Shown: positions 1-64,000, counted from the first letter of the stretch. The stretch is DNA of 64,000 bases from Epiperipatus broadwayi (GCA_028023455.1 JAQFVV010000007.1:12090001-12154000); one strand, 5' to 3'. Numbers and translations: made by a program. The notes: generated by a model from the letters alone, not told the origin.

Positions 1-599
1 CATGATGACATGGAGGTCAGAACCATTCAGATATTGACATTCCAAAAGGCCCAAACCAAAGACTGATAGTAAAATTAAATAAATTAAGAGTTTAATTATT
101 GTGATAAAATTACTTATACACATGAAAATATAATTGATAATATTAGTCATAGTATTAAAAATTGGATAGAGTTGTTATACTAAAAATAATTTAACAATAC
201 AAGGAAGTACAAGCTTGAAAAGAAAGATTTCTTTGTTGGTAATTTCTTATAAATTTTAAAAAGAAATATAAAAACTCCAAAACTCACAATAAAGTTTGGA
301 GAGATATATATTGGAGTTAAGACGAAGAAACTAAAAGTGAATTATACAAAATAGAAAATAAATAAGTATCAGTGGTATCATAAAAATATTTTAGTAGATT
401 CAAATAGAACTAGAATAAACATGTTGCTAGACAAGATTACAACAGATAAACTAAAATCACAATTAGAAATACAAGAGATTGGACAGACCTATAAAGACAT
501 TATTTGTAAAATCTATGGATAAGATGATGTTTTCTTGAATGATATATGTATATCTATATGTATATGATTAAGTGAATTTATTGTTCAGGAGTTGACAAG

Positions 600-960
600 A
601 AGGCTGAACACTGGAAATCACAGAGTGTCCAAAATTCATAGACCTTTACTTCCAACTTTACTATCTGACTATTGTACCTGGTCATGCAAAACAATAATCC
701 AATAATTTTATTGCTTCAAATTTTGAATTCTGGAAGAGATAAAATTGAACACTAATCTATGGTATTTGATCTCCAGAGATACAACCATTGCACCAAATCA
801 TGCAACTCAATATTGAAATAGCTTTATTACTGGGGAGCTCAAAAGAAGTTTGAGCACTGAAAATGATATAGTTGGATTGTGATCCAGGAATATTTAACTC
901 CAATGTCTGACAGTTGTCCACTGATGTGAACCATCCAGTGCAACATAGAGATGGCAAGTT
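600..960. repeat. Old dispersed repeat fragment, related in opposite orientation to 45900-46140
   Basis: The reverse complement carries GGATCACAATCCAACTATATCATTTTCAGTGCTCAAACTT, ACATCAGTGG and GCATGATTTGGTGC; 45990-46090 carries GGCTCACAATCCAGTTCTGTACTTTTCAGTACTTGAACTT, ACATCAGTGG and GCATGATTTTGTGC. Confidence 0.45.
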
Positions 961-2199
961 ATAGATTTCAAATATAGATTAACCTTGTAGAAGTCTTCTG
1001 GTATATATTGGTAATATTGTAGTTGAAAATAGTGGTTATATATATATGTTAAAATGAAGATATGAATTTTTTAATATGTATTTTATATATATATATACAA
1101 AAAAAAATTCATGGAAAACAATTATAAAGATCAAGTTCATTGATACATAATTAACACTACTGTGGCAATGTTCCTCTGGATTATAGATGCCATTAAATAG
1201 CTAGAGAATGTTATTGTTTTAAAAAAAATTGTAGATGCACTGCAGCAACATAAAATAAGAGGAATGATTCATTCAATGGAAACCAAAAGTATTTTCTAAA
1301 AAAAAAATATGATAAAGTGAAAAAGAGGCTGATAACATAGATGAAAAAAAATCAACATAAAGTCAACAAGTAATTTTGATTAATGGGTTTTGATTTTTTT
1401 TCATATGGAGAATAATTTATGTATATCAATGACCATATGTGTTGATACAGTCTACTTTTTTAAGGATTATGATGGCATTTCTAATTTTTCATTAATGGAA
1501 AGTGCCTTATCTAGATAGGACTCTGGCATTTACATATCATATTCAGATTAATATTATTAGTTTGGAATGAGAGTGATGATGATGACTGCTACTTTGCACT
1601 ATTAGCACATTAATTTTTTCTAATACTGATGAGTTAATTGCTAATACTTCACATAAGACAGACCTTACAGGCTCCGCATTTTAAAAGTAAAAAATCCTTA
1701 AGCCTGGTCAGAAAGTCTCCAAATTATCCCATATCAGTATACATCCAGCACTAGTTCATTTTATATAAGGAACACAACTTAAAGATTGATTTTTTTCTTC
1801 TTCTGTTGTTTAGAACCGTAACCTTGAATAATAAACTTGAGTTATAAGTTTCAGAATTAAAGCTTGAATCTAGTTATCAACAATTACATGAATTTCTGAA
1901 GCAATTAAACATGCCATTATTGTTTGAACATATGATTTAGAGCATTAATAGGCTGATAGAATCAAATCCTAAAAGCTCCTGTATTGTTATAAAAGTTCTT
2001 AAGCTTACAACACATTCAATTAATTATGTTTATGATGAACTATTATATCTGATCTGCTATTATCATATTTGTATATCATTCAACTGTGGCAAATCTGAAG
2101 CTTAAGGTATTCAGATCATGCCCATGCCTATCACTTTGGCATTAAATTTCTTATGAACTCCTAAGCTATAATGTCATTCAGTCTTTTTTTTTAATGTGA

Positions 2200-2650
2200 T
2201 CTTTTGAACAATCGTGCAAAGTAAGGACTGCACTACATAAATATTATTCATTATTGGATAATTTATAGTCTAGTGAATGACTAATAAAAATTAATATACT
2301 TCCACTAAGTGAATTGTGCCATAGTTGTGAGGCAGCAAGTTTGATACTTATCAAATAAAGTGTAGTAGTTTGCTATCTATATATATCAAACAATGATATA
2401 AAGATATGTGTATGTGATTGTGGTCTGGTCCAAATAATGAATGCTGGTTCGGCATCAAATGTCATGTTGAAGATCATCTTTTTCACGTGTCTTTGGTCAT
2501 ATGTTTCTGATTACATTTCTCTACAAAATGTTAAAAATAGATAGAAGCCAGTCTCTACCTTACATGAGCGTGGTGTAGTAAAAATTGCGCTACATGAATA
2601 TTATTCATTATTGGATAATCTCTACTCTAGTGAATATCTAATAAAAGTTA
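2200..2650 (-). repeat. Family C satellite-like repeat, about 1.2 units (period ~357 bp)
   Basis: A ~60-bp block (CTACAT.AATATTATTCATTATTGGATAAT...TCTAGTGAAT..CTAATAAAA) occurs at 2231 and 2588. It is the reverse complement of the unit tandemly repeated at 50310-51170. Confidence 0.75.
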
Positions 2651-3364
2651 TTAATATGATCATACATTTACTTTTTTTTTTGGCAATAAAATCAAAATAA
2701 CTAATAGTAAATGTTTCCAAAAAAAGATATCTTTTTAATTAAAAAAAAAAAAAATTAAAAGTATTTAATTTCAAATATTTTTTCATCTACGTAAATAAAA
2801 GATCTAACTTATACGAACTGTTAAGTGTAGCAATACGTAAATATATATATATTATGACACAGTCGATATAAACTCAACCTTTAGCTTGAGAAAACAAGAG
2901 AGACAAGTATTTTCATTTTCACATAAGTGAAGCGTATAAGGCAAGTAAGAAAATTCTCTCTCCCCCGCCCCACTACCCTTCTAAGTACTCAAGTAAAAAG
3001 AACAAGGTTAACTTTTAATATGGGAGAACCTTTCTTTTTTAATAAAATCCAGCAATTTGACATTAAGGTTATGAAAAGAAAGTAAATGAAACAGTAGAAA
3101 GCAGATTCATCAAAACCTCAGAAGAATAGTTTTATTCTTCTGCTTCAAGGAAAGTTTATTTAAAATGTTTAAAAAGGTAAAAAGAAAAAAAAGAGGGGGA
3201 TAAACTCAAGTAAACATTTTAAAAATTAATATATATATGATAGTATAAATTAGAACAAATGTAAGTAGATTTATATAAAATAAAAATATTTAATAGGTGT
3301 TGTCAGGTTAATGTTGACTCCTGGCGATGATGTGGTATTATGAATATTTAAAATAGTTTGTGGC

Positions 3365-3720
3365 TGATTTTTCGCGCAAATGACTATATTGCGATTATAC
3401 ATATATATTGCTCAGTGGGTTTTAACCTACTAGAAATGGCGAATGATCTAAAATTCCCTTATATCGAAACTCATTCTGTTATTTCCATATTTTAATCTAT
3501 TGTCCCGCGTGATATAGTACAATGGTTACGCGTCAAAATATAGAATGTATGATCCTCGAATCTTCTCCAGATATGGCATTTCCGGAGTTCGAATTTTTTA
3601 CTAACGCCAGAAAGATAAAGCCATTCGATTAATTGCCATGCGTGGTTTAGTGCAGTATTATTAGACCCTAAACCAGACATTTCCAACGCTCAAACTTCTT
3701 ATGAACTGTCGAACAATAAA
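3365..3720. promoter_or_regulatory. CpG-retaining island with an E2F-like site
   Basis: Dense CpGs in a CpG-depleted background; TTTCGCGCAAA at 3370-3380 matches the E2F consensus TTTSSCGC; also TCCCGCG and ACGCGT. Could instead be a young TE fragment. Confidence 0.3.
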
Positions 3721-3930
3721 GCTACTCAGTGATTTATTTTTTTATCTGTTAAAACTTTCAATTATATATCCATTTATTACAAATTTTTTTCTATACATGC
3801 ATAAATGACGGTACAATACAGTTGTAGGAATTTTATGGGTCTTTGTGAATAAGTAATTAATAAAAATAGACTTAAAAGTAGGTACCTTAGTGAGCTTTAT
3901 ACATCCATGATTATCATACTGATCATGAAA

Positions 3931-3944
3931 TATAGTTTGATGAT
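3931..3944 (+). repeat. Left target-site-duplication-like direct repeat TATAGTTTGATGAT
   Basis: Identical 14-mer at 5651-5664; the bases outside both copies differ. Confidence 0.9.
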
Positions 3945-5653
3945 TACGATAGAATGACAGCCTGTTAAGCTAAATTGCGCAGACGCTATGAGAATGTTGT
4001 TAATAAATGAATACCTTCGAATAACCACATGATATAATATTTATATAAGAGTAAAAGGAATCCCTCTTACTCCTACAACTCAAATGTTTATATATGAGCA
4101 AATCTAAAGTAGTTGTAACGAAGGCGTGACTACATAATAGTCACTTTAAATTACTATATATAATGTCTGTATGAATGGCGCGAATGAAATTTTCTAGAAT
4201 TTACTGAACGCCACTCCAAACGAAACTAAATCATATACGAATAAGCATTTATTTTATAACGTCTTGCGTGCGATTATAATTACGATAGAATGACAGCCTG
4301 TTAAGCTAAATTGCGCAGACGCTGTGAGAATGTTGTTAATAAATGAATACCTTCGAACAACCACATGATATAGTATTTATATAAGAGTAAAAGGAATCCC
4401 TCTTACTCCTACAACTCAAATGTTTAAATATGAGCAAATCTAAAGTAGTTGTAACGAAGGCATGACTACATAATAGTCACTTTAAATTACTATATATAAT
4501 GTCTGTATGAATGGCGCGAATGAAATTTTCTAGAATTTACTGAACGCCACTCCAAACGAAACTAAATCATATACGAATAAGCATTTATTTTATAACGTCT
4601 TGCGTGCGATTATAATTACGATAGAATGACAGCCTGTTAAGCTAAATTGCGCAGACGCTGTGAGAATGTTGTTAATAAATGAATACCTTCGAACAACCAC
4701 ATTCGTGCCATTCATACAGACATTATATATAGTAATTTAAAGTGACTATTATGTAGTCACGCCTTCGTTACAACTACTTTAGATTTGCTCATATATAAAC
4801 ATTTGAGTTGTAGGAGTAAGAGGGATTCCTTTTACTCTTATATAAATACTATATCATGTGGTTGTTCGAAGGTATTCATTTATTAACAACATTCTCACAG
4901 TGTCTGCGCAATTTAGCTTAACAGGCTGTCATTCTATCGTAATTATAATCGCATGCAAGACGTTATAAAATAAATGCTTATTCGTATATGATTTAGTTTC
5001 ATTTGGAGTGGCGTTCAGTAAATTCTAGAAAATTTCATTCGCGCCATTCATACAGACATTATATATAGTAATTTAAAGTGACTATTATGTAGTCACGCCT
5101 TCGTTACAACTACTTTAGATTTGCTCATATATAAACATTTGAGTTGTAGGAGTAAGAGGGATTCCTTTTACTCTTATATAAATACTATATCATGTGGTTG
5201 TTCGATGGTATTCATTTATTAACAACATTCTCACAGCGTCTGCGCAATTTAGCTTAACAGGCTGTCATTCTATCGTAATTATAATCGCACGCAAGACGTT
5301 ATAAAATAAATGCTTATTCGTATATGATTTAGTTTCGTTTGGAGTGGCGTTCAGTAAATTCTAGAAAATTTTATTCACGCCATTTATACAGACATTATAT
5401 ATAGTAATTTAAAGTGACTATTATGTAGTCACGCCTTCGTTACAACTACTTTAGATTTGCTCATATATAAACATTTGAGTTGTAGGAGTAAGAGGGATTC
5501 CTTTTACTCTTATATAAATACTATATCATGTGGTTGTTCAAAGGTATTCATTTATTAACAATGTTCTCACAGCGTCTGCGCAATTTAGCTTAACAGGCTG
5601 TCATTCTATCGTAATTATAATCGCACGCAAGACATTATAAAATAAATGCTTAT
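3943..5653. mobile_element. Young 336-bp-unit foldback array (about 2.3 units forward, then about 2.8 units inverted) inserted as one piece
   Basis: ATTACGAT at 3943/4279/4615 (period 336); inverted units start at 4700/5036/5372 (period 336); units nearly identical and CpG-rich; flanked by a 14-bp direct repeat. Confidence 0.9.
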
Positions 5654-5664
5654 AGTTTGATGAT
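5651..5664 (+). repeat. Right target-site-duplication-like direct repeat TATAGTTTGATGAT
   Basis: Identical to 3931-3944. Confidence 0.9.
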
Positions 5665-5789
5665 GTAAATGTTATCTTTTACAAATGCAATGAAATTAAA
5701 CAAGGAACTGATAGACACTTTTTGATTAATCATTTTGAAAACCTTTAACTGGTTATTGTTTTTCATTATAGGTAGTTATTTGTATATCA

Positions 5790-6350
5790 AATGATCACCA
5801 TTTTATATGCTTGCACAAGCTGTTAATAACAATATCAAACTCTCCATACAGTAGTGCCACACACTTTGTAATGAAATAGATGCAGGAAGGTTTTTGCATA
5901 AAATCCCTATCTAGTGCCTATACATCCAATATCCCCAGACTAGTTTCTAACTTGTGGATTTCATCAGGGATGAACCTTGGAATTGAGATCCTAAGATGTA
6001 GGTGCAGTGCTCTCAAATCCATGGTTCCTCACTGATGAAAGCCACAAGTTAGAAACTAGTCTGGGAATGTTGGATGTGTAGACATTAGATAGGGATTTTA
6101 TGCATAAACCTGTCTGCATCCATTGTTTACAAAGGTTTCAACAAGGTGACACTACTATATGGAGAATTTGAGATTCTAAGATGCAGATGCAGTACTCTCA
6201 AATCCATGGTCCCTCACTGATGAAAGCCACAAGCTAGAAACTAGTCTGGGAATGTTGGATGCGTAGTCATTAGATAGGGATTTTATGCATAAACCTGTCT
6301 GCATCCATTTTTCACAAAGGTTTGCACATGGTGGTACTACTATATGGAGA
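5790..6350. repeat. Family A foldback with tandem duplication of the right arm
   Basis: Left arm CTCCATACAGTAGTGCC...CCCCAGACTAGTTTCTAACTTGTGG (5843-5985) is inverted at 6017-6170, and the right arm is repeated at about 6172-6350. Confidence 0.9.
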
Positions 6351-8348
6351 AGTTTATTTATTTATTTATAAGTGTGTTTTGTTAGAAATTTTCATCTAAG
6401 ACGTTCTGTTATAGTCTGATAAAAAATTTGCAATTTTTTTAAATTTTGCTAGTATTTGTCTTGTTATATTTTTATTGTATTTCAATTATATTTATTAGTA
6501 CTCAAATAAATATTAAAGCATAACCTCTGCCTATGCATAACACTTTATTATTTATTCTTACTGGAACTATTTAAAAGCTATTTTATATTTATATGTGTGT
6601 ATAATATAAAAGTCAATGTTTTTTTGCAAATAAAATATGAAAATAAAGTTTTCATGTTATTTATATATATATCATTGTTAGTTTGGATGTTTCATTCAGA
6701 TTTTTTTACCACCATTTGATTAAGTAAAAAGTAATTGTAAACAGTGCTGCTGCATGGGTAAGTGATGCCTTTGTGCATGGCAAATTTTAGTCCTCCTTCC
6801 CATTTTATGAAATAAAATTTTATAAATTAGACATTTTTCTCCAGTACTTTCACAAGAAAAAAGTCAAAATATGACTTTAGGCATTTAATGTGTTTGGTAA
6901 ATACCTTACATGTTTTATTCATATATTTCTATAAAATAAACTCAAAGATTAAAACACATACATGCTAAAGTAAAACAAATTAATGTTTAAAATATATTTG
7001 TTGAAACAATAATTAAATAATTCCTTAAAACAAATATTTTTATTTAGTAAGGCAAGTAAAAATTTGTTGAATTTGAATTTTTTTTTTTTATCAAAAGTTT
7101 TCATATTATTTTTGACAAACTTGCAAAATTGCTAATAGAGATAGAAAATATCTGCAAATAAGATATTATTTTTTTAAATATCGAAGTGTTTTTATCATAT
7201 TTAAAAGAAAACAGCATTTCTCCCTCACACACACATATAAAAACATTACACTACCCTATTCCCCTTTTCAGGTCTGCATATTAAAAATATTTACAGCCAG
7301 AGTATAATTCTCTGGAATGTTTTTACTCTGAGATCTATCCCACATAATGAGAAGAAAAGGAAGTCCATCTTATCTCCATTATGTTTTTTGAAGCACAATA
7401 ATTGTAAAAACTGATGTAATTCTTTGACTTCTTTATCAATATTTAGATCAACTTTAACAGACATTTTAATAATTTATTAAAAGTAGTTAAAAATAATTCT
7501 TGTTTGTTTGAAAACCCATTCAAAATCTCTTATGTGTAAATTTATCCACACTTTCTAAAAACCAAGGTATATTCCTTCAATAATAAAATACACTATTATT
7601 TATTTTTTTACAAGTAATTCCACAATTAATAACTATAATTTATTGTATATATAATTTGATATTTTAAATTTTCATACATTATTTATTGATGTAATTTTTA
7701 CATTTTTTAGAATCATCAACCTGGTTTAATTTTAAATAACATGGCTGATATAACACTTTCATTCCAACAGCATCAATTTGTTAAAAAAATCATTTGTTTT
7801 AAAAATTCATTAGTTACATTTAATTCAGAACCAGTCACACATAACTTGTATATGTTTTCTATTAACATACATAACTTGTTTACATTTTCTATTGACTAAA
7901 TAGTTTCTCTTATTTTTGTTCAATAATAAAATATTTACACTAGTTTATTATTTAATTTTTGACACTTATTAAGGGGGTGATTTTTTGGTGAAAGTGTATC
8001 TGAGGATGATACATTTTTTTCAGAGCTTCAAAATGAAAATCAGAAAAAAAAAGTTTTTTGCCGGAATGAAAACCAGAATGGAAAAAAAATAATGTTTTGA
8101 AGTTCTGTTTTTTTTTTTTTTTTAGAATGTGCTTACAAATTGGTGTTGCTTTTTTTATAAGGGCAGTTTATAAGATACGAATTGTGGAAGACATTTTATA
8201 TGACTACTATTAAATTATCTCAGCTCCCTCTAGTATTACAATTTATCCATATAGCTTTACAAAATATTTATTAAATTGCAATTATTAAATTACTATATGA
8301 AGTATATATCACATGTCTCCATTTCTTTTTTAAGCTTGTAAAATATAA

Positions 8349-8575
8349 ACAAAGAGCTTTGCTATTAGCTCAACAAGTTTTGTGATAAATGCTAAGCAAG
8401 AAAAAGCATTTAAAGTATCTCTATAAGAAACTACACCCAAACCCCATCTATAAGAAACCACACTCAAACCCCATTTATAAGAAACCACACTCCACCTGTA
8501 CAGAGATATTTTAAATGCTTTCTTTTGCTAAGCATTTATCACAAAGTTTGTTGAGCAATTAGCAAAGCTCTTTGT
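8349..8575. repeat. Inverted repeat (~72-bp arms) with a 27-bp tandem repeat in the loop
   Basis: ACAAAGAGCTTTGCTA...TATCTCT pairs with AGAGATA...TAGCAAAGCTCTTTGT; the loop holds TATAAGAAAC.ACAC.CAAACCCCAT at 8421/8448/8475. Confidence 0.9.
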
Positions 8576-10814
8576 CTACTATATGAAATGTTTTAAAATG
8601 ATCACAACTTATTTGTTTTAAAATCAGTTCATTAAAATCCTTATTTCTCCAGGACAATTTATTTTTATTTCTCCTCAGGAAAACAGTTATTAAATATTTC
8701 CACGAATTTTAGTTCTAATTCTAGCTCTATGCAAAAACAATTCAATTCCTTTCAGCTTTTTCCAATCTGGGTTTATTTTTTAGATCAACAATAACAACAG
8801 GTTTTATTTTAAATTTAATTATTTTTAAAGGAGAATATTTTTAAATTTTTACTTTATTTTTGATTATTTTTTATATTCAATTCAATTCTGAATTTATCAC
8901 TATAATTTGTCAATGTTCACATCAGCTTCATGGTTCATCTTTCAGAAATCTTGTGGTTAATTAGTTGGCCATGGTCGACATCTTCACCACCCCAGATATA
9001 TATTATATTTTATTATATATATATCAACAATTAGGGATTCAGACAGGATAGTTTTGAGGAAAGAAATTTAATGTTTTCATACTTACATCGTGTGATTGAC
9101 AATTTTTAGAAGGATATTATAACTAAAAAAAACTAAAGCTTGGTTTATTCCACTAGATATATTTTTTAGACATATTGTCAATAGTGCGATCATGTAAGGA
9201 TTTTATTACAATCAAGAGAACTGCATTAAACAATATTATTGTCATGGAATTTGTTAAGAATTAAATATTTTGGTGTGCAATAATATCTTTTTAAAAAATT
9301 ATGTTTTTTACTCATTCTGCTGTCCTTAGATTTGGACCATAATGTGGATTATGGATAAAATATGAGCTTTTACTCAGAGAACAAACATGAGTTCACATAC
9401 AAGGAAAGCTATTTAGTGAATTGTATAAAAAGATAATACACCATAAAAAAGATGATATCGTTATTAAAAATAAAAAAAAGCTACTTTTTAAAAAGTGTAA
9501 AAAGATAATGTTGCATAATAAAATAATATTATTAAAAATATTTTGCACAAGACAACTGCAAATCAGTCCAAGAATCCCACATTTCAGAGTCTATTAATTC
9601 ATCACTACTCTAAACTGTTTAACATATATGAGATTAGTAAAATATTATTGATAAACATGATTTCATCACACACATATATACTATAACTGAGAAAATATTT
9701 TTAAACAAATTTTATTTTGAAATAAATTATTATTAGTAATGAGTTATTTTTATGTAAATTAGGATATTTAAATAAAAGTGATTTGGTAAATCTAAACATT
9801 TTTGTCTGCCCATAAATTTAATTAATTATATCAAGAAAAAGCATTGTGCCTGTTCAGTTTAGAGCAGTGGTAGAGTATATATGTAGTATTACTTAAGGTG
9901 TAAGCAATTGTCACAACAAATATATCTAAAGAAGTGTTTCTCATATATTTAAATATAAGAATGTGTTTTAAACTATAAAGTGATTCAGAAAACTAGACAT
10001 TTACATATTTTATTAATTACTATGATAAAATTGCATCAGGCTGTTTGGTTATGTGCAATGTAAAAGTATATCTAGTACAATTCCAGCTCAATCCTCAAAA
10101 TTTAAGTCTCAGGCAATTATTACAATCAGTCTAAGCCAAAAATATTCATCTCATATTTAATTATGAAGTATTCGTACTCAGAATATATTTTTAAAAATAA
10201 AGTGATTTTTAAATGTAAGCGTTTTCATTTGCATATAAATTTTATTAATCATCTTGGTATCTGTGCACCACCATGATGAAGCACATTTGTGCTATGCACA
10301 ACCTGCACACCCACACACAGTGGCTCTTATTATAAATTTAATGAAGTAATTGGCAATTGTCTCAATTAAGGTTGTTTTTAGCATCATCAACTCTGACTGA
10401 TATTACCCTACAGCTAATAAAAATGAAATTCTGTTTTAAATTATTAAAACTGCTATTGAAATGTTTAACATGATAGAATATGTGTTAGAAGTCAGGCTAT
10501 GAGTATCATATATGGTTTCAAGAGGTTTGTAATAGTATTATAGCAGAAAATAGACTGAAGAAGATTCACAATGGTAAAAACCCTATCAAACTTTGTGTTA
10601 TAACTCACGAATCAGACATGCTAGATGTTGAAACTTTTTGTTTCAACAAAAAATTCACTGCATCACTATTTAACGACCACATTGATTTAGAGATGGAGCT
10701 GAAAATAGATTGGAGAGAAAAGGTAGACAATATTTCATTAGGCACCTAGTCTATAGAAAAACCTCACCAATTTATTTTCAAACACATATGCATATTTAGA
10801 TTGAAATGATTATT

Positions 10815-11425
10815 AACTTTTCATTAAAAACCCTTAGACAATCCCAATATCAATAACAATCAACAATTTTCAGCTGTTGTTAAGGAGACCTCCTTTTTAA
10901 CAATCAGGATGGAATCCCTAATCAATCTCATCCTTATTAATAGTGTAATATATGCATATAGATTCTAAAAATTTCAACTTGACCACAGAGATTAAAATTA
11001 TTGATAGAAAGAAATTTAAATAAACCTTTTTAAACAGATAAATATAATCTATTCTGAATGTAGATAATAAATAGTTAATTAGAACATTACAAACTGCAAT
11101 TGTAATTCAAATTGCACCCAAAGTATTACTTAAACAATACATGTAATGATGCTCGAGGCTAACTGGATTTGTAAATAACTATTAAAAACCATTCAACACT
11201 TAGACAATCCCAATGTCAATAACAATAAACAATTTCAAATTGTTGTTAATGCAACTTCCTTTTACCAAAGATGTGGAATCCCAACTTTATTAATGGTCTA
11301 ATATACTTATATAGACACTAAATGTTGCAACTTAACCACAGAGATTGAAATTATTTATACAAAGAAGTTTAAATAAAGCACTTTAAACAGGTAAATAAAA
11401 TCTATTCTGAATGCAGACTTAAGCT
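10815..11425 (+). repeat. Diverged tandem duplication (family E, period ~368 bp)
   Basis: CTTAGACAATCCCAAT.TCAATAACAAT at about 10832 and 11200; ACCACAGAGATT.AAATTATT and ATCTATTCTGAATG.AGA are also repeated. Confidence 0.8.
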
Positions 11426-12576
11426 CACTGATGGGGATTTGAATTCTTCAACAAAGATAGATGCTTTCAAGTAATTTGTCTTTTATTGTATGTTTATTTA
11501 TATGAATTTAAAAAGAATGGGGAAATATAGAAGTTGTTTAATATATCTATAAAGATATTACACATGGGAAAGAGAAACGTGAATAACTCCATATGCATGT
11601 AATGAGGTTTAAAGTTTATATATGTGCTAGAGATAATATCTCTAGTTAAGTAAATGATTAGTAATAACCATTATTGTATTTATCTGAGTTCGATGATGTT
11701 AAAGTTGTAAGTGGAGTGAGTTTGACAGTTGTAAATAAAAATGTAATAATTATTTTTATAGAAAAAAAACAAAAAAAACTAACAAACACAATTTATTATA
11801 GCAATCCAAATAATATCAATCACAGAAATGCTTTGTAAGAATTTATCTATTCATGAGAGACAATCCGTTATTGTCATATAAAGTAAGCTTTAGTTGTTAG
11901 CTTTCTTTTAACTGTAACAACAAGAATATGTATTTCAGTAATCACGTTCTCATCTTATAATTACAGACACCAGGCAGTTTTGATTTACGACTTTTTTTAC
12001 TTTCATTGTTTTCTAAATTTTTATTATTTGATTTTTTTCTATTTACCTTTGTTTTAAGTTCTTCTTCTTTTTGCATTAGATGTCCTTACTCATTCTCAAA
12101 TGACTGCTAATATCTCTAATATATTAGAAAAATCTTAACATACTGAGAGAACATAATAATCACAAAGGTGAAACATTTTTTTTTGATTGCTAATAGTTTT
12201 TGTTTTAATTAAACTTCTGATAATTAATCATTTTTGTGCTCATTCCAAATATATGTATATACATCACTCATACACACAGAGAGATAAAAAAAATACATGG
12301 TTGTCTGAATCCTATATGTTGCTTTAAATTGTAACTAAGAAGTAGGTTTTCATGTAATCATTTATTGTTAGGCTTATTATTATGACATTTTCTATTGACA
12401 AATATATTTTTGATAGACACTAATGACTTGAAAGTTCCTGCAAAGTTTGAAAACATGAAAGATCCAAGGAAGTAATAAAATTCCCTGTCAATAATTATAT
12501 GATGCTGGAAAAAACATCTAACAAGTGTGAAAAGATTAGTGTGAAAGTAACAATTATTTAAATGCAATAAAGCTAG

Positions 12577-12582
12577 TCATTT
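12577..12582 (-). CDS. Candidate terminal coding exon (K-stop) of a putative minus-strand gene
   Basis: Strong acceptor TTTCATTCCTGCGTCTTCTTTCAG followed by AAA TGA; AATAAA on the minus strand at 12361-12366. Phase fits the 13486-13506 candidate exon. Confidence 0.2.
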   Translation of the reverse strand, partial: K

Positions 12583-12874
12583 CTGAAAGAAGACGCAGGA
12601 ATGAAAATTGCAGGAAACTCATTTTTACATTTTTTTTTTTTTATTTAAACCTTTTTTTTTTAATGATTTTTTTTTTCCAAAATAGAAATTTTGAATCTAG
12701 ATAATTTCACTTATTTCAACATTGAGTCAAGGTACATAAAATTCCGACCAATGAAGCACAACCAACGATTTGGATTGCTTCCATACACACACACTCACCG
12801 TCTGAGTGTTTATACGTAAAGCAAAGAAAATAAATATATATTCTCTTTAACAAATACTTATCTATCTCTAGGTA

Positions 12875-12887
12875 TGACCTTTGAACT
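12875..12887 (-). promoter_or_regulatory. DR1-type nuclear receptor element AGTTCA-A-AGGTCA
   Basis: Plus strand reads TGACCTTTGAACT, inside a CpG-retaining stretch (12740-12960) that also has CCAAT. Motif match only. Confidence 0.25.
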
Positions 12888-13485
12888 ATTAATTCTTGTC
12901 ATGCGCTCTGAAATAATTCCGATGGTATTTAAATATGACTAAGCAGGCTTCAACTTTACGAATGTTACTATTTCCTAATTTGAAAGCTATAAGCTATGAA
13001 GATAATTTGAAATTTGCATTAACTAAAAACTTTTTTATTAATAAAAAAATAGAATAAATATATTAATGTTTTTTAGTTGTGGAGAATATAAGTACTAATA
13101 TTATTTACTCCCTGCAGATATCAGCTCATTTCTCAATCCAAATTCCCAAAATACTTTTGTATAAACAGTTGTATCTATTAATTCATTTTTTTTTTAATTG
13201 AAGTGCAAGATACTACCATACATAAAATCTCATAGACAACATTATCTACACAAATACTTTTTTATTAATTCCACATTTTCAAATTTTTATAAGTTTGAAT
13301 TAAATTTTAAAATTTTTTTTTTTTTCTGTTACAATTTTAGCCTCCAATACCTTAATATCAAAAGTTAATAAGAAATTTGAGAAACCAAAGTTGCACAACT
13401 GGCCATGATTCATAGTCCTTGAGCTTCAAGATCTGCCTTATTTTCTCATGTGTCATAGCATCAGCCGGGAAGTGAACCCACTAAC

Positions 13486-13506
13486 CCGGAACAACTGCTT
13501 GTAAAG
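13486..13506 (-). CDS. Candidate 21-nt micro-exon (LYKQLFR), phase 0-0
   Basis: Acceptor TTTTTTTTTTCTGATTTGGTGCAG, donor CCGG|GTTAGT, open frame, local CpGs. Confidence 0.3.
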
Positions 13507-14669
13507 CTGCACCAAATCAGAAAAAAAAAAATAATAATCAGTCAGGAGTTGGAAAAAAGTTCAAGCAATGGAAATTAATAGAGCTAGGTCCCATTCTATG
13601 GACTTTGAACTCCCCCAGAAGCTGTAACATTACTATTGTTATATCTACACAGGTCAAAATAATCAAGAGGATTTTTTTGTAGTACATATGTCGTTTTCAA
13701 AGAAATATTAGGCCTGGGCCATGGATTTGTAGACTCTGCCACTCTGTACAGAACATATCAAGGGTTTAGTAAAGATTATATTGTAGCACTAAATATTGAT
13801 TTGATACAAATAAATTACACTTAAGGAATAACCATATACTGCTGATATGTGCTGTTACTTAACAATAACACTCTAGAAATCACTTATATCAACCCACTAT
13901 CTGAAGAACATGTGTATAAAACACATATGGATGGCTAAATTATTAGAAATAAATAATAAATCAATTATTTTATAAAAACTAATTTAGTTATTTTAACTAA
14001 ATTTGTTTACTTAAGAAATGTATTTTTTTACAGTTCTCCATAGAAATTAACACTTTCCAAGGATATTATAGAAGATCATTATAATTTAATCAAACCTGAC
14101 TGTCTGAGTAATCAAAGTTTTTAAATAACTTGTGGTTTATATTAATAGATAAAATAAAGTCAATAATTTGGTGTAATAATTGAAATGGCTTATATAGCTA
14201 TTAATGCACACACACTGAACTTGAAAAAGTTTAACAGAAATTTTTTTTTGAAGTAGTCATGATTGTAAATCTTTATAATATATTTTTGTGTGTGATATCC
14301 ATTACAATTAGTATACTAACAATGTATGTTTTCTCCAGCTTCGGATGTGCAAATTCTGCCAAATTAAAGATGCAATTAGTTGTTCATGAGGAATATGAAG
14401 AGGCAGAATGAATATAACAGCCTTAACCTATTGACTAAACCAAAAATGTGTTTCTTACTTTATTACATAGATTCATTAAACCCATACTATGCTAAATTAT
14501 ACAGAAACAGTCCTAGTTACTAGTGTTTAGTGATGTAGAATGGCAAAGATCTGCGGATCATAATCAAGTTTTATCATTTTCTGTATTTGCTCATTTTATA
14601 AACACTCAAGTGAAGACAGTAGAAAAATTATTTCCACAATATTGTCACCTGGTATAAGCTCAAGTAATC

Positions 14670-14820
14670 AGTAGATGTTGAAAGATTGTGCATCATAATC
14701 CCTGCCAAGTGTTTTTACATTTAATATTCCCAGACTCATTCCTAGTGTTATGGCTTTTACCAATGAGTATATTGCATAGAAAAACACTGGATAGAGATTA
14801 TGATGTATAACAGTTTAACA
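14670..14820. repeat. Old imperfect inverted repeat
   Basis: CATCATAATCCCTGCCAAGTGTTTT (about 14691) versus AAAACACTGGATAGAGATTATGATG (about 14781), plus inner ACTCATT/AATGAGT. Confidence 0.6.
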
Positions 14821-15386
14821 ATTATTGATCACTAGATTTTGCAGTAACTGGAATTATTGATTGGAGAGAGGTGTTGCTGTTGTAGTAGATTGTGCAACCA
14901 TAAAGCAAAGGTGATAGTATAATGTTTTAATGGATTAAACTACCAAGTGATAAATCATTTATTGATTGATTTTATGTGTTTTGGTTGTTAATTAGTAGTT
15001 TTTTATAATTCCTTCAAAGGATAGTGCTAACTATAATTTAACACCATTATTTTTAAAGTCATAAGACCAAAAATTATTCTTTCTTACATTTCTTTACATC
15101 ATCATTGGATTCTATTTGTAACTTTCCTCAGTAGTTTCAAATTCTCATTCTTCTAAGAGCCCTATTTACATTTTTTTTTTCATTTTTTGAAGAAGTGATC
15201 AAATTTTTGATGCTGAGGGAGTTTAGTATATTGGAAGTTTTTAATAAAATGCTGAAATAGTTTGTGACCATTTACTACATATTTAAAATAATACCCTTTT
15301 TGATGATTGTGATTTAATTATAATGATATATCAGACTAATCTTATCACCTAAAATTAATTATCAAATGACATTAAAAAATTCAAGC

Positions 15387-15440
15387 TATATTTAAACTTT
15401 TTCAAATACATTCAACCATTACTAATAATGTAGACTACTA
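15387..15440 (+). repeat. Family D fragment
   Basis: TTCAAATACATTCAACCATTACTAATA matches the arm sequence at 51960-51990. Confidence 0.55.
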
Positions 15441-15509
15441 TAAAACACAATGTTTAAAGTGGTATTATTAGCTACTCATTCTCGGAGATTGCTGGCCTGA
15501 CCTGGGTAC

Positions 15510-15620
15510 TTTTAGATTTGTGAATTTAAATTAAGATAATGTTCTAAACACCTAGAGTACTAACAGAATATCGTACTTGTTTATAGTGTCATCTTAAATT
15601 AAGTATTCACAAATCTAAAG
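15510..15620. repeat. Inverted repeat (~30-bp arms)
   Basis: TTTAGATTTGTGAATTTAAATTAAGAT versus ATCTTAAATTAAGTATTCACAAATCTAAA. Confidence 0.8.
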
Positions 15621-15648
15621 ATCATCACAAATTTGATTCCCATTTTAG

Positions 15649-15716
15649 AACTGCCATTAGACAGAGATGCACCTCCTGAAACAGAGGGAAGACCCCATGG
15701 AACATTGTCTTATATG
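15649..15716 (+). CDS. Candidate internal coding exon (ELPLDRDAPPETEGRPHGTLSYM), phase 1-0, gene unrecognised
   Basis: Acceptor TTTGATTCCCATTTTAG, donor ATG|GTGAAT, GC content well above background, open frame, protein-like composition. Confidence 0.5.
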
Positions 15717-15817
15717 GTGAATGTATTTAAAAAGATTAAATAAAATTTGAATTTTTCTAAAGTATTTAACAATTCTTAATAATGGAATTAGCCCAATGTT
15801 ATATGTTTTTACTACAG

Positions 15818-15929
15818 ATATGCAACCTACTATTGCAGGCTTTAATAACTAGTAGATGTCAAATGATAATGCATGATAAATTGCTGTCCATTTTAGTTTT
15901 ATGTTATCTATTAGTTACTAAAGCTGACA
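15818..15929 (+). CDS. Possible next exon (ICNLLLQALITSRCQMIMHDKLLSILVLCYLLVTKAD), phase 0-1
   Basis: Acceptor GTTTTTACTACAG, donor ACA|GTAAGT; open in the phase required by 15649-15716 after a 101-nt intron. Composition is less convincing. Confidence 0.25.
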
Positions 15930-16460
15930 GTAAGTAGCTTATGTGTTATCAGGAATCATAATAGTCAAGTAATATATATTTACAAATGAAATGCCATAAA
16001 TATTACACTTTCACACAAACTAATTGGTTTAATTAACTAATGTAAATACAAATATAAGTGATTTAATGTGTTGGTAAAATGATAGAATCTCAATGTCTAT
16101 GATATCTGGCCCAGGTCTATCACATCCAATGCTCAAACATTTACCATCATTATCTGAATTAGAAAAATCCTGAAGTTAAACAATTAAAAGAAAAGAATAT
16201 TTAAATGTAATAAACATAATAGTTTTTTCGTATAAAGAATTATTATTTAGTGGAAGATGAAAGTTTTTATATGAGGGAAGATCCAAAAATAATTGGAATC
16301 ATTCTCTCATATGTGTGCCTATTGTAGTATATACTTTTGCTATTATATACATCTTGCAGGTACTCTTGTGCATTAATTTGCCAAATGACATTATCATGTG
16401 AAATCATGGGGCCTTGGAACACATTGTTTTAGAAAGTGCATTTTGCATTTTTTTATAATA

Positions 16461-16515
16461 GGCAAAACTCTCCACACAGTAGTGCCACTCCAAAATGGTG
16501 ATCATGTGATGTTTT
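16461..16515. repeat. Minimal family A foldback junction fragment
   Basis: GGCAAAACTCTCCACACAGTAGTGCCACTC (forward A) is joined directly to AAATGGTGATCATGTGATGTT (inverted A). Confidence 0.7.
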
Positions 16516-16559
16516 TAATAATAGATGAAATGTTGAATTAATGCTGTTTTTTTTTTTTG

Positions 16560-16930
16560 GTGCAAATGGAATTTCTCTCTTGGATTTGGTTTGTAATGGT
16601 AAGACATTTTATCTGCAAGATTTGAAATATTTATGTAATGCAATAAAATGTAAACATTCCATTTTGGGCAATGAAAAGATAGCTAAATCTACCTCAACAA
16701 TGTCATCTCTCAAAGCCTTGAGTGTAAAACAGTTTTTAGTTAAATTCAGCATGAATTAGCTTATCTATTAATCATATTATCTTGATTTTCCTTTGTGTGA
16801 TTTTTTTTAATCTCTCGAATGAGAAATGTCTCAATTTTTTTTTTGTGGACTTGGAATTTGTGGTGAAAATATGGCAGAGATGCCAAAAGGCATTACTTTA
16901 CAAGTATTTCTGAACTATTTTGAAAAATGA
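16560..16930 (-). mobile_element. Possible degenerate Ty3/Gypsy reverse-transcriptase fragment
   Basis: The minus strand reads KVMPFGISAI (compare the Gypsy RT motif xMPFGI..AP), followed by NQDNMI (possible remnant of YxDD). Heavily disrupted. Confidence 0.3.
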
Positions 16931-17894
16931 AAAACATGTTTAGACCAGTATATTGCATCAAATGGATAGTAATTTGAAAGAGACAAACATAAATAAACAT
17001 TTTTTATTATAAAATTCTGATTATTTTTAGATACTAGTATAGGTTACAAAAATTAATTATTAAAAGATTCACATTTTATATACACAGCATATCCTAATGA
17101 AAATGTGATTAATTCTTTCTCCAAGCTATTTAAAGCATTTGTTACTTGACAACATAATTTAGTTATTCACCTCAAACTTTTAATGCACTAAGATATTTAA
17201 ATCAATATGAAATATGACATTGTGCTTTATATTTTCATACATAATTGTCAATGTTCCTTTGTCAGAATGAAATCTTGTAAACAACTTGTAAACAGTTTTG
17301 TAACTCATGCCTTTGTTAACATAAACAATTTAAATCATTTCAAATGTTTAAGTAGAAGTTTTGTCCAATCTAAAATTTAATATTAGTGCATAAATTCATC
17401 ATGGGTTAAAGTATGAAACATGCTATCACATTTCAAGTCATAATTCATGATCCTGACATGATAGGGTCTTAAAAATTTTGTGATGAATATCTATCTACTC
17501 AATGTGACTACATAACATGATTCAAAGATGGTAATGCAAGCTGTTTGGAGATGGTTTTTACTGGGAAATACGACATATATACATCCCCTTTTCCAGTTCA
17601 TTAAATATAATCCTATTATGTAGATCCTCAAGAATTTAAAGAAGAATAAATACTTTTTAACATCAGTTATTTTGGTAACTATAGTACAGCTAAATAATGG
17701 TTTATTCATTTGATCACACAAATTTTTTATTTTTTTTTTAAACTAAGAATCAATCTATACTTTGAATAATACTAAATTGTTCACTACTGTTTAACTATTA
17801 TGCATTTACATTCTACCAAAATTGATTTGTTTTAAGTTTTAGAAAAATGTGTGGGTACTTGAGCCCATCTACAATAATAAAGAAAGAGAGAAAA

Positions 17895-18000
17895 AATGAA
17901 TGAATTAAGGCCAAATTGGTATGATCATGTTAATATTAAACAGATTAAATAACAGAAATAGTTGAATACATATAAAAACCTGAGTATAAACGATGCCATT
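17895..18000 (+). mobile_element. RTE-type LINE 3' remnant
   Basis: Translates to ELRPNWYDHV, resembling the RLRWYGHV motif of the RTE ORF2 C-terminus. Confidence 0.3.
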
Positions 18001-19669
18001 CTACTAGAATTTAATTGAAATGGTGAACTCATAATATTTGTTAGTTTATAATTGAACATAAAGCTCCCAAATGGTTCCCAATAAGTATTGGAAGAGTGGG
18101 GAATTTTGGTCATCTACTAGCGATCATCATTATTTATATTATTGACAATATTTAAAAATAAGAAACTATTTAGTGGAGACTGATGGATTCTGGACTTTAC
18201 CATTCAAAATGCTCAATTTTCATATAAATTCCTGAGCAATTAACTCAATGATTATTATTTTTTAGAAAAATCTGTCATATTATATGCATGAAAAAAATCC
18301 ATTAAATAAACCTATTTACTGATTATTAAAAGTATAATAAGATGTAAAAATTATTAGTTACTAACAAGATCATGTGACCTTTGAGCATCGGAAGTAGCAT
18401 GTTGATATTTAAAGTTGTAACCTCTAACTTTTGAGTCTGTCACTACATGATCACACTAGAACAAATATGACATGAATAAAAAACAAAGTAATTATTTCTC
18501 AATGTACCCGGAACATTAAAATATTTGTATGTTTGCTTTTATTATTTCCTGGATAACAGAAGTCTAGATTTTTGTTATGATTTGTTTGAGGTATTGATTT
18601 ACACATCTTTTTATCAATCAGTTAAAATCTTTTATGTTTTCATTTGACAAATATTTCCCATCATACACAGAAGATATTGTTTTCAAATATGTTTTACAAC
18701 AAATTGCAGTGGACTTTTCATTATTTAAACATATAGCATGCTAAGTATCAGTAGTACAAGATGGGAATATACTTCTAAAAAAAACATTATTCCTGTTATA
18801 TCCTTTTTTTCTCATGTATAACCTGTTTATTATTTTTTGACATGAATATTAAATATTTTGCTAATGGTAGGAATGTAGCATTTCGATTATAGATTACTGT
18901 GACTTACAAATAACACATCTCATGACATACTGGTTAGTAACTATGCTTCCAATGCCCATGAGATTGGAATTTGAATTTATCCAAATAAGTCTTAAAATAA
19001 TTTTAGAGCAGAAAGAGACTTTTTTTCAGTTAGTGAGCCTGTAATCAATCTATTTGCTTAACAACTATCTATTGTATAAGAAAATAATGTTAGCTATTAT
19101 TTGTAATTATATGTTGGATTATTTTCATCATTTAGTTTTATTCACTTAAATGTTTTAAGAATAATTCAAACTTTATTTATACTTTTCCAATTACATTCAA
19201 CTATGGGTAATAACACACAGATGGGTATAGATGTGGATGTTTGTGTGATTATTTTCTCTTCATTTGCCCATTGGCATTATGAGCATGATCAGTCCAGAAA
19301 CATCTCAAAAATAAAGAATAATAGAAAGACTTGAACTAAGGTGTTCTATATTAACCTGTATACTACTACTTAGGGTTTAATATATTTAGAAAAGTATAAA
19401 TTCTAATTTTTCTAAAACATTTAATAATTAATATATGTATATAATGAAAATAGTCCAACATATTATTGCAAACAAAAGATCATCACCATTAATCTTCAGG
19501 CAAGTATTAATTAGTGGTAACCTACAAAACAATCACATCATAAAAATATTTTGGAAAAATAATATTACAATTCATTCTATTATTAGATATTTTCTAATAC
19601 CTGCTTTACAAAAATAATAACCACCAGATTAACACTTTGTAGTCAGTGGTGACGATATCCTTTTCTTTA

Positions 19670-19745
19670 TAACAGTAATTTGAGACAAAAAAGAAGCTCT
19701 CTATATACATACTCTAATTAAACCAATATTGAGATATGGTAATTA
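19670..19745 (+). mobile_element. RTE-type LINE fragment
   Basis: After a frameshift it reads TLIKPILRYG, resembling the TLIRPVLTYG motif downstream of the RTE RT domain. Confidence 0.35.
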
Positions 19746-20029
19746 TGTCTTTTTTAAAATATTATTATATATTGACTAAAATATTGTATGTTTTACAATG
19801 TATAATGTTTTTTTTTTCGTTCTAACAAAATGCAGTAATTTGTCATGTATGTATTGATTGATCTTCATTTTCTTATTTGTAATACCTAAGAATTGTGAAT
19901 AAAGTTTCTTTTGAAATTTTATAGTTAAGTGGAAACTGCCTTATACTAATATGTTTAATCATAATAGGACTGGAATACTAAGTGCAAAAGAATTTTTAAA
20001 AATATTGCTATCATATGATGTGGCCTTGA

Positions 20030-21450
20030 CTAGCAGAGGGAGGGTGTCGCACTTATGCGTGCCTAGCATATGATTTATTTCCCGGTTTTTATCGGTATTA
20101 ATTTTTCATTGCTTCTCCCATTTTACACAATTTATTATAGCATCTCACTTTTCATAGTTGCATCATAAATTTAATCAAATCATTTAAATTTATAACGTAG
20201 TTCTGACGTCCATTGTCATAACAAATTTTAGAGGAACCTTTTAGCTAAATGCTTTCTTTTCAAAATAATCCCGTGTTCTTAAATGTCTATGTTGCTATAG
20301 ACAGCGATGCGCAATTGGTGATTACAAAACAATGAATTTTAAAAGTTTACAAAAATATTTTTTTTATAAAAAATAAGTAAAACACTTTCTTTGAAAATGT
20401 CGACTCTTCGAACTTTTCTTTTAACACAAAGAAGTACTAAAAAATGAAAATTAATCTAATTTCAAAGTTTTAATTACTCTTTTATTACTCATTTTTTGTT
20501 CATCTTTCTTTTTTTCTAAAAGACAACCAAATAAAGTTAAAAGGAAAGTTTTTCAAAAAAATTATCATAACTAAAGATAAATCAATTTTAATTTTTCTAT
20601 GTTGAAAAAGTGTGTGATTACGTATATATTTAGATGACTTTTTAAAAAATAAAAAGATCTATTTCTGTCTGTGGCCTTTTTAAAGAAAAAAATATGTTTT
20701 CTGCTTGGTTGAAAGTTTTGAAAGAAAAAATATAATATTTATATTAAAATAAAATTGAATAGTAAACATTATATATTTAGAATCTAATTCAAAACTTTAA
20801 ATTTATGCGACAAAGACGTTATTGTCTTATTAATGTAAAAAAAAAAAAGTTTATAAACATCTCCATAATGATACATTAAAATGTAATATTAAATAACAGT
20901 TATATAATTTTAACAAAAGGAAATGGCAATAAAAATATCTATAATTAATAATCAAAAATGCTAATGATTTATATAAGTAGTATACTATTAATCCAAATAT
21001 CTTAAACTTTTATAATAAATATATTAGTACACACACATCAACAACCAAAATTAACGTGCAAAATATTTTGTAAATACTAAAAATAATAAACTTTCTAATA
21101 CTTTATAGTTCTTTTGAAATTACGTTACTATATATAAATTACGCTCAGTGAATAAATACATCAGTAAATGTTAGGCTTGTATACAATCAAACATAAAGTT
21201 TAGATTGATCTATTCTACATTTTAATTTACTGAAGGTCAGTTCACATATATAGTTCGCTAGAATTTTCAGTATTCCGTGTTAATTTTATAGGTAATAATC
21301 CTGATTGCAATAAGCTTCTCATTGTTTTTCCTATTTTATCTGATTTTGGATTTAAAGTAACAGATAAATGATTTATACCTCATATCCTAAATTCATAAGT
21401 GTGAAATTATTCCGAAACTAGAAATTTGTGATTAATCGTGTTTGATCTGT
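20030..21450. promoter_or_regulatory. Extended CpG-retaining region, possible promoter
   Basis: Many CpGs over about 1.4 kb, TGACGT and ATTGG motifs, no TE protein motif seen; upstream of the plus-strand exon candidates at 21702-21744 and 23187. Confidence 0.3.
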
Positions 21451-23186
21451 ATAATCTGTGACATCTATATTTATATCACTGGTAATATGTGAGTGATCTA
21501 CCTTTGAGTCTGTAATATCATAGTATTGAAATGTAGGATGCACTGATACAAATCTATAATTAAACATATTGTTTTTAAAATATATTACTTTTTTTCACAT
21601 ATAAGTGTATTTTATCTATGCACATTGAGATGTCATATAAAAGTAGACAGAGTAACTGTGTGACTGACAGAAAAAAATTGTTGTCCTTTCTGTAATAACT
21701 AGGATAAAATCTAATTTGTGGATAGTGACATCAAATACAGAATAGGTAAGTAAATAATTTGATTAATGAAGTTCAAATAAAAACTGATTTTTTTAAACCC
21801 AATATTTAACCTTTTGGTAATAACAATTGGTGCTTCATAGAATATTATTATAGCACTTCTATGCCATGGCTTTAAACCACTCTTTTGCAGTTATCTCTAG
21901 TATTATTTTAGTAATTTTCCACTCATTTGATAGTAAAAATTGCAAATAAAACAAATATTGATTTAGTATTTCAAAAAAGATTTGAAAATATCAGTGAAGC
22001 ACATAATAATCTACAGAGAAAAGTTAGAGATATACCATCAAAAGTTTACATCTGTGATTGGTATATTTTTTAATTTTAGTCATGTAAACAAACTTGTAAA
22101 CCCTCCTTTCATCATTGCGACAATGAGAAAAGAAAATTTCAGAATTTCAGAATCTATTATTATTATTTTTATAAAATATTTATATTAATTTTTAAGAAAG
22201 AATAATATTCATTTTTATACTTAGTACTTTTACAAATATATTTCATTTTTAAAAATACAAGTTAAGAAATTTGAAGTAATGATAAAAGGCAAATTATGAC
22301 TACTACATTCTGTTTAAAAACATAAATGCAATTTTTAATTTTTGAGTAGAATTTCATAGCTTTATCAAATTTTATAATTATTTATAAATGTTTTAAAAAT
22401 TGGATACATTCAACAAATAATTTGCAACTATATTTTTTCAATTGTCTTACTGACAATTAGTTATTACTAAAAAGAAATTATTCTCATTATTTATTTTACT
22501 GGTATATATAGAAACAGTCAGGTTGTTTCACATATATAATTTGAATTCCCCCCTCCCCCAATTTAAAACTGTTGAGCTAAAAAAAAAAAGCTGACACAGT
22601 TTCAAAAATAAAACTTAAAATGAAGAAATAAAAAGATTACAGCAATTTAAAAATTAATATTTTAAAATATTAAGAGTACTGTTAAAATGCAATATTTTGC
22701 AAAAGTTTAATGTTTACAGATTATCAAAAAGAAGGCTGTAATTAATGATTAATGAAAAAAAAGATTGGTGTGGGCATAAAATTCAATAGATGTTTTTCCA
22801 AAAACATTAGATAAGAGTTATTAGAATTTGTTTCTGCCAAAAGTAGATGGCCAATGAGGAAAGAAAATAAACACACAGACCTCTGACAAGATTGGTGTTA
22901 GATCAATCCCAAAACTGAGAGATAAGAAAAGCATAAATAGATAAATAGGGGAGTAGAGATTGCTTAAGAGATTTTTGTAGAAGACATATTGGTAGAAAGC
23001 ATCAAGATGGTTATTAGAGAAATCCATAGTATATGACTACTAGCCCAATAAATCTTGGAGCACAGTGAACAATAAAAAGAAGGAACTTGTAACTAATAAA
23101 ATATTAAATGAAGAAACAAGTGGTTAAAATATATCTTCAAATGTCTGAATAATTGAAAATAGCTTTCTCTCTCTTCTCTGTCTCAG

Positions 23187-23294
23187 TTCAGTTATGAAGT
23201 AAAAAAAATCAAGGTCTGTGAAATGACCATTGACTTGTTAAGCTCTCAGAACCCCCTCATTCATTGGAAAATTTATAATGAACCACCAGCAGAT
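23187..23294 (+). CDS. Candidate 108-nt symmetric coding exon (FSYEVKKIKVCEMTIDLLSSQNPLIHWKIYNEPPAD), gene unrecognised
   Basis: Long polypyrimidine tract CTTTCTCTCTCTTCTCTGTCTCAG, donor GAT|GTAAGT, length a multiple of 3, open frame. Confidence 0.45.
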
Positions 23295-23715
23295 GTAAGT
23301 TCAGGTAGGAAAATTGTACATATTTTATAACCTTTTATAATATGCAAAAATATTTTGCAAATTGTATTTCTTAAGTTAAAATATAATATAATGAAATGTT
23401 GCTTTTAAATTAATTGATTGTAAGTAATACAAAAAGGAAACATATTTAAAAATGGAACGCAGTCTAGTAATAGGTGAAATAAAATATTTTATAAGATGTG
23501 TTTATTAAGACAATCTATGATTTAATAAAATGTCATTTTCTGGATTGATTGATTATTAAAATGCTTTCAAATAATGAAAAAACAAAATGATTTATTCCGA
23601 ATAACGGTTATTATTTTATATAAAAAAACTTTGATAGAATGAATTGCCACTGGAACCACACATACATAAATTAAGGAAATGTTTATATATGTGAATTAAG
23701 AAATAATAATATAAT

Positions 23716-24450
23716 GTTCTTCCAAATAATGATTTCAAAATGTATTGAACTGATGAATAAGTGGTTCAAACCCACACTAAATATTAAGTAATAATAAATC
23801 TTTTCCAAATAATGATTTCAAACTGTATTGAAATAGTGAATAAGTGGTTCAAACCCAAACTGAATTTAATAAGTAATGATGAATCTCTTTCAAATAATGA
23901 CATCAAATGGTATTGATATGATGAATGAGTGGTTCAAACACACACTGAATATTAAGTAATAATAAATTTTTTCCAAATAATGATTTCAAACTGTTTTGAA
24001 ATGGTAAATAAGTGGTTCAAACCCACACTGAATATATTAAGTAATGATAAATGCTTTCAAATAATGACCTCAAACGGTATTGATATGATGAATGAGTGGT
24101 TTAAACCCACACTGAATATATTAAGTAATAATAAACCTTTTTCAAATAGTGACTTCAAATGGTATTGATATGATGAATAAGTGGTTCAAACCCACACTGA
24201 ATATATTAAGTAATAATAAATCACTTTCAAATAATGATCAAAATACATTGATATGGTGAATAAGTGGTTCAAACCCACACTGAATGTATTAAGTAATAAT
24301 AAATCACTTTCAAATAATGACTTCAAACTGTATTGATCTGATGGATAAGTGGTTCAAATCCACACTGAATATATTAGTAATAATAAATGTCTTTCCAATA
24401 ATGACTTCAAATTGTATTGATGTGATAAATAAGTGGTTCAAGCCTACACA
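23716..24450 (+). repeat. Minisatellite, 9 copies of a ~84-bp unit
   Basis: GTGGTT at 23761, 23844, 23929, 24012, 24096, 24181, 24264, 24349 and 24433 (spacings 83-85). Confidence 0.95.
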
Positions 24451-24480
24451 TGTATGATATATAAAATAAAAATTAATAAT

Positions 24481-24690
24481 TTGGGATTCCTGGATTAAAA
24501 CACATAATTCTCGATACCTGGATTAAAATAAGTACTTCAAGAGACTTGGATTAAAATAAATACTCCCTGATACCTGGATTGGAATAAATACTTTGGGATT
24601 CCTGGATTCAAACATATAATTCTCGATACCTGGATTAAAGTAAATACTTCATGATGCTTGGATAGAATAAACACTTCAAGATACCTCAAT
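24481..24690 (+). repeat. Minisatellite, ~28-bp monomer with a 112-bp four-monomer higher-order repeat
   Basis: GATACCTGGATTAAAATAAATACTTC-like monomers; TTGGGATTCCTGGATT.AAACA.ATAATTCTCGATACCTGG recurs at 24481 and 24593. Confidence 0.9.
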
Positions 24691-24959
24691 AAATCAATTA
24701 CTGCTATACACATGGATACATATCTATGCAGATGAGGGAGCTTCAAACTTAGAAGAATAATTCTCAATCAGGAACAATTGAAAACATCCATGATGTGCAC
24801 ATGGATATAAAGACAACCAATATAGAGACTGTTTGCAAACTTTTCCTTTTTTTTCTTTAAGAACTTAAAGTAATGTTGTTGTTGAATAAAATTATTGTTT
24901 CAAAATAAGTAATACCTTTTGTCAATTTCATTTGCATCATTCATCCATTTATGCACTGG

Positions 24960-27900
24960 TTCACAAGAATCTCATGCCTCCTGAGCTATGTTTGGCATAA
25001 CCCGATGATGGTAAGTAAGGTTGTAGTGAGATGGAACTCAAGTGGTGCCATTTAGAAAACCAAACATGAATTTCTAGATGCTTCCAATCTCTATGGTGCT
25101 ACATCCTCTGATGAGCAGGAAATATTGTTGTAGGTGGAGTAATATCTGCATTGGGGAATGCCAATTGAAAGTTCCTTCCTGAAATATGCTCATCAGGAAA
25201 TAGTTACAACCGATGTAAAGAGGTTGGATATGCTTGTCCGGTTACAATATATATATTTGGAAAAACAGGTCACCAAATGGCAGAACTGGCTCTGCAATCA
25301 GGGGATTGCTAGCACCCTCCATCTTTGGCCACTAGCCACTGCCTTGGCTGGTGACTGTGCAGCTTCCTGGAAATAAGGACCAAGATTTATTTTTGTCTGT
25401 TGTTATTATAAATATCTATTACAAAAGAAATTTCATTCATACACATTCATTCTGCTTTATCATGCAACTGAGAAGAAATACAATGATGTTTCTTGATCTT
25501 CAACTCGGAGATAAAAAAAAACAAAAAAACTCACAACACTGGCTAATGTGTGTTGGTGAGAAGCCCATCCATGATCATATATGTTATGAATAATCAGATA
25601 GTAATAACAGCTACAATAAAATAATACATACAGTAGACATTAGGAGTTTGCCCTGCTCTATTCCTTTCAGGCCTCCAAGATGAATCAAACAGTCTCCTTT
25701 CAGTTAACAGCAGACTTACAATTGCAAATTATCTTCAATTGAAGGAATATTGCAAGAATTGAAAGAAAAACTGTCTCATGTTAAATGGGACATTATTAAA
25801 CTTTATGAAGTTAGAAGAAAAGGTGAAGAAATAATTGATTTAAAAAGTGGACATGTACTCTACTATAAAGACACACATATTGGAAGTACAAGTGTAGTAG
25901 GATTTATTACAAATAAGAAAGTGGCAAAACAACATGTGGAGAGATTGATTGAGTATTGGATAGAAGATCAAGATTAGTTGTTCAACTTATTCGCAGATAC
26001 CAAATGCAGATAATTCAGGTTTATGCCACAATAAGTTTTCATGATTAAGTAGTAGAGTATTTTTATATGAACATACAAAAGGATTTTTATTAGATAAAAC
26101 AACATTTTAAAATTGTTATGTGAGACTTTAATAATAGAATTGGTAAACAATTGATAGATGTAAGTGCTATATGTAAATTTGATTATGGTAATAGAAATGA
26201 GACAGAACATAGATTGTGGAGTTTTCTATAAAGAAAAAACTTTATATTATGAATTCCTTTTTTGAGAAAAATGTTAAAAGGAAATGCCAAATAAAGATAC
26301 AGCAGAATAGGATTATATTTTGACTAAAAAAAATACATATTTCAAGATTGTAATGTTCTTAATAAATTCAACACAGGAAGAGATCATTGATTAATGAGAT
26401 ATAACATACATGTTAATGCAAAACTAGAAAGACGAAATTATTAAGAAAAACAATATTCAGAATTGATATTCCTAATCTTCAAAAACATTCTAATGAATTT
26501 AAATTAGAACTTACAAATCGGTTTCAAATATTAGTAGATTTTGGATATGATTCAGATTTAAAAGAAATTAATAGGAAAATAAATGATGCAACTTTAAAAA
26601 CTGCAACAAAGATAGCTGGTAGAAAAAAGCAGCAATTGACCAATAAAATTTCTACTGAGACTAGAGAATTTACAAAGAAGAAAAGGAATATGAAAATATA
26701 TAAAAATTATGCATTAAGAGGAAATGAATAACTCCAATTGTATAAAATTGTACACACAAGAGTTGATAATGATATAAAAAAGTATAATTGTAAACTAGCA
26801 AGGAAAGCTATAGAAAAGAATAAAAGGCTCAAGAGCATAAGACAACATTTTGATATTGATAGGAAACATATTTACACTAATAAAAAAGATGGATCTATTA
26901 TAAAACAGAGAGATGACTTTATGAAATAGGTAGATTTCCATCAAGAATTATATAGTAATAAAGAACAAGTACCTCCAACAAATATTATATCTTTCTCAAT
27001 TGCCCACTATTTTAAATTAAGAAGTGAGACATGTAATTACATTTTTTGAAGTAGGGAAACACTCCATGTAATGATGGAATTATAATTTATATCTTAAAAG
27101 AAGCACATACAGAAATAAAAAAAAATTTGGCATTGTTATATATCAAATTCCTGAGTAATAAAAATGTACCAAATGATTGGAATAATTCAGTATTAATATT
27201 AATATTTAAAAGGGGGATAAAGAAGATATTAGAAATTACAGACCTATCAGTCTTTTATCAGTTTTATACAAAATTTTAACCAACATAATCATAACTTTTC
27301 TTACAGCAAGAACCTTGGATTTCAGACAACCAAAAGAACAATCTGGTTTTAAAATTGGTTTTAGTACAATGGATCATATCCAAGGATTGCGATACATTAT
27401 AGGATGGTCAAATGAATATGAATTTCCATTATGCTTTGAATTTTTAGATTAAAAAAATGCATTTGATTCTATAAGCATTTCTTAAGTGATTAAAACATTG
27501 GATCTTCAAGATGTAGACCCAGGATTTTGTCATATTCTGAAGAATATTTATAAAAATGTAACAGCAACAATTAAATTACATAATGAAACTAGGAAAGTTA
27601 ACATTGAGAAGGGTGTAAGATAGGGTGACTCCATATCTCAAATTTTTTTTACAGCAGAGCTGCAAGAAGTATTTTGTGGATTAAAATGGGAAGCTAAAGG
27701 AATAAAAGTATATGGAGATTATTTAAGTCATTTAGATTTTGCAGTAGTTGTTTTTACAAATAATGCTTCACACCTTTAAGAAAAGTTGCAAAAGTTATCA
27801 GATGAAAGTAAGAAAGTAGGACTAAAGGTAAATGTTAAAAAGACTAAAGTAATGTTCAATGGATTTTTTCAAAAGATGAAAATAAAGATTGATAATGATG

Positions 27901-28490
27901 GGTTAGAAGAAGTTAACAACTACAAAACTGTGGTCAGATTATCAGTACAGATGAAAGCATAATGAATGGCCTTAATCATAGAATTAAACTTGGTTGAAAT
28001 GCTTTTAGTAGAAATTACTCAATATTAAAAGGAAATGTGCCCATATGTTTGAATAAAAAGATTTTTAATAAATGTGTTTTATCAGTTCTTACCTATGATA
28101 CTGAGATTTGACACTTAATAGAAGAGCAATATAGAGACTTTCAGACTATCAAGGAAGTATGGAGTGACACATGTTAGGAGTAACTAGAAGAGATTGGAAA
28201 ATGTAATACATGGCTAAAAGAACAAACAGGTGTTACTGACATCATTGAAAGAATTAAAAGGCTCAAGTGGAGTTGGGCTGCATATATTGCTAAAAAGATG
28301 ATAATAGATAAATAATTGAAATCTTAAACTGGATTCCAAAAGATTGTAAAAGACCAGAAAGAGATAGATGGATGATATAAGAACAAATATAGGAGTGATG
28401 TTGAGATGAAAATATAAAGATTGGAAAAGATGGATTGAATTTTGAAAGACCTTTATCTTGTTGTGGATTGATAATGGTTGATGGTAATAT
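24960..28490 (+). mobile_element. Near full-length degenerate RTE-clade non-LTR retrotransposon (5' region, APE endonuclease, RT)
   Basis: APE: KWDIIKLYEVRRKGE, IVM*DFNNRIG, GNRNETEHRL. RT: KGDKEDIRNYRPISLLSVLYK, QPKEQSGF..GFSTMDHI, GVR*GDSIS, SHLDFA, SKKVGLKVNVKKTKVM. 3' end TGGATTGATAATGGTTGATG. Many stops and frameshifts. Confidence 0.95.
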
Positions 28491-28843
28491 CTGAAAAGTT
28501 TAAATATGATTTTTAAGAATGTTTTTCATTTGTAAAATTCTAACAAATCATACCCAATTTATGCTTTATAATATTGAAAAAGATTTTAATACTAAAATTA
28601 AAATGTTGAATTACTAATTCAAATTAACGGTAAATGTAGAAATGCAGAAGGATAAATAACTAATTGTTTTTTACAACACCAGTATATATAAAAATATATT
28701 CTAAGTTATATAATGAATACATTAATGTAATATAAAAATTATATAACTTCTTTAAACTTTTGTAGCAGATACATATATTATAATGGATATCCATATTGAG
28801 ATGATCATGTTTAATGACATAAAACAACATAATAGTGTGTGCT

Positions 28844-28846
<3 letters not shown>

Positions 28847-28902
<56 letters not shown>
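28847..28902. repeat. (AT)n microsatellite
   Basis: Uninterrupted AT dinucleotide tract. Confidence 0.95.
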
Positions 28903-28908
<6 letters not shown>

Positions 28909-28914
28909 ACATAT

Positions 28915-29063
28915 TTATATATTAACCCAAATCTTCTTTTAACATTACTAACCTCTACGGAGAAATTTTCAAACAGCCGTATATTTGAAAGAACGTGGGT
29001 AAGATTAACACGATGAACCCCAAAATATGTATTTTATATATTTAACCCTCAAATCTTCGTTTT

Positions 29064-29068
<5 letters not shown>
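28915..29068 (+). repeat. ~119-bp-period direct repeat with a CpG-containing core, between two (AT)n tracts
   Basis: TTATATATTAACCC-AAATCTTC-TTTTAACAT at about 28915 and TTATATATTTAACCCTCAAATCTTCGTTTTAACAT at about 29034. Confidence 0.7.

Positions 29069-29118
<50 letters not shown>
29066..29118. repeat. (AT)n microsatellite
   Basis: Uninterrupted AT dinucleotide tract. Confidence 0.95.
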
Positions 29119-29121
<3 letters not shown>

Positions 29122-30054
29122 GACCTTCTGAATGGGCACAAATAATTAAATCATACTGTGTCAGTGGTGAATAACTGCATTTAACTAAAAAAAAAAGTGA
29201 AATAGCGCTAAAATTTTAATTTTTTTTGTTAATGGTCTAAAACCTTATGTGAGAGTTGCTCATGAATGTTAGTTGGAAATTTTATCAGCATTTAGTATTA
29301 TTATTATTATAATAATAATGCAAGAAAGGGGGGTTAGATTATTACAGGAATTGTTGATATGCAAGTTAAGTTGATGTAAATTTGTTTTATTTATTTGTAG
29401 AATAGTGTTTGGTATTTGTTTAGATGTTTTTCTGATCTGTTTATTTATTGGCACATTCATCTATGTATAAATAATGTAATCATTGAAATATGTTTAACCC
29501 ATAGCCATATCAGTCATATTTTAGGCAGGATAATTTAGTATTCATATAGCAGTATATGTGTATGCATGTCTGGCTGTATCATCTTTCAATTTCATTTTCA
29601 TATTTAATTGCAATATAGAATTTTACATTTTACAATAAAACATTTAAAATTACAGCAAATATCTCTAATAACAGATGTAAATATATTTTAAATGATTAAT
29701 GAATATCTGGGTTGGTAAATTATTTGACAAACTAAATTGTGTTATCCACCATTTTATTTACTAGCTAATTAATATTTATTTATTTCAAAAGTATAAAAAG
29801 TTATTTATTTTTATTTGTTTTATTCGGTTTGATTTAATTTAGAAAATCAAAATGATTTTTTTTTCAAGTAAAGATTTCTTGAATATTTGTTCTTTAATTA
29901 ACTGAGTGCAAAGGGTGGAGTAGGGTGACTTCTTGATTGATGGAAAGGAAATGTATTTAAGTGATAGTTAGTAATAGATTATTATCTATTCATTTATTCT
30001 TTCATTATTATTCATTAAATTATTGATTCTGTTTCTGCCACCTCTTCTATGTAC

Positions 30055-30096
30055 CTGGTTTTTCCAATCTCTTCCAGAAATCAAGTCAGTTAAACT
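30055..30096 (-). CDS. Candidate 42-nt exon (SLTDLISGRDWKNQ), phase 0-0
   Basis: Acceptor TTTTTTTTTAAATTTACACTTTAG, donor CAG|GTACAT, open frame. Confidence 0.35.
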
Positions 30097-32889
30097 CTAA
30101 AGTGTAAATTTAAAAAAAAATTTTTTTATAAAATTCAGTGTGAGAATTCTAGCTACCAGACAGCTTTAAGAAAGGATATCAGGCTAATTTATTCAAAAGA
30201 TATATTTTCTTCACTTTCCACTCAATTAAACATTAAATTAACCCTATCGTTTTAAAATGTATTTATATGATGATAACTTTAATCTACTTTGTTTGCCTAT
30301 GTCTATCATTATTATTAAAAAAAATGAAATTGTGTGAACATTCTAGAGTCTTTTAAGGAAATTGTGTGAAATTTATCATCTTTTAAGAAAATTTATGCAG
30401 GACTGCTTAACAAAATCTACCATAGACTTTACATTTAAATTCTCTTCTAATTATATAAAAGTTAAGTTAAAATGGAAGGATATGAGTATAATTTATTGTG
30501 CTGTATATTTGAACTACTACATGATAATAATTATGCTTATTATTCATGCTTATAAATTAATTTATTAAAGATGTGAATGCATGGCTTACAAATAATTAAC
30601 TAATTACTAGTATTTATTTAATGTGTACATGTTTAAGTCAAATAGAAGAACATTAATATTATATATTTCTTGTTTTCCTTGGTATGTGGACTTATTATAA
30701 AAGAAAAATGTTATTGCTTAAGGAATTGTAGATTTTATGTGAATAATTAATTAGCAACAGACCAAAATAATTATATTTGTGCTAACTTATGAAGTTTATG
30801 GGAAGCCAATATTTTTTTAGAAACCTGCAAAAGTTACTGCTAAATAAAAATGAATTACAGAATTCATTAAATGATCAATACCAAACAGATACATAGCTGA
30901 AACTATCTATCTATATCTCTGTTATTATAAAAGTTTATTACACACGCTATATTAGTGAACTCAATTAGCTATTGCTAAGAACATTTGAGATTGTTGAATT
31001 AAACCTGATTTGTCAATGTTTATTTTATAGGAATTTGTCTCCATGTTAACTAACACATACTCATCTGAAATCATTGTCCTTGTCTTCGCATTGTTCAGAA
31101 AACTTTATATTTAAAAAACTTTGCAAGTGAATTTTTTTAAAAGCTAAAAGAAGAGTGACTTTTTTCTTTTTATTGTTGCTATTGATTTACCATAAATAGA
31201 TAGATATATTTATTATTTATGTATTTGCTTATTTAATTCATGCTATTTCATTGACTTCAAGAACGTCTCGGATAGTGTGTTGCAAGTTGCAATACACCGG
31301 AAATGATTATTAGTTAAATAGAATTTCTATGTGCATTATATATATATATACTTTTGTGTGTTTTATTGAAGAGAAGTATTTTTTTTATTTATTTAATGTC
31401 TCGAAGTGAGCAATTGGCTTAGAAAGTAATAAATGTATGAACAATAAATATTGTTATCAGAAATGGTGAAATTTGTTGACAATAACTACTGTCATTTAAA
31501 AATTTTAAAACAGCTAGTAATTTGTCACAAACTAAAAGTTTTATTTTCAGTTTACCATTTACTTTACCATAATATTCATGTATTATATAATTTGAAGTTA
31601 TTTTCATGCTCTTATGTGAACGTATGGTGTGTCTGTCTTATGCATTTATTTCATATAATTAGTAAATATTCAGTTTTATAACTGTTTTTCTTTCTGTTAA
31701 TTTTGGATAATGCCATATGCTAAAAGAATTGATAAAAATTAGTGACATTTCTGTATGTGTATTTATTTTTCACTGTATAAAATGAAATATATGGAGTAGC
31801 TATGAGAAAGAAAGTCATTCATGATATGTTCTATGTAGATTTGGATTGAGAACTCTCTCCCTTAATATATCTAAGTATTTGCCATGAGTGAAGTATATTC
31901 CTAGATTGCATACATATGCATTATAAAAATGATATTTTATGAAGTTGAGTAGTATATGTCCCTTCTATTCTGGTGGTTAGACAGAGTCCCACACCAATAG
32001 TATACCTCAAAGTTAGATGGGAATTCATTATTTGTCATTAGATTTATTAATCAAGAAGCTTGTTTATTCCTCATGTGCTTAAATTTTTCTTGAATGTTTA
32101 TTTTTGTGTTATCATAGAATCATAGCTATATGTAATGTAGTTGGCAGTTAAATAAATGGTAAGATTAAATTCTTTATGGAATATTAAATCAGAAATAGTG
32201 TTATATTTGTTGGTTGTTCTATGGCATTATCTGTATTATAATACTTATTTAGCAATTCATAAGTAAACTAACAAGATGTAAATATATTGATTTTGTCTTA
32301 ATTATAGCTTAAGATGTAACACACACATAATGCAAATAATCTCGCAGACATGAAAGTATAATACTGTTAAATTTATACATCAGGAATTAAATATTTTGAA
32401 TTATATCATGTTAATTTACTGCAAACTTTAAATCATCAGAATGATTACTTTTATTTGGAATGTGTGAAAAGTATAGATATTTAAAGGAGTTATTTGATTG
32501 AGCTATTTAAGGTTACTCTCTTGACATCCAAAATTACTAATTTGTTTTATCCAAGTAATTGATAGTGCGACCTCTCCAACTTGTATATTTGTGCCCATAA
32601 TATGATATTTAATTACCCAGTGTTGTTTGCTAAAAAAAAAGATGTTAGAGTTAATTAACAGCCTAAATATATTCAAAGATAGAATATGAGAACATTATTT
32701 TATTTGTTAATTCATGTCTGGTAAACGTCTAGTCAAGAAATGATAAAAAAGTGTAACAAAAGAGATATCAAACCCAGATTAGTAAATGTATGTGTAAATT
32801 TAAGGATTAGGACAAATAGTCCCAGTGTAAGCTAATTATATCTATTTTAATTGCAAATGTAAATAAATGCTTTATTTATTATTAAAAAC

Positions 32890-32937
32890 CTTGTCTCCAG
32901 TTGTTCTTATATGCATTCGTATTCTAGTTTCCACATT
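32890..32937 (-). CDS. Candidate 48-nt exon (NVETRIRMHIRTTGDK), phase 0-0
   Basis: Acceptor ...AATATGTAG, weak donor AAG|GTTTTT; only frame 0 is open. Confidence 0.25.
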
Positions 32938-33854
32938 CTACATATTTATTACAACATAAATGCATTACTTTGTAAATTTGATAATAAACATACTGAAATC
33001 TGATAATATTGTTTTTTTGATCCAGACATTATGTGAAATACTTTACCATTTGGTAAACTAATAAAAAGGTTGTATACCCAGTTTATTATTTAGACAATGA
33101 TGTGAGATTAAATGGTACCCTATTTCCTTCATTATCTAATTGCTAGTCCAGTGAAACATCACCCAATTTATTCAATTATTATTACTTTTTTATTACAATA
33201 GTTATAAGTTATTGTGTAATAGAATTTTTTTAATCAAATCGTATTAAAGATTCCCTGAGATCTGATTTCCTAGTTTCAAATTAATATAAATTTAGCTATT
33301 TAGATTAAGACATACTAGATAGTGGAGTTATTTAATATCATGTTTTTATGTTAAAGTTATATTGTAGTTAATCTACAAGTGTATTTAGATGATGGAAGAA
33401 ATCAAATTAAAATTATAGTTTATTGGCTTGAATAAATGAAACTTTATTGATTTCTATCATTTGGTTGATTAACAAATGAGGCATATATCTTGTCTTAATC
33501 ATCAATATTATTTCTTCCTTCATTTATTTATATTCTGTATATTCTTAACTTTCTATAACCCTCCACTGAGCTAAGCTGTAAATCAGGCATAAGTAGAAGC
33601 AAAATATAATTGTTAACTTATTCTATTCATTAATAGAATTGGCACCCTTGGCATTTGCTCATATACAAATTTTAAACAATATATTCTTTACTGGAAGTAC
33701 TTTCGATTGTATCACTGACAATCTTTATCAACCATTAATATTCCAGTAAAGAATAAATTGTTTAAAATTTGAATACTATATTAAATAAATTTGTTTGAAT
33801 TATTATTATATGATTTAAAATACAGACATTTATTAGTTATAGTTATTTATATAT

Positions 33855-34120
33855 ATAAAATTAAGAGCATGCTAATAAACTTAAACAGATATTTTTTAAA
33901 AGTTTTTTATGATAGTAGCCTGCAAGAGAAGGCATTCAAATGATCTTTATCTAGGATTGTCCCTATCCCCAGACCAGTTTTGAGTTATGACTCTCTTCAG
34001 TGAAACTGGGCTGGGGATAGGGACAATCTTAGAAAAAGATTATTTGAATGCCTTCTCTTGTAGTAGCATTTATCATAAAAATGTATTAAAAAAGCTTGTT
34101 TAGAGCTTATTAACACTCTC
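33855..34120. repeat. Long inverted repeat (~125-bp arms, short loop)
   Basis: CAAGAGAAGGCATTCAAATGATCTTTATCTAGGATTGTCCCTATCCCCAGACCAGTTT versus AAACTGGGCTGGGGATAGGGACAATCTTAGAAAAAGATTATTTGAATGCCTTCTCTTG; outer AAAATTAAGAG/CTCTTAATTTT. Confidence 0.9.
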
Positions 34121-34614
34121 TTAATTTTACATATTTGTAAATACAAGTTATTTGTAAGTCATGTGACATCTGACTTTCTATTATATATATATATATAAAG
34201 TAGACAGAAAAAGTACAAATGAACACTAACAAAATTTCATATAGATATTTAGTTAAAATATACACACTGAAAAAATAGATTAATCATTAAGTAATAATTT
34301 TGATACTTAAAATTATTAGAAGTTATTGTATTTTAAAGCAAGCATTAACAAAAGGTCTATTTAATGTTTTATTTAATTTTGATTTTGATAATTTAAAAAA
34401 ATCTAAAACAAGCTTAAAATTATTTCCATTATTAATTGGATTAAGTAAGATTTTTTAAAATCAAAACTACTTTTGATAAATGAAAATTATTATAATATAT
34501 TTTGATTTTAAATTATTCAATCTGACTTTGTGTGAAGTATTAAGAAATTTTTTAGATAAAAATGGTTTTTGATTAATGTGAATTTAAAAGAGTTTTTTTT
34601 TTAAAAAAAAAAAC

Positions 34615-35665
34615 AAGCAAAACTCACCATACAGTAGTGCCACCTAGTGCAAGCCAGAGTAATCAATGGATGCAAGAAGGCTTGTGCATAAAATCCCTAT
34701 ATAGTGCCTAGTCATCCAATATCCCCAGACTAGTTTCTGACTTGTGACCTTCATCAGTGAAAAGCCTTGGATCTGAGAGCACTGCACTTCTAGATCTTAG
34801 GATCTAATGCAACCCTCCAGCAGCCACCTTTCATCTCTACTTAACTACAAAACTATGAGAATAAATTTGAAAACACAATAATATTTTCAATCTAAGCTCA
34901 TTAGCTTATTTAGTCATATAGGTCTGAACTCAGTTCAGTACTCAGACATTATGGTATCTTTGGTTTTTTAATAACCGTAACCACAACTATCCTATTAGAC
35001 AGGATTAGTATTAAACCACTAAACATCACATGATCACCATTTCTTATGCTTGCTCATAACTGTAATTAAAACAGGCAAAATCTCCATACAGTAGTGCCAC
35101 TCAGTGCAAGCCAGTGTAATCAATAGTTGCCAGAAGGCTTGTGTATAAAATCCCTGTCTAGTGCCTACTCATCCAATATCCCCAGATTACTTTCATGTGA
35201 TGTTTAGTAGTGGTTTACTACCAATCCTGTCTAATAGGATAGTGGTGGCTATGGTTATTAAAGAACCAAAGACATCAAAATGTATGGGTACTGAACTGAG
35301 TTCAGACCTATATGACTATATTAGCTAATGAGCTTAGATTGAAAATATTGTGTTTTCAATTTTATTCTCATAGTTTTGTAGTTAAGTAGAGATAAAAGGT
35401 GGCTGCTGTCAGGTTGCATTAGTTCCTAAGATCTAAGTGCAGTACTCTCAGATACAAGGCTCCTCATTGATGAAGGTGACAAGCCAGAAACTAGTCTGAG
35501 AATATTGGATGAATAGTTACTAAATAGGGATTTTATGCACAAGCCTTCTGGCATCCATTGACTACTCTGGCTTGCACTGAGTGGCATTACAGTATGAAGA
35601 GTTATGCCTGTTTTTATAACAGTTATGAGAAAGCATAAGAAATGGTGATCATGGGATGTTTAGTA
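34615..35665. repeat. Family A foldback array (period 457 bp; about 1.2 units forward, about 1 unit inverted)
   Basis: CCATACAGTAGTGCCAC at 34627 and 35084; inversion junction near 35190; the rest is the reverse complement of the unit. Confidence 0.92.
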
Positions 35666-37189
35666 GTTTTTTTTTTCAAGATTAAAAAAAAACTTTATAA
35701 GATTAAAATTGTTTTTATAGTGTTTGAAATTCCACCATACAATATGATAAGTGGGTTGGAAAGAAAAATGGAATATTATTGTTACAAAGAGCAAACAGAT
35801 GTGGTGTGCAAGCCAGTTGTTGCTAGTATCTTAATGGTCAATTTAAATTCACTTGAAAGTAAGGGACAGATTTTCTGTGATTCATGTCCCACATGCATGT
35901 ACTACTAAATGGCTTGCCTGCCCAATTTCTTACTGACTGACAACATTTACCTGATATATACATTTTCGAAAATGTCAATATGTCAGTATACTACTCTATC
36001 ATGGACATGGTTATACTAGCCCAGCTTACTGACAGCTTCCATTATTAACCTGCTTACTGAAATATTACCATGCTATAATTTCATACATATACTGATTTAT
36101 CTATATGCAAAGAAGCATAAACATATAATTACTTCTAGTCATATAAAATGGTCCGTGCTTATATTTTTTTCATGAATAATAATAGTAAGGACTGATCAAA
36201 GAAATTAGCTTTTGAGTAGAATATATTACATATTAAAAATCACATTCCTCAATCATTAATTTTGCAGTGAAAGAAAATCAAATTCTATTTATTGCCCATA
36301 AGAAAATATTTAACATGGAGTGTATTAATGAAGAATAAATAATTTTGAATTAAATTTACGCAATTAATTGATATTAATAAATTTGAGAAAGTTTCTTAAA
36401 GTTAGAGGGCAAAAATTAGAAAAAAGAACTTTCCAGCAACACTTTAAAAAAAAGAAGATATTTACAATTAAGAATAATCTGGAAAAAAAAAAATTATGCA
36501 GAATTTTAAAATAATATTTTGTGTGCGTGTTTTTTTTTTAAAAAAGAAAACTTTTGTTCAACATTTTAAAAAAGATAACTTATTATTATTATTTTAATTT
36601 AATTGTTGTTATTGGAGTTCGCCACTATCTGGGATTCCTTTAACACAATTATACTTGCATTTTAGTTTTAAAGCTAAAACAAATAACGAAATTCAACAAA
36701 ATCTTACATGGAAAAATACATCTTTTGTCATCTTTCTGGTTAATGTTATAAGAAATAAGTCTAAACTTGACATATTAAAATAAATTATAGTAAAATGGTG
36801 TGAAGTTTTGATATACCACCAACATGAAACAGGTGTTATAGCTTACTTATGGTACTCTGCCATGGTTTAACACAACTTGTCTTCAGAAGATAAGCAAATA
36901 TTTTCCAATTGCTTTAATATTTTCTTGTTTTTATATTTTAATTATCTTACCAGTTTCTTATAGAAGGAAGAGGTTCTAGACATTTTATAGTGGCTTAAAT
37001 GAGTTCACGACTACTGAGTTATGAAACAGCTACATATACTTTAATATTTTTTGATTTTATCTCTTATTTTATACTGAAATGCATACCAAGTACTGGTTTA
37101 ATGTGGAGAACAGAAAATATGGATCAGAAAACTGGATTAAAGATGTATTTGATTCTTCATTGATTATTATTCCTATCCTATACTGAAAT

Positions 37190-37305
37190 ACATATTGAAT
37201 GTTGATATGATGTGAAGAAGAGAGGATACAGATAAAAAAAAAAACTGGATTAAAATTGGAAAGACCATTTCACAATGGATTGATGATAATTAAAAATGAT
37301 GATTA
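37190..37305 (+). mobile_element. RTE 3'-end fragment
   Basis: ATGTGAAGAAGAGAG...GAAAGACC...CAATGGATTGATGATAAT...GATGAT matches the 3' end at 28400-28490. Confidence 0.6.
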
Positions 37306-38399
37306 TAGTACCAAGATTCACCTCTTGTTTTTTAATAATTTTATATAATAAGAGTATATAAATTTCTCTTTTTTATATAAGAATGAGTTTATTAATACAT
37401 ATTTATTTAATAACAATAGGAAGTGGGATTAAATGTATATATATAAATAGTTGTCTCTACACACAGAAACAAATCTTAGAAATGTTTAATATTAGCAAAA
37501 TGGCAATTGCCTTATTCAATTTATTATAGCAAAAAATACATTTCTCCTTTATGTACATTAGTGCCCCCTTTTATGAGCTTGAGAAATATTGTGGTTATCA
37601 GATAGTAATGCAATTGAATCCCATTTCCAGAAATCTATCTTTTACTTTTATGCATAAGGTCTTAGATTCAAAGCTGAAACAAATGGGGTTTTGAACATGA
37701 CATTATCTTTAACATAATTTTTACTATCAAGTTAATAACTTGAAATTTTTTAAAAAACATTTAATTTGTGAATCAAATTTTTCTTACAATAGGTGGAGCA
37801 AAAGAACATTGTTTTTGAAAAAAATCAAATACCATTGCATAGGTATTAAAATTCTTGGATAAGAAATAAATGGTCTGAACCATAAGGATAGAAGAGATTC
37901 TACAAAAAGTTACTGACCTCCATATATAGCACATAACTTATTCAAGAGACTTATTATGTTTACAAAATCTTTAGAGTTTTTTTTAAATTTAGACTATTCA
38001 CAGAGATTATCAGATGTGTAATCACATTGGTTCCTAATTTGAATCCTCACTCCTGATTTGTAAAAGCAAGATCCTGAAAACAAGCTGGATGAATGGATTA
38101 CATTGCCCTAACATGTGAGAAGTACTGACTATTCAATTATCAACAGATATTGGCAGAGCAGAAAAAAGAAAAATGCTCTTGGATAAACATATTCTCCAAA
38201 ATAATTTTCTATTTCTCTACACTACAAGTGTCTGTTGCCAGATATAACATAAAATTCAATTCCTATTGAAATTTATACAAATAGATGTGAAGAATGGTTT
38301 TGTTTTTATTTTATAATCTTAATCAATTACATTTATTGTATAGTAATATAGTGGATTTGAACACAGAATTTCAATTGCCTTCAGCTAGCCATTCTATCT

Positions 38400-38890
38400 C
38401 ATACAATTGATGTATGTACTCCATGTGGAAGCAGCCCTCATCAGTTGGTTCAGAAATCATCTTCCACACACATATATAATCAGTGCTCGATTTATATTAG
38501 ATAGCAACCCATCACACTTTAATGGCCAGACTTCAATCTATTCCACCCTCCAACTTTTCAGTCATCCTTACCAATGAAAATCTATATATGAGGGGTCATA
38601 GTGACAAAAGATCAATGTGGGCTTGAAAATAATATTGGCATTAACAATAGATTTTGGCATTCCATCATCAGATTTTCAATGATATGGATGGCTGAAGAGT
38701 TGGAGGGTGGAGTAGATTGAAGCCTATTGATTAAAGCATGAATATTTGCTATCTTAATATAATCTGAGTACTGATTATATATATATGTGTGTGGAAAATA
38801 ATGATCTGGACCAACTTATGACTGCTGGTTTAGCACAAAATACTTACATTGAAGATCAGTTATCTTTTTCACATGTGTGTTATCATGTGT
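38400..38890. repeat. Family B foldback
   Basis: CTTCAATCTATTCCACCCTCCAACTTTTCAGTCATCC is inverted as GGATGGCTGAAGAGTTGGAGGGTGGAGTAGATTGAAG; arms extend about 190 bp; same unit as 57250-58445. Confidence 0.9.
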
Positions 38891-39654
38891 AATGGTTGTA
38901 TGAGATAGAGAAGAGAGTTTGCAAGTCTTTGTTCCTATTATCTATGTTTATCTAGACTCCAGGTATATAATATGAACTTTTATTTAATAAATTTATTGTA
39001 TAGATAAACGTGCTGTGAAATTTAAGACTGCATATTGGTTTTTGTTTCAAAATAATAGTTAGCAATGATTTTTTTTTTCCTTTCATTTCAATCAGTATAT
39101 TACTCAAGGCTTGTCTATATAATATCTTTTATATTTTGACTTGTTAGAATGCATTTGAGGTATAAGAGAAATTAAAATGTCCTAGTGTTATAAATCGTCT
39201 AAGGTAATCTTATCGTTATATGAATAACCTCATTATTACTGCCGTCAATATGTATATTGTCTTATGGATAATTCTGGACTAATTATCACTACTACTTTTA
39301 TTATAATTAATTTAAAATATTCCTTTCATAACAGTCTTCCACCCTACATCTAACTAAATTTTGAAGCTGAATACATTATTAAGTAAATAGTATAACTGGA
39401 TTAATATAATAAATCAGCTGATCTCAACCTTTTAGTATTTGAGACCCAACATTCCATATCAGCATTAATTCACCTTTCTTTCAATGATTTTTCAGAGCCC
39501 TGCAATTTTAAATAATTAATATCAAAATAATTTCTGTTACTTATACATACTTATCTATTTTTAAGCGTGACGTTTTATTTTTATTTTAACAGAATATATC
39601 TTTTCTTAATTTGGTTTCAATAATTAGTTTTCTGAAGAAGAGATCGAAAACACA

Positions 39655-39955
39655 ATATATGGGTAAGAGAACAAACAGGTGTTAATGACATCATTGAAAG
39701 AATTAAAAGACTGAAGTGGAATTGGGCTGAACTTATTGCTAGAAGAAAATATATGGCCAATTGAAATCCTAAACTGGATTCTAAGAGATTGTAAAAGACC
39801 CAGAAAGAGACAATATGTGAGATTGATGGATAGAATAAGAAAGTGTGCAGGGGTGATGTGGAGAAGAGAGTTCAGAGAAAATGGATTGTACTTGGAGAGA
39901 CCTATATCCTACAGTGGATTGATAATGGTTGACAATGATGATGATGATGAATTAG
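39655..39955 (+). mobile_element. RTE 3'-end fragment with a (GAT)n tail
   Basis: REQTGVNDIIERIKRLKWNWAE, CKRPRKRQYVRLMD; ends TGGATTGATAATGGTTGACAATGATGATGATGAT. Confidence 0.85.
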
Positions 39956-40657
39956 ATTTCTTCCAAATTTTTAGTCTATTTTTTCAGTCTTTGTCCTGGA
40001 TACTCCACAAGTTTACAGTCACTGATTTAAAGAGATTTAATATATTATTATACTCTTACATTATTTATTATGTAATGATGTTAAGGTGTATCGAAATTTA
40101 TCTACTTAAATGTATTTTAAAATATTCAAACTTGATCTTTTATAAATATATTCAATTAATGATAATAAAACACAATGGTTTGGGTGGTATTTTTTTATTT
40201 TTATGATATTGCTGACTTGAACAGTATCAGATAGCAATGGGTTGAAAGTATAAATAGTTTAAATTTGGTTTCAAAGGCATTTAACATTTCAACTAAAAGA
40301 CTGAATAGTCCAACATAACTATAAATAAAATATCATCAGACACCACCAGACATCCAGCATGAATGGAAATATTTAAAGTAAAAAAAACAAACAGCTCATT
40401 AAGGAGAAATGGAGAATGAAAGTTATTATTCATTAGACTTAACGATTATTGGATTGTAAAAATTTTAATGTTGGGTTTCTATTATTTTATTTTTTAAAAA
40501 AATATTGAATGAGGGTATGGTTAAGTGCAATGTTAGAATTTTAGACTCTGGAGATTAATTAATTGGGTTTCTGCTATGTCACTTCCAGAGTTTGAATTAG
40601 AGGTAAACCATTTTGCAATAAACTATTAAATTATTTTTATTTTTTTACTAACAAAAA

Positions 40658-40729
40658 GCGTTGGTGGACTAGTGGTTAGTATAGCTGCCTTCCAAGCTGC
40701 TAGCCCGGGTTCGCATCCCAGTCAACACA
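40658..40729 (+). pseudogene. tRNA-Gly(TCC) pseudogene
   Basis: GCGTTGGTGG..TAGTGGTTAG.ATAGCTGCCTTCCAAGC...CCGGGTTCG.ATCCC.G.CAAC.CA follows the eukaryotic tRNA-Gly-TCC pattern (72 nt) but has mismatches in the acceptor, anticodon and T stems. Confidence 0.85.
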
Positions 40730-41049
40730 TTTGACACATGAAAAAAAAAAGCTAAATATGTTCTAACTAATCAACAATTGTGTGTCTAGTAAAATTAGAT
40801 TTGATGTGGTTTCCTAAAAAAAAAAATCTTAAACCTATTTGGAGTCTGAAGCAAAAATTAAGATTCTAGTTATATCAAGTTCAAACTTAGATTATGAATA
40901 TGGTAGGCGAATGGAGTAATATTATACATTTTATTAGTGTATTTATGATGTAGCACTAAATGTTGATGCTAGAAAGCATTTCTGTTGGGGAAGGGGAGAA
41001 ATAGCAATGTTAGACTACTGCAATAAATGATCAGATAATTACTACATAT

Positions 41050-41235
41050 CTCAATGCGCATGCGCATACATACATATATACATGCAGATTAGTGTTTAAA
41101 CACACACTTATTTTGCTTTATAGATCTATCAATTGCATGAAATGAGAACTGAAAATTATAAGACATGCTACAAGTTGGCAGATATAAACGGGACGGAAGT
41201 GACTAGTTGTCTTAATTACGAGTCACCGTTTTTTA
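41050..41235. promoter_or_regulatory. Housekeeping-type promoter signature: NRF1 palindrome plus ETS site
   Basis: TGCGCATGCGCA at 41055-41066 (perfect NRF1 consensus) and CGGAAGTG at 41194-41201 among local CpGs. Confidence 0.5.
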
Positions 41236-42445
41236 TTTAGAAATTCTATTTAATGATAATGTAGGAAAAAATCATTATTATTATTGATGCGCTTCCATTC
41301 ATATTATTAATATTTCTTCCTTCCATCAACTATAGTAATTACATAACTAAACTAACCGATGTTATATGATATTCATTTTCTCTACTGAAAGAAACATTAA
41401 CATCATTACTCCTGATTGTATACTGAATGCCCTATAAACCTAGTTTTTCTCTCTTTTATGGATTTAAACTACAGACTCTTCTCTGAGTTCTGTTAATAGA
41501 AGTAGAATGTTGGGATGAGAAGAAGACAGATGGAAAATCTTTTAAATATATCTATTGATTTAATATGTAGCAATTTCTCTGCTATAGAATTTTTTTTTTT
41601 TTTATTGCTGGGGTTAGGCATTTTTCTCTTCTCTTCTTTGATTTGCAGCAAAATTAACAAGTTTATGGCCATTCTGTTTAATTTTTTTTTTAGCGAAGTT
41701 CGACTTAAAGAAATTTTATTGCAATATACAAAGGCTATACAAAATAATGGGAACATTTGTTATATGCATTTATATTTTTGATAAAAGATAAGGGTTTTCA
41801 TCACAGTCAAATAACTATTACAACTAAATTTGGATGTATTTAGAGCTGTTATTTTCCATAATATATTATATGAAGACTTGGCCATTCTATTAATGTAATA
41901 TAATATTTTTATTTATAGATGCTCTGTAAAATTTAAACTTTTAATGACAAAACTATAAAATTAATCAAATTGTTATTCAACTGGTTCGATATGGTACTAT
42001 AATGTTCATTATATGCTTCCTTGAATTGGACATGTGAAATGAATGACCAATGCAATACAATCTAAAATAATGTTTTACAGTAAAGTTGACATGGTTTTTG
42101 AAGAGAGACAGACCTCATTCACTTTATAAAGATTATCTCTGAAACTTTCTAAAGGAATATAATGTTAATTGTTTTTTTTTTTTTGTTTGGAAGATATGAC
42201 AAGAGAATTATATATTTTACAGAGTTATAATTAGACATAATGCTGAAGCATTTCAGGAAGACAAATTTTTTTTAATCAAAGAAATTAGAAAATAACTTTT
42301 CAAAATATGACATAGTCTAATAGACTGTGTTATATATATAAATATATTTATGACTCACAGAAAGATTTTTATATTCATCACAAAACTTATTTACTAGTGT
42401 ATTGCTGATATTTTTTGGTAACATGTAGCATAAAAATTTAGTAAT

Positions 42446-43153
42446 GAATATCTTATAGGATGTTGAGGCAGTTGGATTAAAGCAGCAATAAAAATGTCTT
42501 ATTTATCTGTGTTTAAGAAAGGCAAATTGTTGGTGTTCACTTAGCTAAAGCATTGGTTTCAAAATGTTATGCTAGATCAATAATATCAAGATTGTTATCC
42601 ATATTCTGAAGATGAATGGAAGAAACATGCTAGAACTAATGTTGCATGGGAAATAATATTTGCTGAGGGGTATTAATAGAATTTAAAAGAATAATAGGTA
42701 ATGTCTCTTAAAACCATAGTGGAAGAAATTTTTTTTAAAAATAGTGTAATCTGAAAACTTGTGTTTCTACCAAATCAATCTGTTTAAAGCAGAATTTTTA
42801 AAAAAATGTGTCATGACCTGAAATCAGTTGTGTTGCTTACATAATAATTGATGTTTTTGGATGATCATAACATGTATATGGGCAAACAATTTGTATTTAG
42901 ACTTTTATCAATTGTTAGAAATGTTTATGCCTATGCTAAGGCTGTGAAAATTTTGGCAATCATTTTCTTTTTGATGCATTTATTATCACATCACAGCTGC
43001 AACTTATCAGAATATTTTAGAAGATTAGTACATTTCATTATAAATACATTATTATCAAACTATGAATATTACACTTTTTATGATGCTATTTTCTTAATTA
43101 ACACACTCTATGATATAAAATATTGGTTTGAGGAAATGGTGATAACAGTATGA
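42446..43153 (+). pseudogene. Possible degenerate coding remnant of unknown origin
   Basis: One frame reads protein-like over 236 codons with about 11 stops, fewer than the ~20 expected at this AT content; includes the 101-aa ORF 42848-43153. Confidence 0.25.
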
Positions 43154-43960
43154 ATCAAGTAAAAGTTTATGTAGATCAAATGATATGTATTTATACTGTT
43201 ACTTATTCGGCTTTTCAAATTCCTTTTTTTTTGGTCTTTATTTAAAGAAATATAAAATTAGTATCAATTTATTTTGTTCTATTGCGAAAGAAAAATTATA
43301 ATTAACTTAAAAAAATATGAAGTTGATAAATAATGAAAAGGATATATACAACCCTTCATTCTAATTGAAATTTCTCTCTTCATCGATCATTTTTCCTTGT
43401 TGACTTTGAAAGAAAATTCATTGGATACAAATAATATTGACTATAAAAATTTAAATACTTGTTTCATAATTAAACTTTAATTACTTAAAACTTTTGGCAA
43501 AATATTTTTTTTGTGTCAAATAATAAAAAATGGATTGTAATTAACATAATATTACTGAGCACATGAACATAACAAACAATTGCAACAAAATAAATGACTT
43601 GAATGTAGGTGGAAATGTGGTATTTACAAAAAAAAAAAATGTTTATTTATTGTATAATGACATTCTATATAATAACATTGTTAATGAGAAAACATTTTCA
43701 GTATATACAAACCAAATCTTTCAATTAAATATTTATGGTGAAAGTAGTTTCATGGGTAAAAATATACATTTCAGTATACATGGTTCTCATAGACTAGCAG
43801 TTTGATAGCCCTATTATACAAAATCAACTGATTTATCTATAATTAAGCGTCTGTGTGCAGTTGTTAAAAATTAAGGTTCATATGCTTTATCAACATCTCT
43901 CATAATAAGATTTAAAATGTGTGTGCACACTGCTTAAATGAAACTATTTGTAGAACAACA

Positions 43961-44171
43961 AGATCTAGATACAATGCTCTCAAATCCAAGGCTCATCATT
44001 GATGAAATCCACATGTTAGACAGTAGTCTGGGGATATTGGACAAATAGGCAAGAGTTTTTTATGCACAAACCTTCCTGAATTCATTAATTATGAAGGCTT
44101 GGCACTACTGTATGGAGACTTTGCTACTGTTATTAACAGCTTATGTAAGCATATAGAATAATGACCATGTG
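43961..44171 (-). repeat. Family A fragment (inverted orientation only)
   Basis: TAGTCTGGGGATATTGG...TTATGCACAAACCTTC...GGCACTACTGTATGGAG. Confidence 0.8.
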
Positions 44172-44981
44172 AAAGTCACATACATTATTAAGATAATTTA
44201 CAAACAAGATTTCTAAAAACTCACTTGTAAAAACATGTAAATAATACCCAGCTTTTGATATATAAATACATCAATCTATTTTTTTCAAAAAAAAAGGGGT
44301 TATTATTTATAAGTTCATTAAAATGATTCTTTGGAAATTTCACTTATGAATAATCTTAGTGATGTATATGAACTCATTTTTTCTATGAATGGTTTATATT
44401 CTTAGCTTATATATTTTATGAGCTGTAATGTTACTTATATTCTCATTAAATTCATTAGAATTATTGCTTTAATGCTACAAAATCTTATTTTATTTTGAGT
44501 GCAAGTTGTCTTTAACCCAAAATTTAGATTTAGTCCATATTATTAAAGATATCTCAGATATGGCTTCTATTTTTTTAACTCCTGCAATCATATTTTATTA
44601 ATAGGGTCATTATTTTCATATTAAGATCAGTCAGCTTTTTGTAGCTTGTACTTTTTGTTTTGTAATAAATTGTTTCTTTGTTACAGTTCTATTTATCTGC
44701 ATGCATATACAAATTAATAGAAAAGATTTTAGAGCCAGGAACCTGGTTTAATAATTTATTATATTTAAGATATCTTGTGATTCAAAAATAGTTTTTCAAG
44801 ACTTAGATAAAGATCATTTTTTCTTCAATAATTCTTCATCCAATAACTATGAAAGCAGACATGAATTTTAAGGATAATCAGCTGTTTAACAGTGTTTGTT
44901 TTTTGCTCTTTCTAAAGCTAGAAAAATAACCATTTGCTGATCAAAATTAATTGGTTAATATAAAAATAACTTTATGCTTAC

Positions 44982-44995
44982 TTGGACATCTTCAT
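44982..44995 (-). CDS. Candidate 14-nt micro-exon, phase 1-0 ((Y/D)EDVQ)
   Basis: Acceptor TTATTTCTTTTATGTAG, donor CAA|GTAAGC. Confidence 0.25.
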
Positions 44996-45371
44996 CTACA
45001 TAAAAGAAATAATGTTTTATTTGAATTAGGATACTGAATTGTGGGCACAGCAGATTTATATATCAGTCATCCTTTTACTTAAAATTCAGACTTATGCTTA
45101 CAAAAACTAGCTAGTCATATAATTGTGTCTTTCTAATGAACAATCAATAGCACTATTATTGAATAAAAAATTAAAAAGTATATTTATATCTTTAAGAGAA
45201 ATCATGCTATAAACCTTAGCATCATCAAATCAATGTGTGAATGTGTCCTCTTATTAATTTATTTTAAATATTTATTATAGCAGGCATACATATTTGGTTT
45301 GCTATATCATAACATTTTTACCTTTTTTATATATTTTAACAATACTATTTTTTATCCAACTTTATTCTTAC

Positions 45372-45384
45372 AGTTGTGACTGTC
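45372..45384 (-). CDS. Candidate 13-nt micro-exon, phase 0-1 (DSHN)
   Basis: Acceptor CTTTATTGACTGCAG, donor ACT|GTAAGA; 13+14 nt with 44982-44995 restores the frame. Confidence 0.25.
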
Positions 45385-46559
45385 CTGCAGTCAATAAAGT
45401 TTAATAAAAAATATTATAGTTCAAGTGTATAAGAAAAATTAAAATGGTATATGTTAAATATAGAAATCAATACATAAGAAGAAGAAAATGAAGAGAAAAT
45501 TGTTGGTTTACTATAGTGTTTAGCCATATTTTTTTTAGCTCAAACTCAAATAATGTTGGCATAGTTGTATCATTTTTAGTGTAAAAACTTCTTATGAACT
45601 CCCCCCCCCTCCCAAAAAAAATCATTTTATTATTTTGCCCTGAATTCTTTATTACATTACCAGAATGGTAAATTGTGGAGCTCAGAGTTTATCAAACAAT
45701 GTTACAGCTCTGGATTTTGAACTTTTAATGAATTTCCAAATATTAAACCATCAATTATCTTGTTCTGCATTGTTTCATGCAATAATAGAAAATTTTAATG
45801 TTCAGAGTTTATGGATCAAACTTTTAGATCTGTCATTATATGGATTCCTGGAATTTCATTATTTTAACCTAGATGGTTCAATATTCTGATAAAGTGGCAG
45901 AATCAGGAGCATAAGCTCATCACATCATATCTCTGGCACTTCCAGTCCTTAAACTTTTTATGAATTCTTGGGAAATAAATAATTTGATTATTTTGCCATG
46001 CATGATTTTGTGCCTTGGTAAAATAGCAGACTGTAGACTTCAACATCAGTGGCTCACAATCCAGTTCTGTACTTTTCAGTACTTGAACTTGTAAGTTCTT
46101 GAGCAATGAATCATTGGATTGTTTTTTCTTCTTCTTAAGTTGCTGAAAGGAATATAATTTATTTTCAATAAATCACTATGAGACTTTAATGTAGTTTAAC
46201 ACAATAGTAGAATGATAGATCATGAGCTGAAACTCAACCTGCCATTTGAATGTCATTTGACCTCCAAACAAACTAATTATTTAATTATATGTATATTAAA
46301 AAATTTCATATCACATATTTTTTCAGATAAATTTTCTCTGTTCTGTTTTTCTTTACTCATCATACATATCACTCTAAAACACTGTTTACAAAATAATCAG
46401 GACTTAGAATGTATTTCATTTTATTTTACAAGGATTGCACATGTCCTGAAACATTTGACATCATTAATTCATTGTATATCTATCTACAATAAAACATCAA
46501 TGTAATAATAAATGGTTAATGTAATCCAGATGAAAAAACCACACAGTACTCTAAAATAG

Positions 46560-47560
46560 TTTCCTGTTATTGGCTTTTACTCATTTTACAATGACTGGTG
46601 CTGATTTAGACTAAATACAGCACTCAATGTGCTACTTCATTTTGATGTTACCATAATTTTATCCAAAATGTGAAGACTTCCTGCAGTCAATAACTGAGAC
46701 CGTTAAACACTTATCCAGCATCAAACTGTTGTACGTAGGTATAATTCAGACTTAAGTTATTCTTTTGAATAGCATAGCAACAGTTAAATATCTATGCTTA
46801 GTGGATTTATTACAAAAATAAACATGCTACTGGGAACACTATTAGCTACATATTAATTTTGATAAGATTATTTTGACTGTCTAATGATTATCCATGCTTA
46901 TGAGAATGATTCACAAATAGAATAATGTGAGATGAATTATTGTCATATGGTTGAATGGAAATGAGAGAAGTCATGGTATTACATCATTGCACCATACACT
47001 CTGAATTCTTTATTGTACTAAAAAATTTTGAAAAGAAAAATATTATGTTAATATCAAAGTAAATACTTCCCCATATAGAACCTTGCTGATTATGTCTTCA
47101 CTGAGTCAATCCCAACACAATGATGTGACTGCATATGACAGCAACTCATAAATGATTATAGCCATTCTAATTCCAAGTAAAGAAGATAAAAAAACTGTTC
47201 TAGAAATGAATTTTTTGATAACTATACAAACCAATCTCTTATTCACATATATATCCACATATGTACTGATACATTTATCCATCTATTTTATATTTTGAAA
47301 AGCTGTCTTAAATGTTTCCAGCAGATAAGATTTAATTCTGAAATATATCACTATGTCTATCTATAGCTTTACAATGTATTCTATTGTCTGCCACATCTTC
47401 TCAATAGAACCCATCAACACTGCACTTATATTAATTTGTTTTACTTATCCAATCCAATTATGGTGTGATTTTGCAAACAGCGGACTTTATATTGTCATAA
47501 GTAGCAAATTGAAGAGCATATTGATTGTTTTTACAATATTGTTATTATATTTTTAAAATA
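46560..47560 (-). mobile_element. Possible ancient LINE endonuclease remnant
   Basis: Minus-strand fragments IDIVI, LDKIMVT and SKSAPVIV loosely follow the order of APE motifs; very degraded. Confidence 0.2.
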
Positions 47561-48859
47561 TGGAACATTTGTGAATGAAACTTTTTTAACACATTTATAT
47601 TATGCTGATAGGCTGTCCAAGTTTCACATCCAAACAATAAGATAAGTCAAACAATAGCTTTATTTCTCTATGATGAAATATTCTATCTCTTAAGTTATAA
47701 AAAGTAGCAGCAGCACATTGATGTCTGTGTTTATTTCAGCATTTAATTCTATCTTTCTATTTTAAAAACTGCATTGCAGTAGAATAGCATATTCAGGGTA
47801 TAAAGATTTGGGATTGATTCTCATCTGAGAAACTTAAAACCATCTCACTTTTGACATCTGAATTGAGCTGTAGAACTCAGATCAACATTTATTGTGCATT
47901 ATTGATGCATAATCTCATAAATATTAAACCATGTGGTTATCTTAGGCACTTTGTAAGACCTGGTTTGGCCATATTATTATTGTTTGGCAGGACATTTTTT
48001 TATATATTTTTTCTTCATATTAAAAATTGTTCACTAGTCAAAATATTCTACCACTAAACCAACTACTCACATTGGTTTTTATAATCTCATTGATGTAATA
48101 AATTGTGTTAATTTTGCTTTTATAAAGCAAATATATCTAATTAATAAATTAGTGACAGCAACATTTATTAATACTGCCTTATGTAGTTAAGTGTATTAGT
48201 GAAATGACAGTTTCTGGAACTCAAAGTCAATGGACTATGATTTTAGCTTTCATTTCCACTGCTCAAATTTCTTTTGAACTGCAAAGCAATAAACCATTTG
48301 ATTATGTTATTTATAAGAATACTAATATTTTATGTTTTATATATTTGAGGTCAATGATGGATTCAAAAGCTAAAAGTTTCTTAATCAGTTCACAAAGAAG
48401 TTAATTAAAACAAGGGATTGGCTAGGTTCTTTAAACAGATTGTTATGCTCAATGTGGATGCTCAAACATGCTAAACAACTAATTTGAATATTTTTCAGAT
48501 AGGAACAAAATTACAAGTATTTGTTTTCATTTAATGTTTTAATTATTGCAATATAAAAACTTTGTGTCATTGTAAATGTCAGAGATATAGTTATTACTGT
48601 GATTATCTAAAGTGGATAGTTTCAATATTATGAATTTGATACTTGTAAATCAAAATTCAACCATGTGTAAATATGAGTTTAGTCAATATTTTAAAGTGTT
48701 CTGTTGCTATTATTGAAATGAATTGATGCAAAAAGAATTAGTAAATACAAATAATTAATTGCCAGGGAAGTCATTAGAATTTTGAGCAGGGGGATATAGT
48801 TATAATCTAAGGGCACTGAGCTCCCGAATCTATCACTCTGTCACTACAATAAACCATGT

Positions 48860-49030
48860 AAGATAACAAAAAGTATCAAAAAATTGTGAAAAACCTAGAA
48901 AGAGAGTAAATGCAAGATGGGTGAATGAAGTAAGTCACCAGCATGTTGTGGAGAAGAGAGCATTAGATAAACTGGATTTAACTTGGATATATCTTCATCA
49001 TACAGTGGATTGATAATAAATGAAAATGAT
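48860..49030 (+). mobile_element. RTE 3'-end fragment
   Basis: AAAAACCTAGAAAGAGA...TGTGGAGAAGAGAG...CAGTGGATTGATAAT matches 39810-39930. Confidence 0.65.
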
Positions 49031-49439
49031 ATATATATAAAATATAAATAGGTAAATTAATATTTATTTACATTTTCAGAAGAAATTGGGTTGGGAGTAA
49101 AGAAGGATTATCGTTTAAATCCCCCTCTCCCCAATTTACAGTTCAAATATGCCACTAAACCAAAGATTTTAGATTAGTGATAGTCTACCTATATATATAT
49201 ATATATATATATTCTTTTTAAAATGGGACCATTTATTCCATCATATAATTATCTTCAATATATTCATTTTCTTTATGAATCAAAAAAGTTAATTATATGG
49301 AAGATAATTTATATAATTTATACTATTACCCAACTAAATAAACATATCCACTAACATCATATTCCACAATGATTGGTCCACTACAGGAAAAAACTACAAG
49401 TTTAAAATATTTTTTGTGATTGATAACTTATCTTTTCCA

Positions 49440-49740
49440 GGTCTTCTAAACATATTTTCTTATTTCATTCAACCATCCCACAAATAGTCTCTTTGTAGAT
49501 ATTTTTCCAATTGCTTGAATCAATATTAAGGCTTTAACTATCCATCTATTATCATGTCTTCTAGAAATATGCCCAGACAAGCTCCATTTTAATTGCTTTT
49601 GTGTTTGTAATGATATCTATTCGTTGACCACCCACGTGTTTTGCTTTCAGTTCTTTTTGTTAACCCTACATTCATCTCTCCATATGTTGTCAAAATGCGC
49701 TTCAAAGTCTCTGCATTGATCTTCTGTTATCCAATCATAC
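49440..49740 (-). mobile_element. RTE C-terminal fragment
   Basis: The minus strand reads KWSLSGHISRRHDNRW (compare KWxWAGHIARRxDNRW). Confidence 0.7.
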
Positions 49741-50309
49741 AATTATTATTATTAAAAAAATATTTTGTTTTAAATCTTTAATTTCTCACAAACCTAAATT
49801 TATTAATATTTGCAGAAAAAATATAATAATCTGAATTTCAATTAATTTTTGTAATTAAAATTTATTGAGATTTCGTTACATTAACAAAGAAACAATTACT
49901 GATCTAACTTGAAGCAATTTAATTTACATTAAAATGTTAAATATATATCTATTAGTATCTCTTTGCCATTTTTTTTCTTTTTTTGTATTCTCATTTTAAT
50001 TTTTTGTTATGAGAATAAAATTAATAATGTCATTAATTTTTAGTAATTATTGTTTTTAGTTAGAGAGAAATAAATATTTAGTATTTTAAAAATCTATATT
50101 AAAGTTATTATAATTTAATGAGATTGTTGAAAATAACTCAAACGCAAATGAGTATATATTCAAATGAGTAAGTGTGTGTTTAAACATTTTATATAGTGTA
50201 TTTTTTAAAGCCATAGTGACGATAAAGATAAGCACATGGATGTCTAGATTGCTAGTTTTTTTTTTCTGGTGTTAGAGGAGGGGCGTCATATACCATATTG
50301 ATGAAATTT

Positions 50310-51170
50310 ATTCCAGAACATTTTATATTTATTATGTAATTGGTCATTTGAGATTTAACCTTTTCTTAAAATGAATAGTATTTCTGTAGTGAAATTTTGA
50401 CTACACCATTCTCACGCAAGACATGGACTGGTTTCTTTCCACTTTTAACATCTTGTGGAAGGGTGTATTCATAAACATATAGTGAAAGGCATGTGAAAAA
50501 GGTGTATTATACCCAAAATGAAGATTTCATGGTAAACCAGCACTCATCAGTTGGCCCAGATAACAACCTTTTTTACACGCATCATTATCATTAATCACCA
50601 GGTGTACAATGACTATAGATTAATTGATAATTGTCAAACCTACTGCCCTCATAACTTTTAAACAAATCATTTAATGGAATTATAGTAATATTTTTGTTAG
50701 TCATTTATTAGACTAGACATTATACCTTAATGAATACTATTTCTGTTATGTAATTTTCACTACACCACTCTCAAGAAATATAAGGACTCATTTCTATTAA
50801 CTTTTAATATTTTGTGTAGTGATGGAATCATAAACGTATGACCAAAGACAAAATGTATTAACACCAAAATGCTTAACCAGTACTTATAAGATAGCCAGTA
50901 TCACAAACTTTCACACATACCTTTATATATCCAATTAGTAGACTTTAATTGATAAGTATCAAATTTGCCACCCTTACAACTTTTACACAAACCAATTAAT
51001 GGATGTATATTATGAGCTTTTATTAGTGATTCATTAGACAAAAAATTATCCTCTTAATGAATAATATTTCTGTAGTGTAATTTTCACTGAATCATTCCCA
51101 TGCAAGATAGGGACTGATTATCAGTTTTTAACACATTGTGGAGGTTACATGTTAAATATTATAAAGGTAG
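50310..51170 (+). repeat. Family C diverged tandem array (about 2.5 units of 330-370 bp)
   Basis: ATGAATA.TATTTCTGT..TG.AATTTT.ACT...CCA..C at about 50350, 50729 and 51057; contains the B-like module AAACCAGCACTCATCAGTTGG. Confidence 0.75.
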
Positions 51171-51836
51171 ACAACCATAACTTTTATATTGATAAGTTCA
51201 ACACCTATTTGCCACAGTTTTTTTGTTTGTCAACATAGCATCACAAAAATATACATAAAGAGTACAATTATGAAGGAGCTTTCACTGGTGAAAAAATTAA
51301 AATTCATAAAAAAAATAGTCAAAATCTGTTTCATTTTTACAACATTAATACATATTGATTTTCAATTCTCTACATTACATAAAACCTAAAAAATATGCTC
51401 CATACTAAAAATTTATTTTCAAAACAAGTGGAAACAGAAAAGATATTGGACAGTTTCTAACGTCAGGGCAGTGTTACATCAGTGTAGATAAAAAAATCAA
51501 AACTATGATGACAAAAGATATGAAACCCACATCAAGTTTTTATCAAGTAGTTTAATTTATCCATCAACTGTATAAATAATATTATGTCAAAAACTAAAGT
51601 CTTGTCAATTTAATATCAAAATTTCATTTTCAAAACAAATAGAAGAGAAAAATATATGAAGTTTTTATGACTAAGGGTAATTTCATTAACCAGATCCATT
51701 TAACAAAATATATAAGTATAGAACATCTAAAACAGCTTACATTGAATAAAAGTAAACTTATTTCTATATGATACAGTTTTAATATTTTTAAGTCATAACA
51801 AAAAATTACTACAATCTTCAAATTATAATGTTAAAA

Positions 51837-52156
51837 AAATAAAGACCATTGTTTTCCTGAAGAATTGTGATGATGGTGTTCTAGGGTATTTTTATATTGG
51901 GCTATTTTTATAATCTAATATACGTATTGGATGTCTTTAGAAAAATTTAACTTTATTTAAATACTTCAAATACATTCAACTGTTAGTAATAGCACATCAA
52001 GCAGAAACACTGTGCATATACTAACCTGTTTGATATGCTATTACTAACAGTTGAATGTATTTGAAATATTTAAATAAAGTTAAATTTTTCTACAGCCAAT
52101 CAATATACATATTAAATGGTGGAAATAGCCGAATATAAAAATGCAAATAAAGACCA
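51837..52156. mobile_element. Family D foldback flanked by a 12-bp direct repeat AAATAAAGACCA
   Basis: TAGAAAAATTTAACTTTATTTAAATACTTCAAATACATTCAACTGTTAGTAATAGCA is inverted at 52030-52093; the direct repeat is at 51837-51848 and 52145-52156 (14/15 identical if extended). Confidence 0.85.
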
Positions 52157-54714
52157 ATGATTCCAAATTTAATTCCAACATATATTTAAGAAATCTAACA
52201 ACAAAGTTAAACATTAGTAAAGACAAACATGTATCAAATTGTGTATACATGTGATTTGTTAATCAAATAATATAAATACAATTCTGTGTTTAAAATTAAA
52301 TGAATGTGCATTGTGCTGGGTTCTGGTATTTATACTTATAGAAGCAAATTATTTGCAGTCAACTTTCGAAGAGTATTGAAAATGTCAACCAAATTGTTGT
52401 ATGCTTTGGATTTTTTTTTTTTAAAATTAAATATTTTTTTATGAAAAATTTGAATAAGATATATTGCTTTTGCAATTTCTTACAACATTCAAAAGCATAT
52501 AAAATTTTATTCTATGTTAAAAATTTATTTTCAAAGCAATAACTTTATTAATGTTTATTGTTTTTTTTTTTAAAGTGGAGAATGATTTTTAATATTACAG
52601 AAAATATTTTTGTAATTTGAATTTATGCTTTTATAAAATTTATTTAAAACATACAGATTTGATAGAGAATATGTTATTTTTATTAAATCTAATATTTTAC
52701 ATAAAGACAAAAAAATGGATTGTTTTAATTGTTCTATTTCTGTTTATTACTAGTTTTTTATTTTATTTTATGTGTTATTCTATGTACATTGGTTAACTCT
52801 TCCTCTGCAATTGTAATTGATATAAGCATTAAGAACATGAAGCAAGAAAAGCTTAAAATAAAAGTTTAATTATATTATGCTAAGCAGCTTATTTTATTAA
52901 CATTCTTATGTTATTTTTAAAACTTCTAAACATATAATTTTAAAAATGATAAACACATAAAATTTTAATTAAAAAAATAATACTAGTGATACATGGGTGT
53001 ATTTATAAGGAAGTACTCAAAAATTAACATTTTAAGTCATAGCTAAACTAATGAAAGCATATGTTACTTTGAATACAATTGGCTGACATAGTTTCCATAT
53101 TATCAAAGCATAGATTTGATATGTCACAGTGCAGTTTATTGTAATAGAATATACATGTATATTCATTTATCATCTTTCTAGATGATTATAATTTTCCATA
53201 AAATTATTGAACAAAAATATGATAAAGTCAACCTTTTTGTGTGATTTGGTTTTTACTGCAATCTTATGCAACCTAAGTCATTTGTGTGATTGGTTGTCAC
53301 ATTTAGCAGTGATCACAACATTGAAAAAAAAAATAACGAACAGTAATTATTCTTACAGTAAAGTTTAATACTCATATAAGTACATAAATACATAATTTAA
53401 TTGATCAAAATGGGGTTGAAGAATTTAATATTTATTTATAGTGTCTGTTTCAATTTTATTTTAAATTGATTATTTTAAAGTACACAAATAAAAACACATT
53501 TCTTTATCCGTTCATTTAAATATAAAATCTGTGCTACTATTAATTATTTTTTTAATATAATAGTTGCAAAATATGTAAAAGAAAAGAAGGAGAAATAACA
53601 AAGATTACTTGAAAAAAGGGTAATATTCATTCTGATTTAATTTGTACCAAAATCAAATTTTCAAGTCTTATATGAAACAGTATAGAAATTATGATAGTTG
53701 TATTATATTTCTTTTGTTTAAATGGTATTGTTGGATAATAATTTTGCTCTAAGCTCTGGATTTAGAGGAAATTGTCTCTAAATGCATGTATTTCAATTTT
53801 CCAATAAGTGAACATGCCATGTAACTAATGTGGTCCTACAATCTGTTACTTTCTATGAAACAGGGATCTGCTATACAAAGACAATGAAATATATAACTAC
53901 TGATAAATAATGATCAATATTTATTTGGAGAATAAAAAAATGACACTATTGTAAAAGAAATGATATAAAATGTGTTGAAAAAATTTACATAGATGTTTAT
54001 AGTATATAATTAATAAGAAAATAAGTATAGATCTTCTGAATGCAACAATATCCAAATTCAAAGTATTTTAAATTAAGGTGAGATGTAAGATATTATGTCC
54101 ATGTAAGAAATATTAGAAAATGGAACTATATTGATATTTTAATTGAGGAAAATGATGACTTGGTAAATGATTAAGTTGTATCAACATCATTAACTCTTTC
54201 ACACTTGATTTTTTCCTTCCCACATCTAGTGAGTATTTGAGTTAATGGTTTTATTAAATATCATTACCTTATGTAGTTTAACACAATAATTGGTTGTGAA
54301 AACAGGAATAAAAACATTTACCATCAACTCTTTGTGTTGTAAAACAAAAATCTAATAAGTATCTGAACAAAACAATTGTGTTAAAATATCACAGGACATC
54401 ACAAATAACTTAATAACAATGTAATTTTAATGTGGTTGATAATTTACTATTCCTTACATTTTTATAAACAATTGTTGAGTCACAATACTTAGAGATTCAT
54501 ATTAATGTATCTGAGCTCATTATAGATTCAAAAACAAACTTTGCTTATGTAAAATTAAATTATTACTTATTACAATTTGATTTACTAGTGTCAAATATCT
54601 TGTTCCTATAATTTTAGTACTATCAACTTTAGATAAATATTAGAGTAATTATTATTAATACTTTATTAAGCTAAAAATTATATCATTCCTAATAGAGATA
54701 TAAACTTTAAACTA

Positions 54715-55040
54715 TTAACTTTACTACAGTTTAATCTACCAATGTCAAACTTTCTGGACTCATAGCTTTGACACTGTTCATTTGTGATAAATACATTATA
54801 ATTTATTAAGTTCAAATTTATCGTATCAATCTTTAAAGTATTATATTTAATATAATTGTTGATGTTTCCGCACTAACAATTTTAACACTATTCATTTCAG
54901 ATAGATTATCATATCATTCTTAGCTCAGATACACACTTTAAAACATTTCTTTTACTACACGCTAATTTATAAGGGTCAAATTTTCTGCATTTATAGCTTT
55001 GACATTATTAATTTCGGATAAATTCATTAATGATTTAATC
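54715..55040 (+). repeat. Old tandem duplication, period ~232 bp
   Basis: TTTACTACA...GTCAAA.TTTCTG....ATAGCTTTGACA.T.TT.ATTT..GATAAAT.CATTA at about 54720 and 54952. Confidence 0.55.
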
Positions 55041-55909
55041 AAAATAGGCTAGAGATTATCATTCTAGACATAAAATTTAAAATATATAATCCATTAACCC
55101 AAATTGCATTATGATAAATGAATAATAAATTTCTTATAAATTTGATGTTTTTGTTTTTTTTTTAAAAAAGAAAGTTTTATTTATTTATATATAATCTGCT
55201 TTTTCAAAGTGTATTTTTTGATCAATGAATCTACAGTAATAGTTATTGAAAAAAAAACTAAACTATTTGAAAGAAAAAGTTTAACAACATTCATTATAAA
55301 ATGTTAATGGAAAAGCAAAGAAAAACGTTTTGTTAAACATTTTTTCTCCCTCCAAATTATTAACAGACTACTGACTATATATACCACAAGTCTATTTCAC
55401 ATAAACAGATACGTTAAAAGTTTTAAACAATGTTCATAATATCATCCAAGAAAATCAAATTCAATTATTTAACAATAAATATTTTTGGTACAGTTGATTA
55501 TGTCTGACAATGGATTTTTTTTTAAAAGTTAATAAATTTATTATAAATTTTAATAAATTTAAATAATTAAACTGAGCTGTATAATTTGGTCTGGTTATAG
55601 AATAACACTTTCTGAAACTCGATAACCATGGATTATGTTCTGTGCTCAACCGATTTATAAACTCCTATGGAATAAATTATAAATAAATATATAGTTATTT
55701 GCTCCAAAGTATTAACATATATTACAAAGGAATTATAATTTGTTTTAACAAAAATATTTTTAAATATGATCTTAACCATATTTTGGACTCTAACTGATGT
55801 GTGCAACTATCATAGCTATTTTTTCAACTTCCACTTTAATAACTCTTTAGCATTTTAACTTCTATTCAAGATTTGGTAAGAATGCAACTTTATGAACATT
55901 GTATATATT

Positions 55910-56045
55910 TAGGAAGGACCTCAACTCAGATGTTCATCTACACACTCCATCTTATACAACCAATACACATGACAGCATACATGTGAAATAGATAAATGAT
56001 CTCCAATATACATATTTTGTGCCATACCAGCACTCATCAGTTGAT
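55910..56045 (+). repeat. Family B fragment
   Basis: AAGGACCTCAACTCAGA...CTCCATCTTATACAAC...CCAGCACTCATCAGTTG. Confidence 0.75.
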
Positions 56046-56468
56046 TGAAATTACCATTTACATTGTAAATACTTTTTAAAATATTATATCATTTAACATT
56101 ATTACACTCATATAATAAGGGGCATGTATCTACCTAAATACAATGTTGATTCCTTTTTCTTAATCTCTAACAATTAATGGTTTATAATACAATTCTTTCC
56201 TAGAAACTAATAAAAATGGAATCTATGCAATGACTTGCTTATTTTGTATGATGTAAGTACTTACATTTTTTTTAACTGGTTTCAGTAGCTCAACAGATTA
56301 CATCTTTAAGCACGGATGGTGCTCTTTCTCTAATGCTTTAAAATTGTTTTATTTTTTTAAAAAAAGAACATAAATGAGATTTGTGTGGATGGATTTATTT
56401 TATTCTGACTATTATCTCTGGCACAACTTAAAAAATTTTTTTTAGTTATTAACATTACGCAGCCTTAC

Positions 56469-56518
56469 CTCAATCATAAAATAACTGTGAACGATCTTCC
56501 ACATTAACTCCTCCTTAT
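56469..56518 (-). CDS. Candidate 50-nt exon (DKEELMWKIVHSYFMIE), phase 1-0
   Basis: Donor GAG|GTAAGG, acceptor TAATTAATAG, open frame, CpG-retaining neighbourhood (56440-56700). Confidence 0.35.
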
Positions 56519-57249
56519 CTATTAATTATTTAATTATATCAATTTTATGGTAATGTTTCCGTTTTAAATATATAAAGGAGAAGCAAAACCAGTTTGTTTA
56601 AATTAAGATCCATCGGACAATCTTGTCTGACAAAGTAATTATTAAAATAAAATTGGTTTATTATATCACCCATTCTAGATATTTAATCTCACGAATGTCT
56701 AGAACATTATATATATATATGTTAAACCTTATATTTTGTTTAATAGAGTCAAATTTTCACTTCCTATTTTAAACTTTTCTATTTAATTAAACCACCAGTT
56801 TTAGTGAAATCTTTAAGGTGTACTTCTGATCAAAATAAAATGCAAAATGGATTTATGTGTTTATCTCAATGATTAGTTAATTAAATGTACAAATAAAGAT
56901 GAATTAGGCTTTGATTTGAAATTTATAAAATATTAAAAAATATCACCAACTACAGTATCATACTTTAATCTAAAAATAATTGTAGCATTATATTTATATA
57001 TCAGATAAATAGAAACACAATTTATAATAAATAAATTAAGTACAAACAGTGTAAAGGAATATTCCTTAGACTGATTAGTTATTTAGATGAAAATAAAAAT
57101 TTTAAAATAGATGAGCCATTGTCTAAAATCATTATTTGAAAACAAGATATTTTTAACGCTAGTAAATTAAGTATTACTTATTATAGTTGTAGATAGTTTT
57201 CTAAATTTTGATTCAAAATTATGTAGCTGAAAATTGCCTTATCTAAACA

Positions 57250-58445
57250 ATCAGCGCTAAGTTTATATTAAGATAGCAAATGTTCAGGCTTTAATCTTCT
57301 CCACTCTCCAACTCTTCAGCTATTCATATCATTGAAAATCTGAAGATAGAATACTCATAGTCCCTGTTGATGCCAATAATATTGTTATACCCATGTTGAC
57401 CTTAAGCCAATCTGACCCCTCACATATAAAACTTTAATATGTTCATTTAATTATACAGAAGAGGGATGGTCTGAATTTGTAATATTTAAATGGATTTATA
57501 TTATCTAAACTTAATGTGATTAGAAAGGACCTGAACTCAGACTTTAAAGCTCTCTACAGCTATCATCTCCATCTTATACAACTGATGCACATGACCACAT
57601 ATATGTAAAAAATATAAATGATCTACAGTATATGTATTTTGTACTAAACCAGCACTGATCAGCTGGTCCAAATCATCATAACCTACACATATATACAACC
57701 AGTGTTCAGTTTATGTTAAGATAGCAAATCTACAAACTTTAATGAGCAAGCTTCAATCTTCAATACCTTCCACATTGTCAGCCATTCATATCATTGAAAA
57801 TCTGAGGATGGAATAATCAAAGCCCCTGTTGATGCCAATATTATTGCAATACCCATGCTGACATTATCTCAATATGATCATCACACACAAGACCTTAATA
57901 TATCCATTCAATTGTACAGAAGAGAAACAGAATACAGGCTGAATATGTAATATTTAAAAACATGTATATTATCTATACTAAACTTAATATAATTAGAAGG
58001 GACCAGAACTCAGACTTTCAAACTCCCTACCACTATCCACTCAATCGTATAGAAATGCATCACATGGATATAACAATAGTATGGGATCAATAAGGGATTT
58101 AAGCATTCCCTCCTCAGATTATCAATGATATGGATGGATGAAGAGTTGGGGGAAGGTGGAAAGATGTCCATTAAAGTTTGAAAATTTGCTAGCTTAATAT
58201 AAATTGAGCAAAATGATTGTATACATGTGTGGGATATGGTGATCTGGACCAACTGATGAGTAATGGTTCAGCACAAAATACATTTATTGGAGATCATTTA
58301 TCTTTTGCACATGTAAGTAGCACATATGTATTGGTTGTATAAGATGGAATGAATAGCTGTAGGGAGTTTTAAAGTCTCAGTTCAGGTCCTTTCTAATTGC
58401 ATTAAGTTTAGTACAGATAATATACATGTATTTAAATATTAGATG
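57250..58445. repeat. Family B foldback array (period ~460-475 bp; about 1.7 units forward, about 0.8 inverted)
   Basis: GGACC.GAACTCAGACTTT at 57527 and 58000; CATTGAAAATCTGA at 57330 and 57792; inversion near 58050; right arm ends ...GTTCAGGTCCTTTCTAAT. Confidence 0.92.
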
Positions 58446-58656
58446 TATATAAATTGTGAATAAATATAATCACTACACTTGATATACATTTATTTAAATC
58501 ATTTTAGAAATTCTGTATTATGTATTAATTTCTAATGACAAAGATATGTACTGATACATATACATGGTTTTGTTGTAAATAAATATTCTGTTTTGTTTAT
58601 CTAACTTAGTGAAGATTTATAGGGATTTGTTGTGCATAAATATTATGCAGAAAACA

Positions 58657-59395
58657 CTTCATACAGTAGTGCCATTTAAAACAATACATAAAAATAAATG
58701 GATGCTAAAAGATTTGTGCCTGAAATTATTGTCTAGTGCCTGTTTATCAATATCATCAGATTAGGTTCTAGTTTGTGGATTTCTTCAATAAGGAGCCCGA
58801 AGAGCAGCCCAAAATCAAAACCCAATAATGTTTTTATCCAAGCTTGCACTGAATGACACTAGTTTGCTACCACTTTAACAGATTGTGTAAGTATAGGAAA
58901 TATTGATTAAGTGATGTTTTAGTAATTTAATGTCATTTCTGCTCCTACGATAATGGTGACTATGGTTATTAAAATCAGATACCAAAATGTATAGATACTG
59001 AATTGTTTCAGATTTATTTTTTTATATCAGACTATTTTCATCATCTAATATGAGTATTGAATGTCTTTAGAAAAATTTAACTTTATTTAAATATTTCCAA
59101 TCCATTCAATTGTTAGCAATAGTATGTGTATTTAGAATATTTAAATAAAGTTAATTTTTTCTAAAGACATTCAATATTCATATCAGATGATGGAAATAGT
59201 CCAATATAAAAATACAACTAGAACACCATTATCACAAACCTTCAGGAAAACAAGTTATCTAGGTTGAAAACATTATTGTGTTTTCACTTTGGAATCATAG
59301 CTTTATACTTAAGTAAATAGGTAAAAGTTGGCTGCTCAAAGATTGTATTAAACCCCAAAATGTAGGTGCAATGCTATCAAGTCCAAGATTTTCAT
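58657..59395. repeat. Degraded family A foldback interrupted by a family D insertion
   Basis: CATACAGTAGTGCCA forward at about 58660; inverted A (CTATGGTTATTAAA...TACTGAA) runs to about 59010 and resumes after 59255 (TAGGTTGAAAACATTATTGTGTTTTCA...GGCTGCT). Confidence 0.75.
59013..59253. repeat. Family D foldback (short loop)
   Basis: TATTGAATGTCTTTAGAAAAATTTAACTTTATTTAAATATT is inverted as AATATTTAAATAAAGTTAATTTTTTCTAAAGACATTCAATA. Confidence 0.88.
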
Positions 59396-60399
59396 ATGAA
59401 TAAATTTTCTTGTAATTTCACTGCTAAGAAAAAAAAAATATGTAAAAAGAAATTCCTTTTATTGCCAGTATAATCTCAAACTATGTATAAAATAATTCAA
59501 ATCTTAAGTCAGTATAGTTATTAAATATTATACACAAATATATAACTTTATTTTTAATAAAATATCTTACCTAGAGATTTAAGTCATTGAACAGTTCATC
59601 CAATAATGGCTTCCATGGCAGAACTACTTAATCTCTTATATTATCTTTGTTACAGCATAGAAATGTCTTTTTCAAAAATACAAGTGCCTCCATCTACTGG
59701 GTAAAGGTGTAATTAAGCTTTTAAAAAAATATTCATATATATTTACATAGATGTGAATATTTTTATGTCGTACCTGGAAAACACAAGGTATCTCATTTTT
59801 CACATAGGGTGCTGCATGAGAAGCAACATACAGTAAAAGAAGTTTAATATCAAAGTTCAGCTCAGGATATGTGAAAAAAATTCTGTCATAGCTGATAATA
59901 TTTAGAAAGTTTTTGAATGTGCAATAATTTATAAAACATATAAATTTGACATTCTGTCACACATGTTAAATGGAGTATTTAATTATTCATTTATTAATAT
60001 TCTTAGAAGTCACTTGCAAGTGAGTTTGTTGATTTTTTTTATTTCACAATAAATGAAGAAAATCAATTAAAAAATTATTAAGAGAACTGTAGCAAAGTGT
60101 ATTTTTCAATGACTTTCTCATCTTACCTAATTTTAGTTTGCCTGTGTGTCTCCCCAAAAAATGTAATAACTACCACACTTTTTAAAGTATGTTTAAATAT
60201 TTTTTGTGTATAAATAAGTCTATGTCTCATATAAAATTGATAGTCAAAACCATCTTAAAACATCTTTTAGATAATGTATGATAATTTATCTGTAATGATG
60301 TGAATTTGCAGTAGTAGATTTAATATCACAATATTCAGCAAAATGGGAAAAGTTCTTAGTCTTATGATATTATAAATCATATTTTCAGAATCAGTATCA

Positions 60400-61445
60400 A
60401 TCAATCAATAGTATTCTGTCCAATAGACAGGGGCAGAGAGTAATCTCAACATCAATTCACCCATTCCTCCATTTCATTTTCTTCCTTGCCCATTTCTTCA
60501 ATTCCACATAAGTATTCCCATCTCTTATATGATTCAATAATATCAATCTCTTAAATCCTTTCTTTTTATTCCACTCACCATTCCCTCTAAAATATCTTTC
60601 ATTAAACTATAATCTCTTCTCAGTATATGTCCAATCCAGTTTCTCTTTCTCTCTCTGATATTCCCAATCAATCTTCTTTTCTTGTTTACTCTTTTCAAAA
60701 CTTTTTCATTTGTCATTTTACTCATCCAACTGATTTTTTTCCATTTTTCTCTATGTCCACATCTCAAAAGCTTCTGATTGTTTCTTAATTCTGTTACTCA
60801 ATGTCCATGTCTCACAACCATACATTAATACATTCCACACATAACATTTAATTAATCTCTTCCTTAATTCTATTTCCAAAGGTCCACAAAACATCTTTCT
60901 CTTCACAAATGTCTCCTTTGGCAATGCTATTCTTATTTTAACATCACTTTTTTCATCCTCACTAAACCAACTACCCAAATATCTAAATCCCTTCACCTGT
61001 TAAACCATGTCATCACAGATGCCAATTTGCAGTCTTTTTGCATCCATAAACACTTAGTGTTTTTAATATTAATCTTCATTCCATATGTCATACATCTTTC
61101 TTCCAATTTATTCAGCATATTCTGAAGACTCTTTTCATCCTCAGCAATAAGAACCATATCATCTGCAAATCTTATACAGTTTGTTACTCTCCCTCCAACA
61201 TTTGCTCCTCCAAAATCCAAATAATTATGTAGTATATCTTCTAAATAAATATTAAACAGAACACACCCTTGCCTAAAATTTACTTAATCTCATTACTCCC
61301 AAATCTAACTTTTATTCTTTGACCATTATACATAGTCCAAATCAATCATACTCCTTTATCTCTTAAGATGAACATCAGTTTATTCCAGACTACTTTATCA
61401 AATGCCTTTTCTAAATCCACAAAACATATACCAATTCCAGAATTA
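60400..61445 (-). mobile_element. 5'-truncated RTE-like LINE (second subfamily), partial RT through the C-terminus
   Basis: DLEKAFDKV, RQGCV, CIRFADDMVLIAED, FRYLGSW, LIKCYVWNVLMYGCETWTLS, RKRNWIGHILRRD; (TTGA)n-like tail. Confidence 0.92.
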
Positions 61446-62376
61446 TATTTGGAAATATAAGTAGAAGTTCTGAAGAAGATTGCTGTGGCAATTGAAACTA
61501 TCAATAGTGGGTTGTAAAAAACATTGTAGAAAGTAATAAAGAATAGAGATGATATTAATATTGAAGAATATTATTAATTGAAAATTTTTCAGAATTATAT
61601 AAATAGAGGGCCCATTATTCACATCCATATAATAAATTTTGTATAAAACATTTTTATATACTCTTAATTTAGCCAAAGTAATTACATAGTTATGGTTACT
61701 TTTGCATCCAAAACTGTCTTTTCACCTGTAAAATAAAATATCAATTTTTTTAAAAGGATGCAAGATATCAAACCTTTTCCACTGACTGATAAAACAAGTG
61801 TACTTTAAGCTGTATTCACAACATTAAAAATAATCTGTAAAATATATTTTGAATTGAGAATAATAACACAATTATCAGCACACAGTCAGTGTAAAAGATA
61901 AAAACACAAAATTCTTGTTTTCACATTCAGTAAGGTCAAATTTAAAAACTCAATGAAAACATGTATAGAATCTTGAAGTTTCACTTGATGAAGCAATCTA
62001 TCAAAAGTTCCAAAAATGTACTTTATAAAAATTAAAAAACAAATCACAGACTAAGATATATCTGTGACAAGTATCAGTTTTAATTTCAGATCGTTTACAT
62101 ATTCCACCAGCAATACACACTTTATTTGGCTCTATTTTTGGATAAACATTAGTGAACAATCAACTATATTCAAATAATATCGTAAATATTGCTCATTAAT
62201 TGATTGAATGCTTTGATCCAACAAATCAATTCATTATGTATATATTCCAGTGACAAAGCACGACCTTTTATAAATGGAAGCATATTTCTTTTTTATAATG
62301 TTTTTATTTCACTTGCCACAACAATTTTTACATACTAGCACCTAATATATATATATATATTAATTCTAATGTTTAA

Positions 62377-62380
<4 letters not shown>

Positions 62381-62435
<55 letters not shown>
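62381..62435. repeat. (AT)n microsatellite
   Basis: Uninterrupted AT dinucleotide tract. Confidence 0.95.
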
Positions 62436-62437
<2 letters not shown>

Positions 62438-63549
62438 CATACACTAGAAAAATCTGAAACTTTATTATCTGTAAATCAAAGAATATATTATCAATATATT
62501 TTTATCTTCCAAATCCTTTTCACATTCTTAAAAGTTTTAACTGTAAATTAGATCTTAGCATTGTTTGAATTTCTTATAATCAATGAGAATGTGAGAATAA
62601 GTTAGTTGACTTCATTTACAATCCCTATGTATATAAAAACAATTCAACAGTTGGTAAAAAAAAATTGAAAGTGATTTTTTAAAATTGAATTTTAATTAGA
62701 GATTTTGAAAGTTTTAGTGAATTTTTCTATGGAAACATTCATTCCATTCAATACATGGATGCTTGGTCCCTGATATATACATATATGCACACACATTGAA
62801 AGTGTATTTAGTTTACTTAATTTCATTTAATATATTTTATTCTCTGTTGTGGTATTTTCATATTATTAATAATGGCAGAGTAGCAGGACTTTATATATAT
62901 CACATTTGATCAAAATACTTTCCTTGCATTTTCCTGAAAATATAACTTTATATTGCTTCTTGATTTGTGTAGGATTTCATTTAAATTACTTTCTTTTTTG
63001 GTCTGTTTGTCAGGTTCAAATTTTTAAACTTGATTTTCACCTACTTATCAATTTTTGATCTAGATGGAACTTTGCATACCTATATATCTCTGATTATAAT
63101 ATAATTTTAAAATTTTGTGAACAATTTTAGACAAAAATTAATGAAACCTAAATTTTATTAAATTAATGAAACCTTTATTTTTTTAATAGTTATATAATAT
63201 GGACACTGACAGTGTCTAGGGACACTCCCTGTAATTTAAAACTGAATGGTTAGTTAAAAATGATTTTGACAATTCAGTGTTACATAAGGCTAAAAAAATA
63301 AAGAAATCCTTTCATTCACAGAAGCACACTAAAAATAAAATATATATTTTCTTCAGTTTTTAAAAATAAAAGATGTGGTAATTATGTTTAGAAATAGTTT
63401 ATAATTTCCAGATCAGATTTCTCAAAAAACTTTAAAATAAACTTACAATTGAAGTCCATTTTATGTATCAATACCAACCTATTCATCAGATAAAAAATGT
63501 TTTTTTTTACTTATCTGACAAGTGTATTGATATTTATCTGATTTGTGAC

Positions 63550-64000
63550 TTCATCATCATCAACCATTGTCAATACACTGCATAATGAAGGTCTCCAAGT
63601 TCAATCCATCTTTTCCTATCTTTAGCTTCTCTTCTCCACACCACCCCTGCACACTTTCTTATTTCATCCATCCATCTCACATGTGGTCTCTTTCTGGGTC
63701 TTTTACAATCTCTTGGAATCCAATTTAAAATTTCAATTGTCCATCTATTACCATCCCTTCTAGCAATAGTCTAGCCCAACTCCACTTCAGTCTTTTAATT
63801 TTTTCAATGAGGTCACTAACACCTGTTTGTTCTCTTACCCATACATTGCATTTTCAATCTCTTCTTGTTACTCCCAACATGCATCTCTCCATACTTCTTT
63901 GAGTGGTCTGAAGTCTCTGTATTGCTCTTCTATTAAGTCTCCAAATCTCAGATCCATAAGTAAGAACTGGCAAAACACATTTATTAAAAACCTTTCTTTT
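63550..64000 (-). mobile_element. RTE 3' portion (same family as 24960-28490), runs off the window
   Basis: The reverse complement matches 28070-28480 and 39655-39950, including REQTGVSDLIEKIKRLKWSWAR and the GATGATGAT tail. Confidence 0.9.

Follow-up and report, generated by a model that had tools for sequence, protein, structure and literature searches.

The foldback at 3931-5664 of an Epiperipatus broadwayi sequence window is an ordinary copy of an abundant, dispersed 336-bp family with a Penelope-like insertion footprint

The foldback described here lies in a 64,000-nucleotide stretch of Epiperipatus broadwayi DNA (GCA_028023455.1 JAQFVV010000007.1:12090001-12154000, hereafter the window) and is an ordinary copy of an abundant non-autonomous family that carries the published footprint of Penelope-like elements (PLEs), not the product of a one-off event. 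We consider it very probable that the element belongs to a young, dispersed, non-coding and hammerhead-free family of 336-nt units and that it was inserted as a passenger by a PLE RT/GIY-YIG enzyme. A first-pass annotation of the same DNA had proposed instead that a satellite transcript was captured at this site by twin priming, plausibly through an RTE enzyme.

Analysis of the window with Tandem Repeats Finder revealed a period of 336 at 3943-4702 (2.3 copies, 98% matches) and again at 4700-5653 (2.8 copies, 97% matches), the latter corresponding to 2.84 inverted units when the one-sided tail is included. A repeat search of the window identified inverted arms of 763 nt at 3940-4702 and 4856-5618 that were 98% complementary, together with the exact 14-nt direct repeat that brackets the element (Table 1). 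The forward and inverted units, the exact 14-bp TSD and the CAT junction reported earlier are therefore all present in the sequence, and microhomology was seen at the inversion junction as well as at both outer ends. Also borne out were two further early observations, namely that the left and right outer ends of the window copy differ in unit position (1 versus ∼300) and that poly(A) is absent; neither element end has a simple-repeat tail. A consensus of the unit, built from window 3945-5653 and 20 other loci, contained 14 CpG compared to 8.8 expected, and thus the unit shows no CpG depletion; the genome is ∼27% GC. Folding of the putative RNA sense gave z = -4.3.

Table 1. Coordinates of the foldback and its host repeat in the window
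Feature	Position	Strand	Remarks
TSD, left copy TATAGTTTGATGAT	3931..3944	.	exact repeat of 5651-5664; single homologue in four paralogous sites
Left arm, 2.26 units of 336 bp	3945..4702	- (putative RNA sense)	99-100% identity to family consensus
"Short" fixed end, unit position 1, TACGATAG	3945		outer end of left arm
Inversion junction, 3-nt microhomology CAT	4700..4702	.	forward arm ends at unit position 86; inverted arm begins at 242
Right arm, 2.72 inverted units	4700..5613	+ (putative RNA sense)	98-99% identity to consensus
One-sided 37-nt "tail", unit positions 336 down to 300	5614..5650	+	right arm continues beyond the short-end position
TSD, right copy	5651..5664	.	exact repeat of 3931-3944
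Older interspersed repeat, left part	3855..3930	.	7 diverged paralogues, 74-79% identity
Older interspersed repeat, right part	5665..5740	.	contiguous with left part in L064, L065, L066, L068

An old interspersed repeat, represented elsewhere by diverged paralogues, supplies the final 90 nt of the left flank. This allowed an empty-site comparison, for which the two flanks were joined through a single 14-mer and aligned to four of these paralogues. L064, L065, L066 and L068 each spanned the join without gaps at 71-78% identity, and in all four a single homologue of the 14-mer was followed directly by the homologue of the right flank. Because the four paralogous empty sites carry a single 14-mer, the 1.7-kb block is a true insertion and the 14-mer a true TSD. 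The view that the foldback entered as one unit with a 14-bp TSD is upheld by this comparison, and we read the whole block as one insertion event. An assembly chimera is an unlikely source of the inversion because 19 independent loci show this architecture and are flanked by matching duplications. The host repeat of the foldback extends over ∼165 nt or more and has at least seven paralogues elsewhere in the genome at 71-79% identity.

No short Logan contig spanned an insertion end or the inversion with 31 nt on each side, and a joint that would omit 3945-5664 was likewise absent from those listed. In the "RNA?" runs, for which it is uncertain whether the short contigs derive from RNA or DNA, repeat proportions resembled those of the DNA run. 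Contigs from a second organism (runs X7/X8) that fell on window 4088-4894 matched the 336-bp unit at 0-9 mismatches, so that a related species may share the family. The DNA run also showed that window 5825-6351 is a very high-copy repeat, with a summed contig depth in the millions, 20-40× that of the 336-bp unit. This repeat comprises two tandem copies of 185 bp (5983-6351) and 90-nt inverted arms (5899-5988 and 6011-6100), and many different internal joints occur in the read contigs.

A search of the species' own 5.6-Gb assembly with one 336-bp unit returned at least 1862 first-look candidate matches, of which 40 were scored. A satellite would occur as long head-to-tail arrays at few loci, and what was found was a set of listed loci that were all short and dispersed; no long array of the unit was present among the 40 scored candidates of at least 1862, and the longest arm held fewer than four units. 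The forward-then-inverted order was seen at at least 35 listed loci and the reverse order at none of those listed, with the opposed units situated within 0.5-2 kb of one another. At a few of the listed loci the matches were on one strand only.

We analyzed 20 further loci with their flanks alongside the window copy, and all 21 have the forward-then-inverted layout. TSDs and ends were scored for 20 copies, consisting of the window copy and 19 of the fetched loci, with the atypical locus L046 left unscored. A direct repeat brackets every one of the 20 scored copies; in 17 of them the longest exact match measures 13-14 bp, and lengths across the set run from 10 to 15. Among the 20 loci other than the window copy, a flanking duplication of 10-15 bp is found at 19; taken together with the four empty sites, this recurrence excludes a chance origin for the 14-nt repeat. 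The element ends are equally regular. In 19/20 copies one end, termed short, falls between unit positions -1 and +8 (mode 1-2), and the other, termed long, lies at 299-302 in 14 copies and at 288-296 in five (n = 20). The exception, L031, starts at an atypical internal position. These results contradict the initial impression of arbitrary ends, since 19 of the 20 copies share the same two end positions, ∼1 and ∼300. The extension of ∼37 nt that separates the two end types, here called the tail, is present at exactly one end in 19/20 TSD-flanked copies, and no copy (0/20) has two short or two long ends. If the end types were independent and equally frequent, the chance of finding no like-ended copy would be about 2 in a million.

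The interior of the element is variable. The inversion point and the arm lengths are unique to each copy, and no two of the 21 are alike internally. Microhomology of at least 2 nt was found at 10 of the 17 junctions that could be scored exactly (at least 3 nt at seven), and a few filler bases were present at three. An earlier calculation that ∼90 nt of the unit are missing between the arms of the window copy is arithmetically reproducible (94 nt from unit position 242 to the next position 1), but the gap is meaningless, given that each copy has its own junction positions.

Two observations concern divergent members of this collection. Locus L046 (G000:C6354:2007300-2012900) contains, at approximately 2553-3050, a forward arm of 1.4 units and an inverted arm of ∼22 nt, and its 15-nt direct repeat AAAATATTATAATTT is offset by 15 nt from the short end; this locus may represent a complex or aborted insertion. 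Older relatives of the unit, 71-77% identical, are located near two young copies (L042:5283-5889 and L049:1758-2012), and one of them is likewise forward-then-inverted. The existence of these relatives indicates that the family has diverged subfamilies.

We assessed the sequence history of the family by using 53 full-length units. Pairwise divergence was 1.9% for units of the same arm and also for units of different loci, and 2.05% for units in opposite arms of a copy; units differed from the consensus by ∼1.1%, with variants that were mostly singletons. As judged from these values, the 336-bp units form a star phylogeny from one homogeneous master sequence, and all units of all copies were essentially the same sequence at the time of insertion. 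A star phylogeny from one master disfavors transcripts of a heterogeneous satellite array as the source and fits repeated copying of a single short template. The proposal of a captured satellite transcript is not sustained by these data: the family is dispersed, with at least 1862 candidates, the 40 that were scored include no long array, and the units trace to one master.

This genome is very rich in PLE RT/GIY-YIG genes, which leave the same footprint as the 336-bp family. The GIY-YIG model PF01541 yielded 10,242 candidates, of which 150 were scored and all 150 exceeded the cut-off, with open frames of up to 901 aa. When nearby opposite-strand GIY-YIG pairs were counted among the matches listed, the 3′ ends pointed outward in 20/20, which equals the polarity of the 336-bp family. 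One such frame, L061, displays RT motifs (e.g., RYIDD) upstream of a GIY-YIG domain into which a Cys pair is inserted, and the ESM Atlas clusters nearest to it carry HTH_animal, RVT_1 and GIY-YIG. Pfam RVT_1 gave no match in this frame, of which only the GIY-YIG part was recognized; the designation of L061 as a PLE rests on the visible RT motifs, the GIY-YIG match and the Atlas neighbors.

The most direct parallel to the 336-bp family is L054 (G000:C6351:2386734-2390000), a coding PLE 3′ fragment whose insertion took the form of a foldback. The two arms, at 934-1945 and 2007-3021, are ∼100% complementary, and it is flanked by a 12-bp TSD, TTGAGCAATTAA, with a 46-nt extension on one side only. 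The near-complete identity of the arms indicates very recent PLE activity in this genome. Comparison of the TSDs of the 336-bp family (13-14 bp) with those of coding PLEs (12 bp) is based on this one coding copy. A second small foldback, unrelated to the 336-bp family, is present within the window at 51837-52156, with arms (51888-52004 and 52026-52142) that are 86% complementary, a 12-bp TSD, AAATAAAGACCA, and an extension of 39 nt confined to the left side. Its footprint is likewise of the Penelope type, in a different family.

Searches for coding or RNA features gave the following results. No ORF of at least 180 aa occurs in the whole window, and a tRNA scan detected no tRNA-like part in the element. 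Rfam at E up to 10 over 3800-5800 returned no hammerhead and one spurious miRNA-hairpin match, which arose from the inverted repeat itself, and Rfam at the gathering score returned nothing across the whole window. The hammerhead core CUGANGA was absent from both strands of the 336-bp unit, even when one mismatch was allowed. In blastn comparisons, the unit had no significant similarity to 12 sampled GIY-YIG/PLE loci. In contrast to PLEs, the element thus has no ORF, no hammerhead and no detectable similarity to the 12 PLE loci sampled.

A hammerhead ribozyme is carried by canonical PLEs with a C-terminal EN and by animal retrozymes. To our knowledge, the Naiad and Chlamys PLEs lack one. The 336-bp family resembles the animal retrozymes in its short non-coding unit of the same size class, its tandem layout and its presumed PLE dependence, whereas the hammerhead that defines them is missing from the 336-bp unit. 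Animal non-LTR retrozymes have been described as tandem 170-400-nt repeats with type I hammerheads and argued to be non-autonomous PLE sequences (bioRxiv 10.64898/2026.07.22.740005). Another counterpart is provided by MRC1 of Chlamydomonas and other non-autonomous elements of the Chlamys type (PMC8557442), which are non-coding PLE passengers, as proposed for the 336-bp family, and which, as here, have no canonical hammerheads and form multicopy head-to-tail insertions (PMC8557442). The Chlamys elements differ in that they belong to another PLE clade (N-terminal EN) in another kingdom, and in that they have 3′ ends in common with known autonomous families (PMC8557442), whereas the 336-bp unit showed no significant similarity to the 12 PLE loci that were sampled.

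The footprint of the 336-bp family matches PLE insertions in several features. Craig et al. (2021; PMC8557442) described PLE insertions as partial tandems, often with an adjacent inverted 5′-truncated copy, and noted a PLE "tail" of 30-40 bp, often at one end only. Frangieh et al. (2024; PMC11167929) worked with a purified PLE protein and demonstrated cleavage and extension on both strands of the target, with RT starting at two adjacent internal RNA sites whose spacing equals the genomic tail, a signature called unique to PLEs. The 336-bp family has the same head-to-head inverted copies with 3′ ends outward, the same head-to-tail partial tandems and flanking TSD, and the same one-end extension (37 nt here compared to 30-40 bp; PMC8557442, PMC11167929). 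The two RT start sites of PLEs, ∼37 nt apart here, and the use of both target strands likewise have putative equivalents. In one respect the present family is more regular, since its tail is strictly one-sided (19/20), whereas that of PLEs is "often" so.

These similarities are consistent with the following sequence of events, which assumes an RNA intermediate. A PLE RT/EN would nick both target strands 13-14 bp apart, and both 3′-OH ends would prime cDNA synthesis on the 336-nt family RNA, whose sense, if the coding PLEs are a guide, would correspond to the plus strand in the right arm. The first start would be at a fixed internal site, unit position ∼1, and the second would be ∼37 nt further 3′ on the RNA, at position ∼300, so as to generate the one-sided tail. 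Each RT would copy several unit lengths via re-initiation or template jumping and thereby produce the tandem units. The two same-sense cDNAs would meet at an arbitrary point, pair through a microhomology of 1-4 nt and serve as templates for one another. The outcome would be a head-to-head foldback with independent arm lengths and a unique center for each insertion, and gap repair would create the TSD.

Two other insertion mechanisms deserve weighing against the proposed PLE-mediated insertion. The first is the twin priming of a satellite transcript in trans by an L1-like or RTE LINE, with one priming event at the 3′ end and one at a random internal site. In L1 twin priming, both target strands prime and an inversion with junction microhomology arises inside one TSD; the second priming site is random and internal, the 3′ end has poly(A), and a minority of insertions are inverted. 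The 336-bp family has a TSD in the LINE range, an inversion with microhomology at its junction and no TIR, and RTE fragments are present in the window according to the first-pass annotation. However, both outer ends are fixed across the family, where a variable inner priming point is predicted, and inversion is not confined to a minority but affects practically all copies (at least 35 listed loci). The TSD length is nearly constant at 13-14 bp, neither end possesses poly(A) or a simple-repeat tail, no satellite source array was found among the 40 scored candidates, and the window is without an ORF of at least 180 aa. Neither that window ORF scan nor inspection of the element ends provided a link to an RTE enzyme. 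The part of the earlier proposal that retains its value is the priming of cDNA from both target strands, which fits the head-to-head form with microhomology; its classical L1/RTE version, largely refuted by the fixed ends, is in our estimation very improbable.

The second mechanism is movement by a transposase of an FB-like foldback DNA transposon, the long terminal inverted repeats of which would consist of 336-bp tandem subrepeats, with the variable centers arising after insertion from palindrome instability or unequal exchange. Drosophila FB elements have inverted arms of tandem subrepeats and variable arm length, and long palindromes are known for center deletions with microhomology, so that fixed outer ends combined with variable centers and arm lengths would suit this explanation. 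The first-pass annotation had singled out fixed symmetric termini as the mark of such a TIR element. The termini are indeed fixed throughout the family, but they are asymmetric, with one arm ∼37 nt longer in 19/20 copies, and no TIR is present; FB elements, by comparison, have symmetric ends and a 9-bp TSD, whereas the TSD here is 13-14 bp and, with its range of 10-15, not of one fixed length. We know of no DNA transposon superfamily that such a TSD fits. No two of the 21 copies share an internal structure, no transposase-bearing family member was encountered among the copies seen, and the footprint is precisely that of a coding PLE in the same genome. We therefore give this mechanism, too, very little credence. 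A DNA-level accident, in which replication fold-back yielded a palindromic extrachromosomal repeat fragment that then became trapped in a staggered double-strand break, could account for a single locus with microhomology at its junction and both ends, but is scarcely conceivable in view of the family survey, which refutes it because independent accidents could not yield concordant polarity, end positions and TSD length across hundreds of loci.

Within the preferred PLE-mediated reading, one property of the 336-bp family goes beyond the published scheme. No strand difference in start-site use was observed in vitro (PMC11167929), and the model of Frangieh et al. (PMC11167929) does not predict that the two end sites are used strictly one per end, as they are in this family. 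That each insertion has a single tail suggests that, in a given complex, each strand is primed at a different one of the two start sites. A tentative extension, which we regard as possible though rather doubtful, is that the one-sided tail and the 13-14-bp stagger reflect a dimeric PLE complex whose protomers sit on a single RNA, with one start site per strand, and that a passenger unrelated in sequence is recognized through its structure. Recognition by RNA structure rather than by a common 3′ sequence would be implied because the passenger is unlike the sampled PLEs. If true, protomers positioned side by side on one RNA would represent a coordination that is unseen in the published in vitro system.

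The consequence of these results is mainly one of clean-up, in that an apparently rare capture of a satellite transcript becomes a routine insertion of an abundant retroelement family. Annotators are warned that such families can be mis-called as satellites or as foldback DNA transposons. The family is also moderately useful as a natural in vivo record of PLE integration, with two fixed start sites ∼37 nt apart of which each end uses one, a nick stagger of 13-14 bp and arms joined by microhomology; this record is in accord with recent in vitro work on PLEs and makes it slightly more precise.
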